Origin: Adineta vaga
Lineage: Eukaryota; Animalia; Rotifera
DNA length: 64,000 nucleotides
Direction: 5' to 3'
NCBI GenBank assembly: GCA_021613535.1
Contig: CP075495.1
Location: 8,804,001-8,868,000, forward strand
Every line of letters begins with the position of its first letter. Position 1 is the first letter of the stretch. A model generated the notes under the pieces. It was not told where the DNA came from. It did no database searches and saw nothing but the letters and a program-made list of their open reading frames with translations. Of the stretch, positions 1 through 64,000 are shown one piece after another. Both the position numbers and the translations under genes were made by a program.

Positions 1-1155
<1,155 letters not shown>

Positions 1156-4095
1156 TCTGAGACAACAAGAAAAGTAAATAATATTTCCTTCTTTGTTTCT
1201 TCTGTTTCCAGTATCATATATATGTATGACGAGGAAAGATGACATTTCTTTTTTCGTTTCATTTGTTTGTTTGTTTGTTTGTTTTTTAATTCTTCGTTTT
1301 TACCCTTATTTTCTTCTTTAATTGGTCAAAAAAATACACACTCGTCTTCAATTTTTTTCTCGTTTTGAAAAAATAAACCTATCAAGCTGCTTCAGTGGCC
1401 GATGCTGCTGCTGTTGCAAATCAAATCTCGTGTTTCTCTCTCAATCTTTCTTTTTTTAGTTCGGATTGTTTGTACTATAACGAAAGAATAATGGAAAAAA
1501 AAACGAGAAGGACATATAAACTTCTCTTTTTCATCATCAATTCCAGCTGTCGCATACATCATATAAACATACATTTGACATTAGTCTTTCTCAATTTGTC
1601 GTCATTTATGTTTTCCTATGAATACAATAAAAAAAAAACTATCAACATATACTATCAGTCGTTGATGCATCATTATTATCACAAATCGTTGTTTGATTGT
1701 CGTCAGCTTGGTCGATCTTTTCATTTATTCATCTTCATTTTCTTCTTTTTTTTTATGTATTCGATCAAGTCTAGTAGATAATGTTTCAGTGGAGATAGAA
1801 ATTGAAATTTACTTTGAATCAATTTTGCTGTTTAAGGATCAACAAATTTTATTTGAGTTTTCGATCATATCTGATTACAATTGTTCAAATAAGAAGAGCA
1901 TGTGTCGAGTTTGTTTTATTGAAACAGTTCGTTTGGATTTAGACGAATACATATATCAATATTCTCTTATTATTTCTATGCTTAATTGTAAAACGAGAAG
2001 AAAAACTCAGGTAAAGAGGGAGGGAGAGAGAGAGATAGCTAGAAGCAAGAAATGAGATCAAACATATTCAATGTAATCATCATCACCCACGGCAGGACCA
2101 GGCGGCAACACAACAATAACTAATGAATAACATGTCGATTGTATGTGACAACGAGTCAATCTCCTGCTGAGTTTATAGAAAACGTTAGATCCGCTCAATA
2201 CTCAAGGACATAATCATACAAGCAATTTGACTTTTGTGACACTTGAAAATTTCTTCTTCTTCTTCTTCTTCTCTCTTCTGCTTTTTCAAAGACAAACTTA
2301 TTCCGTGTATAGAACTAAATGAATCACAATTGTTAACATATGTATATTTGATTAATTCGTTTTCTCTCCTCTTTCTTGTACTTCGTATTGGACAATTACA
2401 TAAGAAGTAATCTTTTGATGATTGGTTTTTATGAACAAATAGAAACGATAATCATCAAGTTTTGTATATATGTTCGAAGAAGACAAATAAACGAACAGAA
2501 AGAAAGAGCAAAATTGAAATCCAATTCAAATGCAAACGATGTGTAGAAAGAGCAAAACCAAATAATCTATCAAGTGGCGAGAGATGTATGCTTGTGTTAT
2601 TTTTCTTCTTGGATATGTCTTATCAACAATAAAAACGTAAAGTGTATGTATATATGTATGATCGAGTGGCTTTCACGCAACGACAACATTTCGAAATGCT
2701 GCGAATAGAAGTAAATTAAAAAGAAAACACAGACATATTCTCAATTAAATCAATCGTACTGACTTGAACACGTGTTAAAAATGCACGAAGCACTATATGA
2801 AAAAAGAACTACCGACAAAGCTTGCATGAATGTTAGTTTGTTCATTCAAATTATAAAGAAATATATCGACATTTTCCATTGATAGATAAATAGATAGAGA
2901 AGAAAAACTATCTGCTAATCTTTTCTGTTAATCAATAAACATACAAGAAGGAAATGGGCGTGTATGTTCTTTTACAAATGATAATGATAAAGTATATGAA
3001 GCAACAGCGGGGAGAATGAGAAGTGTACACAAACTAACAGCTAATTCCTTGGATATGAGCTTGTTAACACACATATACACACACATACGACGTTGATGAT
3101 GGTAAAGTACACGAATACAAGGGAAAATAAACAAAAAGAAAACGATGTACAAGTCGACAAGTATATCGATTGATTGGCCAACAAATAATTTGTCAAATAA
3201 TCTACGCCCAACAGATAAATCTGTTTACGGTGTCAGTATGTTGAAAAGCAAGGCAAAGGATTTTTTCACTGTTTATTCAATTATATAAATTACTCATTTT
3301 CTCTCAATAGAAAACAAGAACAATACAGAAATGTTATTAGATTCTATATGAACAGATTGACTACAAGGTAATCTTTCTTTAAAGAACTAATCAGAGTTAT
3401 TTACATGATCGTTAAATAGAAATAATCTATTGAAGATGAATACTTTTTTTTTCATTTATTTAAAATGTCAAGATCAATTGCAGTCGATTTCTATTGGACA
3501 ATCGTATTTGTAAACATCTCAAGAATAATATTGCTTTTTCCTTGTGTTTTCTTTCCGTTTATCTACATATATTTGATATACATATATGTTATGAATTTTC
3601 TATACAAGAAAGAGAGACATGCAGTCCCGGAAGGAACATTTTGTTCTCGTTTCAGAAGATGTCGATTAGCAGAATGAATGATGATGAAGATATGATCTAA
3701 TGCGAACAGACGATGAAATGTTGAGCCAACTCGTGCCAAGTGATGTTTGCCAGAACAGAAGTAAAAAAAAGGGAAAAAAGAAACATGTATCAAACATAAT
3801 AGCAGACACTAATCATTAGTTGAGTCGAGTCGATTAGTACTGCTGTGCATTGAAAGAACATTGATGGCAAGAAAAAAAGTCAGAGTAATTTAAGAGTAAA
3901 CAAACAAATAAGACTCTTTTCTTTTCTGTCAAGTAAGATAGCAATGTAGATAGATCATATTTCGAGATAAGTATGATCGAATTCATAAGCAATGAAAAAG
4001 CTCATTTTTTTATTCTTGCTTTTACGATTGGAGAATATAGTAACAAAAAAAATGAACATCTTTTATACACATAAGACGACAACAAAAAATGAAGA

Positions 4096-5165
4096 TTACA
4101 ATACTAAAAAGTAAAAATAAATAAATATAATAAATCATTGAAAGTAGTTTACTTACAGAGATAATCGTCCATCAATGTACCAACGGCAAACTAAAAAGTA
4201 GAGAAAATTTAGAATAAATAGTGAAATATCAAACTGATTTTTATATCTGATTATAAATTCTATTATTATCATGAAAAATATCATATAAATATCATGTGAA
4301 TTATATCGAAAGTTTCCACTATTATGGCATAGGTATTTTCTCTTAAACATACGTACAAAGTCATTTGCATCAACTTGAAGACCAGCAATTTTCACTCGAA
4401 TACCATCATCTGTTTGTATCATAGTATCCTATAGGAATAAGTACACATATGAATATTCAATGAAATAAAGAAAAAGTATGTTCATACATCATCTTTCTTT
4501 TTATAACATGGTGGATTTGCACTTGGATCATATTCCATATCACGGGGAATACTCTAAAGTTATAATATTCTAATCAGAATATCGAATGTTGTTTCATATA
4601 AATACGTACATGACGTGAAATAAAGCATGTTAAAGGACCAATTTTACAAAAAATGCCCATCTAAAATTGAAGAAAACAAATGTGTAGAAGAAATACGTAG
4701 AAGATCGATTTACTTTTGTCACTTGAGTAACGATTGCTTCGACAACTTCATGTTTAAATGGTCGAAATACAATTGCATGATATTTAACTGGAAAAATAAC
4801 ATAACCACGTCCTAGACACAGAAATAAAGCAGTATTTAAATAAGCAATCAGTTAGAATTTGATGTTTTTGTTACCAGGTTGAATTTTACCCACACCGATA
4901 TTGTCTAATGAGGTAACTGCAATAACATAACCATACCTATTCAAATGACAATGTTTCGACGGTAGATAAAGAATATAAATAACTTACTTGCCGATACATT
5001 TTCCTTCAACTTCTTTAAATAACATGCGTCGAACTGTTTTAAGAAGTTGAGGTCCAAAATAACGCGGATGAAGTAATATTTCATGGTCTAAACTAACCTG
5101 AAAAATAAATACACAATAAAATCAAAATTATGAATAAACATGATTTTACTCACATGAAAGAACAT
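4096..5165 (-). CDS. POLR2G: RNA polymerase II subunit RPB7, multi-exon
   Basis: Spliced translation MFFH|[37 protein letters not shown]|[20 protein letters not shown]...[19 protein letters not shown]...[11 protein letters not shown]|SIP...[11 protein letters not shown] matches RPB7. Introns are short GT-AG. Confidence 0.93.
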
Positions 5166-5907
5166 TTTTTGATGCTCAGTTGTGTATTAGATTTTTTTCT
5201 ATTACCAAACAAAAGTGAAATTCAATGGAAAATTTATACGTTTTCTTTTCTTCTAGACAACTTCTATCCGTTGGTTAAGAAAAAACTCATTCCTATAGAA
5301 TGGAAGAAGAGGACGCTAGTATATGAACTATGGTCGTTTAAGATTTTCGATATTACATCAATAGATAAAGTTTTTGAATACGTAAAAGAGATAATTGCTA
5401 TATTGTAAATTGGACGACTGATATTTTCTTAGTTTTTAGTCCATTTATAGGGTATGAAGTAAGACTTGTTACAGTTATAGCGCTGGTATTGACTATTGGT
5501 GACACCTACAATGGAATAGAAAAAGAAATTGATTGGAGGTTTTCATCATATAAACAATGGCTTTCATTAATATTCAATTCAATGTATAGTATAATATGTA
5601 AAAATATTTATTTATTTATCTCAATAAAATTACCATTTAATCATTTTGATGTGTCAATTCGTATTCTTAAAGTAATGCACGCTTAATTGTTTCAAAAAAG
5701 TGTATGTAATAAAGTTTATCTTCATATTCAACACACTATTTAACGTGCAAAAGTAATAAAATAACAATCATACTTCACCGATTGATTCTTTCCGTGAGAA
5801 TTGGGTCGTTTTGCTTGATTGTACAAACTAGTATCTATCATTGATCATCTAATACAAATTCTATATATTCTCTTTTAGATTAGTCATAAAGTAAAAGATA
5901 TATAGTC

Positions 5908-6304
5908 ATGGATTATTACTTAAACAAAATACCTGGTAAGTGTTTCTATTGCAAATTCTTTCTTCTATATATATATATATATATATGTATATCTGTCTTG
6001 GATAACAAATAGTCTTTGGAAGATTCACTGGTCCTCGACATTTTCAAATCTTCAAGAATGTGTATGACATTTAAACTAATCGCTTAATTCTGTATTTTCT
6101 CGAAAATATTTTTTGTATAGTGCACCATCATTAGCATTATTTGGTACATCAGCAGCTATTTACTTTCTTTATGTCAGTGATTGGAAAGTAACAAATGCGA
6201 AACTGCCAATTTATGGACGTAAATTTGATGAAATGAAACGAGCAGCAATGATCGAGAAACATGGACAACAAGCTGTCGATGAAGGAACAGCTTCTGATGA
6301 TTAG
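5908..6304 (+). CDS. UQCR11: Cytochrome b-c1 complex subunit 10 (UQCR11/QCR10), 3 exons
   Basis: Spliced MDYYLNKIPVFGRFTGPRHFQIFKNVAPSLALFGTSAAIYFLYVSDWKVTNAKLPIYGRKF fits the RFxGPR...TM...DW...P..GKF pattern of UQCR11. Confidence 0.8.
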
Positions 6305-6575
6305 AGTTCGTAGAAGAAATTTCAATCAGATCGTTTTCTAATCGTTTCATTTTAATTTAGTTATGTCATCTCAACAACAACAAAAATCAATCCATACGAG
6401 CGGTCAATCATTTATAGTGTGTAGAATGACATGCTCATGTAATCCCTATGATTATTTTCTTTCTTTTTCGAAATAGAACACAGTTTGTTTTCTTTTCATC
6501 CATCCTCTAACATTATTTTCTTTTCTTTTATATCCGTACAGATTTCGTTTTTTCAGATGAACCATATTTGATATA

Positions 6576-6716
6576 ATGACTCCAACTGATATATTTCAAT
6601 TTTGCTTTAATTATCCAGCTTTGGTTGTAGCTGTGGTACTTGGTATTATCCTTTGGTCAATGGTTATTATGGTTACTTTAGGTGGTGGTCGAAAGGTAGC
6701 CGAAAAAAGAGAATAG
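6576..6716 (+). CDS. 46-aa single-pass membrane microprotein (unknown)
   Basis: ATG at 6576 to TAG at 6714-6716 encodes MTPTDIFQFCFNYPALVVAVVLGIILWSMVIMVTLGGGRKVAEKRE: one ~21-aa hydrophobic helix and a charged tail. Polypyrimidine-AG acceptors lie upstream at 6540 and 6555. Too short for the ORF track. Confidence 0.55.
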   Translation: MTPTDIFQFCFNYPALVVAVVLGIILWSMVIMVTLGGGRKVAEKRE

Positions 6717-6881
6717 AACAAAATGATTTTTATTTCAACCTAATTTTCCATTTTTATATAGTAGTTTCTGTTCAAAACGTATGCTATACATTGTGCAATG
6801 TGCTTTTTTTAAATGATTAAAATTCTTTTTTTTTAAAAGAAGTGTCTATCTGTTTGTATTATTGTCCCTTTCTTTTTTAAA

Positions 6882-7329
6882 TTAATATCCAGTATTTCTA
6901 AACGACATTACAGAAGGAATTTGGTTTGGTACATAGTTAAAAGATGTGGGCGCTTTAACCATTTGATGACTAACAGTTGGTTGGGGTATGAAATTATAGG
7001 GAGTTGTTGTAGTTGTTTGAGCAGTAGGAAGTTGAAGTGGTTGTTGAGTATTAAACATAAGATGTGGTGGGATCGATGATTGAATATAACCCAAAGTATG
7101 CATGTTCGGTTGAGGAGGATAAACCATGGTTGTCGTTGTTGTAGGTTGTTGAAGATGATTATGCGTAAAAGTTGTTGTTTGAGTTGATTGTTGTTGTGGA
7201 GCATATGATGCAGCAGGAGTATAGGTTACTTGTTGCTGTGGAAGAAATGTACCATGAAGAGCACATGTAGCTTGTTGTGGTTGTACTTGAGAGTATTGCT
7301 GAGAAGGAATGAAAATTGGCTGAGTTCCT

Positions 7330-7360
<31 letters not shown>

Positions 7361-8163
7361 TTTCTTCTTCTTCTTGATCATCTCCTTCTTCTATTATTTG
7401 TTTTTCTGCTCCTCGGTCGTGACCTGATTTTAAACGAATTAATCTAAGAAAAACTGATGTAGTTCAAAAGAACAATTCGTTGGACTCTTCATACTTAGAT
7501 CGTGTAATAGGTTTTGATTTTCCTAAAAATTTTTCTCGATTAATAATACGAACTTTTTCCGGTGGTACTTCGATAATATTCTCAATAATTTGAGGGGGTG
7601 GGCGACGAACAAACACGCGTTCAATAACCTTCGTTTGAGGTGAACGAAGTCGGTGATATACTCTTTTAACCTTGGGTGGTGGAGTTGGTAATCGATAGAC
7701 TACAGAAAAAGATTTTATGATTTTAATTTTATTATTAACGCGAAAAATAAAAGATTCAATCATACTTTCTCGTAAATGTCGATCATTGATTTTTATAACC
7801 CCAAGTGGTTTACTTAAACTTTCGATATCATCTGTATCATCACCACTCGATGAACATGAGGCTTCTTCATAGATCGGTTGATGATTTGCTTCTATTGGAT
7901 GTTGATAATATTGTTCTGTTTGAGAAACAATACGATTTTGATGTGCAGATTTCGACTTTTGAACGATTGGTCGTTCGCGTGTTACTAATCGTCCAAGATA
8001 TTCGTAATCAGATGGTACAGGAGATCTAAATCAAAATATATTAATAACCATTTAATATAAGAGAATAACGAGAGAGAAACTTCAATGCATTTGTTGCACT
8101 TTGTTGAGTTGATGCTACTGATGATACAGAAGATGAATGGGTTGAATATCTTGACTGCCGCAT
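6882..8163 (-). CDS. Uncharacterised low-complexity Pro/Gln/Tyr-rich protein, 4 exons
   Basis: In-frame splicing of MRQSRYSTHSSS...|SPVPSDYEYLGR...|IYRLPTPPPKVKRVYHRLRSPQTKVIERVFVRRPPPQIIENIIEVPPEKV...|Q/P/Y-rich tail to the stop at 6882, using GT-AG introns. Confidence 0.7.
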
Positions 8164-8946
8164 GATAAGCACCGATGAACAAATGAAATATGAGTGATAT
8201 GTTCAAGTTTTTTTTGTCGGTATAAATCACAGGAAAAGAAATCGTAGTTATCGGAAGGTCACATATAGATACGGTCGACTGAACACTCTAATGTATAATC
8301 ATCGTTTATCGATGTCCTTTTCCACACCTTAAGCATGAGTTATGTTTAATTTTCTTTTACAGATATAAAAAAATTAAAGTACCGATCAATTATCTATTTG
8401 TTAGTGAATAACCATGGTCTGATTAATCATCAACGCAGTCGCTTGGGTAGGTCGTCGTATTGGTAGCGCATTTCGATCTACTCCACAAATAAATGAACCA
8501 TCAGCTACAGTAAAACAACAAACATGACTAATGTCTGGGGGTGGTAATTGTTCTGTGAAGACACAATCTCGTCGTTCAGAAAAGAAACCATCCACACCAT
8601 GTTCCACCCAAAAAAATGTTGTTAGCCGTACTGATGATATTCGTCGTCGTCCATCCTAAAAAATAAATATTTCTAAACATACTGTGCGAATAGATACAAT
8701 CAAATTGCTTCTCGATCATGATTATGATTTCCTAAGTCATAGACGGATATCATAGGAATCGAATATCAAAATGCAAATTGATTCATGTGTTTAATCATCA
8801 CATCATGTTATTTTCGATTTTATTTATTTTTTCTTATTAATTCGATTCCAATATATTCATCCTTTCATTTATTATTAAACCAAAATAAATATACATGCTT
8901 GTGCTCGAATCCTTTTATTAATAAAAATTTTGCATCTTCCAGATTG

Positions 8947-11155
8947 ATGTATTCTTCTTGTCTCACAAAGAGATTCATCTCACCATACTATTTAAAACAT
9001 CAGTAAAGATATTAATGATTTGTGAATACATATATATATATAAATCAGTTTTATTGAAGGAAATGCTTTTATTCATCGGTACAACCTTATGCTGCTGTTG
9101 AACCTTCACCAGAGAATTTACCAACATTTCTTACTACGGATGTTTTACGTGATCCAAGAAAAAGGTAAATAAGAATGTTCAACCACGATATGCTGATGTT
9201 CTGATCTGATCTATAGCTTTCTTATTTCAGAGCTATTGAATTGTATATGCCATATCACAAGATTTCCTATGAGGAAGAATTAAAAGTTTGTTGATCACAT
9301 TTATACAATATTAGATCAATATTCGTGATAAATATTTTGTTTTGAATAGCTTAAACAACGTCAAATTGAAAGTCGATTTCAAACAGTGGCTAAAACACTC
9401 TTTTATGATCGAGCTCTTCATCCATCAATACGAAAATTAATTCGAACGAATGATGTAAATCTATGTCCTATTCGAGATATTCAACGAGCTGTAAGAGACT
9501 TTTGTCTACATTGAACATAAAACTTTGTTACATTGAATATTTTCATCTTCTATTAGTCTTCAACAACTGAATATCTTACATCGTGTATTGCTGATCTTGG
9601 TAAAACACGTACAGGTGAATTAGCACTTGGTCTCGCTAATCGACCAATTTCAAACGAGTATTCTGGTAAGAAGATTTTGTAATTCTATTTGTGTTATAGG
9701 ATCCTTTTTTTAGCACCGGCTGATGATCGACAGATGATGCTTGTTGTACCTATTGATGATCTTGATATATATAAAAAACGTGATCGATTAATTGTCAAAG
9801 TAGATACAAATATTGTAGTCAATTTATATAAATTCTATGGATTTGTCTTCTAGCATTACCATGATTTTCTTCTAAAAGAAGTAAAAGATGTATCCAGTAC
9901 TGAATATGTGTTGCATCATTGGCGACCAATACGTATTTATACAAATAAAAAAGATGAAAAAATTGTTGTTATTGGTTATTTTGATAGAAAAACGAATAAT
10001 ACTGTAAGACATTTGTTTTTCAAAAATTAATCTTTAATGAATTTCAATATGATAAGGATCGACAAGCTGCTAAAGAACGATTACTTGCATATTTTGAACA
10101 TGGTCCAGGACGAGAATGTCAGATAGAACATTTATATTTTGAACAACGGTTCGTTAAATTTAATCTATTTTCTTCTTGATGATTAATGTTCTCATTTTAG
10201 AACTCAACGCTGGCCAATTATCATCAATGACTCACATTACGAACAAATTATTGGCAATAAAAACCAACCATTTACTTACGATCTGTTTGGAATGAAATTT
10301 GAAGCAAATATGCAATCTTATGGAATACCAAATTTAACGGCTTATGAAGTTACATATGCTGAAATTTTGAAACTATGTAATCTCGATCCAACATCTACAA
10401 TATTTCTTCAATATTTTTCTGATCTTGGTTTGTTTTATTTTACAATATTTATCCAAAAAAAAGTAAGAAAATATTGATATTTTATAGGTGTTCTACCATT
10501 GATTGCTGCACAACATGTTGATCAATGTTATGGACTCGATCCAAGTCCTTTTGCAATAAAAACTGCCATGAAAAGTCAAGAAAAATATCGTATTCATATG
10601 TCTTCTAATTGATTTGTTTTATTATTAGTTTTTCTGTTTATTTTAGCTCATGCACAAGATGTACAGTTTCGAGTTTGTACAACAAAAGATGAGTTTAAAA
10701 TCATATTAACAGCAATTGAAGAGAATAAAAAGAAGAATGCTTCTTTAACATGTGTTTTTGGACCACCAAGAGGCGAACTTGAACGACAAGATTTACGACA
10801 AAGTACTAAGAAATTATACTAGTATATTTTTGTAATACTTATGTACATATTTATAAATTAGATAAAACTATTGTTAATGCTCTACGTGAATGTGACTTCA
10901 TTGATCGATTAATAGTTGTAAATCGTGGAATTAGTCCATCTACTCTACATCTATTGTATAGGTAAATCATTCTCGTTCTAACTGCATAAATTACAGTTTA
11001 AGAATGTTTATTTCTTTTTTAGTTTATCCGGTGGTGAAAGTTCAACTCATAAGATATCTGGTTCACCATTTAAACCTGTACTCATCATTCCATTTGATGT
11101 TCATCCTCGATCTAAACTTTTGCCAGATTTTCTCATGATTTATGAACGTGATTAA
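8947..11155 (+). CDS. TRMT2/TrmA-family (uracil-5) methyltransferase-like protein with mitochondrial-type presequence and degenerate active site, multi-exon
   Basis: Spliced translation is collinear with TRMT2A/B landmarks: PYHKISYEEELKLKQ, HWRPIRIYT, YFEHGPGRECQIEHLYF, DLFGMKF, GPPRG, GSPFKPVLIIPFDVHP, and terminal YER. The N-terminus MYSSCLTKRFISPYYLKHQKCFYSS is basic and lacks acidic residues. Confidence 0.8.
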
Positions 11156-11590
11156 AGAAAAATAATTGTATTCATATCATATGAATAAAAGTCGCATAGG
11201 AAAATTAGACGAATCTATAATTTAATGCATAGAATTGATCGATGATGTAACAATATTTCTCATTAATATGATTCATAGTCATTCGTAGCATTCGTTCGAA
11301 CTTGAATATCAAATAGGTTTTTATAATTTATTAATGAAGAAGTTATGTCACCACGAAGTATCTTTATACTTTTCTGACAACTAGATGTATGTTATGGGAA
11401 GTTTAGATTGTCTTTAGTTACAGAGTAAATATCTCTATATGCTAACAATCAACAGGAATCTAAATATCAATTAACGAACGTTTTCATCATCTCGACTGTA
11501 TTCGTTAATATTACTCCGATGATATTAAATATCATTAATTTGCTTATTTTTATACTTTTTTTATTAAAAAAAAAGCAAAAAATGAAATTT

Positions 11591-14500
11591 CTAACTATCT
11601 TTATTTTCATCTAAATTAAGTATACGATGCACACTTTGTTGAACATTTTCTCCAGTTGTCTTCCTTTCATTATTAGTTAGTGTTTCATCATTATCTACTG
11701 CACTCGATGTTTTTATGTCAATAGGTGTCGGTTGTGCTATTGTTTCTTCGTGTTTCGTACGTTCTCGAACGATTTCATTGGCTTCTTCTACTTCTGCTTG
11801 AACTTCTTCGGGTGTTCGAGAACCTTTACGATTTGTTCCTAATATATTTGCTGCATCTTCTTGAATAACTTCTGAAATCGATCGAAGACGCGGAGTAGGA
11901 CTTGCCGTCGTCGTCGTTGTTGTTGTTGTTGTTGTTGTGGGTTCTACAACTAGTGGCGTATCGGTTGTAATAACAGGCTCAGAAGGTGATGGAAGAGATG
12001 ATGCATGTTTTCTCTTTGTTTTTACTTCTTTACCGATGATTTGAAATTGTTTCTTATTTTTATTCTTTTTCGAGTCAACTCCAATCTTTGTATTGGCTAG
12101 ATTTTCATTATCGGTTGAGCGTTTTGGTAAACTACTAGGTTGTTTTCTCGACGTTTCTTCTACTTCGTTAGTTGCTGTAGCTGGTGTTGGTGGTACTTGC
12201 AACGGTGGTAATGACGGTTTTTTATATAATTTCTTCATTGTTTCATCTACACGTCGTTCCGTTGCTTTATCATCGGCACCTAATTTCGTTACTCGAGCAT
12301 GTATAAATTGTTTTGCTCGTTGTTCTTTTTTAGTTTTCAATTTTTTCTTTGTAGCTTTCTTTAATTTTTTCGACGTTGTTGTCGTTGATACTATCTGTTC
12401 ATTTCCGTCTTCATTACAAAAGGAAAAGGTCACAGGTAATGGTAAAAGACAAATCGATTTCTTAGCTGGTGGTATAAGACCAAATAGAATATAAGATGAT
12501 CCACGACGAAAGTATTCCATAAATGGTGTTTCATCAATATCATCGATATTGAGAATTTTTTCAATGGATTCTTCGACTTTTTTAATAATTTTTTCTTTCT
12601 TTTTTCCTTTTGATGAAGTTTTTTTCATACGTGTTTCTCGTTGACCATCAACAGAAGGTGTATCTTTCGTTGCATCAAGTTTTCGTCGGATCGATAACTG
12701 AAACAGAGAATAGAAAAGAATTCAAATCTTTTGTTCGTATTGAAGAAATTCAACGAACCGATATTTCCATCCGACTGCTCGTTGTTCTGGAGTTAATCGC
12801 GTTAATTCAGGATCCATTTGTTCACGAACTGGTATCCTATCTAATTGCTTACCTTTGGATACTTTTGATTTATCACCTTTTTGTGCTTGTTTCATCTTCG
12901 ATATACGATATCGATATTCCCAACCCACAGACTTTTTGTTCTCAATAGGTTTTTGTTCGACAGATTCAGTTTTTTTCTTCTCTATTGATTTTCCTTTTGA
13001 AACAACAATTTTCTTCTCACGTTTACCACCTAACGTTGTGATATCAAATGGTTTTCCAGTTACTAACGGTTTCATGAGAAAAAAGCAGATTTTATTTTTA
13101 AAACTAGAATGCAATTATTCAACAATAAACTTACTTGCTTGTTGATGCTTTAAATCATCCAATTTACGACGTATACGATAACGATATGCCCAACCAACAC
13201 GTCGACCTTCATCACTAATTTGTCGTAATTCACTATCAAGTTCTTCTTCACCTTCGATAGGTTTGCGATTATCATCTCGAGATTTATTTTGCTTTTGCTT
13301 TTGTTCACGAAATGCTTTACGTTTTTCTTCTTCATCATCAATAAAATCTCCTCGTTTCTTAGCTTCATTCATTTTACTGATACGATAACGATAGCGCCAA
13401 CCTGCATGAGGTTTATTTTCCTAAAAATATCAGTAAGTCGATCATGAATCATTTTATTTTCAAAATAAATTTTATTTTACTTGTGCAGCATTTGCTACTT
13501 CTTGTTGTTTTTTTAATTCATCAACATCAGGTGCAAATGGTTTATCTAAAACACGTTTTCGTCTTCCACTTAATTCTTGTGGTGTTTTCCGTTTAATTGC
13601 TTGTAAACCTAATTTTAAACGTTCTTGATCTTCACGAATATTTTCACGTAATGAATCAATATAACGAGATACACGATAACGAAATTGCCAACCAACACGA
13701 GGTTTAAATAAACCACGATCATAGGAATTAACAATCGCAATTGGATCTGTTGATTCTTCGAATGATTTCATTTGACGACGTGTGTTCGTTTGTTGTTGTT
13801 GTTGATGATGATTATCGTCATGTTTTTCAATTTTAGCATCTTTATGTTTGCTCTTCGATGCTAATAATTGACGTTTAGGAATAAATGTTTCGGATATTAA
13901 TACGGAATTGACAATGTCTGGATTAGATCTATATGTATAAAGGGGAGGTTAATATTTACAGACGGGTTATTAATTTTGTTTTATTTTGGAATTATCTACC
14001 TGAAAGACTGAAAATGTTTTGTTTTATGAAAATAAAAAGAAAAGCAAATGCAAATGTATTCTTTACTAAAATGTGAATTTGGAGAAAAGTCTACTATATG
14101 TTTTATTTGATTGATATAGGAATCTAAATTAGAACATACAGAAGAATGTCTACTAAAGCTGTCTCTATCCTACACGAACGATTAATTTTTTTCACTTTAG
14201 GAAAAATTATTTTTAATCGTTCGTGTCATAGTTGTCAATTGAAAGCATTTTCAAATTGAATAGAAAATGAACTTACATTTTATCGTTACATTCGCTTGAA
14301 TCATCTGTAGCACAATATCCAAGCAATTTCCGTTTCGAAACTTTTGTATCATTTTTTGAATTTGTTTTCTTTGACTTCTGTTTTGATTTTGAATGTTGAG
14401 ATTTTTCTTCTCCCTTTCCACTTCCTTTATTTTTGTTACCAGTACGTTTCATTTTTTGAGCATTCAAATAACGTGAAATTCGATAACGATATGCCCAGCC

Positions 14501-15865
14501 AACTTTTGGTTTTGCGGCATTTGTCACTGGTTTTGATTTTGCTTTTTTCTCTTTGGTATTACTCGATTTTGAAGGTGATGCTTGTTTATTTGTTTTGACA
14601 GATAATAATTGACGTTTGGAGATACTTGTTGTAACATATGTCAAATCATCTGCATCATCAGTTGTTTCAATCGATGGTTTGTTATTAAAATTGAGATTGA
14701 TGTCATATTCATTTGTTTGATTGAAAATTATGATGGATCCTTCGGTATCATGCTCATCAATGGTTAATAATTTTCGAGAATGATGATGATGATGATGTTG
14801 TTGTTGCTGTTGTTCGTTTGCTATATCTATAAGATGATTGTCATCTTTAGGATCACCATTGAGTGAATCATCCGATAATTGAAACATATTTTTAACGAAA
14901 TGAAAAGCTCGATTAACAACTGAATCAGTAGAATTCTCTGTTTGATCATCATTTGTATCGAATGAATTGACCACTTGTTCTACAACACGTGATGATTGGG
15001 ATTTATGATCACGTTTCGATTTTGTATTTGTTGTTGATTGTGATGAAGATGTTTTTATCGGTATATCAACAATGGACGATGTAACTGGTCGATTATCATT
15101 CGTTTTTGTAGTTGATACTTTAACTGGTTTCTTCTCATCCGAATTAGTTTCTTTGATTACTTTGGTTATTTTTGTCTTTTTATCAATTACCGGTGAAGAT
15201 GTTTCTTCAGGCACAACTTTTTTCTTGATGTTTTTTGTTTCTTCTTCAATATCATTTTCGATTTTCGAAGGTTTTATTGATCTTGGTTTTTTTTCTTTCT
15301 TTTCTATTTTTTCTTCGATATTGTCTGGAATATCAAGGTGAAGTAATGCTCGACAGCGATTAAGTTCTTGATCATCGATAGCTACTAATTCTTGACTTTT
15401 AGTAGTTGGTGATGATTTATGTTGAGTAGAATTTTTCTTCCTAATGGATTTTTTCTGTTCTATTGTAGAACGTTTTACTTTCTTTTTCTCTTTATCAGCA
15501 TGTGGTTTTGCTTTAAGTAAATGAGTATAGGATCGTCCTTTATGAGCACGTGCAGTTGATGATGTCTCTGGTCGAATATATACCATAAGATCATTAGATT
15601 CACTTGAACGTGCATATTTAGGTGGTGATGACGGTATTGATGGTTTTGAAGATGAAGAAATACGAGGAGATTTCTTCTCTCCTTTCGATAAATCTGATCC
15701 ACCGAATAATAATAAACGACGAGACGTTGGACATTGATTATCAAACTAAAGAATAGTATCAATGTTGACACTTTGTTTATTTTCAAATTGACTTACTTCA
15801 GTAGGATCAGCTGTAGATAGTAGTATTAAGAAAATAAATGCAAAATAAACTAGGGAAAGTTCCAT
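11591..15865 (-). CDS. Large secreted Lys-rich precursor (~1,230 aa) with repeated RxLL and GWx[YF]RYR motifs; 1-nt frameshift near 12694
   Basis: Exons 15865-15797 (signal peptide MELSLVYFAFIFLILLSTADPTE), 15745-14277, 13928-13481, 13420-13135, 13062-12759 and 12697-11591. Phases agree except for a 1-nt deficit in the last exon. Confidence 0.8.
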
Positions 15866-17269
15866 ATTATGTTAGATAATATCTAGTAATATACATAAAT
15901 ATCTTTCCCTCAATATAAGGAAAAAAACCAAATAAGACGTTGACTACTGTATATTGCTTTTCTTATTGTTGACAAAGACTAACAATGATCATATCATCAA
16001 GTCTGTTTTGTACAACGGCCAACCTTGTTCGACAGTTGATTAATACGATAGAAAAGTTTTTTTGTCTTTTCTATTACTATCTATACGTCTTTCTTTTCTT
16101 CTTTTCTACTCTTGTCTTCTTATTTTCTTCGTACAATAATATTTCCGTTCCACTATTGTATATACAATTTCACCAAGGACTTGATAAATGTGCGAGAAAA
16201 ATCTTGCAAAAATATGTCTTTATGGTTAATTGGATAAATCTTAGCGTCAATCGATTAAGTACGTCGAAATGATCAGTAGGAAATAATATGATACCTTCGT
16301 TTCTAACAATAGAATATATAGATGTATACCCTATTGTTTCGATTGATAATATAGATAACTAGAGATAGGTTGTATCTCTAGTAATAGTTGTTGAAATAAT
16401 TAAAGAAGTAATAGTAAAACAAGAAGAAAAGAAACTAATAGACGATGAATGATAGTATTATTGAATGAAAGACAGTAAATCTTAACTTAGATTATTTTAT
16501 CCAGTTTTTCTTTTGCTCGGTTTTTCGCTTACTCTTTTGACATAATTATCGCATATCGTATCGGAAAGAAGAGAAGGAAAAAGAAACCTTGGATGTCGTT
16601 GAAGAAAGAGCAAAAAAACGAGGTCTTGTGGTTTGTCTCCTTTTTCTATCAGTCGCGTATCCTGCTTCTAACAACAACAACAACCACTGACTTATACTCT
16701 ATGGGAAATCATCAGTACCAGTCGACAAAGATGTATTCACTATACGGAAATCGTATACATATTAAACCAAAGAAAAAGATGCTGAAAAAACACTTGGTGG
16801 ATGATAGATGATGCATCTAAACACAAACATTGATATGCGTTGTAAGAAAGGACATGCATTTTTTTTGCGTATGCGTTATCGATAAATATACGTGTGCATA
16901 CTCCATACTAGACATCATTGAAGCGTAGCAAGTAAATTGTACAAACTAGTGGTATTCTACGTATAAAATCATCATACGTGTGTATGACTCTTATGATGAA
17001 AAATATGCATAAGTGCTCTTGATTATTTTCATTTTTTCTTGCAATTTCCACAGTTGAAATGATTTAACGTTAATGAATATTTTGAGTATACATACATACA
17101 TAGATATTTATTTATTTCAGAACATACAGAAGCTTATCAGCACTGACATAGATGTCAAAAAAAAGAAAGAAGAAGAAGAAAAAGGAATAATAGTGGAAGA
17201 ATAACTGACATTGATTGACAAAGACGAAATAGAGATATAGATATGGAATAAAAGATGTAAAAAGAGAAA

Positions 17270-19291
<2,022 letters not shown>

Positions 19292-19495
19292 CTGAAAATG
19301 AAATGATTGTCTTCTAAAATGGAACAATACAGATTTGTAAAAATCTTTATTTCCAATATCAAAACTGTTTGCTTGTAAACAAACACAGAAAATTTCTTTG
19401 TTTGACTATATTTGATGTTTAATTCGGAAAGATGTAGATTAATAACTTTTTTCTAAACAACAATAATGATGAAAATAGACTAGGTGACAATGAAC

Positions 19496-19503
<8 letters not shown>

Positions 19504-19526
<23 letters not shown>
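19504..19526. repeat. (GA)n microsatellite
   Basis: Perfect AG dinucleotide run between the divergent katanin and CDO1 starts. Confidence 0.85.
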
Positions 19527-19528
<2 letters not shown>

Positions 19529-20064
19529 CAAGCAAAATAAGTTTATTTATATTTCTTCTCCGCATTCATATCGAACAAAATCATTGACAGTTAATTGATT
19601 TTCATTAAGAAAGATTTCTACGGTTTTCTTCTTATCATCTGTGTGCATCCATTTTTGATATAGTAAACGATTTTCATCATTTCCTAATTGTTTTCGTTCA
19701 TTTAATCCAATTGTTTTCGAGCGTGTAGCAACAATATGTTGAGCAAGTAGACGTCCAAATTGTTTTGTCTAGGAAGCAAAGAAAGAAAGATAAAACCTTG
19801 AACTTTTTCTCTAGTTATGGTTCGTCAATAATATTGATTAAATTTCATTTTTTTTTCTATTAGATTTGAGATTAGATTATCTTACCTATCGATAGGATAT
19901 AGAAAAGGGTGTGTTTGTATAAGGTTATATATGTTCGATATAAACAAAAAGAAAAGATTAATCCATCGAGAGAAAACGAGAAGAAAAAGTACATCGTTCT
20001 AATTTCCTCTTTCTCCATAAATAGGGATATTCGATTCGATTTGAATTCAAACAAACAACGAAAA

Positions 20065-20730
20065 ATGACGGAAACACTTGTCAATACAAATACAAATCTT
20101 AATAATGATATTCAATCAATACGTGCAAAATTAATTGATAATACAGCACATTTATCAACTGAGCCGAAATCATTACCTGAATTAATTGAATTAATTTATC
20201 AAGCATTTGCTACCAACGAAGTGAATATTGATTATGTTCATACGATTATGCGAAATTACAAAGGTAATATGAGAGAATGGTCACCATATTTGAAATTTCA
20301 AGCAAATAAATATACAAGAAACTTAGTTGATGCTGGAAATGGAAAATTTAATTTAATGATTTTATGTTGGGCAGAGAGTCAGGGTTCATCAATACATAAT
20401 CATGCAAATTCACATTGTTTTATGAAATGTATTCAAGGTACATTAATTGAAACAAAATATGCTTGGCCAAAAGAAGGCGATGAGAATCAAGAAGAACCGA
20501 TGCATATAATCAGTCAAACAGAATTAAAAGACGGAATGGTTGCGTATATCAATGATTCCATCGGTTTACATCGTGTCGAAAATCCAAGTCATACGGATAC
20601 GGCTGTTACATTACATTTATATGTACCACCATATGATCATTGCAATATATTTGATGAACGTACTGGTCATACGAATGACGCATATGTTACATTTTATTCT
20701 GTCGGTGGTCAGTTAACAGCAAATCAATGA
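20065..20730 (+). CDS. CDO1: Cysteine dioxygenase type 1, intronless coding region
   Basis: YTRNLVDAGNGKFNLMILCW, IHNHANSHCFMK, LHRVENPSHTDTAVTLHLYVPPY (three-His iron site, Cys/Tyr crosslink residues). The likely start is ATG 20065, not the upstream GTG. Confidence 0.96.
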   Translation: MTETLVNTNTNLNNDIQSIRAKLIDNTAHLSTEPKSLPELIELIYQAFATNEVNIDYVHTIMRNYKGNMREWSPYLKFQANKYTRNLVDAGNGKFNLMILCWAESQGSSIHNHANSHCFMKCIQGTLIETKYAWPKEGDENQEEPMHIISQTELKDGMVAYINDSIGLHRVENPSHTDTAVTLHLYVPPYDHCNIFDERTGHTNDAYVTFYSVGGQLTANQ

Positions 20731-21235
20731 AAACTGAAGCTTTTCTCTCTTTTTGTTTCTTTTTAAAACTATGATTTTACAATAAAGGAAGCTTTAATCA
20801 AATTAGATTGAGATTAACTTTTTTTTGTCCACAGAAGTAATTTGCATCTATTCACATGTCTTTTATGCGAGACACAAAATTTTCATCGATTGAAGAAAAA
20901 CTAATAAATTATCCAATGTTGCTTTAACTAATCGTATTTATAGAAAGATCAACTGAAACAGTAAGATAATTTGAATACTGAACTATTTTTCTTTCATATA
21001 ATTGTATGTTGAAAGAATAGTGTTATTGTACAAGAGAAAAAATTATTTGAATACAATAATATTAAAAATGCGCCATAGGAACATTGTGACGAAAGATTAT
21101 GACTCAACTAACCTATAAAATCAATTATTTATGATAAAAGTAATTTGATTCGTGTTTCTCTACTTTCAAGTCAAACGAAACGATCACTGAGGTGAAGTAC
21201 CGAAATATTGAATGATTCATCTGAAATATATAGAA

Positions 21236-21787
21236 TTAACTTACCATATTATTAAAAATATCTCCAAGAGCTAATTCACCATTGCCGAGTGATTCTGGTA
21301 ATGGAATTTTATCTTGAATACTAAAGTATTTTCTTGTCCATTTCGATGACTGTTCATCACGAAAATCGACATGAGCCATTTTTAAATTAGGCCATACATA
21401 AATAATCTGTTTTAATGATGGTATTCGTTGATAATTCATTGATTTTTCATGTAATATCAAACGTTCTGTTGTTGGTGTAATAATTTCAATGATAACAATA
21501 GGTTCACGTGTTATTGCTTGATCAACTTTTGGTGCTTGATTAGTAAGAGATAAACCTGGATAATAGATACAGATTGGATCTGGTGTTTGTACACGAATAT
21601 CCATTGGAAGAACGTGAACATTTTTTAATTGTTGTTGTTCAATTTGTGCACTAATACTTTTCAATAATAGGTCATGTGCACTTTCACGAGATGGTAATGC
21701 ATAAACATATCCATTTAAATATTCATGTAATTGATTTGCTTCATCTTCACTATCTAAATATGTACTTAATTCAACAGATTTTTTCAT
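21236..21787 (-). CDS. Uma2/DUF820 (PD-(D/E)XK-fold) endonuclease-like domain, bacterial type
   Basis: TYLDSE...HEYLNGYVYAL...H...MDIRV...YYPGL...EPIVIIEIITPTTE...EKSMNYQRIPSLKQIIYV...IPLP...LALGDIF follows the recalled Uma2 consensus (EY.DG.V.AM, YPDV.V, P.LIVEVLSPST, EK...Y..IPSL.EY.LV). Confidence 0.85.
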   Translation of the reverse strand: MKKSVELSTYLDSEDEANQLHEYLNGYVYALPSRESAHDLLLKSISAQIEQQQLKNVHVLPMDIRVQTPDPICIYYPGLSLTNQAPKVDQAITREPIVIIEIITPTTERLILHEKSMNYQRIPSLKQIIYVWPNLKMAHVDFRDEQSSKWTRKYFSIQDKIPLPESLGNGELALGDIFNNMVS

Positions 21788-22745
21788 ATTATCTTCACAA
21801 ATTGTTCGTAATGGATAAGAACGAGTTAATATATTTGAAGATGATAATTGTCCATCCTAAACAATCAATCATGATTTCTAATTCATCGAACTATTTTCAT
21901 ACTTGTGAATCATTTGCTATTGAATCTGTTTGAGAATATTTCACAAGTGCACCATATTTTCCCATACGACATGCATCCGAACTTGTACTATTAACTTGTC
22001 CATGACAGTAACTAGCTAATAATTGATTATCTTTACTATTGAATAGAATACCACGTCGTAAAATAACATTTTCTCCAACTGTACCAACACATAGTGCTGT
22101 AATATCAGCTAAAGTTTTCGAACGATCATCAACACTTGGTAATGTTCCAAGAGTATCTTTATCAAAAATAATCTGAAATACATTCAAAAGAATAAAATCA
22201 AAGACATCGAATATTCAAGAAAAAACAAACTTTATCTTTCGTTTTTTCTGTTTGATTTGCTAACAAACTATTTGCAACTTGAGAAACAAGTTGTTGAAAT
22301 TTTTCATTTTTTGCAACAAAATCCGTTTCACAATTAATCTAAACAATAAAGAGATTTGAGAGCAATTATTTATCATAGATTATATCAAACAAACCTCAAC
22401 CATTACTGCTGAATCATTATTCGTAATAATACCAATTAAACCTTGTGATGCAGCACGACTTTGCAATTTCGTTGCACGACTCCAACCTTCGGCTTGGGCA
22501 CGTTGATGAAGCCATGTTTCTGCCTTTAAATATCAAAACTAATAATACACTAGTTTACAACGAGTTCGCCTTACTTGTTCTAAATTATCATTAAATTGTT
22601 GAAGAGCGGCTCGACAATGTGACAAAGAATAACCAGTCTTCTTTCTTAATATACTTAAAGGTGACGATGATGAAGTTGAAGCAATAGCCGATTTAGCTGA
22701 ATATCGAGGTATAGCTGTGTGAATGAATCGTCGCCAAACAAGCAT
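21788..22745 (-). CDS. TSFM: Mitochondrial elongation factor Ts, C-terminally truncated and continuing in frame into the Uma2 domain
   Basis: Exons 22745-22575, 22523-22395, 22338-22231 and 22172-21903 (226 codons) give LRKKTGYSLSHCRAAL, GWSRATKLQSR, EINCETDFVAKN, GENVILRR and GKYGALV. Exon 5 starts at 21856 and is open into the Uma2 ATG at 21787. Confidence 0.88.
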
Positions 22746-23230
22746 GTTCTTTTTTTTTATAGTTATACTCAAAAAAGAAAAGAAAAAGATTTTTGAAATA
22801 TTATTAATAAAAATTGAACGAAATAAAACAAGAACAGAAGAACTTCTTTTTTTTTCATACAATACACGTAAAAGTAGTTCTTTATGAGAATTCAATTCCG
22901 ATTTTGAATTAGAAGATTTATTTCAGAAGAAAGAATTTACTATTGAGTCAAATCTTTTCTTCTTACGATATATATTCTCTAATTCAAACAATCGGATACT
23001 GAAGCTTTTTTTCATGTTCAATTAATCTTTCCATTTGGTCTACATACGAAAAGACAATCAAACAAAGATTTTTTTTTGTTTTTTTCTAAACACAAATCAT
23101 TTCTGTTAGTTCAAAACCAGACATGAGAAAACTGTACAATGCAAAAACAAATCACAAGAAACTCTCAAACACAATATAATCTAATACTAGACAAAACAAT
23201 TAAAACAACATAAGTTATGTGAAGAAGATT

Positions 23231-25286
23231 CTAATGTGGTACAAAATCACCATCATTATCTGTTGAATGTGTATGATGACTGTGACGTTTCGCTCGTGAA
23301 GTACTGAGAGTTTCTTCCGTAGTAGTTGTTGTTGTGATTGTCACAGATGTTTGTGTGGTAAATGTTGTTGATGTTGTTGTTGCTGCTGCTTTTTTACCTT
23401 CTAAACGAGCTGAACGAGCTCTTTGTCCTTTGATTTCTGATGATCGTTTTTGATTATTTGTTACAGTTGCTACAGCAGCATCAATAGATTTTGGTAGTAA
23501 AACAGTTTGTTGATCGATTTGATTCGTTTGTAATAGAGAATTTTGATGTTGAATCGGATGATTATGATGATGTTCATGATGATGATGATGGTGATGGAAT
23601 CCTTTTCGACGACTTTTCATATCACGTTTACTATGTTGAGAATCTTGGATGTTATTTGATGTATTAACTATTGAACGTGGCTGTTTCGTTCCACCTAAAT
23701 ATGGATGAGCATCTGTTACAGGTGGAATTTTTAATTGAATTTCAAAAATTTCATCAGCTTCAGCACGTGCTTGTGATGATGGACTTGCTGTACGAACTTT
23801 TGGAACGTTTGTTACCGGCGTAGGATAGTCTGTTTCGGGATCTTCAATATCAGGTGCAATTGGTAAATAAACAAGTTGATCATTAATATCATCATCATCA
23901 CTTGAAACTAAAGCTTCAATGCGTTGATCAGTAACAACATCTATTTCAATATCAACATTATCATCTAGTTGTGAACTACCATTTGTATCTAAACGTTGAC
24001 GTTTATTTGGTGAACCACTATAATCTAATCCATCTAAACTACGATCTTCATCTTTTATATCAAATTCTGATTCGCGTTCATGATATTCAACATTTTCTTC
24101 CAATTCACGAAAATCTGGCGCAAATGCTGACCAATTTTCTACTTGAGAATGCGACCATATGGATACAACGCCGGTAGATATACTTGCTATAATTGGACGT
24201 ACTGGATGCCAACAAACATCAGCTAATGCTTCACCTTTTGTTCCATGTAAAATTTTAACTAAATTACCCGATACCGTTTCCCAAATGTAAAGAGAATGTT
24301 GTCGAGATGAAGCTCCACATATATATTCACCATCACCTGACCAACAACATTTACGCCACAATGATTTATTTACAAGATCTTGTAGTTTTTGCTTAGGTTC
24401 AAGATCACGATTGATACCACACGTGAGCATTTCGTTGTAACTATAGATACGAATTATTCGATCACTTGTATTAACTAGACAATATTGACCTAAAAAGATT
24501 TCAATTTGAAAAATAAATACAAATCATTATCTATTCCTAAGGTTTAATGAATATATGTAATGGATATTGATACTTTTTCTTATTAATTGTATTACATACC
24601 TCGACGAGGAATTTCAATATGTCTTAGCACAGTATTTGTATTTGTTCCGGTAGCAATTCGAAATGAAGAAATTGTTTTTAATTCCGGAAATGTTTTAACC
24701 ATCATTACACCTCGACTGTTACCTAGTATAATATGTTCACCTTTTCTATCGAATGTTGATACAATATCAGTTGATTCATCATCCATATTAACAACTGTAT
24801 GTTTCCTCTGATTATCAATAAGAACAGGTGGATGTTTCATAGGACATATAAGTAAATACGATGAATCACGTGGATGAAATTGAACTTTAAGTATTGGTGA
24901 TTGTATACATGAAATACGTGTACGACATCGACCTGTTGAAGTACTCCATATACAAACAGTATTATCAGTAGATGATGTTGCGATTAAATCGGATTTTTTC
25001 GACCATGAAATGCAATATATTGGTGACCAATCTGCACAAATTATTTTCGCAATACCTCGCGTTAAAAAATCCCATATCACAAGGCGACCATCTGAACAAC
25101 CAACTGCAAGCATAGATCCTTCAATATCGAAAAACAAGAAATAACTCCATGTTCAAATTTCAATGTTTCAATATACGTACCAACTTTATTAAAAGCACAA
25201 CAAACTGCCGTCGATGCGCAATCAAGTGTGCCATCGAATTCTTCTGGATAATTCTGTTGAAATGTTGATAATAATTCAATATTCAT
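23231..25286 (-). CDS. RBBP5: Retinoblastoma-binding protein 5 (COMPASS/MLL WD40 subunit, Swd1), 3 exons
   Basis: MNIELLSTFQQNYPEEFDG, WDFLTRGIAK, QKLQDLVNK, LVKILHGTKGE, WHPVRPIIASI, ENWSAFAPDFRELEENVEYHERESEFD. Confidence 0.96.
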
Positions 25287-25422
25287 TTTTCATCTACAAA
25301 AAATAATTCATTGCTCTATTTGTTTATCTTAATCATTGATTGCATATTCATATAGACACAAGAAATGAGAATAGAAAAAGAAATTCATCATAAGAAAAAA
25401 AAATAACTATCTGACAAAAAAT

Positions 25423-27590
25423 TTAATTGAGTTTATCTAACAATTGTTTAACAATATCTTGTTCAGCAATCAATAGGCGAACGATTTCTTGTCCATCATT
25501 CGCACTTTTACCAAGTTTAATAAGACGATGATCAATAAATTCAATTAATTGTAAGCGAAGATTTTGTTCATTATTTACATAAAATGAACGTTTACATTGT
25601 TCGTATAATTCCGTAAATTTCATACCTAAAATAGAATAGTTTGATTTCACTCTTTCAACAAATCAAAATTAAATATCCATCTAGAAAGAATCATTTACCT
25701 TCGTAATCTTTTGCATTCATATTAGCTAAGAATGCTTCCATAAGTAAACGAAAGATACGTCGAGCATTGGGTGTTAAACTTTCAATAACGTGTTCAACAG
25801 CACTTATTGATAATTGACCTAACACAAATTTTATACCATAGAAACAAACATTACAATAAATTCATGTCTTTACTTGTTTTTGAACGAATTGTATTAAGTC
25901 TTTCGTTCGTTGTTTCATCAATATAAGGTAACCTAAGTAAGAAATTTAGATTTCATCGAAAGAATTCTTTTCAAACTTACCATGTATGAATAGCATACCA
26001 TATCCAACGAAAACTAGTCAAACTTTGTTGATTCCAAACTAAACACATAGAATGAGTAAAACAACAAAAAGAAGAAGAAGAAGGAATAATCGAATTTACT
26101 TAATGGTCCATGTATATGATCAATTGTAGCAAGAATATGAATATATTGACATTGAGCTGCTGATTTAAATAAATTTTGTATATTCGTATTTCGAAAATTC
26201 ATTCCATCAATATTATTGATTAATAAATAAACATGTAATTCTAAAAAAAGAGAAGCAAAATTTTTTATTGATTTCGAAAAGATTTCGTTAAAAATACTTT
26301 TTTCTTCAATTCGTTGAATTATATCTTTCATACATTCATCATTATTATTTGCTGAATTAATGTTGATCTCTGAACATGAACACAGTGTTTGAAGAACCTT
26401 GAAAAAGAGAATAAATTCCGATTGGTTTTTAGTGACAAATCTGCATACATGTTTGATGGATATATTTGGCATGAAACCATGAATAATAAATGTAAGATAT
26501 TCGTTTTTTAAGTATTTTTTGAAGAAAAGTGATAAGAGCGATTTTTTTGAACCAACACCATGTAGAAGAATATTAAAACCAGCTCTGAAAGAAAATGATA
26601 ATTCAATAGCAAATTGCTTTCTAATAAACTCTTTTAGTAAAAATACAATATGTCTTGAATACGTGCGATTACAAATCTTCTTCCTTGTTGTAATGATTAT
26701 TTAGTAAAAAGATTAAAAAGAATATTTAAATCAAACCTTAAATATCTGAACCATTCTTCAAATTCATTTCCACGAAGAATATCCACCATTAGATATTCAC
26801 TTGTTTTACCATGAAAAGATTTTTCTTGAATCTTCATTGCTGTTTGCTGAAGATCATCAGGTGTTAATTGAATTAAATTACTTTTAAATTTTCTCTTTTT
26901 AACTGTATCCATCTAAAGTACAGAAAACAATTTTGCTTTCTATACATAAAACAAAGAATCTTGATCTATTTTCTTACATCATCAGTTGAAAGATTAGGTT
27001 CAAAAAGAATTTTATCCATATTCTCTTGTTGCATGATATTATCCGATGCTAGAAAAAAAAAATGTTCATAATTGGGAAAGAAAAATATAGACATACACTT
27101 CTCAGCAAGAATCTTTTTCTTCGATATATGTTTACGTTTTTGTTTGAGAATACCTTTGAAAGAAAATCAAAATTAAGATGATAATGATAATAAGCAACTT
27201 CTTTTTTTACCATGACGAACAGGAAATCGAGGTAAAATATGTGAAATAACTTGAAAACGCGTCATTTCATTCTCTTTTAGATCATTATTTTCATCTGTTA
27301 TTGTTGGAATTGGTGGTGCACTTTTATCTAAATAAATAAAATAAAAAATAAAATCGACTTTTTAGATAGATTATACTTACACTTAATCAAAGATCGACCT
27401 TTACTTTTTCTCGACGGTGTTGGTTCTAATTAAATTTAAAAATTTAACTTTTATTTTATTGTATGATAAACTTACTTAGTGGAAGAGCATTTTGTGATAA
27501 TTCATATTCAACATCATCGATATTAAGAATTTTATTTGGAATATTTTCTGATGATATAACAACAATTGGTACTGAACGATTTGTTGACAT
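25423..27590 (-). CDS. ORC2: Origin recognition complex subunit 2, multi-exon
   Basis: GFNILLHGVGSKK, IIHGFMPNISIK, YLLINNIDG, HILATIDHIHGPL, SLTPNARRIFRLL, GMKFTELYEQCKRSFYVNNEQNLRLQLIEFIDHRLI. Confidence 0.92.
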
Positions 27591-28457
27591 GTTTATTGGA
27601 GTGATTGATCGAATTTTTAAATGAAATAAGGCAGATGGATAAATGAATGTATAACCTATACTATCATGTATAAAATAAAGAATTAAGAACGACTCGACTC
27701 GCACTCATAGGTATAGTATTATATGTTGAATAGTTCTTGATTTATACGATTAACCAATAGAATAGGCAAACATTTTTGTCGCTAGTAGACAGAGAGATAA
27801 TACTTCTTTATCCGATTTTGTTATTTTTATTTAGATTACTAGAAGATTCTATCAAAGAATATAAGAATTCATTAGTAAAGTGACTATTCCTATGAATAAA
27901 TTAGCTTTTTAAATTAGAGATGCGTGTAGGTGGTTGTTTAGAGTTGTGAAGTTTCGTTCTATTTTCACTCAGGTTTTCCTGTTCAACCAAAATTGCTTTG
28001 GATCTTATAGATCAATTTAGAGACGTAATGGCGATTTTAGAACAGTAAGTAACAATGTAAAAAATTATGAAGAACAAATTTGTTATCGAGAAAAATGTTT
28101 TAAAGATGAAATTTGCACTAGGAAGTTTGAATTTTGAAAAGAATTCACTGTGGTTAGATCATTGTGTTGCATTGAAAAGTGTGATCAAAGAATGTAAAAT
28201 AATGGATTCATAGTTTACTACCATGTTTATAGATAAGTGTTATAACTGAAGATCATATTTTCTTCTAATATTAATTTGAATATTAAGTCTTACGAGATAA
28301 ATATCGTACGTATATGATGCATATAGTTCTTTTTGCAATTCTCTATCAGGATTATGTCTACCGATATTTTATCATATTCTTGATAGGCAAAAAAATTTAT
28401 TTGTTCAGTTGAATATTTCTTAATTAGAATAATAAAAAAGAATACTTTATTTTCTTT

Positions 28458-30131
28458 CTAATAATTTCGCATTGGATCATTTGGTAAAGCTTGAGCAGTA
28501 TAGTAAGCAATAGGTTCTGGATATGGAATATTGTTTGATTGCAATGGACTCAGTGATGATTGTGTCGGTGCTAAAAGATTATTTGGCATATATTGACCAA
28601 ATATTTGTTGCAAATCATCAGAATTTTGTGCTTGAATAACAGTACTACCAGGTGTACGTAGAAGTTGATCAATATATTGGTCCAATGGAACGTCAGAATA
28701 AGTACGATATCGATGACGATTGTGTGGTGTTCGGGAAGGTTGATGATTAACGTGAGAAGAAGTTAGATCATCGTATAAAGGATTTTGATTATTGTGATAG
28801 ATTTCACGTATATGTCTAGTACCACGACGATGAGTTTTGTCTCCTGAATGTTGATCATTGTGATGAGGTGGTTGATATTGATTATGATTATCGTAGGAAA
28901 TTTGTTGTGATGATGGTTCATACGTATAACGATGAACATGATAATTATTGCCGAGACGATCTTGTTCAACAACGTCATTGATTTTCACAGCAATTGCTGA
29001 AGGAATATTCGCATCGATGAGAACATTTTCAATTGGATAATCAAGTTCAAGACGAGAAAGAGTATCATCATCGTGCTGTGGTGTTCGAAATGACGATCCA
29101 CGTTGTGGAAAAGAAGTCAGTTGTTTTGTACCCATATAGTTATTGGAATCATTCGTAGAAGGCTTATTTGTATTGAAATTTGATGGAAAACCGGCTGGAG
29201 GTGACTGTGAATTATTTATTGTCGAAAGTGGAGGTGGTGATGCGGAATTAACATTCATTCCAGAGAAAAAACTATTCATTGGTGATGTTGTCTGATTAGC
29301 ATTAATGCCAGAAGGACCATTTGATGCGTTTGGAGGTGGAGGTGGTGCTACTATAGGTTGATTATTGTTTCGTTCAGGTGGAGCAGCATTGCGTTGGGGC
29401 GCAGGTGTTACTGCTGTAGCTTGATTATTGTTTCGTTCAGGTGGAGCAGCATTGCGTTGCGGTACAGTATTAGTATTATTTCGTTCAGGTGGAGCAGCAT
29501 TGCGTTGCGGTACAGTATTAGTATTATTTCGTTCAGGTGGAGCAGCATTGCGTTGCGGTACAGTATTAGTATTATTTCGTTCAGGTGGAGCATTATTGCG
29601 TTGTGGTGCAGGTGGATTATTGTTTCGTTCAGGTGGAGCATTGTTGCGTTGCGGTGCAGGAGGATTATTGTTTCGTTCGGGTGGCGAAGTGTTTCGTTGA
29701 GGATTCATAGTATTTCTCTCCTATAGATAGAAAGAAAAGAATATGATCGTTGTTCTTTTGTTTCAAGTTAAAATTCTTTTACTTGTCCTTTTAGTTGGGT
29801 TTGTTCCGGTACGTTATAATTTCCTACACTTGCACCGTCATCATCATCGTCATCCTTGAACAAATAATAATCATATTCTAAGTTTAATTGGATATTTATC
29901 TATTATATATCTTTTACCGTTGGAGATGGTGGTTTTGTAATAGTACCTATAGGTGCTTGATTACCTTGACGATTTGGAGGTGGTCCGGAAGGTTTTGGTC
30001 GACTACTAGATATATGTTATGTATTTATATTGATATATGTATATATGATACGATAAAGAAAAACCTTGAGTTATCACTCACTTTGGCTTCTTGTTGAGTA
30101 TACCTTTCATACGTTGAAGGACTTTACTCAT
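28458..30131 (-). CDS. Uncharacterised Pro/Asn-rich protein with 16-aa tandem repeats, 4 exons
   Basis: Three small upstream exons (MSKVLQRMKG..., SRPKPSGPPP..., DDDDDGASVG...) splice in frame to the long ORF 29708-28458. Confidence 0.7.
29360..29702 (-). repeat. 48-bp coding tandem repeat, ~7 units (PQRNAAPPERNNTNTV)
   Basis: Recurrent tttcgttcaggtggagcagcattgcgttgcggtacagtattagtatta units; three central copies are essentially identical. Confidence 0.92.
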
Positions 30132-30608
30132 TTTTATATGTACGTATATACTGTTATTCGATAATACAAAAACTGAAATTGAATAAGAAAAGAAGAAGAG
30201 GATATTTGCAGATTTATCTTGATTGACAAGAATAGTTCATCATAACATCCTAAAATTACAAGCAAATAATATATATATATATCACTTTTTCTCATAAAGT
30301 ATTTAAAACATGGTGACACAAAACAACAAATACTAATTAAAATAAGGACAACTGCAGTAGCAAGAAAAAATGTATAGGTAAAAAAATACGTATCTAAGTC
30401 ATGATATAGTACAGCGAATCAGTCGTCCGTAGCTTGACGAATAAAAAAAATGCTACCATACAATATTGTAAAAATATACTGAAAGCATCTTGATTGAAAA
30501 TTAGAAATTTAAATATTATATTTCGTATTTTTATGTTTATTAATAATAAAAATAAGCGAGACTAGAAAATTTTCGGTAACATTTTTTTTCTTCAAATGCA
30601 TATGTTTA

Positions 30609-31979
30609 TTATATCACTGTTTGTGGAATTTTCCGTCGGACACGAGCTACAATTAAACCAGTACAACCAGCAACAGTAGCGATGAGGCCAAGTGTTAACA
30701 ATGTTCGCCATGAGAATAAATCGTCAAAACTGTTTAATTGAGAAAGAAATGAACCAGTTTGAACAATAATAAATGTATATGGTGCCATGCCTGGAAAGAA
30801 AATGAATTCGTGAACAGTAAAAACTCGAACTTGCATGATCTTTTTTTCCTCAGTTTACCGAAAAGAATTGAAAAGAAGAAGATTTTTCTCGGCACATTCA
30901 ATAATGGACATGTCATTGTTATAAGTGCATTGGGACTCATTGGTACCATTCGCATAAAAAGTAGTACAAAGAAAAGGTTATCGCGACCAGCTTCTACCTG
31001 TACAAAAATGAGAACGGAGTGCATAGAGTCAAACATTTCAAAAAAGAATTTACTTTTCTTTGTAATAGAACTATTTTCTTATAACAACATTGTACAACTA
31101 AATTACGAGCAAAATTAGAAACAATAAAATAACAAAAAATGGCACCCGTTGCTGTTAGTAAACAACAAAGAGGAAAACCAATCCATGTACCAAATAAAGC
31201 ACCGCCAAGTAAATTCTATGTTGAATAAAATAAACAAAAATCAGAATAATTTCGTACATAGAAAACAATTCAATTCAAACTACCAGAATTGCTGAACCTG
31301 GTAATGAAAATGCTTGTTTGTATAAATATGCTGAACAATAAAGTAATAAAAGATAAGCAAGATGATCATCACGATAATGTTGTAATGTATTGGATAAGTT
31401 TTTCACAGCTTCAATACTTCGTGGAAAATGAAGAGTTGCTCTAAAATAAAATAAAAATTACGATTCCAAAATCTACAATTGAACTTCGATAGATTCTAAT
31501 AAGGAGTAAAAGAATGTGACTTATGCGTAAAAAATGTTTTCATTTTTTCTTCGATTAGAAATGTTTTTCGTGAATCATTAGATGGTATTCAATATTAGAA
31601 CAAATTTCATAACAACAAAATACGTGCATATGTTAATCTGTAGAAAGGCAAATTACCTGTCACTATCTGTATCCAATGGTGGTGCATTTGTTGATAAAAT
31701 GTACATGTAAAATGTAGCTAATGCAAATATCAATGGAATAAACCAAACTGTAGACGAACTGTCTGAAAGAACAAAATAGGATGTTCATAAATCGGTAGAC
31801 GGAAAATCGACTGATGAAATCTTACTCATAAAACTAAATGGTGATTTTTTGAATGACGAAGCTGATGGTGAAGAGGATGGTGTTGATGTTGATGATGTTA
31901 CAGATGATGAATCAATTCCAATCGATGTTTGTCTTGGAATTAATTCCATTTCAAGTTCGGATTCATGTTGTTGTCTCAT
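30609..31979 (-). CDS. TMEM41A: TMEM41A-like (DedA/VTT-domain lipid scramblase family)
   Basis: HFPRSIE, SAYLYKQAFSLPGSAIL|NLLGGALFG, LLQRK|VEAGRDNLFFVLLFMRMVPMSPN, PYTFIIVQTGSFLSQL. Confidence 0.85.
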
Positions 31980-32424
31980 TGTTCACTAATCTTAAACTTC
32001 AATTATAAAACTAACCATTAGCATATTTGTTATATTTATTTCTGTAATACTAAAATATTCAAATAAGAAAAATGAGTCTATGCATTCTTTCCAATAAATT
32101 TATTTTATATAAATGCTATACATTATATATGTCGTATTTTTTCAAAATTATAATGTATATATTGTTCTATTGCACACAGTAAGATAGTTTAGATGTGAAT
32201 GCCTATCACTGTTTTGTACAAAATAAAGAAAGAAAAAGAAAAAAGTGGAGAAAGAATAAGAGCGAAAACAAAACATGCAAGAAAGGCAAAATATCTGAAC
32301 TTTGTTTTTCTATTGTGTGGTTTTTTGAAGAAAAAAATTCGCGGATAAACGTTGACCAGACAAAAAAAATGAGAGAGACATCTGACATAATTTGTTTTCT
32401 TTTTTCGTTTGAAGGATATATATA

Positions 32425-33671
32425 TTACAAATCAAGAATAGGAAGATTATCTTCTTGGGAATAAAAGGGAAAAGTAGACGCAGTTGTTGGAAGACCATTC
32501 GATGGCGAATAATTAGTTATAGGATGAGAAGATGTAGAGATTTGTTGAGTTTGTGCTGGCTGTTGTTGTTGTTGTTGTTGTTGTTGTTGATAAAATGATG
32601 ATGATGAAGTCTGATAGGAATAATTTTGAATACCATAGATATTTGAGCGTTGTTGGGAATGATGATTATAACCTGGTACAGTTACTGGTTGAACAGGTGG
32701 ATAACACGTTGGTTGATAGTATGAATTCTAAATGAACAAGAATCAATAAATTTTATTGTTTTATTTTCTTCTAGACAACTAGTTAACTTACGGGATCTAC
32801 AGACGTATCATTTTCAGACGATGTTTGTAACTGTTGATAATATTGTCCTGTTGTATTATTAATATTATTATTATTATTGTATGGGAGATTAGAATATGGT
32901 GATGATGATGTTGTTTGTTGTTGTTGATTGTACATAATTCGTTGTTGATGTTGCACAGCCATTTGTTTTAATGTTTGTGCAGCAACTGCGGATGGTCGAT
33001 TGGAAATTGGCATTGAATGCGGACTATAATGAATCGTACTTGAACCGCGTGGCATTGAATTTCGTCGTCGATCTGGTGATGATGTTGCCGAGATTTGAGA
33101 TGGTAAAGATAATGATGAATGTCGTTTAGAAATTGAATCGTGTTCTTGAACTGATGATGTCGAAGATGAAGAAGGTAGATCGTCAAATGTTGATAAAAAT
33201 AAATAATCATCGGTTTTTTGTTTTATTCCATTTAGAAATTCATCGAATAAATCTCGATCAGCTGGTGTAATATCTTGTACAACACGTTGAAAATCAGCTT
33301 CACTTAATAAATCATTATTTGAGATTTTTAATTGTGGTTTTGGTGTTGATTTAATATTGATTGTTGAACTAACAGTTATATCACTTGTTGCCGACTGTTG
33401 AATATTAAATTCTTGAATTATTTTTGTTGTTTGTTGATAATTTGTTAATGAGTTATTATAAGTATTTTTATTTAGATTATTAGTTGATGTTGGTGAACGA
33501 CAACAAAATGATTTTGTACTTTTATCATGTTCAATATCAAATGAATAAAAATGTTCGCGATCATCATTTGGACCTAATTTACGCTTTGGATGTGTTGATG
33601 TCTAAAAATAAAATATAGAATAATGGAAAAAAAACAATCGAATGATTAATCACCTGTTCTATCGATTCCAT
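32425..33671 (-). CDS. Low-complexity Gln/Ser-rich protein with a mastermind-like motif
   Basis: Exons of about 33671-33654, 33602-32790 and 32727-32425. Contains an acidic block (DLLSEADFQ...DLFDEFLNG), the motif AAQTLKQMAVQHQQ (recalled from invertebrate Mastermind proteins), poly-Q and an acidic-hydrophobic C-terminus EDNLPILDL. Confidence 0.55.
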
Positions 33672-35580
33672 ATTTATATTTATATTTATATAAAGTAATG
33701 AAGAAAAAAAAACTAGTAGATGTATAATACTACTATTATTATCTCTTGTTTTATTTTCTATATCCTTATTTCCATTTCGAGGCAATGAATACGTGCCAAA
33801 ACTAATAAAATGAACTCACCAATGGCCTGGCTAATAATGCAAGGTCATTGGACCCAGAAATTTTATACATTTATTTATTCAAAATAATTCTTATATAAAC
33901 AAAATAGGATTCCACTATCACATGGATACGATTAGCCGATCAGCGTCATCATTTTATCGAAGTGACAGATGTAGTTGTGATTATCTCGGAGAATTTCTAC
34001 GTGTGTTCTGTTCTTGCGATAATGCCCAATGATCAACAATAGTCAGAACAGTGTGCCCGATCGATATGTATGTGCAAGGGTTCTTTTCTCGTTCGTATTA
34101 CCTTTTCTCTTTTTCTTTCTTTCTTTCTTTCTTTCTTTTCTCTGCCCGTTCATTTTTACTCGTCGTTCGTTGTTCACGTCAAAGTGGCCTTGGAGCTGCT
34201 CAAATATATACATACGCAAAGAGGAGGAAAAAAGAGTACAAGCAGTCTTCTCTTTTCTTTCCATTCCTTTTTTTCGCGTAACAGTTCAATCGTATATGTA
34301 TATTGGCGCGCGATCAATGAATGGATATAACATCACATATAAACATTCGCTCGCACACATACATACATACATACACACATTACCAAGAGAAAAAGAAGCA
34401 AAGTTGAGGCCAGAATAAAAACTTGCTCTAATTTCTCTTTTTCTTTCCCTTCTTTTGTATTCTGTATCAAGAATAATGACCACAATCTTTCATTGTCTCT
34501 TCTCTTAACTTCTCTTTCTGACAGATTAGTAGAACAAAAGGAGAAAGAAAAACATCGAACTAAAGAAGAATGACATAGTTCAATAAAAAAAAAGTAGAAC
34601 TAAGTCAGTATTTTTTGTACATAGTCAAGACTAATATTGTCGTCTGTAACATATTCTTTACTCGGTATAGACATCAAGTCTTCATGTAAATGTCAGATTA
34701 ATCTGTATCGTTTTAAGTCACATGATTATGTAAAGTATAGACATACGAGAACAAAAATGTTGCTTTTCTTTTTGCTACTGAACTATTCGAAGCATCATGA
34801 TATATTTGATGATTTTTAAAGGTTGTTGAAAAAAAGAAATCGTCGATCTTTCCAAGGTCACAAAAGTAAAATAATCAACTGTACGTTTCATGTCAAATGT
34901 TTTGTCATACTAAATGATTCTCGCAAGAAAAAAGGGTAATTACTAAAATTCATATTCAATCATGGACATCAGAGATTCTCCAGGAGAAATAGATCATGTT
35001 ATCGGTTAAAGTTTTTGAAACTTACTTCATAAGTATACATTTTCTTGGATGAATCTTTATCAGCACAGAATAAAATAATGTTAAAATATCAGTTCAAACA
35101 TCAACTAAATGAAAAACTATTTATTATTAAATACAATCGACATACGATGAATACTAACCATCCAGTTTCAATAAATGTTCCACTCCGTTGCATACGTCGA
35201 GGAGACAGAAATATAATCATCCCGCTATATTGACAATCATATAAAATCTCAGAACTTTTTGTATAAGAAAACTTGTTCGATGAAATTTGCATCATATCTA
35301 GCAACAAAATGTTTACAATTCTATCGAAAACGTTTTTTTTCCTCCAAAGTATAAGATCATTGCTCCTTCCGAGTTCCCTTTCCTTTCCTATCAAAATGTA
35401 AGAAGAAATGATTGGCTCATCTCATCCTCCATTCTGCACTTACTAGACAATCTTAGCGCTCTCTATAACGAATCATCAAATTAATAATTATTACAAATGA
35501 AATCAAACTTTTTCCGAATAAAACAAAACTATATTGATGAACAAGTCAAACTAATAATAATCCAAAGAACGTTCCAGTTA

Positions 35581-35625
35581 ATTACTCCCTAGTAACCAAA
35601 TATAATCATTACTCATGATGGTAAC
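35581..35625 (+). promoter_or_regulatory. Possible RFX X-box-like elements upstream of DNAAF1
   Basis: Two related degenerate elements, ATTACTCCCTAGTAAC (35581-35596) and ATTACTCATGATGGTAAC (35608-35625), end in the RGYAAC half-site 55-100 nt upstream of a ciliary gene. Confidence 0.3.
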
Positions 35626-35679
35626 AATTCTACAAAACTCTCGATTCGTTTTCTTTCAATAAATTCTTCTTCATTAACA

Positions 35680-37462
35680 ATGCCCTCAGAATTAATCGAA
35701 ACTGCTATTGAAAATATGCTTGTTCCAGCGAAATTAACATCATCATCATCATTGATTAAAATCGAAGAAACACCGAAACGTGAGGAAACACGTTATCCTC
35801 GAATGACCAAAGAATTTATTAAAAAACATTGCAAAGAACATAAATTATATCAAACACCTTATTTAAATGATGTTCTCTATTTACATTTCAAAGGATTTGG
35901 TCGAATTGAAAATTTAGAAGAATATGTTGGATTGAAATGTCTTTGGTTAGAATCAAATGGAATACAATGTATTGAAAATCTTGATCATCAATTAGAATTA
36001 CGTTGTCTCTATTTACATCAAAATTTAATTAGTCGAATCGAAAATTTAGATCATTTACAACATTTAGATACTATTAATTTATCGAATAATTATATTACAA
36101 AAATTGAAAATCTAGGTAAGATTGATACAACCAAACTAAGTTTATGATTTCCTTTTCTTCGTTCTCTTTTCTAGCAATGTTACCCAAATTAAATTCACTA
36201 TATCTATCACATAATAAATTGGAAACAGTCGAAGATATTCAACATTTAAAAGAATGTAAAACATTAAGTGTAGTCGATTTATCACATAATTGCATCGATG
36301 ATCCAGATGCTGTTGACGTTTTGAGTCAAATGGCTAATATTGTAAATTGTTGATGAATAGACTTTAATGTGTTTCATATTTATTTCCTTTATTTAGCGTG
36401 TAATTAATTTAATGGGCAATTCATTATTGAAAAATGTCAAAGATTATCGACGGACAATGACACTTGGATGTGTAAGTTTTCATTATCTCGTTCAATCTTG
36501 AGTTAAAATATTTTTATAGGTTAATTTAACTTATCTCGATGATCGACCAGTGTTTCCAAGAGATCGAGCATGTGCTAATGCATGGTATGATCTATTTATT
36601 CATTGCACATGAGTGAGTATTCGTTTTTAAATTAGGGCTCAAGGTGGTCGAGAAGCTGAACGTGAAGAGCGTCAATTATGGGATACACCTGAACGTAAAC
36701 GTAGTACACAACCTGTTCATGGTAAATCAGAAATGACTAAATGTTTCCAAGCAAATAAAACATGTATACTGATGTTTTGTAGATGTAATGTATATACGTC
36801 GACATTTTTTGGGTGATCGAGGTGAAAATGAACTTGATATTCAACAAAGTGAAAATGAATTACGTGGAGAAACCGAAGAAATAAATCAAGAAAATGAACA
36901 TGATGATGAACCACCACCACTTGAAGATATAAATGAATCAGAAACAGAAGAAGAAGCAGAAGAGGACGAGGAAGAAAATGAAAATGAAATTAAAACTGAA
37001 AAGGAAACGACTGAATCAATTGTCGAAATGATACCGTCCGAAAAACCCAAAGACGACGATATCGGTAAATTTTGACCTTTGAAAACATTTTTGCGGATCG
37101 AATAACATCTCTAATCTTTTCTATTTATCAGATATGCCTTTTATTCGACCACCATTACAGAATGTTGAAAGTCGCATGTCATTCGATACTATATTTGGTG
37201 CATCTCAAAGTATGTAATTCTTAGTACTTCTCTCTTCTCATAAGAATTCTTCTTCTTATAGAATCGAATTCTGATACTAATGAGAAACCAGTTAGATTGA
37301 AAATAATTGATATGGATGATATTGATGAAGACAGTCCATCCGCTGGTAACGTCAGAAATGAATTCTTTCTTCATTCATATGTATCTTTCTTTCTTAGATC
37401 CACCAATGGAATCAAATCCACCACCATCAACGACAAGAAAAGTTTTAATTGAAGAATTATAA
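35680..37462 (+). CDS. DNAAF1: Dynein axonemal assembly factor 1 (LRRC50/ODA7)
   Basis: [58 protein letters not shown] units, [24 protein letters not shown], acidic tail ending LIEEL. Confidence 0.94.
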
Positions 37463-38152
37463 TATAAACCTAAAAAATCTTCCATGTCTATGTGTATACC
37501 TGCTTTTGTTTTAAAAACTTTAAACTAATAATAAATAATATGTTTTTTTTTCCTTGGTTATTATCTTAATTCATGTTACATTCTGTAATAATAAATGCAA
37601 TGCACGAGCGACATTCTATTCTATGTTCGAACAATAAATTCTAAAATGATGATTCATTGGTCTTCGAATGGACAAAGACATTGTTTACAAAAGTTCGAAT
37701 TCGAAGAGTCATATCATATTATCTGAGGTTCTATTCTCATATCGAGGTCGAAATCGAGAAAAAAAATAAATATGTAGAAACAGAATGACGATGCACGTTG
37801 GATCGAATAACACACATATATATATATATTTATCCTGCTAGAGAAAATTAAATTCGAGCTGTAAAGAAGTGACATATTATACCGTACACATGTCTATATA
37901 TATAAACCAAAGTCATTGGTTGATATGTTTGTCTGCCGGCAAGTGTCTTTCTCTCTTTCCGACGAAAATAATCATTATACGTCGAACAAACATACTATTC
38001 ATACAGTTATACATTACCATTCTAGATGACCATACTGCTTCTCTTTCACGAGCACTAAGAAGAAAAACTCTGATCACACGCGTACTTATAAACAATAGAT
38101 ATATACATTTGATTATTTTAATTACATATAAATTGACAAAGAGAAGACAAGT

Positions 38153-40878
<2,726 letters not shown>

Positions 40879-42504
40879 AATTCAAGAAATAAACATTCTC
40901 TTTCTTTCTTCTATCTTTCACTCTCATATGTGCAATTTTCTTTATTTTTTTTGTGGCTTGTACTTACGCGGTTTGTATTTTTTTCTCCTTTCTTCTTTTC
41001 TCTATTAATTCAATTCAGTCGAATGAATATGTTCATCCCTTGAGCTTATTTTTTCTTTTCTCTCTCTCCTTCTCTAGTTCTTATTGTTATTATTACTATT
41101 TGTATCTGTGTGTGCGCGCGCGTTTGTACGAATCAGACAAACAGCAAAAAAATAAACTTGAATTTTCTTTATTTCCAGTTCTAACAGCGCCGACAATAGT
41201 GTACAAGAGATAACTGTTGATGATGATTATTATTGTTCTTGTTCTTCTTCTCTATACACTATGTTCAAAACAAAATGTCTTTTCTTTCTGCTTTTATATC
41301 TCTGAATACATATGCAGAGAGAAAGAAAACAAAGATATTCAAATAAATGATCAATAAAATAATTCATAATAACGTAGAAAATTAAAAAAAAAAAGAAACT
41401 TGTAACATGCTGTTATATTATGAAACAAACATTAAAAAAAACCTAGATTTCTTCATTTTTTATTCTTGTTCGTTTCTTTTTTATGAAACTAAACGCATAC
41501 TTAATACATATGAAAATGTTCGTTTTTCTTTACAAGTAAAACTCAATTAAATGTTGAAAAACCATGCATATTCTTTTTTGAATTTGAAGTGTAGACAATG
41601 ATGTCTAGAGGGTGAAGTGCATTTATGATTTGCACGTTGAATTACGAATGTATAACAAAATGACGAACGATGAAGGGTAAAAGCAATGATTAGATATTCG
41701 ATGATACAAAACGTAGGTCACACAGAAGAGAAACAAAATGATCAACGATAGTAAAACTCAAAGAATCTTTATTATAGTGATTATTGATTTTTGCTACTGA
41801 ATATGTAAGGAATAATCATTTGATGTTTGGTATGTTGTAATTCATTGCATATTGACAATATGATCTCGAATATATATATAAACTCAATGGCTTCAGTTTT
41901 ACATAATAAAAGTCATTAAATATTTTTCTTCAATGGCTTCTTCTTTTTTTTGAACATCATCTTGAAAATGTTTTTCATATTCATACGTAAAAAAAAGTAT
42001 AGTATAGAATAAATATTATAGAGAAAAGGACGATTTCTTTTGAAATTAATATTGTTCACCAAATGATATATTTATATATTTAATTTAATACAAAAAAAAA
42101 ACACCCGTGTTGAATCATCATATACTCCTGATATTGTACTACTCGAGAAAAATCTACTTTCACTTATAAAATCAACTTCTGCACAGATACAAACGAACAA
42201 AGAAAAAGAACAAATATAAATATAAAAATGGTTGACAATAAGATCACAAAATTTACCCATATAACTTATTTGAAAATTTTCATTTTATTTCTTTCACTTT
42301 GCCAACTATCGTCAAAGAGAACAAAAAGAAGAAAACAACAAATACATAAATGAAATAATATTTAAATCGTACATATAAACGAGCAATACAACACATACAT
42401 ATATCTATACTTAAAACGAAAAGAGAAACCATGCTTATATCACAAGAAAAAAGTTCGCAAAAACAGATGTTATCGCAAACAAAACCTAGATGATGCTTTT
42501 CTTA

Positions 42505-43262
42505 TTATTCTTGGTGAATCGATGTATTTTCATCTGTATTTGCCCATGTTAAACGATCTTCATAAAAACGAATGACATGTTGAGGACTTTTGATATTAGC
42601 TAGAAGAAAAGAAAAGTAATTTATAAATAATTTGAAACTGTGAGTAGCACGTACCAATCCGAGATGGTACTAACTCAGGTTTATCTGTTGCTTGCCATTT
42701 GATTCTAAATAAATGATGTTTATTTTTTAAATTAAACATAAGAGAAGTAAAGAATTGTTTTCAATCTTACAAAAACATTAATTCACCATAGACATCAGTT
42801 GCTCCGAGAATTTTCTCAATTTCGAGTCCACGTCCATAACCAAAATCGTTGGCACGTTTATTTTTCTTTGATGAATCTGATACATCTTGTTGTTGATCAA
42901 TACTTTCACGTGCTGATCGTTTATTCGAGTGATTATTATATGTTGTATTCGTTTGATTAGATGACTCATTTGAAGATTTCTTCGATTGTATACTTATTCG
43001 TTTATGATAATCAGCAATTAATTCTGGACAATCAAGATTTATTTCAGGTTCCTAAAATATGAAAGAATGCATCAAATTTCAACAGGTAATTTTGTTTTTA
43101 TCTTACCCAGGTATTTTCAGATTCATTAAAACCTTTCCATTTCAAAAAATAATAAACTTCTCCATTGATAACTTTTCGATCAAGAATTTTTTCGACAATA
43201 AATTCTGTTTCTTCTAATGCATCGTTTTGTTCATCCACTTGATTTTCAATATGTTTTCCCAT
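42505..43262 (-). CDS. Heterochromatin protein 1 / chromobox (chromo + chromoshadow), 4 exons
   Basis: [33 protein letters not shown]|[12 protein letters not shown] (aromatic cage intact) and [19 protein letters not shown]|LIKW...[14 protein letters not shown]. Confidence 0.94.
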
Positions 43263-43917
43263 GATTATAACAAATGAAGAGGATCAAACAAATCTAAAAT
43301 CAACAAAAAATGTGTCCAGTCGATATCAACATAATGTGTCGTGTTCACTGTTGCGTGAGAAGATATATTACACACGCATATGTAGATATTAAGTTTTACT
43401 TTTTTCTTTTTTTTTCATTCTTTCTTACTTGTCGTTTGTCTCTGTCTACTTAATGAGAATGATTCATCAGATGTGAGTTTTTCAAAGATAATAAAAACAA
43501 ATTTTATTTAACAACTGACAAACGTCCCATAAGAAAAATATTCTTTTTATTGGGTTAGGAAGAATATAAGTTGAACGATTGTAGTGCTATATATTGATTG
43601 GTGCATAGGTATTCTATGGAACAAACTCGATGGAATGGAAGAAAGACTCGACTCGAGCAGATTTTATTTCTCAAGAATTCATTGAATTGAAGTAATATCT
43701 AATAGATTCTTCGAGAATCATTTCGTCTGTGAAATTAGAACAAAAGGATTTCTATGGTTCCGAAAACCTCGCTATCTCAGATTTGATTTTCATCAAAATG
43801 TAATGTTGGGAAATGTATCGAAAACAGTTAAATAGAAAAACATTTTCTGATTTATTTGATTCTCAAATAAATAAAAAATATCATTTGAAAGTGTTCGTTT
43901 ATATTTACACAAATCTT

Positions 43918-45048
43918 TTACGTGTCCATGGTATCATTCGTAGTTGTAGGATTATTGACATTTTTAGTTAGAAAACGTTTAAATGATTCTTCTTCTTGAT
44001 CAAATTCACCATCGTCCTTATTTTTATCGTTGTCATCGTCGTCGTCGTCGTCGTTATCATCGGTATCATCATCATTTTCCATATCATCATATCGAATACG
44101 TTTTTCTCCAATAATACTTTGTTCTGTATCTAAATCATTTTTTAATCGTTTTAAATCTTTTTCATGTTTATCATTTTCACGTTTCGTTCGTTTTTCTTGC
44201 CATTTATCATATTCCACCTTATAAACATGTTCATATTCATGACATGCATCATCAACTGCTTCAAAAAATTCTTTACAACCATCACCGGTCATTGAACTAA
44301 AGCCAACACAACGTAAATTTGCATAGAATTCATCTAATACAAGACTTAATGATCGACATAAATCAGTTGAATAGGAATGTTCTTGTTCGATTGCAGATTG
44401 AAATAATTCGAAATCATTCATCCATTCTAAAGCAAATCGATGATGAATTATATCAGTTTTATTCAATACAACTATAAATGGTAAACGATATTTATATAGT
44501 ATTGATACAGCATAGAGCATATTGGACATGAATGTAATTGGATTTGATGAACGTGGTGTATCCATAATGTAAACAATGACAGTTGGATAAGTTGCACCTA
44601 ATGCTTCCGTGATAATTGTACCGGATGCTGACCATGTAAAGACTTCGATTTGTCCAGGTGTATCAATGAGATAATAGCGATATTTTGATTGATTTTTACT
44701 TAATATTGTTAATAGTTGATCAAATGTTGTTGCAAATAAATTTAAAGATGTAACAATGGCACCATTCGGACCAAGACTATATTGTTTCATCACTTGTTTA
44801 TAATTAACTGTATCACGAATATCAACATTACATGGATAAGGTAATTCATGAACGGCTGGATCAAGATTAACAACATATGGTGCAGTTTTTTCACTATGTA
44901 AGTAAGCATTGATACGTTGAATAAATGTCGTCTTTCCAGAGCCGGCCATACCTAATACCAAGATACATACGGGTAGTTTAGGCTCAGTACTGGCACTGGC
45001 ACTTGTTGTTGTTGTCGGTGGTAGATTTGTTGATGAATCAGTTTCCAT
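43918..45048 (-). CDS. GPN1: GPN-loop GTPase 1, intronless coding region
   Basis: [51 protein letters not shown], acidic tail. Confidence 0.97.
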
Positions 45049-46412
45049 CTAGAAAAACCAAGGAAATTCGTATCTATACAAAAGGAAATCTTTTACTAGC
45101 TAATGATTTAAAGCGACAGAATTCAAAATCTTATAGTCTGTACAATAAGATAACAATCCTTCGTTCCATTTATTCTTATCTATGAGAGGGTTTATTTTTC
45201 TGATAACAACTGAATTCTTTTGGTGGTTCTGATATCTTCTCAATAACCATTTATTAATGTCTTTTTTTTTTGAAGAAAAAAATCAAACAACGAGATAAAA
45301 GAGCGAGCGCAGGTCTGCAAAAAAAAAGAAACAAACAACAATTTCATAACAGTATAATGGTTGAATAGGCTTTTAGAGTAATATAAGGATCCTTTAAAAA
45401 AAAACAAAAAGAAAAATGAACACATTAAAAGAAACAGAGTGCGTACAACTAGCAAATGTTAAACTTTTATCTCTTAGGACATACACTTACACATACATAG
45501 ACATATCGATATAATCATTCTCATTTTTTTCCAAAAACAAATAACGATCAAGACAAAGAAAGTCTCATCGATAAGAGCACGCGGGCACACGATTGATATA
45601 AAATGATAGATAGTTTGGTTTAAAACAAAAAGGAAAAGAAAACCAATCTTCCCTTATGTGTACACACAAAAACACATACAAGAATCGATCCAAACGAAAA
45701 CAAACGGACTGCAATAACCCTCGACAAAACAAATAACAAAAGGCTAAAGATCGCACATACATACACACACACATATATATATATACGTATGAAGAGCTCA
45801 ACGGGACAAATGATAAGAGATCGACGTGTTTTGTTTTAAACTAGTTCGTAAACAATGAAAAGGAAAAAGAAAGAAAACAGAATAGCTTAACCAAAAAAAA
45901 TGGTATGTACACATAATGAGAAGAGAGAGAGAGAGGAAAAACAAAACAAAACTGAATGAGAAAACAGAACCAACAAAAAAGAAAGTAATATAGTATTGCA
46001 TAATGATAACCGATAGTTCACCCATACAAAACAAAAAAAACGAATCCCATCTTTTTTCTTTTCTCTTTCACACGCATACTTTCTAGTAGACATATAGAAA
46101 TCACAACAAACCCAATAAGAGTAAAGAATAATATGTTTTTTTATGAGTAGATAGAGAAGAGCACAAAACAGAATAGACATCGAAATAGAAAATAAGAGGG
46201 AAGAAGAAGAACAATAATAATAATAATAATAATAAGGAAGTTTCTGTTTTTTTTGGCAAGGTTTAAGAAAAGTCAGATAAGTTGAGCAAACACAAACAGG
46301 TATATAAATAATGTAGGGAGGAAAAGAGAGAACAAATCACAGTTTTTCGACGTGACAATAGGGACAAGACAGACGAATATTGTTTCCTTTTTTTCTTCAT
46401 CTTGTGTCGCTC

Positions 46413-49400
46413 TTATTTATTTCGTTTTGGAGGTCCCCAGATAACTGGTATAGTATTCACTGTTGTTTGAAACGCTTCAGTTGGTTTATCCTCAGCTGGT
46501 AATGAGACACCATTGGCGATTGATGGATATTCACCTAAATTGAATTTCAAATATATATATATATATATATATAACACTCATTTCGAATTAATCTTACCTA
46601 AATCATCTAGATTTGGTGCTAATTTCTTTGGTGAAACATCATGTCCATTACGTTGTCGTGAAGTACTTTTCTGTTGATGTTCATTCTCATGTTCATTACC
46701 ATTTGTCCATGGTGCATTTTTAACTTGAAATGGTGCTTGTCGTTGTTTTTTATCATTTCGTGATGATTTCTTATCGTTTGTTGACGGAACTTCTTGTTGT
46801 TGATGTTGTTGAGTATTCGATAATGTTTGACCTAATGTAAATTCACTTTGATTTTGTGTACCAGATGTTGCACGATATGGAAGATCTTGAACGTAATCTT
46901 CTTCTAGCGCTATTAAATGATCAATACAAGCTTCAATTTTATCTGGATCTAAACCAATAACATGTACTTTATCACTTTGGTTGTTTGCTTGAAATTTAAT
47001 TTCAACATTATAATCTTTCATAATTTGTTGTAATTTTTGTCCACCAGAACCAATAATACGTGCATGAATACGTGGATCAATATCGATTTCCATAGTTATT
47101 TTCGATTCAAAATCTTTAATTAATTGTAAAATTTCATCTCGACAAGCAAGTGCTTTATCTTCATAACCAGTTATGACAACTTCAATATCAGCTAATTGAT
47201 TTGAATTATTTGTTTCACTTGGTAATAAAAGATTTTCTTGTGGAGTTGCTTGTTGATCATCTTGTTGTTCAGTTGTATTATCATCATTATCAGTTGTTGT
47301 TGTTGTTGTAGATGGTGTTGGAACAACAGCTGATGCTGGTAATTGATTACTTGATATATCGATTTTAACATCATATTTTTGTCGTAAATTACCGATTGTT
47401 TTCTTACGAAAACCGAATATTAATGAACGATATTCAGGTTTAATGGTAAATCGAACTTCAAATGAACGTGCTTGTCGATCAGCTTGAAGTTTTTCATAAG
47501 ATTCAAGTAATTCTTTACGTGCACCTTCGACTTGTTCACGTTGACCTTTTAATTGAATTGTATTTTGTGCTGAATTAATTGGTGGAAATGTTATTTGAAC
47601 ATCAGGATATTTTTTAATTAATATTTGAAGATTACTACCACCTTTACCAACTAATGAACCATGAGTATCACATGGAATATCCACAGTACTTTCGACTGGA
47701 ATCATTTTTTCTAAATCAACCATTGCTTTATCAATATCATCAGCACGACCTGAAATACGAACAATATCTTTTTGTGTTTCATCATCAGTTGTCGTTGTTG
47801 TTGTTGTTGTTGCTGTTGTTGTTGTTTCTTGTTCATCTTTTTGATTATTTCCATTACGTGGTGGAAATTTAATTTGAACATTATGCTCTTTTTGAATTGG
47901 TTGTATATAAGTACCACCTTGAGCAAGTAAATATCCGTGATGACGATGTGGAATTGTCATTTCTTTGGTAACTGTATTTTCCCATGTATCAATTAAATCT
48001 TCTAAACGTTTTCGTACTTGTTCAATTGATTCTTTAGGTCCACGAAGTAAAACTTGATCAGAATTGGCATTACGTTCAGGTAATTTAATTAACATATCGC
48101 CATATTGTTGTTGTAAATCAGTTAATAATTTACGTCGATTTTGAAAGAATTTACTATGCCATTTTGGATCAATTGTCATATATTGTTCGATTGAATTCTC
48201 CATGGATGTATTCAATTGATTGATATGTTCTTCAAGAACTTTTCGTGCTTTATCAACATCCACTTTTTTACCATTCAAACGAATTGATGTTGATTCTTTA
48301 GTATCATCAAGTGACGGTACATCAATACGAACATCAGGTGTTTGATCACGTAAACGTTGAATATTAGCTCCACCTTTACCAATTAACATGGGATATAAAC
48401 GTTTTGGTACATCGATTTCAATTGAATAAAGATCTTTGACTTTTTGTTGTAGAAATTTCGTACATTTTTCGACATCCTCTTTATCACCATGTAATGTAAC
48501 TTTATCACTTTTACCGTTAGCTTCGGGAAATGTGATTTGAATATTATTAAATTTCGAACGAACTTCATCTAAGTTTTTGCCTTTAGCACCAATAATTTGT
48601 GGATAATATTGAGGATCGATACTTAAATTTGTTGTCAATTCATTGGACTACAAAAAGAAAAACAATATTCAATTCAATCGGAAAAGATTTCTATTATGAA
48701 CGAAAGTCTTAATAGTCAATGAGATATTGAACCTTTCGAAGTTTTGAAGATTTAAAAATGAGTAGATATGCGATTGATCAAAGGAAACTTGCAAATTTGT
48801 TTACAAGTGATTTAATTTGATTTTGTTCTGCGTCTCTTTACTTTACCCAAATGTCTTTGTACTGATCATTATTAATTGTAGTATCATGATTTCTATTTTA
48901 TGATATCAATCCCATGAGAAATCTTCCTGATAGAATATCTACTTCTCACGCATTCGATGTCAAAGAAAAATATAATTTGAAATCTTACCATTTTCTTTGC
49001 TTTTTCAAGTAATAATTGTCGTGCTTTTTCGACATTTTCTTTGGTACCCATTAATTTAACTTTTCGACCTTCATCAAAAGGAAATTTAATATCACATCCT
49101 GTTTGTTCTTGCATTTCAAGTAATCGTGCTTGACTTTTTCCAATTAATTGTTTGTAATATGCTGGATCGATTTCCACTTCTAAATATGTTGTATTCTTGC
49201 TTTTTAACTCATCAATTGCTGTTTGAATTTGACTTCGAACACGTTCAACTTCTTCTGGTGGTCCTTCCAATGAAATATTATCATCTCGAAAGAAGATTTT
49301 AACATCGGGATGTGCTTTGCGAAAGTTTTCAAGATGACTATTACGTTCGCCTTTGACAGCACCGTGCATCCAACGTGGTGCATTGATTTGAGCAGCTGTT

Positions 49401-51240
49401 AAAGCATTCGCCTAAAATAAAAAATATTCGATTCTATTTTTGTCATCTAAGAACAGCTAAAATATATACCATTTTATATATCATTGTAATTGCTTCACCA
49501 ATCTTAGTTGTTTCACCCATGACTTGAATGGTTGGTGAATTATCTTCTTGATTCGGAATACGAACAATAACATTGGTTTTATCAAAGATTTCTTTTAAAC
49601 CAGCACCTTTTTTACCCAAAATAAATCGATGTTGTTCGCATGGAATCTCCAATGGAAAAGTCATGATTTTTCCTTCCTATAAATGGAATTGGAATGATCA
49701 AAACATGAACTAGCAAGAGAACAAATTTTATCTTACCAAACTTTTGTAGAATTGTAAAATTCTTGTTTTTGCTTGATCAACGGGTTCGCGTTCACCACGT
49801 ATGGAAATTTCATCGGTGTGTTTAATTGGTGGTGGTAAATCAATAGTTACTTTGAATTGCTGTTGTAAATCATCCACCAATTGATAACGAATCCATGGAT
49901 GATATAAATAAGGAATTGATAAACGTTCAAAACCTTTATTCAATTGTGTATGATATAATTCAAGGATACGTTGTTCACATAATTTAACATTATCTTTGGC
50001 ACCTTGAACAGCTATAGCATTTGACTGACTATCTTGTGGTGGTACAGTAATACGTGTTAATGTTTCCTGTTCTAAAAGTTTTAATGTTGCACCACGTGGA
50101 CCAATAATATAACGATGAAAATCCAATGGAACATTCACTGATAATTTCACAGGTCTTTGAACTTCACGAAGAAGTTGAACTTGTGCAGCACGAACTTGTT
50201 CAGGTCGACCGGTGATTTGCACAATTAACGTTTCATTTTTATAGAAAAATGTTATATTTGTATCTAAATGAAAAGAAATTTTGAATAAAAAAAAGACTTC
50301 ATTTTCAATCATCAATTCGTACTTGTTTCTTTTTGAATACGCATACAAAGTTTTTGTATTGGTTGCCCATTATTAGTAGTAGCACCAGTATTGCGCGATG
50401 ATTGATTACCACCACGACGAGAATTATCCATTTTATCCAACACCCGTTCATCTGGAGGTATTTCAATCTTTGAAGAAAAAAAGAAAAGAAAACCATTCAC
50501 AAAAGTTTAAATTAAAAATATTCGCGTTTAGTTATATAAAAACTATCGATAAACTTCAAAAACTTCAGATTATACCTATAGTTCTAATGAAAAAAAGTTG
50601 TCTTTATCAATGAAATGTTGTGTGAATCTAGTAACAATTGAAGTACAATGATTAGAGGTTATGTTTGAATTTGTTATCATATTGAATAGATCATTTATCT
50701 TTTATAGGAAAAAAAGAAGAAGAAGAACAAGAGAGTAGAACCTCAAAATAGATTTTCAATGTCTTCATGACCAAAGTTGTACTTTCTCCATAAATAAGTG
50801 TACTTGAGAGAAAAATAACGTATGAAACCTTAAAAATGTCTTCATAAACTCAAATAATTTATTGCACTGCAAGAAGAGTAAATATGAAATATTTTCATAT
50901 TTCGAAAACAACTTACAATTTTAGTTGTGGCTGATGACGCATGAATAGCCATTGTACGTCGTCGTTCATCTTCAGTTTTTGCTGATGAATACAATGATGT
51001 TGTAGTATTAGCCATGGCACCTGTTGAATTATTTCCATTTAATGATGATGATGGAAATGGTGAGGAGAAAAATGTACTTGAACGATTAGCATCGACTTGT
51101 CCAGCTGATTTTAATTGCGGGAAAGCTTCATTGTAATCAGGTACTTCATCAATATCGATTTTTTTCGCCGTTTTTGACGAAGTTAACCCAAGTCCAGTCG
51201 TATCAATAAGACCATTTTCTCCGAAATAATTATCATCCAT
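46413..51240 (-). CDS. HDLBP: Vigilin (multi-KH-domain RNA-binding protein), 7 coding exons, ~1,270 aa
   Basis: N-terminal PDYNEAFPQL, many KH GxxG loops (IIGPRG, ILGKKG, IIGAKG, LIGKGG, LVGKGG, IIGSGG), FQVKNAPW and a terminal WGP motif. Confidence 0.93.
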
Positions 51241-51840
51241 TGCCGCGGCCGTGATTTCTTTAGTCCTAGAAAATAAAAATAAAAATATCATGATCTATCT
51301 CTACTATTACAATCGAAAGTGTCTAAGAATGTTTTATTACAATGAATGTGACTACTTTCGTGAAAGAAGAAGAAGAGAAGAAAAAAAACGAAAAGAACAA
51401 AGTCAACATAACAACAAATGTGATGTATGCATATAAATATATGAGAGACAAAGACATGAAGGAAAAGAAGAAGGAAAAAGAAGGGAGAAAGAAAAAGTCT
51501 ACACGTTCGAATTTAACACACAATCCTATCGATTGTTCATCAGTAGGCGAACAAATTTTTTTTCTTCTTCTCTTTACATGCACACGTACATCAGATGTGT
51601 GCATAAGGTCGATATCATATCAATAAAAGAAAGCGCACGAGTGAAAATGAAGATGCATAGAAAAAGAAAGTACTAAAAAACATCTGTTCGCAGCAACGAT
51701 GAAGACGACGACGAATAAAGTGGCGACCGATATTCATTCTGTTTTTGTTCTTTATCTCTATCTGCAAAGAGAACAAAAGAAATGATAATCGAATTTTTTT
51801 GTTTCGTTTGTTCTCTTCAAAATTTTTGTATTCTCTACTA

Positions 51841-52395
51841 TTACAAAGCAACTTTTTCATTATTCATTTCATCAAAAATATCAGCTCTACGTAATTGTCT
51901 ACTTAATTGAAACCATCGATTACATATTCCAATATCAATAATTCGAGCATTTCGTTTTAAATTTAAATATGAACAGATATTTTCATAAAATCGATGTGAA
52001 AAATCATTTGTTCGATGTTGATTTCGATAAATAATTAATGAAAATAGATAACAATCAACGAAATGTATTTGATCTCGTAATAATAATTGTTCTATGGTAT
52101 CGATATAAGTTTCTACTTGTCGATTTCGTATAAGACTTGATGTTAATAATTCTTGATGACGAAAGTTTACTAAATCGTTTTGATACGATTGAAATGATGG
52201 CATCGTTCGATATGCATAGATAAGTAACGAGATATTTGTTGAATAGAAGATTGTTTTTATTGGTCGTTGAATCATTTTTTTGCCAGTATCAATAAGTGCA
52301 TCCCGATAATCAGAGGAAAGTTGTTTTATATATTTATATACTAATGCTGATGGACGACGTATAAGAAGATTATTAGCTTTGCCCAAAAAGGCCAT
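51841..52395 (-). CDS. TIMM29: Mitochondrial inner membrane translocase subunit Tim29-like
   Basis: DYRDA...RPIKT...TM...IRN...FSLIIY...YENICSYL...RIIDIGICNRWFQL...DI matches the recalled Tim29 pattern. Confidence 0.8.
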   Translation of the reverse strand: MAFLGKANNLLIRRPSALVYKYIKQLSSDYRDALIDTGKKMIQRPIKTIFYSTNISLLIYAYRTMPSFQSYQNDLVNFRHQELLTSSLIRNRQVETYIDTIEQLLLRDQIHFVDCYLFSLIIYRNQHRTNDFSHRFYENICSYLNLKRNARIIDIGICNRWFQLSRQLRRADIFDEMNNEKVAL

Positions 52396-52537
52396 GATGT
52401 TTTCTTTTTTTCCTATCTAATTGGATAAATAACACTTAAAAATAAAAGTCTCACCTGAATAGAGATTTAACTAGCAAATATCTATCGAATATGTAAGAAA
52501 TATCGTAAGGGTTATAACGAAAGATAAATAGGTGATC

Positions 52538-52611
52538 TTCTCGCGAAAAAGAAAAAACGACGAGAGAAGAATGTGTGATACGCGTACAACAATTTCTAGC
52601 GAATGACGTCA
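52538..52611. promoter_or_regulatory. Cluster of CpG-containing motifs (E2F-like TTCTCGCGAAAA, ACGCGT, CRE TGACGTCA) in the TIMM29/TGFBRAP1 divergent promoter
   Basis: Motifs at 52538-52549, 52580-52585 and 52604-52611 in otherwise AT-rich DNA; function is not demonstrated. Confidence 0.3.
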
Positions 52612-53372
52612 CAGATTTTAGGAAGGAAAAGAGTTAAATATACAACAGAGAATTTTTCAAGAAAAACTTAGAAAATTATCTTGATTTTTTCTTAATAAAC
52701 ATAAAGATATATGAAATTGAAATTTTTAATCAACTAGAAAACTAACGACTAAGTGATTTATGCAGAAATATGATTGAGGCTAGTAGATTGATTTCTATTG
52801 GTTATTCGATGACCAATCATTGATGAGAAGATATGAAGATTAGAGTTTTTGCAAATACCTTGAAGAAAGTTTTTAGAAAATATTTCTTTAGTCAGAAAAC
52901 GTTGACGACAATATAGCGATACATAAAAATGAATACTCAATTGAGCATATTTAAATATACGTACTACGCATCGTATACATAAGAACACGAGTACTATTCA
53001 TTAATAAGAGTATATGCAATTTTTGTTTAGTGATAATACTAATCAATCTAAGTTTAGATGAATGTCTGACTGATGTACTTAGTTAAATAAGTTATAATCA
53101 ATTATTTGATTTCAATCACATAGTAATGTATGTCATAGATTGCAAATGTCGTCTACTTCGAATAAGATCAGTATAGAAAACACTTGATCAATTATTGAGT
53201 ATATTTTCTACAAATAAACACAAAAATCCAATGTATGAAAATATTTATTTTAACAAATAATTGAATTATATTAATTGAATGTACACATATTTGAACATTA
53301 TACCATAATTAAAAGCGTACTCTTTCTGTGTATTTATATTAATTTCCGTATTTAGATTGAATTATTACTGCA

Positions 53373-56300
53373 ATGGCACTCAATATTTTCACGTCAACTA
53401 CAGTTTGGTCTCGATTAAAACCATCGGATAGTAGAATAGGAGAGGTAAGATTGAAAACTGATGTTGTAAAATATTTAAATCATTGAACAAGATCATCATG
53501 AGTGTATATTACATTACAAATTCATTATATTATTTTTTTTCTTTTTCAAAGATTCAATGTATTGATATAAGCAATGATTCTATATCAATGTCGACTCCAT
53601 TCTCTGCTCGCATCAATGATTTATATATTGGAACTACTGATGGGTAAGTTATGTCTTTTGCTTTATTAAATATATAAGTGCTACAAGAAATCAATATTCG
53701 TTTTCTTTTTATTGATTAGTAATAAGAGAGATTCAATCATATTTAGAGGTTAGAAAGATCAAATGTTTAATTCAATCCTTCTTAGTCAATTGAGAAATTT
53801 ATTAACTTATCCTTTGTCATTATACACATTAATAGATGCGTTTTGAATTTTAAATCGATAAGCAACCTTTAAAAAACAAAATCACTGATATTATCAATTC
53901 TCCCATGAGTATATTCTTAAGAAAAGAAAAAAAGATTCCTTTCCATAGAGAAATATTCTAATGAACAAACATCTTGCACATGTACACATCTACTATCTAT
54001 TCTTCGTCTTCTTATATGAAGATAAATTATAGATATATCGTTACGATGGTACTATTCTTTTCCTAATGTATATCAGGTTCTTTTTCTTCTTTATTTGACC
54101 ATGGTCGACAGGCGATGAAATATTGGATCAAGAGTCAAACGTCTAGATGTGCAATAGAAATGAAAATCAATATCTTACATAAGAAAGAATAGCTTGTTTG
54201 CTATACTACTGATTCATGGTCATTAGTGTTCTTCTTCTGTCGAAGTAAATCTTTGCATATGTATATTTACATATTGAACAACACTTTGGAGAGATGATGA
54301 CATTTTCGTTAGAGGTAAAAGAAAAGTGCAAGAAATATTCATCTTCTTCGCTTTTCTTTTCAATTATTTAAATAGCAAATAGGAAAAAAAAACGAATAAC
54401 TATATCGTAGTGATTTATCATATCAGTTCAATATCATTGAATAGTTCTTCTTTTTATCAGTGAATTGAAAGTGTTTATTATTTACGATGACGACGTGATT
54501 ATCATATAAAATACATATTGATTGTCTATGAACGAGTAGTACTTGACATTTTAATAGCCATTGTTGACGAGAAAAGGAAATGACCTATGACAACTTAAGA
54601 GATCAAAAGATAGTCACTCATAAAATGTGTCATCAAGAGAGATAATTAGAGATTTTTATGTAGTACAAAGAAACAAATCAATCAACATCTGAGTGATTTT
54701 TATCATGATGTTGGTTAATTAAATTATTAGATGTGAATGTTTCGATTTGTTTAAGAAAAGAAAAATCATGTTTTCTAAAAGAATCGCATTTCATGCTGTG
54801 ATGCAACGGATTTCCTCCGCCCAGTTTCAACACGGAACAAAGAATAGCCGTCGCCGTTGGTCATTCATTCATTCATTCATTCATTTATCATAATCACTAG
54901 TTAGTATAGTGCAATTCTCTCGTATAATCATAGTGAACATACAGGAGAGAGAACATTTTTTTTCTCTTCTTTGCCTTCCTTTTCTTCAACGTTTGAGCAG
55001 TGCATCGAGAGAAAAGGAGAGAAACAAGCTCTATCATAGTTTTACTCTACTATTCTTTATCATCACTGTCTCGTCTCATTTTCTTTCTCTCTCAACATGC
55101 TGTGCTCTCTTCAGCGATAACGATGTAAATTAGAACTCTTCTTCCTGTACGTACAAACATATATATATATACGTATACATCTCTTGATTCAACGTTGTGT
55201 CAAATTAATTAAACTTTATTAAACATTTTCTTAATGTTGATTCGTCGAACAGCAAAGTTTTTCTCTCAATTTATTCTTCTACTAACAATATTAAAATATA
55301 GTTTATCAGAAACTGATGAACATGATCAGACATCAAATCAATTATTCAATATTCTCGGTACATTACAACCATTTCGTTCTCAATTTTGTCAATTTAAATT
55401 CGAAAATTGTATTCAAGATTCTTCGTATGCTGATCAACTTGATAATGATTGTAATATCTATTCACGTTTACGCGATTGTTTTCGTTCATTACTTGATGAA
55501 ACTCAATGTTTAACTATTCAATTAAAACGTCAATATAAAAAAGCGAAACAAAATGAATATGAATCATGTGGTATTGCTCTGTCATATGAATCCATCAATT
55601 CATCCATTTATACAACATCATCATCAATGAAATTGAATATGAATTATTTAACAGTATTTTTTCTATTTCCTCTACGTATACTATACTTTTGAATTCAACA
55701 ACAAAAGATACAAACAATCCATTCCGGTGATTTTCTTTTCTCTCTTCAAATTGATCTCGACGTCAGACGTTCGTTATTCACATTGCTGTATCAATTGAAT
55801 ACATACATAGATTATGAACACGTTCAATACGTTTAAATGATATTTGTCTAGTGCTCTATGATCAAGATAAATAATCGATGCTGACCAAGTGGTAATTGAA
55901 CTCAATATATGTGTGTGTGTGTGTGTGTTCATTTTTTGAACATAGCGAAAGAACTTGTGTCAATAAACTTTCAATCATTCTTAGAAAAAGAAAAAAAGCC
56001 TTAGCATATAGTTCGATTAAACGATTATGCAGTTGAATTATATTTCCCTGCAGGGGTGCTGTTGTCTCGTTCAGTTTTGTTCTTCTTCTTGTTTGTATAA
56101 AGAAAAAGAAAACGAAGTAATCGACGAATATGATTAATCGATTGTATGATTTAGTCTTGTATAAAATGGGGGGCGTTCTTCTTTATGTGTATATAAGCTA
56201 GAAGCATTTTTCTTGTCTGATGGGATATTATTGATAAGAAAACATAGATATTGATAACACCTGTTATTGAAATAAGAAAGAATTTGATTTAATTAATCGA

Positions 56301-59300
56301 TCATAGATTCATTGTTTTAATGAAAAAGACGTTTAACCTTTCTCTATGAGTGACATACATTTGATTTAATCGATTTGATTTAATGGATGTATGTGATAGG
56401 CGATATTTAAGAGAATCAATCAAATATAAAATGACATGGTGACACCCTTTATTTTATACACACACATATATATACATATATATATATTTTATCCGAGAAT
56501 GAACAAGTCATTCCAAAAGCAAATGACAAGTTTAATCAAATCGATTAGACTTTTTTTTTCATTTCGAACAATGAAGGTCTTTTCTTTATGTGTATGCATG
56601 TTCCATGTTCAGTTATTCGTGCATGTCAATGACGAAAAGAAAATTGTCTCTGTACATAGATTAAAATATAGTTCTTTTATATTAAATAAATGTCAAGTTG
56701 ATTTTATATTCGAATCTAACGACATTGTATCATGACATTTATATTGATAATCTTTTTTTTTCTTCTTTAGTTTTGTTCATAAATTTTATTTACGAAAAAG
56801 TTCGACAAATTCAGAGACAAAACAATATGACTGTCAATGTGTTAATAGTCTTAATTTGGAGACAGTAAGATATATTCAAATGAGTTCTGTTGATACTATT
56901 CCATTAAATTCTTTAGCGAAAATCAATAGTAAAAATGAAAGTAGTCGCCTTTTCTCTTCAACGTATTATTACATTGAGTGATAATGTAATTCAAGTACTT
57001 AATAGCATTAATTTACAAGTAGGAAATATTTGCTTTTTTTTCATTTGAAGTTTTAGTTAGCGAAGTTTATATGATTTAAGATTATACAGAATATTAAATT
57101 GAAAAATATTATTACATTTGCAATATCCAATCAATCTACTCAAGGAGCATCTGTTGATGTAAGACTTTTTGCAGAGAATATTAAAAAAATCTATGTAAAT
57201 CTATTGAATTAGATGTGTACATCAACAAAACGTCATAAATTACAAATCTATCGACTTGATCGAACAAATATTAATTTAAAACAAGAAATATCTGTTCCTG
57301 ATTTATTAATATCTCTAGTATATTTTCCGTGAAAGAAATCGTTTTATATTGCTGAAATGAAATCGTTTTAGGCAATGGATGAATATGGGATTTTAGCATG
57401 TTCAGAAACAAATTACTATGGATATATTCATCCGACAAATAATGAACGACGATCGGCAAATTCTCTACATACTATATTTACATTGCAGGATACTAGTATA
57501 CCAGCTTGTTTTACGACTATTTCATCGGTATGTATGATTAGTCTTCGTATAGAATATGGATAGTCCTATGAATCTTTCTAGGGTGAATATCTTCTCAATG
57601 GTCCTAATATTGGCATTACAACAACATTAAAAGGTACGAGTCAACGTGCACCAATGATGTTTAATAATCAACCAAATAGTTTTACTTATTCACATCCATA
57701 TCTTCTTGTACTTATCAATGATTATCTTCAAATTTATAGGTATACTCATTTTTTTTTCTTTGTTGATTAATATGAATCTTTTCTTTTCTTTTCTTTTCTT
57801 TTGTATAGCTATTTAGATGATCAATTAAAACAAGAAATTCCATTGAAAAATTGTCGAACTGTAATAAACATTTCTGACGAAAATCGAAATCGAATTATAA
57901 TCAATAATAAAGATAATATTTATCTTATTGAATCGCTTGATATCGAAGAACAAATTGATCAATTATTAGATTCTTATCGATTACAAGAAGCATTGACATT
58001 AGCTGAAAGTACTTGTTCATCTGTTGATAATCATCAAACGAATTCATTGATATTATCAACAAAAACACGTATTGGTCTGATTGAATTTAGTGCAATGAAT
58101 GTCATTCGAGCATTATCTTTATTCGATGCTGTACATCTAGATTTTCATGAAATAATGATTAATATTCCGAATTTTTTACCATTGAAATCTTCATGGCCAG
58201 ATTTCGATGAAAATAATCAAAGTCAATTTATTCAATGGTTAACCGCCTTTTGTGATTATATGACAAAACGATCAGGAGAATTTTCTAGTCAACCTGTAAG
58301 CTAATAAAAAGATGAATCTTATTATGAAATGAAAGTTTCTTTCTTTTTTCAAGGATTATTATTCATCATTATTAAAAGCGTATTTAATCATCAAATCTCG
58401 TGAAATGATTATTGAATTTCTGGAAACATACGCTGCACATATTCCATTAGATTTTGATCATTTACTTTTCAATGCAGGTTTTTATCATGGTGCAGCAATA
58501 CTCTATTCTGCACATGATAAGCATGAACAAACGATTGAAATATGGAAAAAGTAATGCAGTTCTTTACTTGAATAGTTACTTCTTTTTGATATCTGAAATA
58601 TTTTCGTTTAGTGTAGAATTGTACTGAAGGAATATTCTTATGATGATACATTTCCAGGTATATGGATCATTGCACAATATATTCTTGAAAGAAATATTGA
58701 TCGTACAATTGAATTTTCGATTGCAAAATGGTTACTTGAACGAAATGAAGAAGAACTAGCGATTAAAGTAAAAAGACAGAAGATTGAATAATGATTTTCC
58801 TTGGGAATTAACAAGAACATTTGTTTTTTTAGATTTTTATTGCGAAACATGAAAATGAAATGAATTCTGATAAGTTTTGTTCCGATCGAGTAATTAATCT
58901 ATTAAAAGCCTATCCAACGGCTTTGAGAAGTTATCTTGAACAAGCAGCATTTAAATTAATGATCGAAGTAAGTGAATTAATTAAATTTCAATAGAATAGA
59001 CTTGAGAAAGATAAATAATCTCTAAATGATTATATTTTTCTTCTATATAGACTGATGAAATTCATACAACATTAGTAAATATCTATCTTGATCAATTATT
59101 ATCGAAATCTCAAGATAATAATGAACATATACGGTTAGTTTACCTATATCTCCTTTGTTCTCGTTGAATATTTTCTTTTTAAGTGTAAAATTACAAGAAT
59201 TTCTTATTAAATCAAATTCCTATCGTATTCAATCCGTTCTTAATCGTGTTAATCAAACGAACAAATTAAAACGTGAAGTTGCTTTGCTCTATGGCAAAGT

Positions 59301-59950
59301 AGGATACTATTTGTTTTCTTTGTAAATATATTTATATATGTACAAATCTAATATTTAGATGAATAACTTCGATCAAGCATTTCAAATACTCGTTAATGAA
59401 CTTGAAGATTTTGAATATGCTGAAAATTATTGTATTGCTTTATCCTATGGTAAATCAAGTGACGATCGAAAAATTGTCGCTCATGTTTTATTTAAAATTT
59501 TTCTTGCATCATTAGATAAGTAAGTTTGATTTCATAGAGTTGAGTAAAATCGAATTTTCTCTTGATTGATTTTCTTTCTCTAGACATCCGAAACAAATTA
59601 CAGATGTGCTTCTTCGTCTTCTTTGTAATAATGAAATTGAATTTGATTTTCTTGAAGTTTTAAAACGTTTACCATCACATTGGTCAATATCATCTATAAC
59701 TGATATTCTTATACGTGCAGTTCGTACATATTCTTATACACAACGTTCAACGAAACTTGAATTAGCTTTAAATCGTGTACAAAATGAAAAATTAAATATT
59801 AAATACACGAAACTAAAATGTACAAATATTACTGTTAATGAATATCGTCGATGTAAGCATTGTTTACATCAATTCTATGAAACATCATGTGTGGTATATC
59901 CCGATGGTAGTCAAGTTCATGTTCATTGTGCAAAACAATTGAATAATTGA
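53373..59950 (+). CDS. TGFBRAP1: TGFBRAP1/Vps3-Vps39 family CORVET subunit, multi-exon with a 3.1-kb intron
   Basis: CNH-like N-terminus DLYIGTTDG|FVHKFYL, EEQIDQLL...EALTLA, clathrin-repeat-like LEDFEYAENYC, VLKRLPSHWS, and a C-terminal zinc finger CKHC...YPDG...HVHC. Confidence 0.85.
55234..55692 (+). CDS. Nested intronless gene: 152-aa secreted or GPI-anchored six-Cys protein
   Basis: Signal-like FFSQFILLLTILKYSLS, six cysteines, Ser/Thr linker and hydrophobic C-terminus YLTVFFLFPLRILYF. It lies inside TGFBRAP1 intron 53644-56770. Confidence 0.7.
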   Translation: MLIRRTAKFFSQFILLLTILKYSLSETDEHDQTSNQLFNILGTLQPFRSQFCQFKFENCIQDSSYADQLDNDCNIYSRLRDCFRSLLDETQCLTIQLKRQYKKAKQNEYESCGIALSYESINSSIYTTSSSMKLNMNYLTVFFLFPLRILYF

Positions 59951-60435
59951 GAAGATGAAAAACAAAAACAAAAATTCCGATGGCATTTTGATTCTATTTT
60001 TAGAAGAAGAAAAAAGTGATTTTTTTTTATAAATGTTTTATTGTTAATTTATTTTTCGTGATTAAAGATATAAATGTGATTTTATACAATAAGAAAGAAA
60101 AACAAAAGGTTTTTCCGATGATTTCTATCATTGTGTAAAGTATCAAAAGAGAATACTGCCATCTGTACAGGAAGACTTGTCGCTGTATAACTATGAATGA
60201 TCCAGTAAATACCGCAAGGTTATTCGATGCGTTGAAGTGAGGTATCGCAAAACGAAATGATTATTTTTGATTACGTTACACTGTTTACTGTGATGAATAG
60301 AAAATATTTCATAATTTAACCGGTTGTTAGATTATGTTAACGTAGTATTATTGAATTAATTTGCAAAAAACACAGGTAAACTAAGGTTAATATGTACATT
60401 TGTCATGTAAGAAATTTCCTTCTTTTGAATAGATC

Positions 60436-62125
60436 ATGAAACAAACCGGAGTTCAAGATGTTAGTCGACAACTACAGTCTGCTGTATTTTCGCAGGATTG
60501 GCAACAAAATTAATTTGTCTTTTTTGTATTATCGGATACTTCCTTTCCTATAGTTCTCAATGTGTTCGTATTCTTGCTGTTATTCCAGGTCGTGTTATGC
60601 CACCGAATTTTTGGATCTGGTTTGTTGAATTTCTATTAGAATTAAAATCTTTCTATTAATCAAAATTCTATTTAGGACCTTTATAACTCATAGTTTTATA
60701 GAATTACATATTTGGCATACAATAATTGATGTCATTGTCGTATTTCTCTATTCGAAAATGATCGAACCATTGTGGGGTACAAAAGAACTTTTAAAATTTT
60801 ATTTTATTGTTACCATTCCAAATGCATTATTTGCTACATGTATTTATTTTCTTTTCTATGGTCTTACATTTAAAGAAGAATATCTATTTGAAAGGCCAAT
60901 TTATGGTTTAGCTGCATTTATCGGTGCTTATTCAGTCGTTATTAAACAAATCATGCCGGATACTGTTTTAGCAACAACACCGTTTTTCAAACTTAAACAA
61001 GATCACGTACCTTTATTAATTGTACTTGTATCAATTGGACTTTGGCTTGCTCGAGCTGTTCCAATACATTTTTTAATTATGTTAAGTTTTGGAATTGTTA
61101 TTAGTTGGACATATTTAAGGTAAGATTTGTTTAAATCTTCTTTTGCATAACTATTCAACAATGAAAAATATATTGAATTCTTCTATGTAGATTTTTTCAA
61201 AATCATCAAAACGGAACTAAAGGTGATATGTCAGCAACATTTTCATTTGCAAGGTAGATACGAATTGCTTCTACTTGTCAGATGTCTCAAAAACTATTTT
61301 CTCTATGTCTAGTTTCTTTCCTTCGCCTATTGCACCAATTATAAGTGTGCTTGCTAATACAATTTTTGAGATTTTTGTTCAATTAAAATTATGTAAACCA
61401 TTTGTTAAAAAATACAATGCTGCTTCATCATCCAGTCTGACAATTACAATACCAGGTCCAGAAGCAGCTGATGCTGATAGACGAAGGTTAGTAAATTGAA
61501 TAAACACATACCAAACGAATTTTTTCTCGTAAAACTCGTGACTACTAATTCGAGGTACGGAAAGATTTTTTTCGATGCGTTAAAACGAACGAAGATTTGA
61601 ATCTAATGAATAGAGAGTATGAAATGAAAATTTCTTGGTAATTTGATCGTCGCATTTAGAATTAAAGTATTCTTTAGATGACAAAGAAGATTTTTTTTTT
61701 CTTCATCTCTTCTTGCCTATATACGATGGTATTACTTTGAAAGAATTTATCATTCAATTTACTATCTTTCATATATAAACTTCTAATTTATGTTGACGAT
61801 CGATTCTAATCTTCGAGTTCATGAAGGTTATCGGAGTACTTGAAGATGATGGCAATAATCTACTTGTTAAAATGTAACTTTTTATTTTAGACAAAAAGCA
61901 TTAAAAGCTTTAAATGATCGTATGAAAGCCAAAGAACCTGCCAATGAAGCTTGGCCTGATCTTGATGACTTACATCAAACTTCATTACTTCCTCAAACAG
62001 ATCAAACACAACATTCATCTGTCATTATTGATATGACCAATTCAGATGAATCGATATCGGGCACGAATAAAGATGATTTAAATCAACCATTCTTCGATAC
62101 TGAACAACAGCAATCATCCTCATGA
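60436..62125 (+). CDS. TMEM115: Transmembrane protein 115 (rhomboid-like Golgi protein); apparent 1-nt frameshift at ~60491
   Basis: LAVIPGRVMPPNFWIW|TFITHSFIE, MIEPLWGTKELLKF, IKQIMPD, SWTYLR|FFQ...KGDMS...FA|SFFP, DADRRR|QKALKALNDR. Confidence 0.9.
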
Positions 62126-63187
62126 TCAACAAGACATTAGTTTTCTCTGTTTCACGTTCACTCACAATAAGAAATAAACTCAATCTCATAAATATTTGAT
62201 TTCATTAATATTTTTTTCTGTATATTTTCTCTTTTTTTCTTTGCGAAAATTTCCATTGAATTTTGGAATTCATACATTTAATAATAGGATTTTACCATAA
62301 TATTTTAGATAATAGACATTTTTTTTTGCTCTTGTTGATCTAAACAATGAAAATATCTTTAAATTTATCTCTATTAGACGCTTAGTTCTTTGGAATGTGT
62401 TTTATTTGATTCTATAGATAAAGACAAAACTGCGCATTTCGATTATCTAATTAACTGATTCTATACATTGCATAGCATCACGTTCTTCTCATTCTTCGTG
62501 TTTCTTTTTTCTTAATTGAATTGAAATCGTAAGCAATAATGTAGTACCCCTTTATCGAAAGAAAAAACGATTAAGTTTTGTCTAGTCATTTCTAAATATA
62601 TATTTCTTGGTTTTTTTTTCAGTTTCTTATTTTATAATGCTCGTTTTGTCGTTAAATGATGACAGACAGAAAAGGAGAAGAAGAAGAAGATGAAAAGACA
62701 TATATCTGAGGGTATTACAAGAACAATTCTTCATCTTATATAGTACTACTCAGATTGGCTCGTTGTTCAAAGTTCATCAGACAGCATTAGAAGAAAAAAA
62801 AAGAAGAAAAAAGTTTTGAGAAAAAAAAAACGCTAAGAAGTACACATCCACTCACCATTCAGGTGGAAGAGAGAGAGGGAGAGAGAAAGATTGTACACAT
62901 TTTCCATTCGTTCTTTACCGTTCTTTCGTGCTATACCCTCTCTGTCTCTCTCTGTCTCTCTTTCTCTTCTTTCTCTCTTTCTCTCTCTCTCGCTCTACCA
63001 ATATATAGGAGAAGGGATCGAGCATGTAAGCGTTAATCATCACATTCACATTTCGTCGTCGACTGAACACACAGCGGTAAGTCAATGCGTACAATCATAA
63101 TGTTCATCAGACAATATTGTTGTTTCTGCTCACTAAATATCTTCAATATTTTTTTAGGTTAATTTTTTTTAAATATTTTTTACAATC

Positions 63188-64000
63188 ATGCCAAGTGCAT
63201 CGCTCATAAGTGATTTTCAACGTTCATCATCGAATTCATCCTTGTCATCATCACTTTTACTTGCAGCTTGCCAACAACAATATGATATCAACGATTTATC
63301 CTACTGTTTTGATCAACAACAAAAGCTATCTTCACCACCACCATCGTTATTATCTTCAACAACATATGATTCAATTGGAAAGAAAAGTCAAAATATGACT
63401 GAATGTGTCCCGGTGCCTAGTTCGGAACATGTTGCTGAAATTGTTGGTCGACAAGGTAAGAACGAAATGAATATATATATATATATATGATATATGAAAT
63501 CATGATTGTTTTGGTTTTTTTTATCTAGGTTGTAAAATCAAAGCATTACGTACTAAAACAAATACGTATATAAAAACTCCTGTTCGAGGTGATCAACCTG
63601 TTTTTATTATAACTGGTCGAAAAGAAGATGTATATCTAGCTAAAAAAGAAATTCTTTCAGCTGCTGAACATTTCTCTCAAATTCGTGCTGGTATTACCAT
63701 TATTTTCATTTGCTTCTATTGAAATCTAAATTTGATTTTTCTTTTTGTTCTAGCTCGAAAACAAAACAGTACGAGTATTTCATCCAATAGTAGTACAAGT
63801 AGTGGAAGTAATACAAATTTACATTATAATAGTTTAATCTATCCATCAAGCAATGTTCAACAAATAACAATTCAAGTTCGTGTACCATATCGTGTTGTTG
63901 GTCTAGTTGTTGGACCTAAAGGTGCAACGATTAAACGTATACAACAAACAACGAATACATATATTGTCACACCAGGTCGTGATAAAGAACCTGTATTTGA
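63188..64000 (+). CDS. MEX3: MEX-3 KH-domain RNA-binding protein, 3' end outside window
   Basis: [26 protein letters not shown]|[25 protein letters not shown]...[11 protein letters not shown] and [33 protein letters not shown]. Confidence 0.96.

Follow-up and report, generated by a model that had tools for sequence, protein, structure and literature searches.

A Uma2-family domain is predicted to interrupt mitochondrial EF-Ts in bdelloid rotifers

How does a gene for mitochondrial elongation factor Ts (EF-Ts; gene TSFM) come to run, without a stop codon, into a nuclease-fold domain of the Uma2 family, and what protein does such a gene encode? The question is raised by a minus-strand locus of the rotifer Adineta vaga, which lies in a 64,000-nucleotide stretch of contig CP075495.1 (positions 8,804,001 to 8,868,000; hereafter the window, from which all unlabelled coordinates are taken). 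The upstream half of the gene was read correctly in the original prediction: four EF-Ts exons, 226 codons in phase 0 throughout, lie at 22745–22575, 22523–22395, 22338–22231 and 22172–21903. Exon 1 encodes a presequence-like N terminus and the EF-Ts N-terminal domain (PF25025, E = 4e-10) and, given its match to bovine mitochondrial EF-Ts (1xb2_B), probably directs the product to mitochondria. Exon 2 was assigned by exon reading and Pfam, exon 3 carries the NCETDFV motif (PF00889 positions 6–39, E = 3e-10) and exon 4 ends in the loop after the GKYGALV strand. Membership in the mitochondrial EF-Ts family is supported by the N-terminal domain and by an EF_TS core with NCETDFV (PF25025 and PF00889, which are matched here alongside the Uma2 model PF05685), and the A. 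ricciae orthologue scores above the TIGR00116 cut-off. The anticipated 46-nt GT–AG intron, in phase 0, occupies 21902–21857, and the frame is indeed open from 21856 on through the Uma2 domain.

The inserted exon (21856–21245, minus strand) comprises 204 codons, is in phase 0 at both ends and encodes a variable linker, a conserved TRSYPLRTI motif and a Uma2/DUF820 domain without the Asp of the PD motif. Its apparent terminus, Met-Val-Ser followed by a stop, coincides with a consensus splice donor (ATG|GTAAGT at 21244, phase 0) that opens a phase-0 intron of 1,476 nt (21244–19769, minus strand); the corresponding intron spans 1,159–5,610 nt in other bdelloid species. The Uma2 exon end reads TG|GTRAG in all 12 bdelloid loci, and as our search pattern demanded a Val codon, the GT is conditioned and the informative part is the RAG at +3 to +5, which a Val-Ser pair would yield in about 11% of cases by codon use in these exons, the loci not being independent. 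Nested in this intron, in the opposite orientation, is CDO1 (20065–20730, plus strand; PF05995, E = 3e-62), an intronless cysteine dioxygenase gene of 221 codons. The same antisense arrangement, with an intronless CDO1 of 217–230 aa, was found in 11 of 11 loci. Elsewhere in the genome, a weak CDO-like remnant lies at C4:10125470–10125832 (minus strand); it is 35% identical and has stops within the match.

Beyond CDO1, a phase-0 acceptor leads into a further exon (19768–19547, minus strand; PF00889 positions 166–204, E = 2e-5) that encodes the C-terminal 73 aa of EF-Ts, including the C-terminal helix and last strand of the core, and ends in TAA. The EF-Ts C terminus, which had been reported missing, is thus in place; the earlier reading had stopped at CDO1. 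A genome-wide search for this exon, as had been proposed, recovered it in single copy at this locus, and no further copy of it, nor of EF-Ts or Uma2, was found in the 100.8-Mb, six-contig assembly, on whose contig 2 the window lies. The exon has no Met before residue 41, an in-frame AG precedes it in all 11 loci that reach it, and its pairwise dN/dS of about 0.04–0.15 marks it as the best conserved among three TSFM segments compared. Because it is conserved and offers no early Met, splicing must join it to an exon further upstream. The A. ricciae protein aligns with bovine residues 2–197 before the insert and, through the counterpart of the last exon, with residues 209–275 after it, so that the Uma2 sequence interrupts EF-Ts in a short strand–helix loop of the core. 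In an AlphaFold model of this protein, the N-terminal EF-Ts part matches 1xb2 with Z 22.9; the C-terminal exon, where the underlying alignment is shallow, has pLDDT of about 36–70 and is not refolded into the core. Most likely, TSFM is a six-exon gene for one protein of about 503 aa, in which an N-terminal EF-Ts part, the Uma2 insert and a C-terminal EF-Ts part succeed each other (226 + 204 + 73 residues in A. vaga). We infer that splicing joins the Uma2 exon to the last exon, that its inclusion is constitutive and that the product is mitochondrial.

Is the join genuine? The comparison with other bdelloid genomes suggested earlier bears directly on this, and it revealed a recurring EF-Ts/Uma2 join rather than separate genes. 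Proteins with both parts are annotated in A. vaga, A. steineri, A. ricciae, Rotaria socialis, R. magnacalcarata, R. sordida, two Rotaria sp. Silwood and Didymodactylos carnosus, and independent assemblies show the join in seven or more named bdelloids as well as in numerous metagenome contigs. Insert and last exon are arranged in this way in each of the 11 loci long enough to show it, among them loci of Adineta, Rotaria and Didymodactylos, and the longer contigs compared have a common gene order (ORC2, a WD40 gene, TSFM with Uma2, CDO1 and a katanin-type AAA gene). The short intron before the Uma2 exon is in phase 0 and 46–62 nt long in 10 loci and is gone in one bdelloid lineage, whose contigs retain the other introns and CDO1. 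There, EF-Ts and Uma2 share one genomic exon in which the GKYGALV strand passes into Uma2 over a 22-residue linker, and a contig from a separate assembly of the lineage has the same continuous frame. The suggestion that two neighbouring genes had been fused near 21820, by a deletion on one allele or by mis-assembly, was thus already contradicted by cross-species conservation; as no part of EF-Ts is missing and we found no point in its favour, we give it practically no chance. What survives of the proposed host–foreign gene fusion is the chimera itself, which is old and conserved across the sampled bdelloids; it takes the form of an internal insertion in an EF-Ts of about 503 aa and not of a C-terminal replacement in a 432-aa protein.

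The same comparisons bear on whether the two parts are translated separately. Uma2 could be a gene of its own nested in a TSFM intron, with its start codon at 21787, where stand-alone Uma2 proteins begin. That Met is replaced by Ile, Phe or Pro in other species, however, whereas TRSYPLRTI, encoded ahead of it, is conserved; the ATG lies only 115 nt from exon 4, and the frame is continuous in the lineage without the short intron, all of which makes a separate gene highly improbable. Translation could instead read through the donor to the stop after Met-Val-Ser, so that a truncated EF-Ts carries the nuclease-fold domain to mitochondria. Most automatic models do end at or just past this point, among them the NCBI model for A. 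vaga (UJR27223.1, 432 aa), which is the reading of the original prediction. Set against this are the strongly conserved last exon, the consensus donor at 21244 and read-through tails of 2 to at least 40 aa, the length of which is not conserved. The models themselves, which are predictions and not transcripts, suggest how the truncation may have arisen: A. ricciae CAF0755894.1 (501 aa) and one R. socialis model, which itself continues into katanin, use the predicted junction between Uma2 and the last exon, and CDO1 is annotated in the three truncated-model loci compared but omitted in the full-length-model locus. This pattern fits a gene finder that cannot nest genes and must choose between CDO1 and the intron around it. 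A 432-aa product with a truncated EF-Ts is very probably wrong. Some R. socialis models err in another way, running the last TSFM exon on into the downstream katanin gene.

An alternative cassette is harder to dismiss, yet we still consider it unlikely. Here the working EF-Ts would be a 299-aa form that skips the insert, and the 503-aa form would be minor or conditional. The Uma2 exon is flanked by phase-0 introns on both sides, and a direct junction of exon 4 with the last exon would leave an ordinary-looking EF-Ts whose loop is near the bovine length. However, the lineage without the short intron is also without the usual exon-4 donor needed for skipping and offers in its place no more than a weak, non-conserved in-frame CAA|GTTCAA, a point in favour of constitutive Uma2 inclusion. 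Moreover, none of the database proteins retrieved skips the insert, and an intron of 46 nt normally commits its donor to the nearest acceptor. We therefore retain the 503-aa protein as the predicted product.

What is the inserted domain, and is it an active nuclease? The A. vaga insert matches PF05685 with E = 4e-8 (33.3 bits against a cut-off of 27). In the AlphaFold model of the A. ricciae protein, it has pLDDT of 92–98 and its fold matches 3ot2 (Z 17.9, r.m.s.d. 2.4 over 167 residues) and 1wdj (Z 17.2); since the alignment from which the model was built included Uma2 homologues, this match is not fully independent of the one in sequence. Residues 226–239 of the same protein, in the linker, fall below pLDDT 50. 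Large-subunit chains of the mitoribosome, which we take to be mL37 and mL65, match the modelled insert weakly, at Z of about 5.4, a score that does not show kinship. A search of PDB sequences with the Uma2 alignment gave no match, and an Atlas search with the insert gave no usable one. We compared the insert in 16 bdelloid sequences with 144 stand-alone Uma2 homologues. The Asp of the YYPD motif, present in 142 of the 144 homologues, is Gly in 13 and Ser in 3 of the bdelloid sequences. At a second position, 139 of the 144 homologues have Asp but all 16 bdelloid sequences have Ile or Val, and a His found in 139 of 144 is replaced by Gln in seven. By contrast with these positions, the Glu within EVLSP and the Lys within EK remain in place. 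In the PD-(D/E)XK superfamily, the Asp of the PD motif binds the catalytic metal. Because this residue is absent from all 16 sequences, the bdelloid domain is very probably inactive, and the nuclease that the fold had brought to mind is in that case no longer one.

The insert is kept in every bdelloid locus examined. Many of its residues are invariant, and it is under purifying selection: pairwise dN/dS for the Uma2 exon is about 0.1–0.4, similar to that of the exon-4 core (0.1–0.33), these values being rough and some pairs saturated. Its net charge ranges from −5 to −9; the stand-alone homologues are also acidic (median −8). The TRSYPLRTI motif ahead of the Uma2 domain (about 21826–21800, minus strand) loosely resembles TRSKTIG in the last exon (about 19735–19712, minus strand), and both sites have Arg-Pro in Didymodactylos. 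This likeness could be a relic of a duplication at insertion, or it could be chance.

The insert is likely to be of bacterial origin and to have been acquired once. A profile search of 1.84 billion representative sequences returned six bdelloid-type matches of at least 218 bits, and the next best reached at most 84 bits. The latter were mostly stand-alone Uma2 proteins of about 190 aa, at most 30% identical to the insert, and the best match outside bdelloids sits in an operon-like contig. The Uma2 family (DUF820/TT1808, PF05685) is listed as bacterial and is predicted to be a PD-(D/E)XK endonuclease (PMC3424549). The lack of matches hints that the insert may be absent from monogononts and acanthocephalans.

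On this evidence, we propose that a bacterial Uma2/DUF820 gene entered TSFM before the sampled bdelloids diverged and became an in-frame exon in a variable loop between the GKYGALV strand and the GRLLAQH helix. The domain would then have lost its catalytic Asp and been kept as a folded, non-catalytic accessory domain, riding at the side of EF-Ts on a flexible linker, the low-confidence residues 226–239. Because EF-Ts retains every recognizable element, it most likely still recycles mitochondrial EF-Tu, acting, as is typical of the family, as its GDP/GTP exchange factor. For the insert itself, binding of a protein or RNA partner in mitochondrial translation seems the most likely function, and we lean slightly towards such a role; it may quite possibly be kept solely because it must fold without disturbing EF-Ts. 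Given that an exon in phase 0 at both ends could be deleted to leave a normal-looking EF-Ts and yet persists in all loci examined, there is modest evidence for binding over mere tolerance.

A more specific role can be put forward as speculation. In Rotaria rotatoria, 11 of 21 mitochondrial tRNAs are without a T- or D-arm, whereas those of Brachionus are normal (PMC2784805), and the insert might serve as an RNA- or ribosome-binding arm that helps EF-Tu with such arm-less tRNAs, as a working part of translation. We regard this as rather doubtful, and the acidic charge does not favour simple RNA binding, although the homologues are acidic too. If true, it would mean that a horizontally acquired domain has become necessary for core translation in an animal. 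Acanthocephalans have reduced tRNAs as well. The A. vaga genome contains a candidate mitochondrial EF-Tu with introns (C4:6182585–6184187, minus strand) and a short C-terminal tail of about 17 aa, beyond which its exons, as read, contain nothing unusual. It also contains an apparently intronless, bacterial-type EF-Tu sequence (C3:15663874–15664990, plus strand; TIGR00485, E = 1e-98); its reading frame is broken by stops, its first GTPase motif is eroded, and it is probably a foreign copy in decay.

The fusion is apparently undescribed: a literature search, with most subscription journals outside its scope, found no paper on Uma2 in bdelloids or in rotifer EF-Ts. It is already visible in automatic annotations with Pfam matches, mostly in truncated form, and the nested CDO1 is the probable cause of truncation in most of the public TSFM models for bdelloids. 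Most of the foreign genes described from bdelloids encode enzymes that stand on their own. Here, a foreign domain, probably bacterial, is a conserved part of the only EF-Ts found in every bdelloid examined, a core component of translation, and the locus offers a clean example of how a foreign gene can become an exon within a core housekeeping gene. The insert has been kept across the sampled families after loss of the catalytic Asp, and bdelloid families date back 40–60 million years (PMC8885841).

How does this protein compare with known systems? It has the N-terminal domain, NCETDFV, GKYGALV strand, GRxLxQH helix and terminal DFVRxECGE of animal mitochondrial EF-Ts (bovine 1xb2_B) and is encoded by a single-copy gene, but its core is split by an insert of about 200 aa. 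Atlas clusters of eukaryotic mitochondrial EF-Ts, at about 305–312 aa, show no Uma2 family. With Uma2/DUF820/TT1808 proteins (3ot2 and 1wdj), the insert has in common the Pfam match, the predicted fold, the Glu of EVLSP and the Lys of EK; it differs in the loss of two Asp residues in all bdelloids, in identity of at most 30% and in being embedded in an animal protein. Bdelloid N4CMT, which unites a bacterial methyltransferase with a eukaryotic chromodomain (PMC8885841), is likewise an old foreign–host chimera common to bdelloids. In that case, however, an active foreign enzyme gained a host domain at its end, whereas in TSFM an apparently dead foreign domain came to lie in the middle of a core host protein. 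Chloroplast PETs (EMB2726), in which two S1 RNA-binding domains are fused to EF-Ts (PMC8343077), are also organellar EF-Ts proteins with an extra domain, but theirs is a terminal fusion of an S1-domain ribosomal protein and that of bdelloids an internal insertion of a nuclease fold. Finally, mitoribosomal mL37 and mL65 are described as repurposed endonucleases that bind reduced rRNA (PMC8998825). They provide a precedent for the insert, as nuclease folds put to non-catalytic use in the mitochondrial translation of animals, with the difference that they are ribosomal proteins and the insert belongs to an elongation factor.
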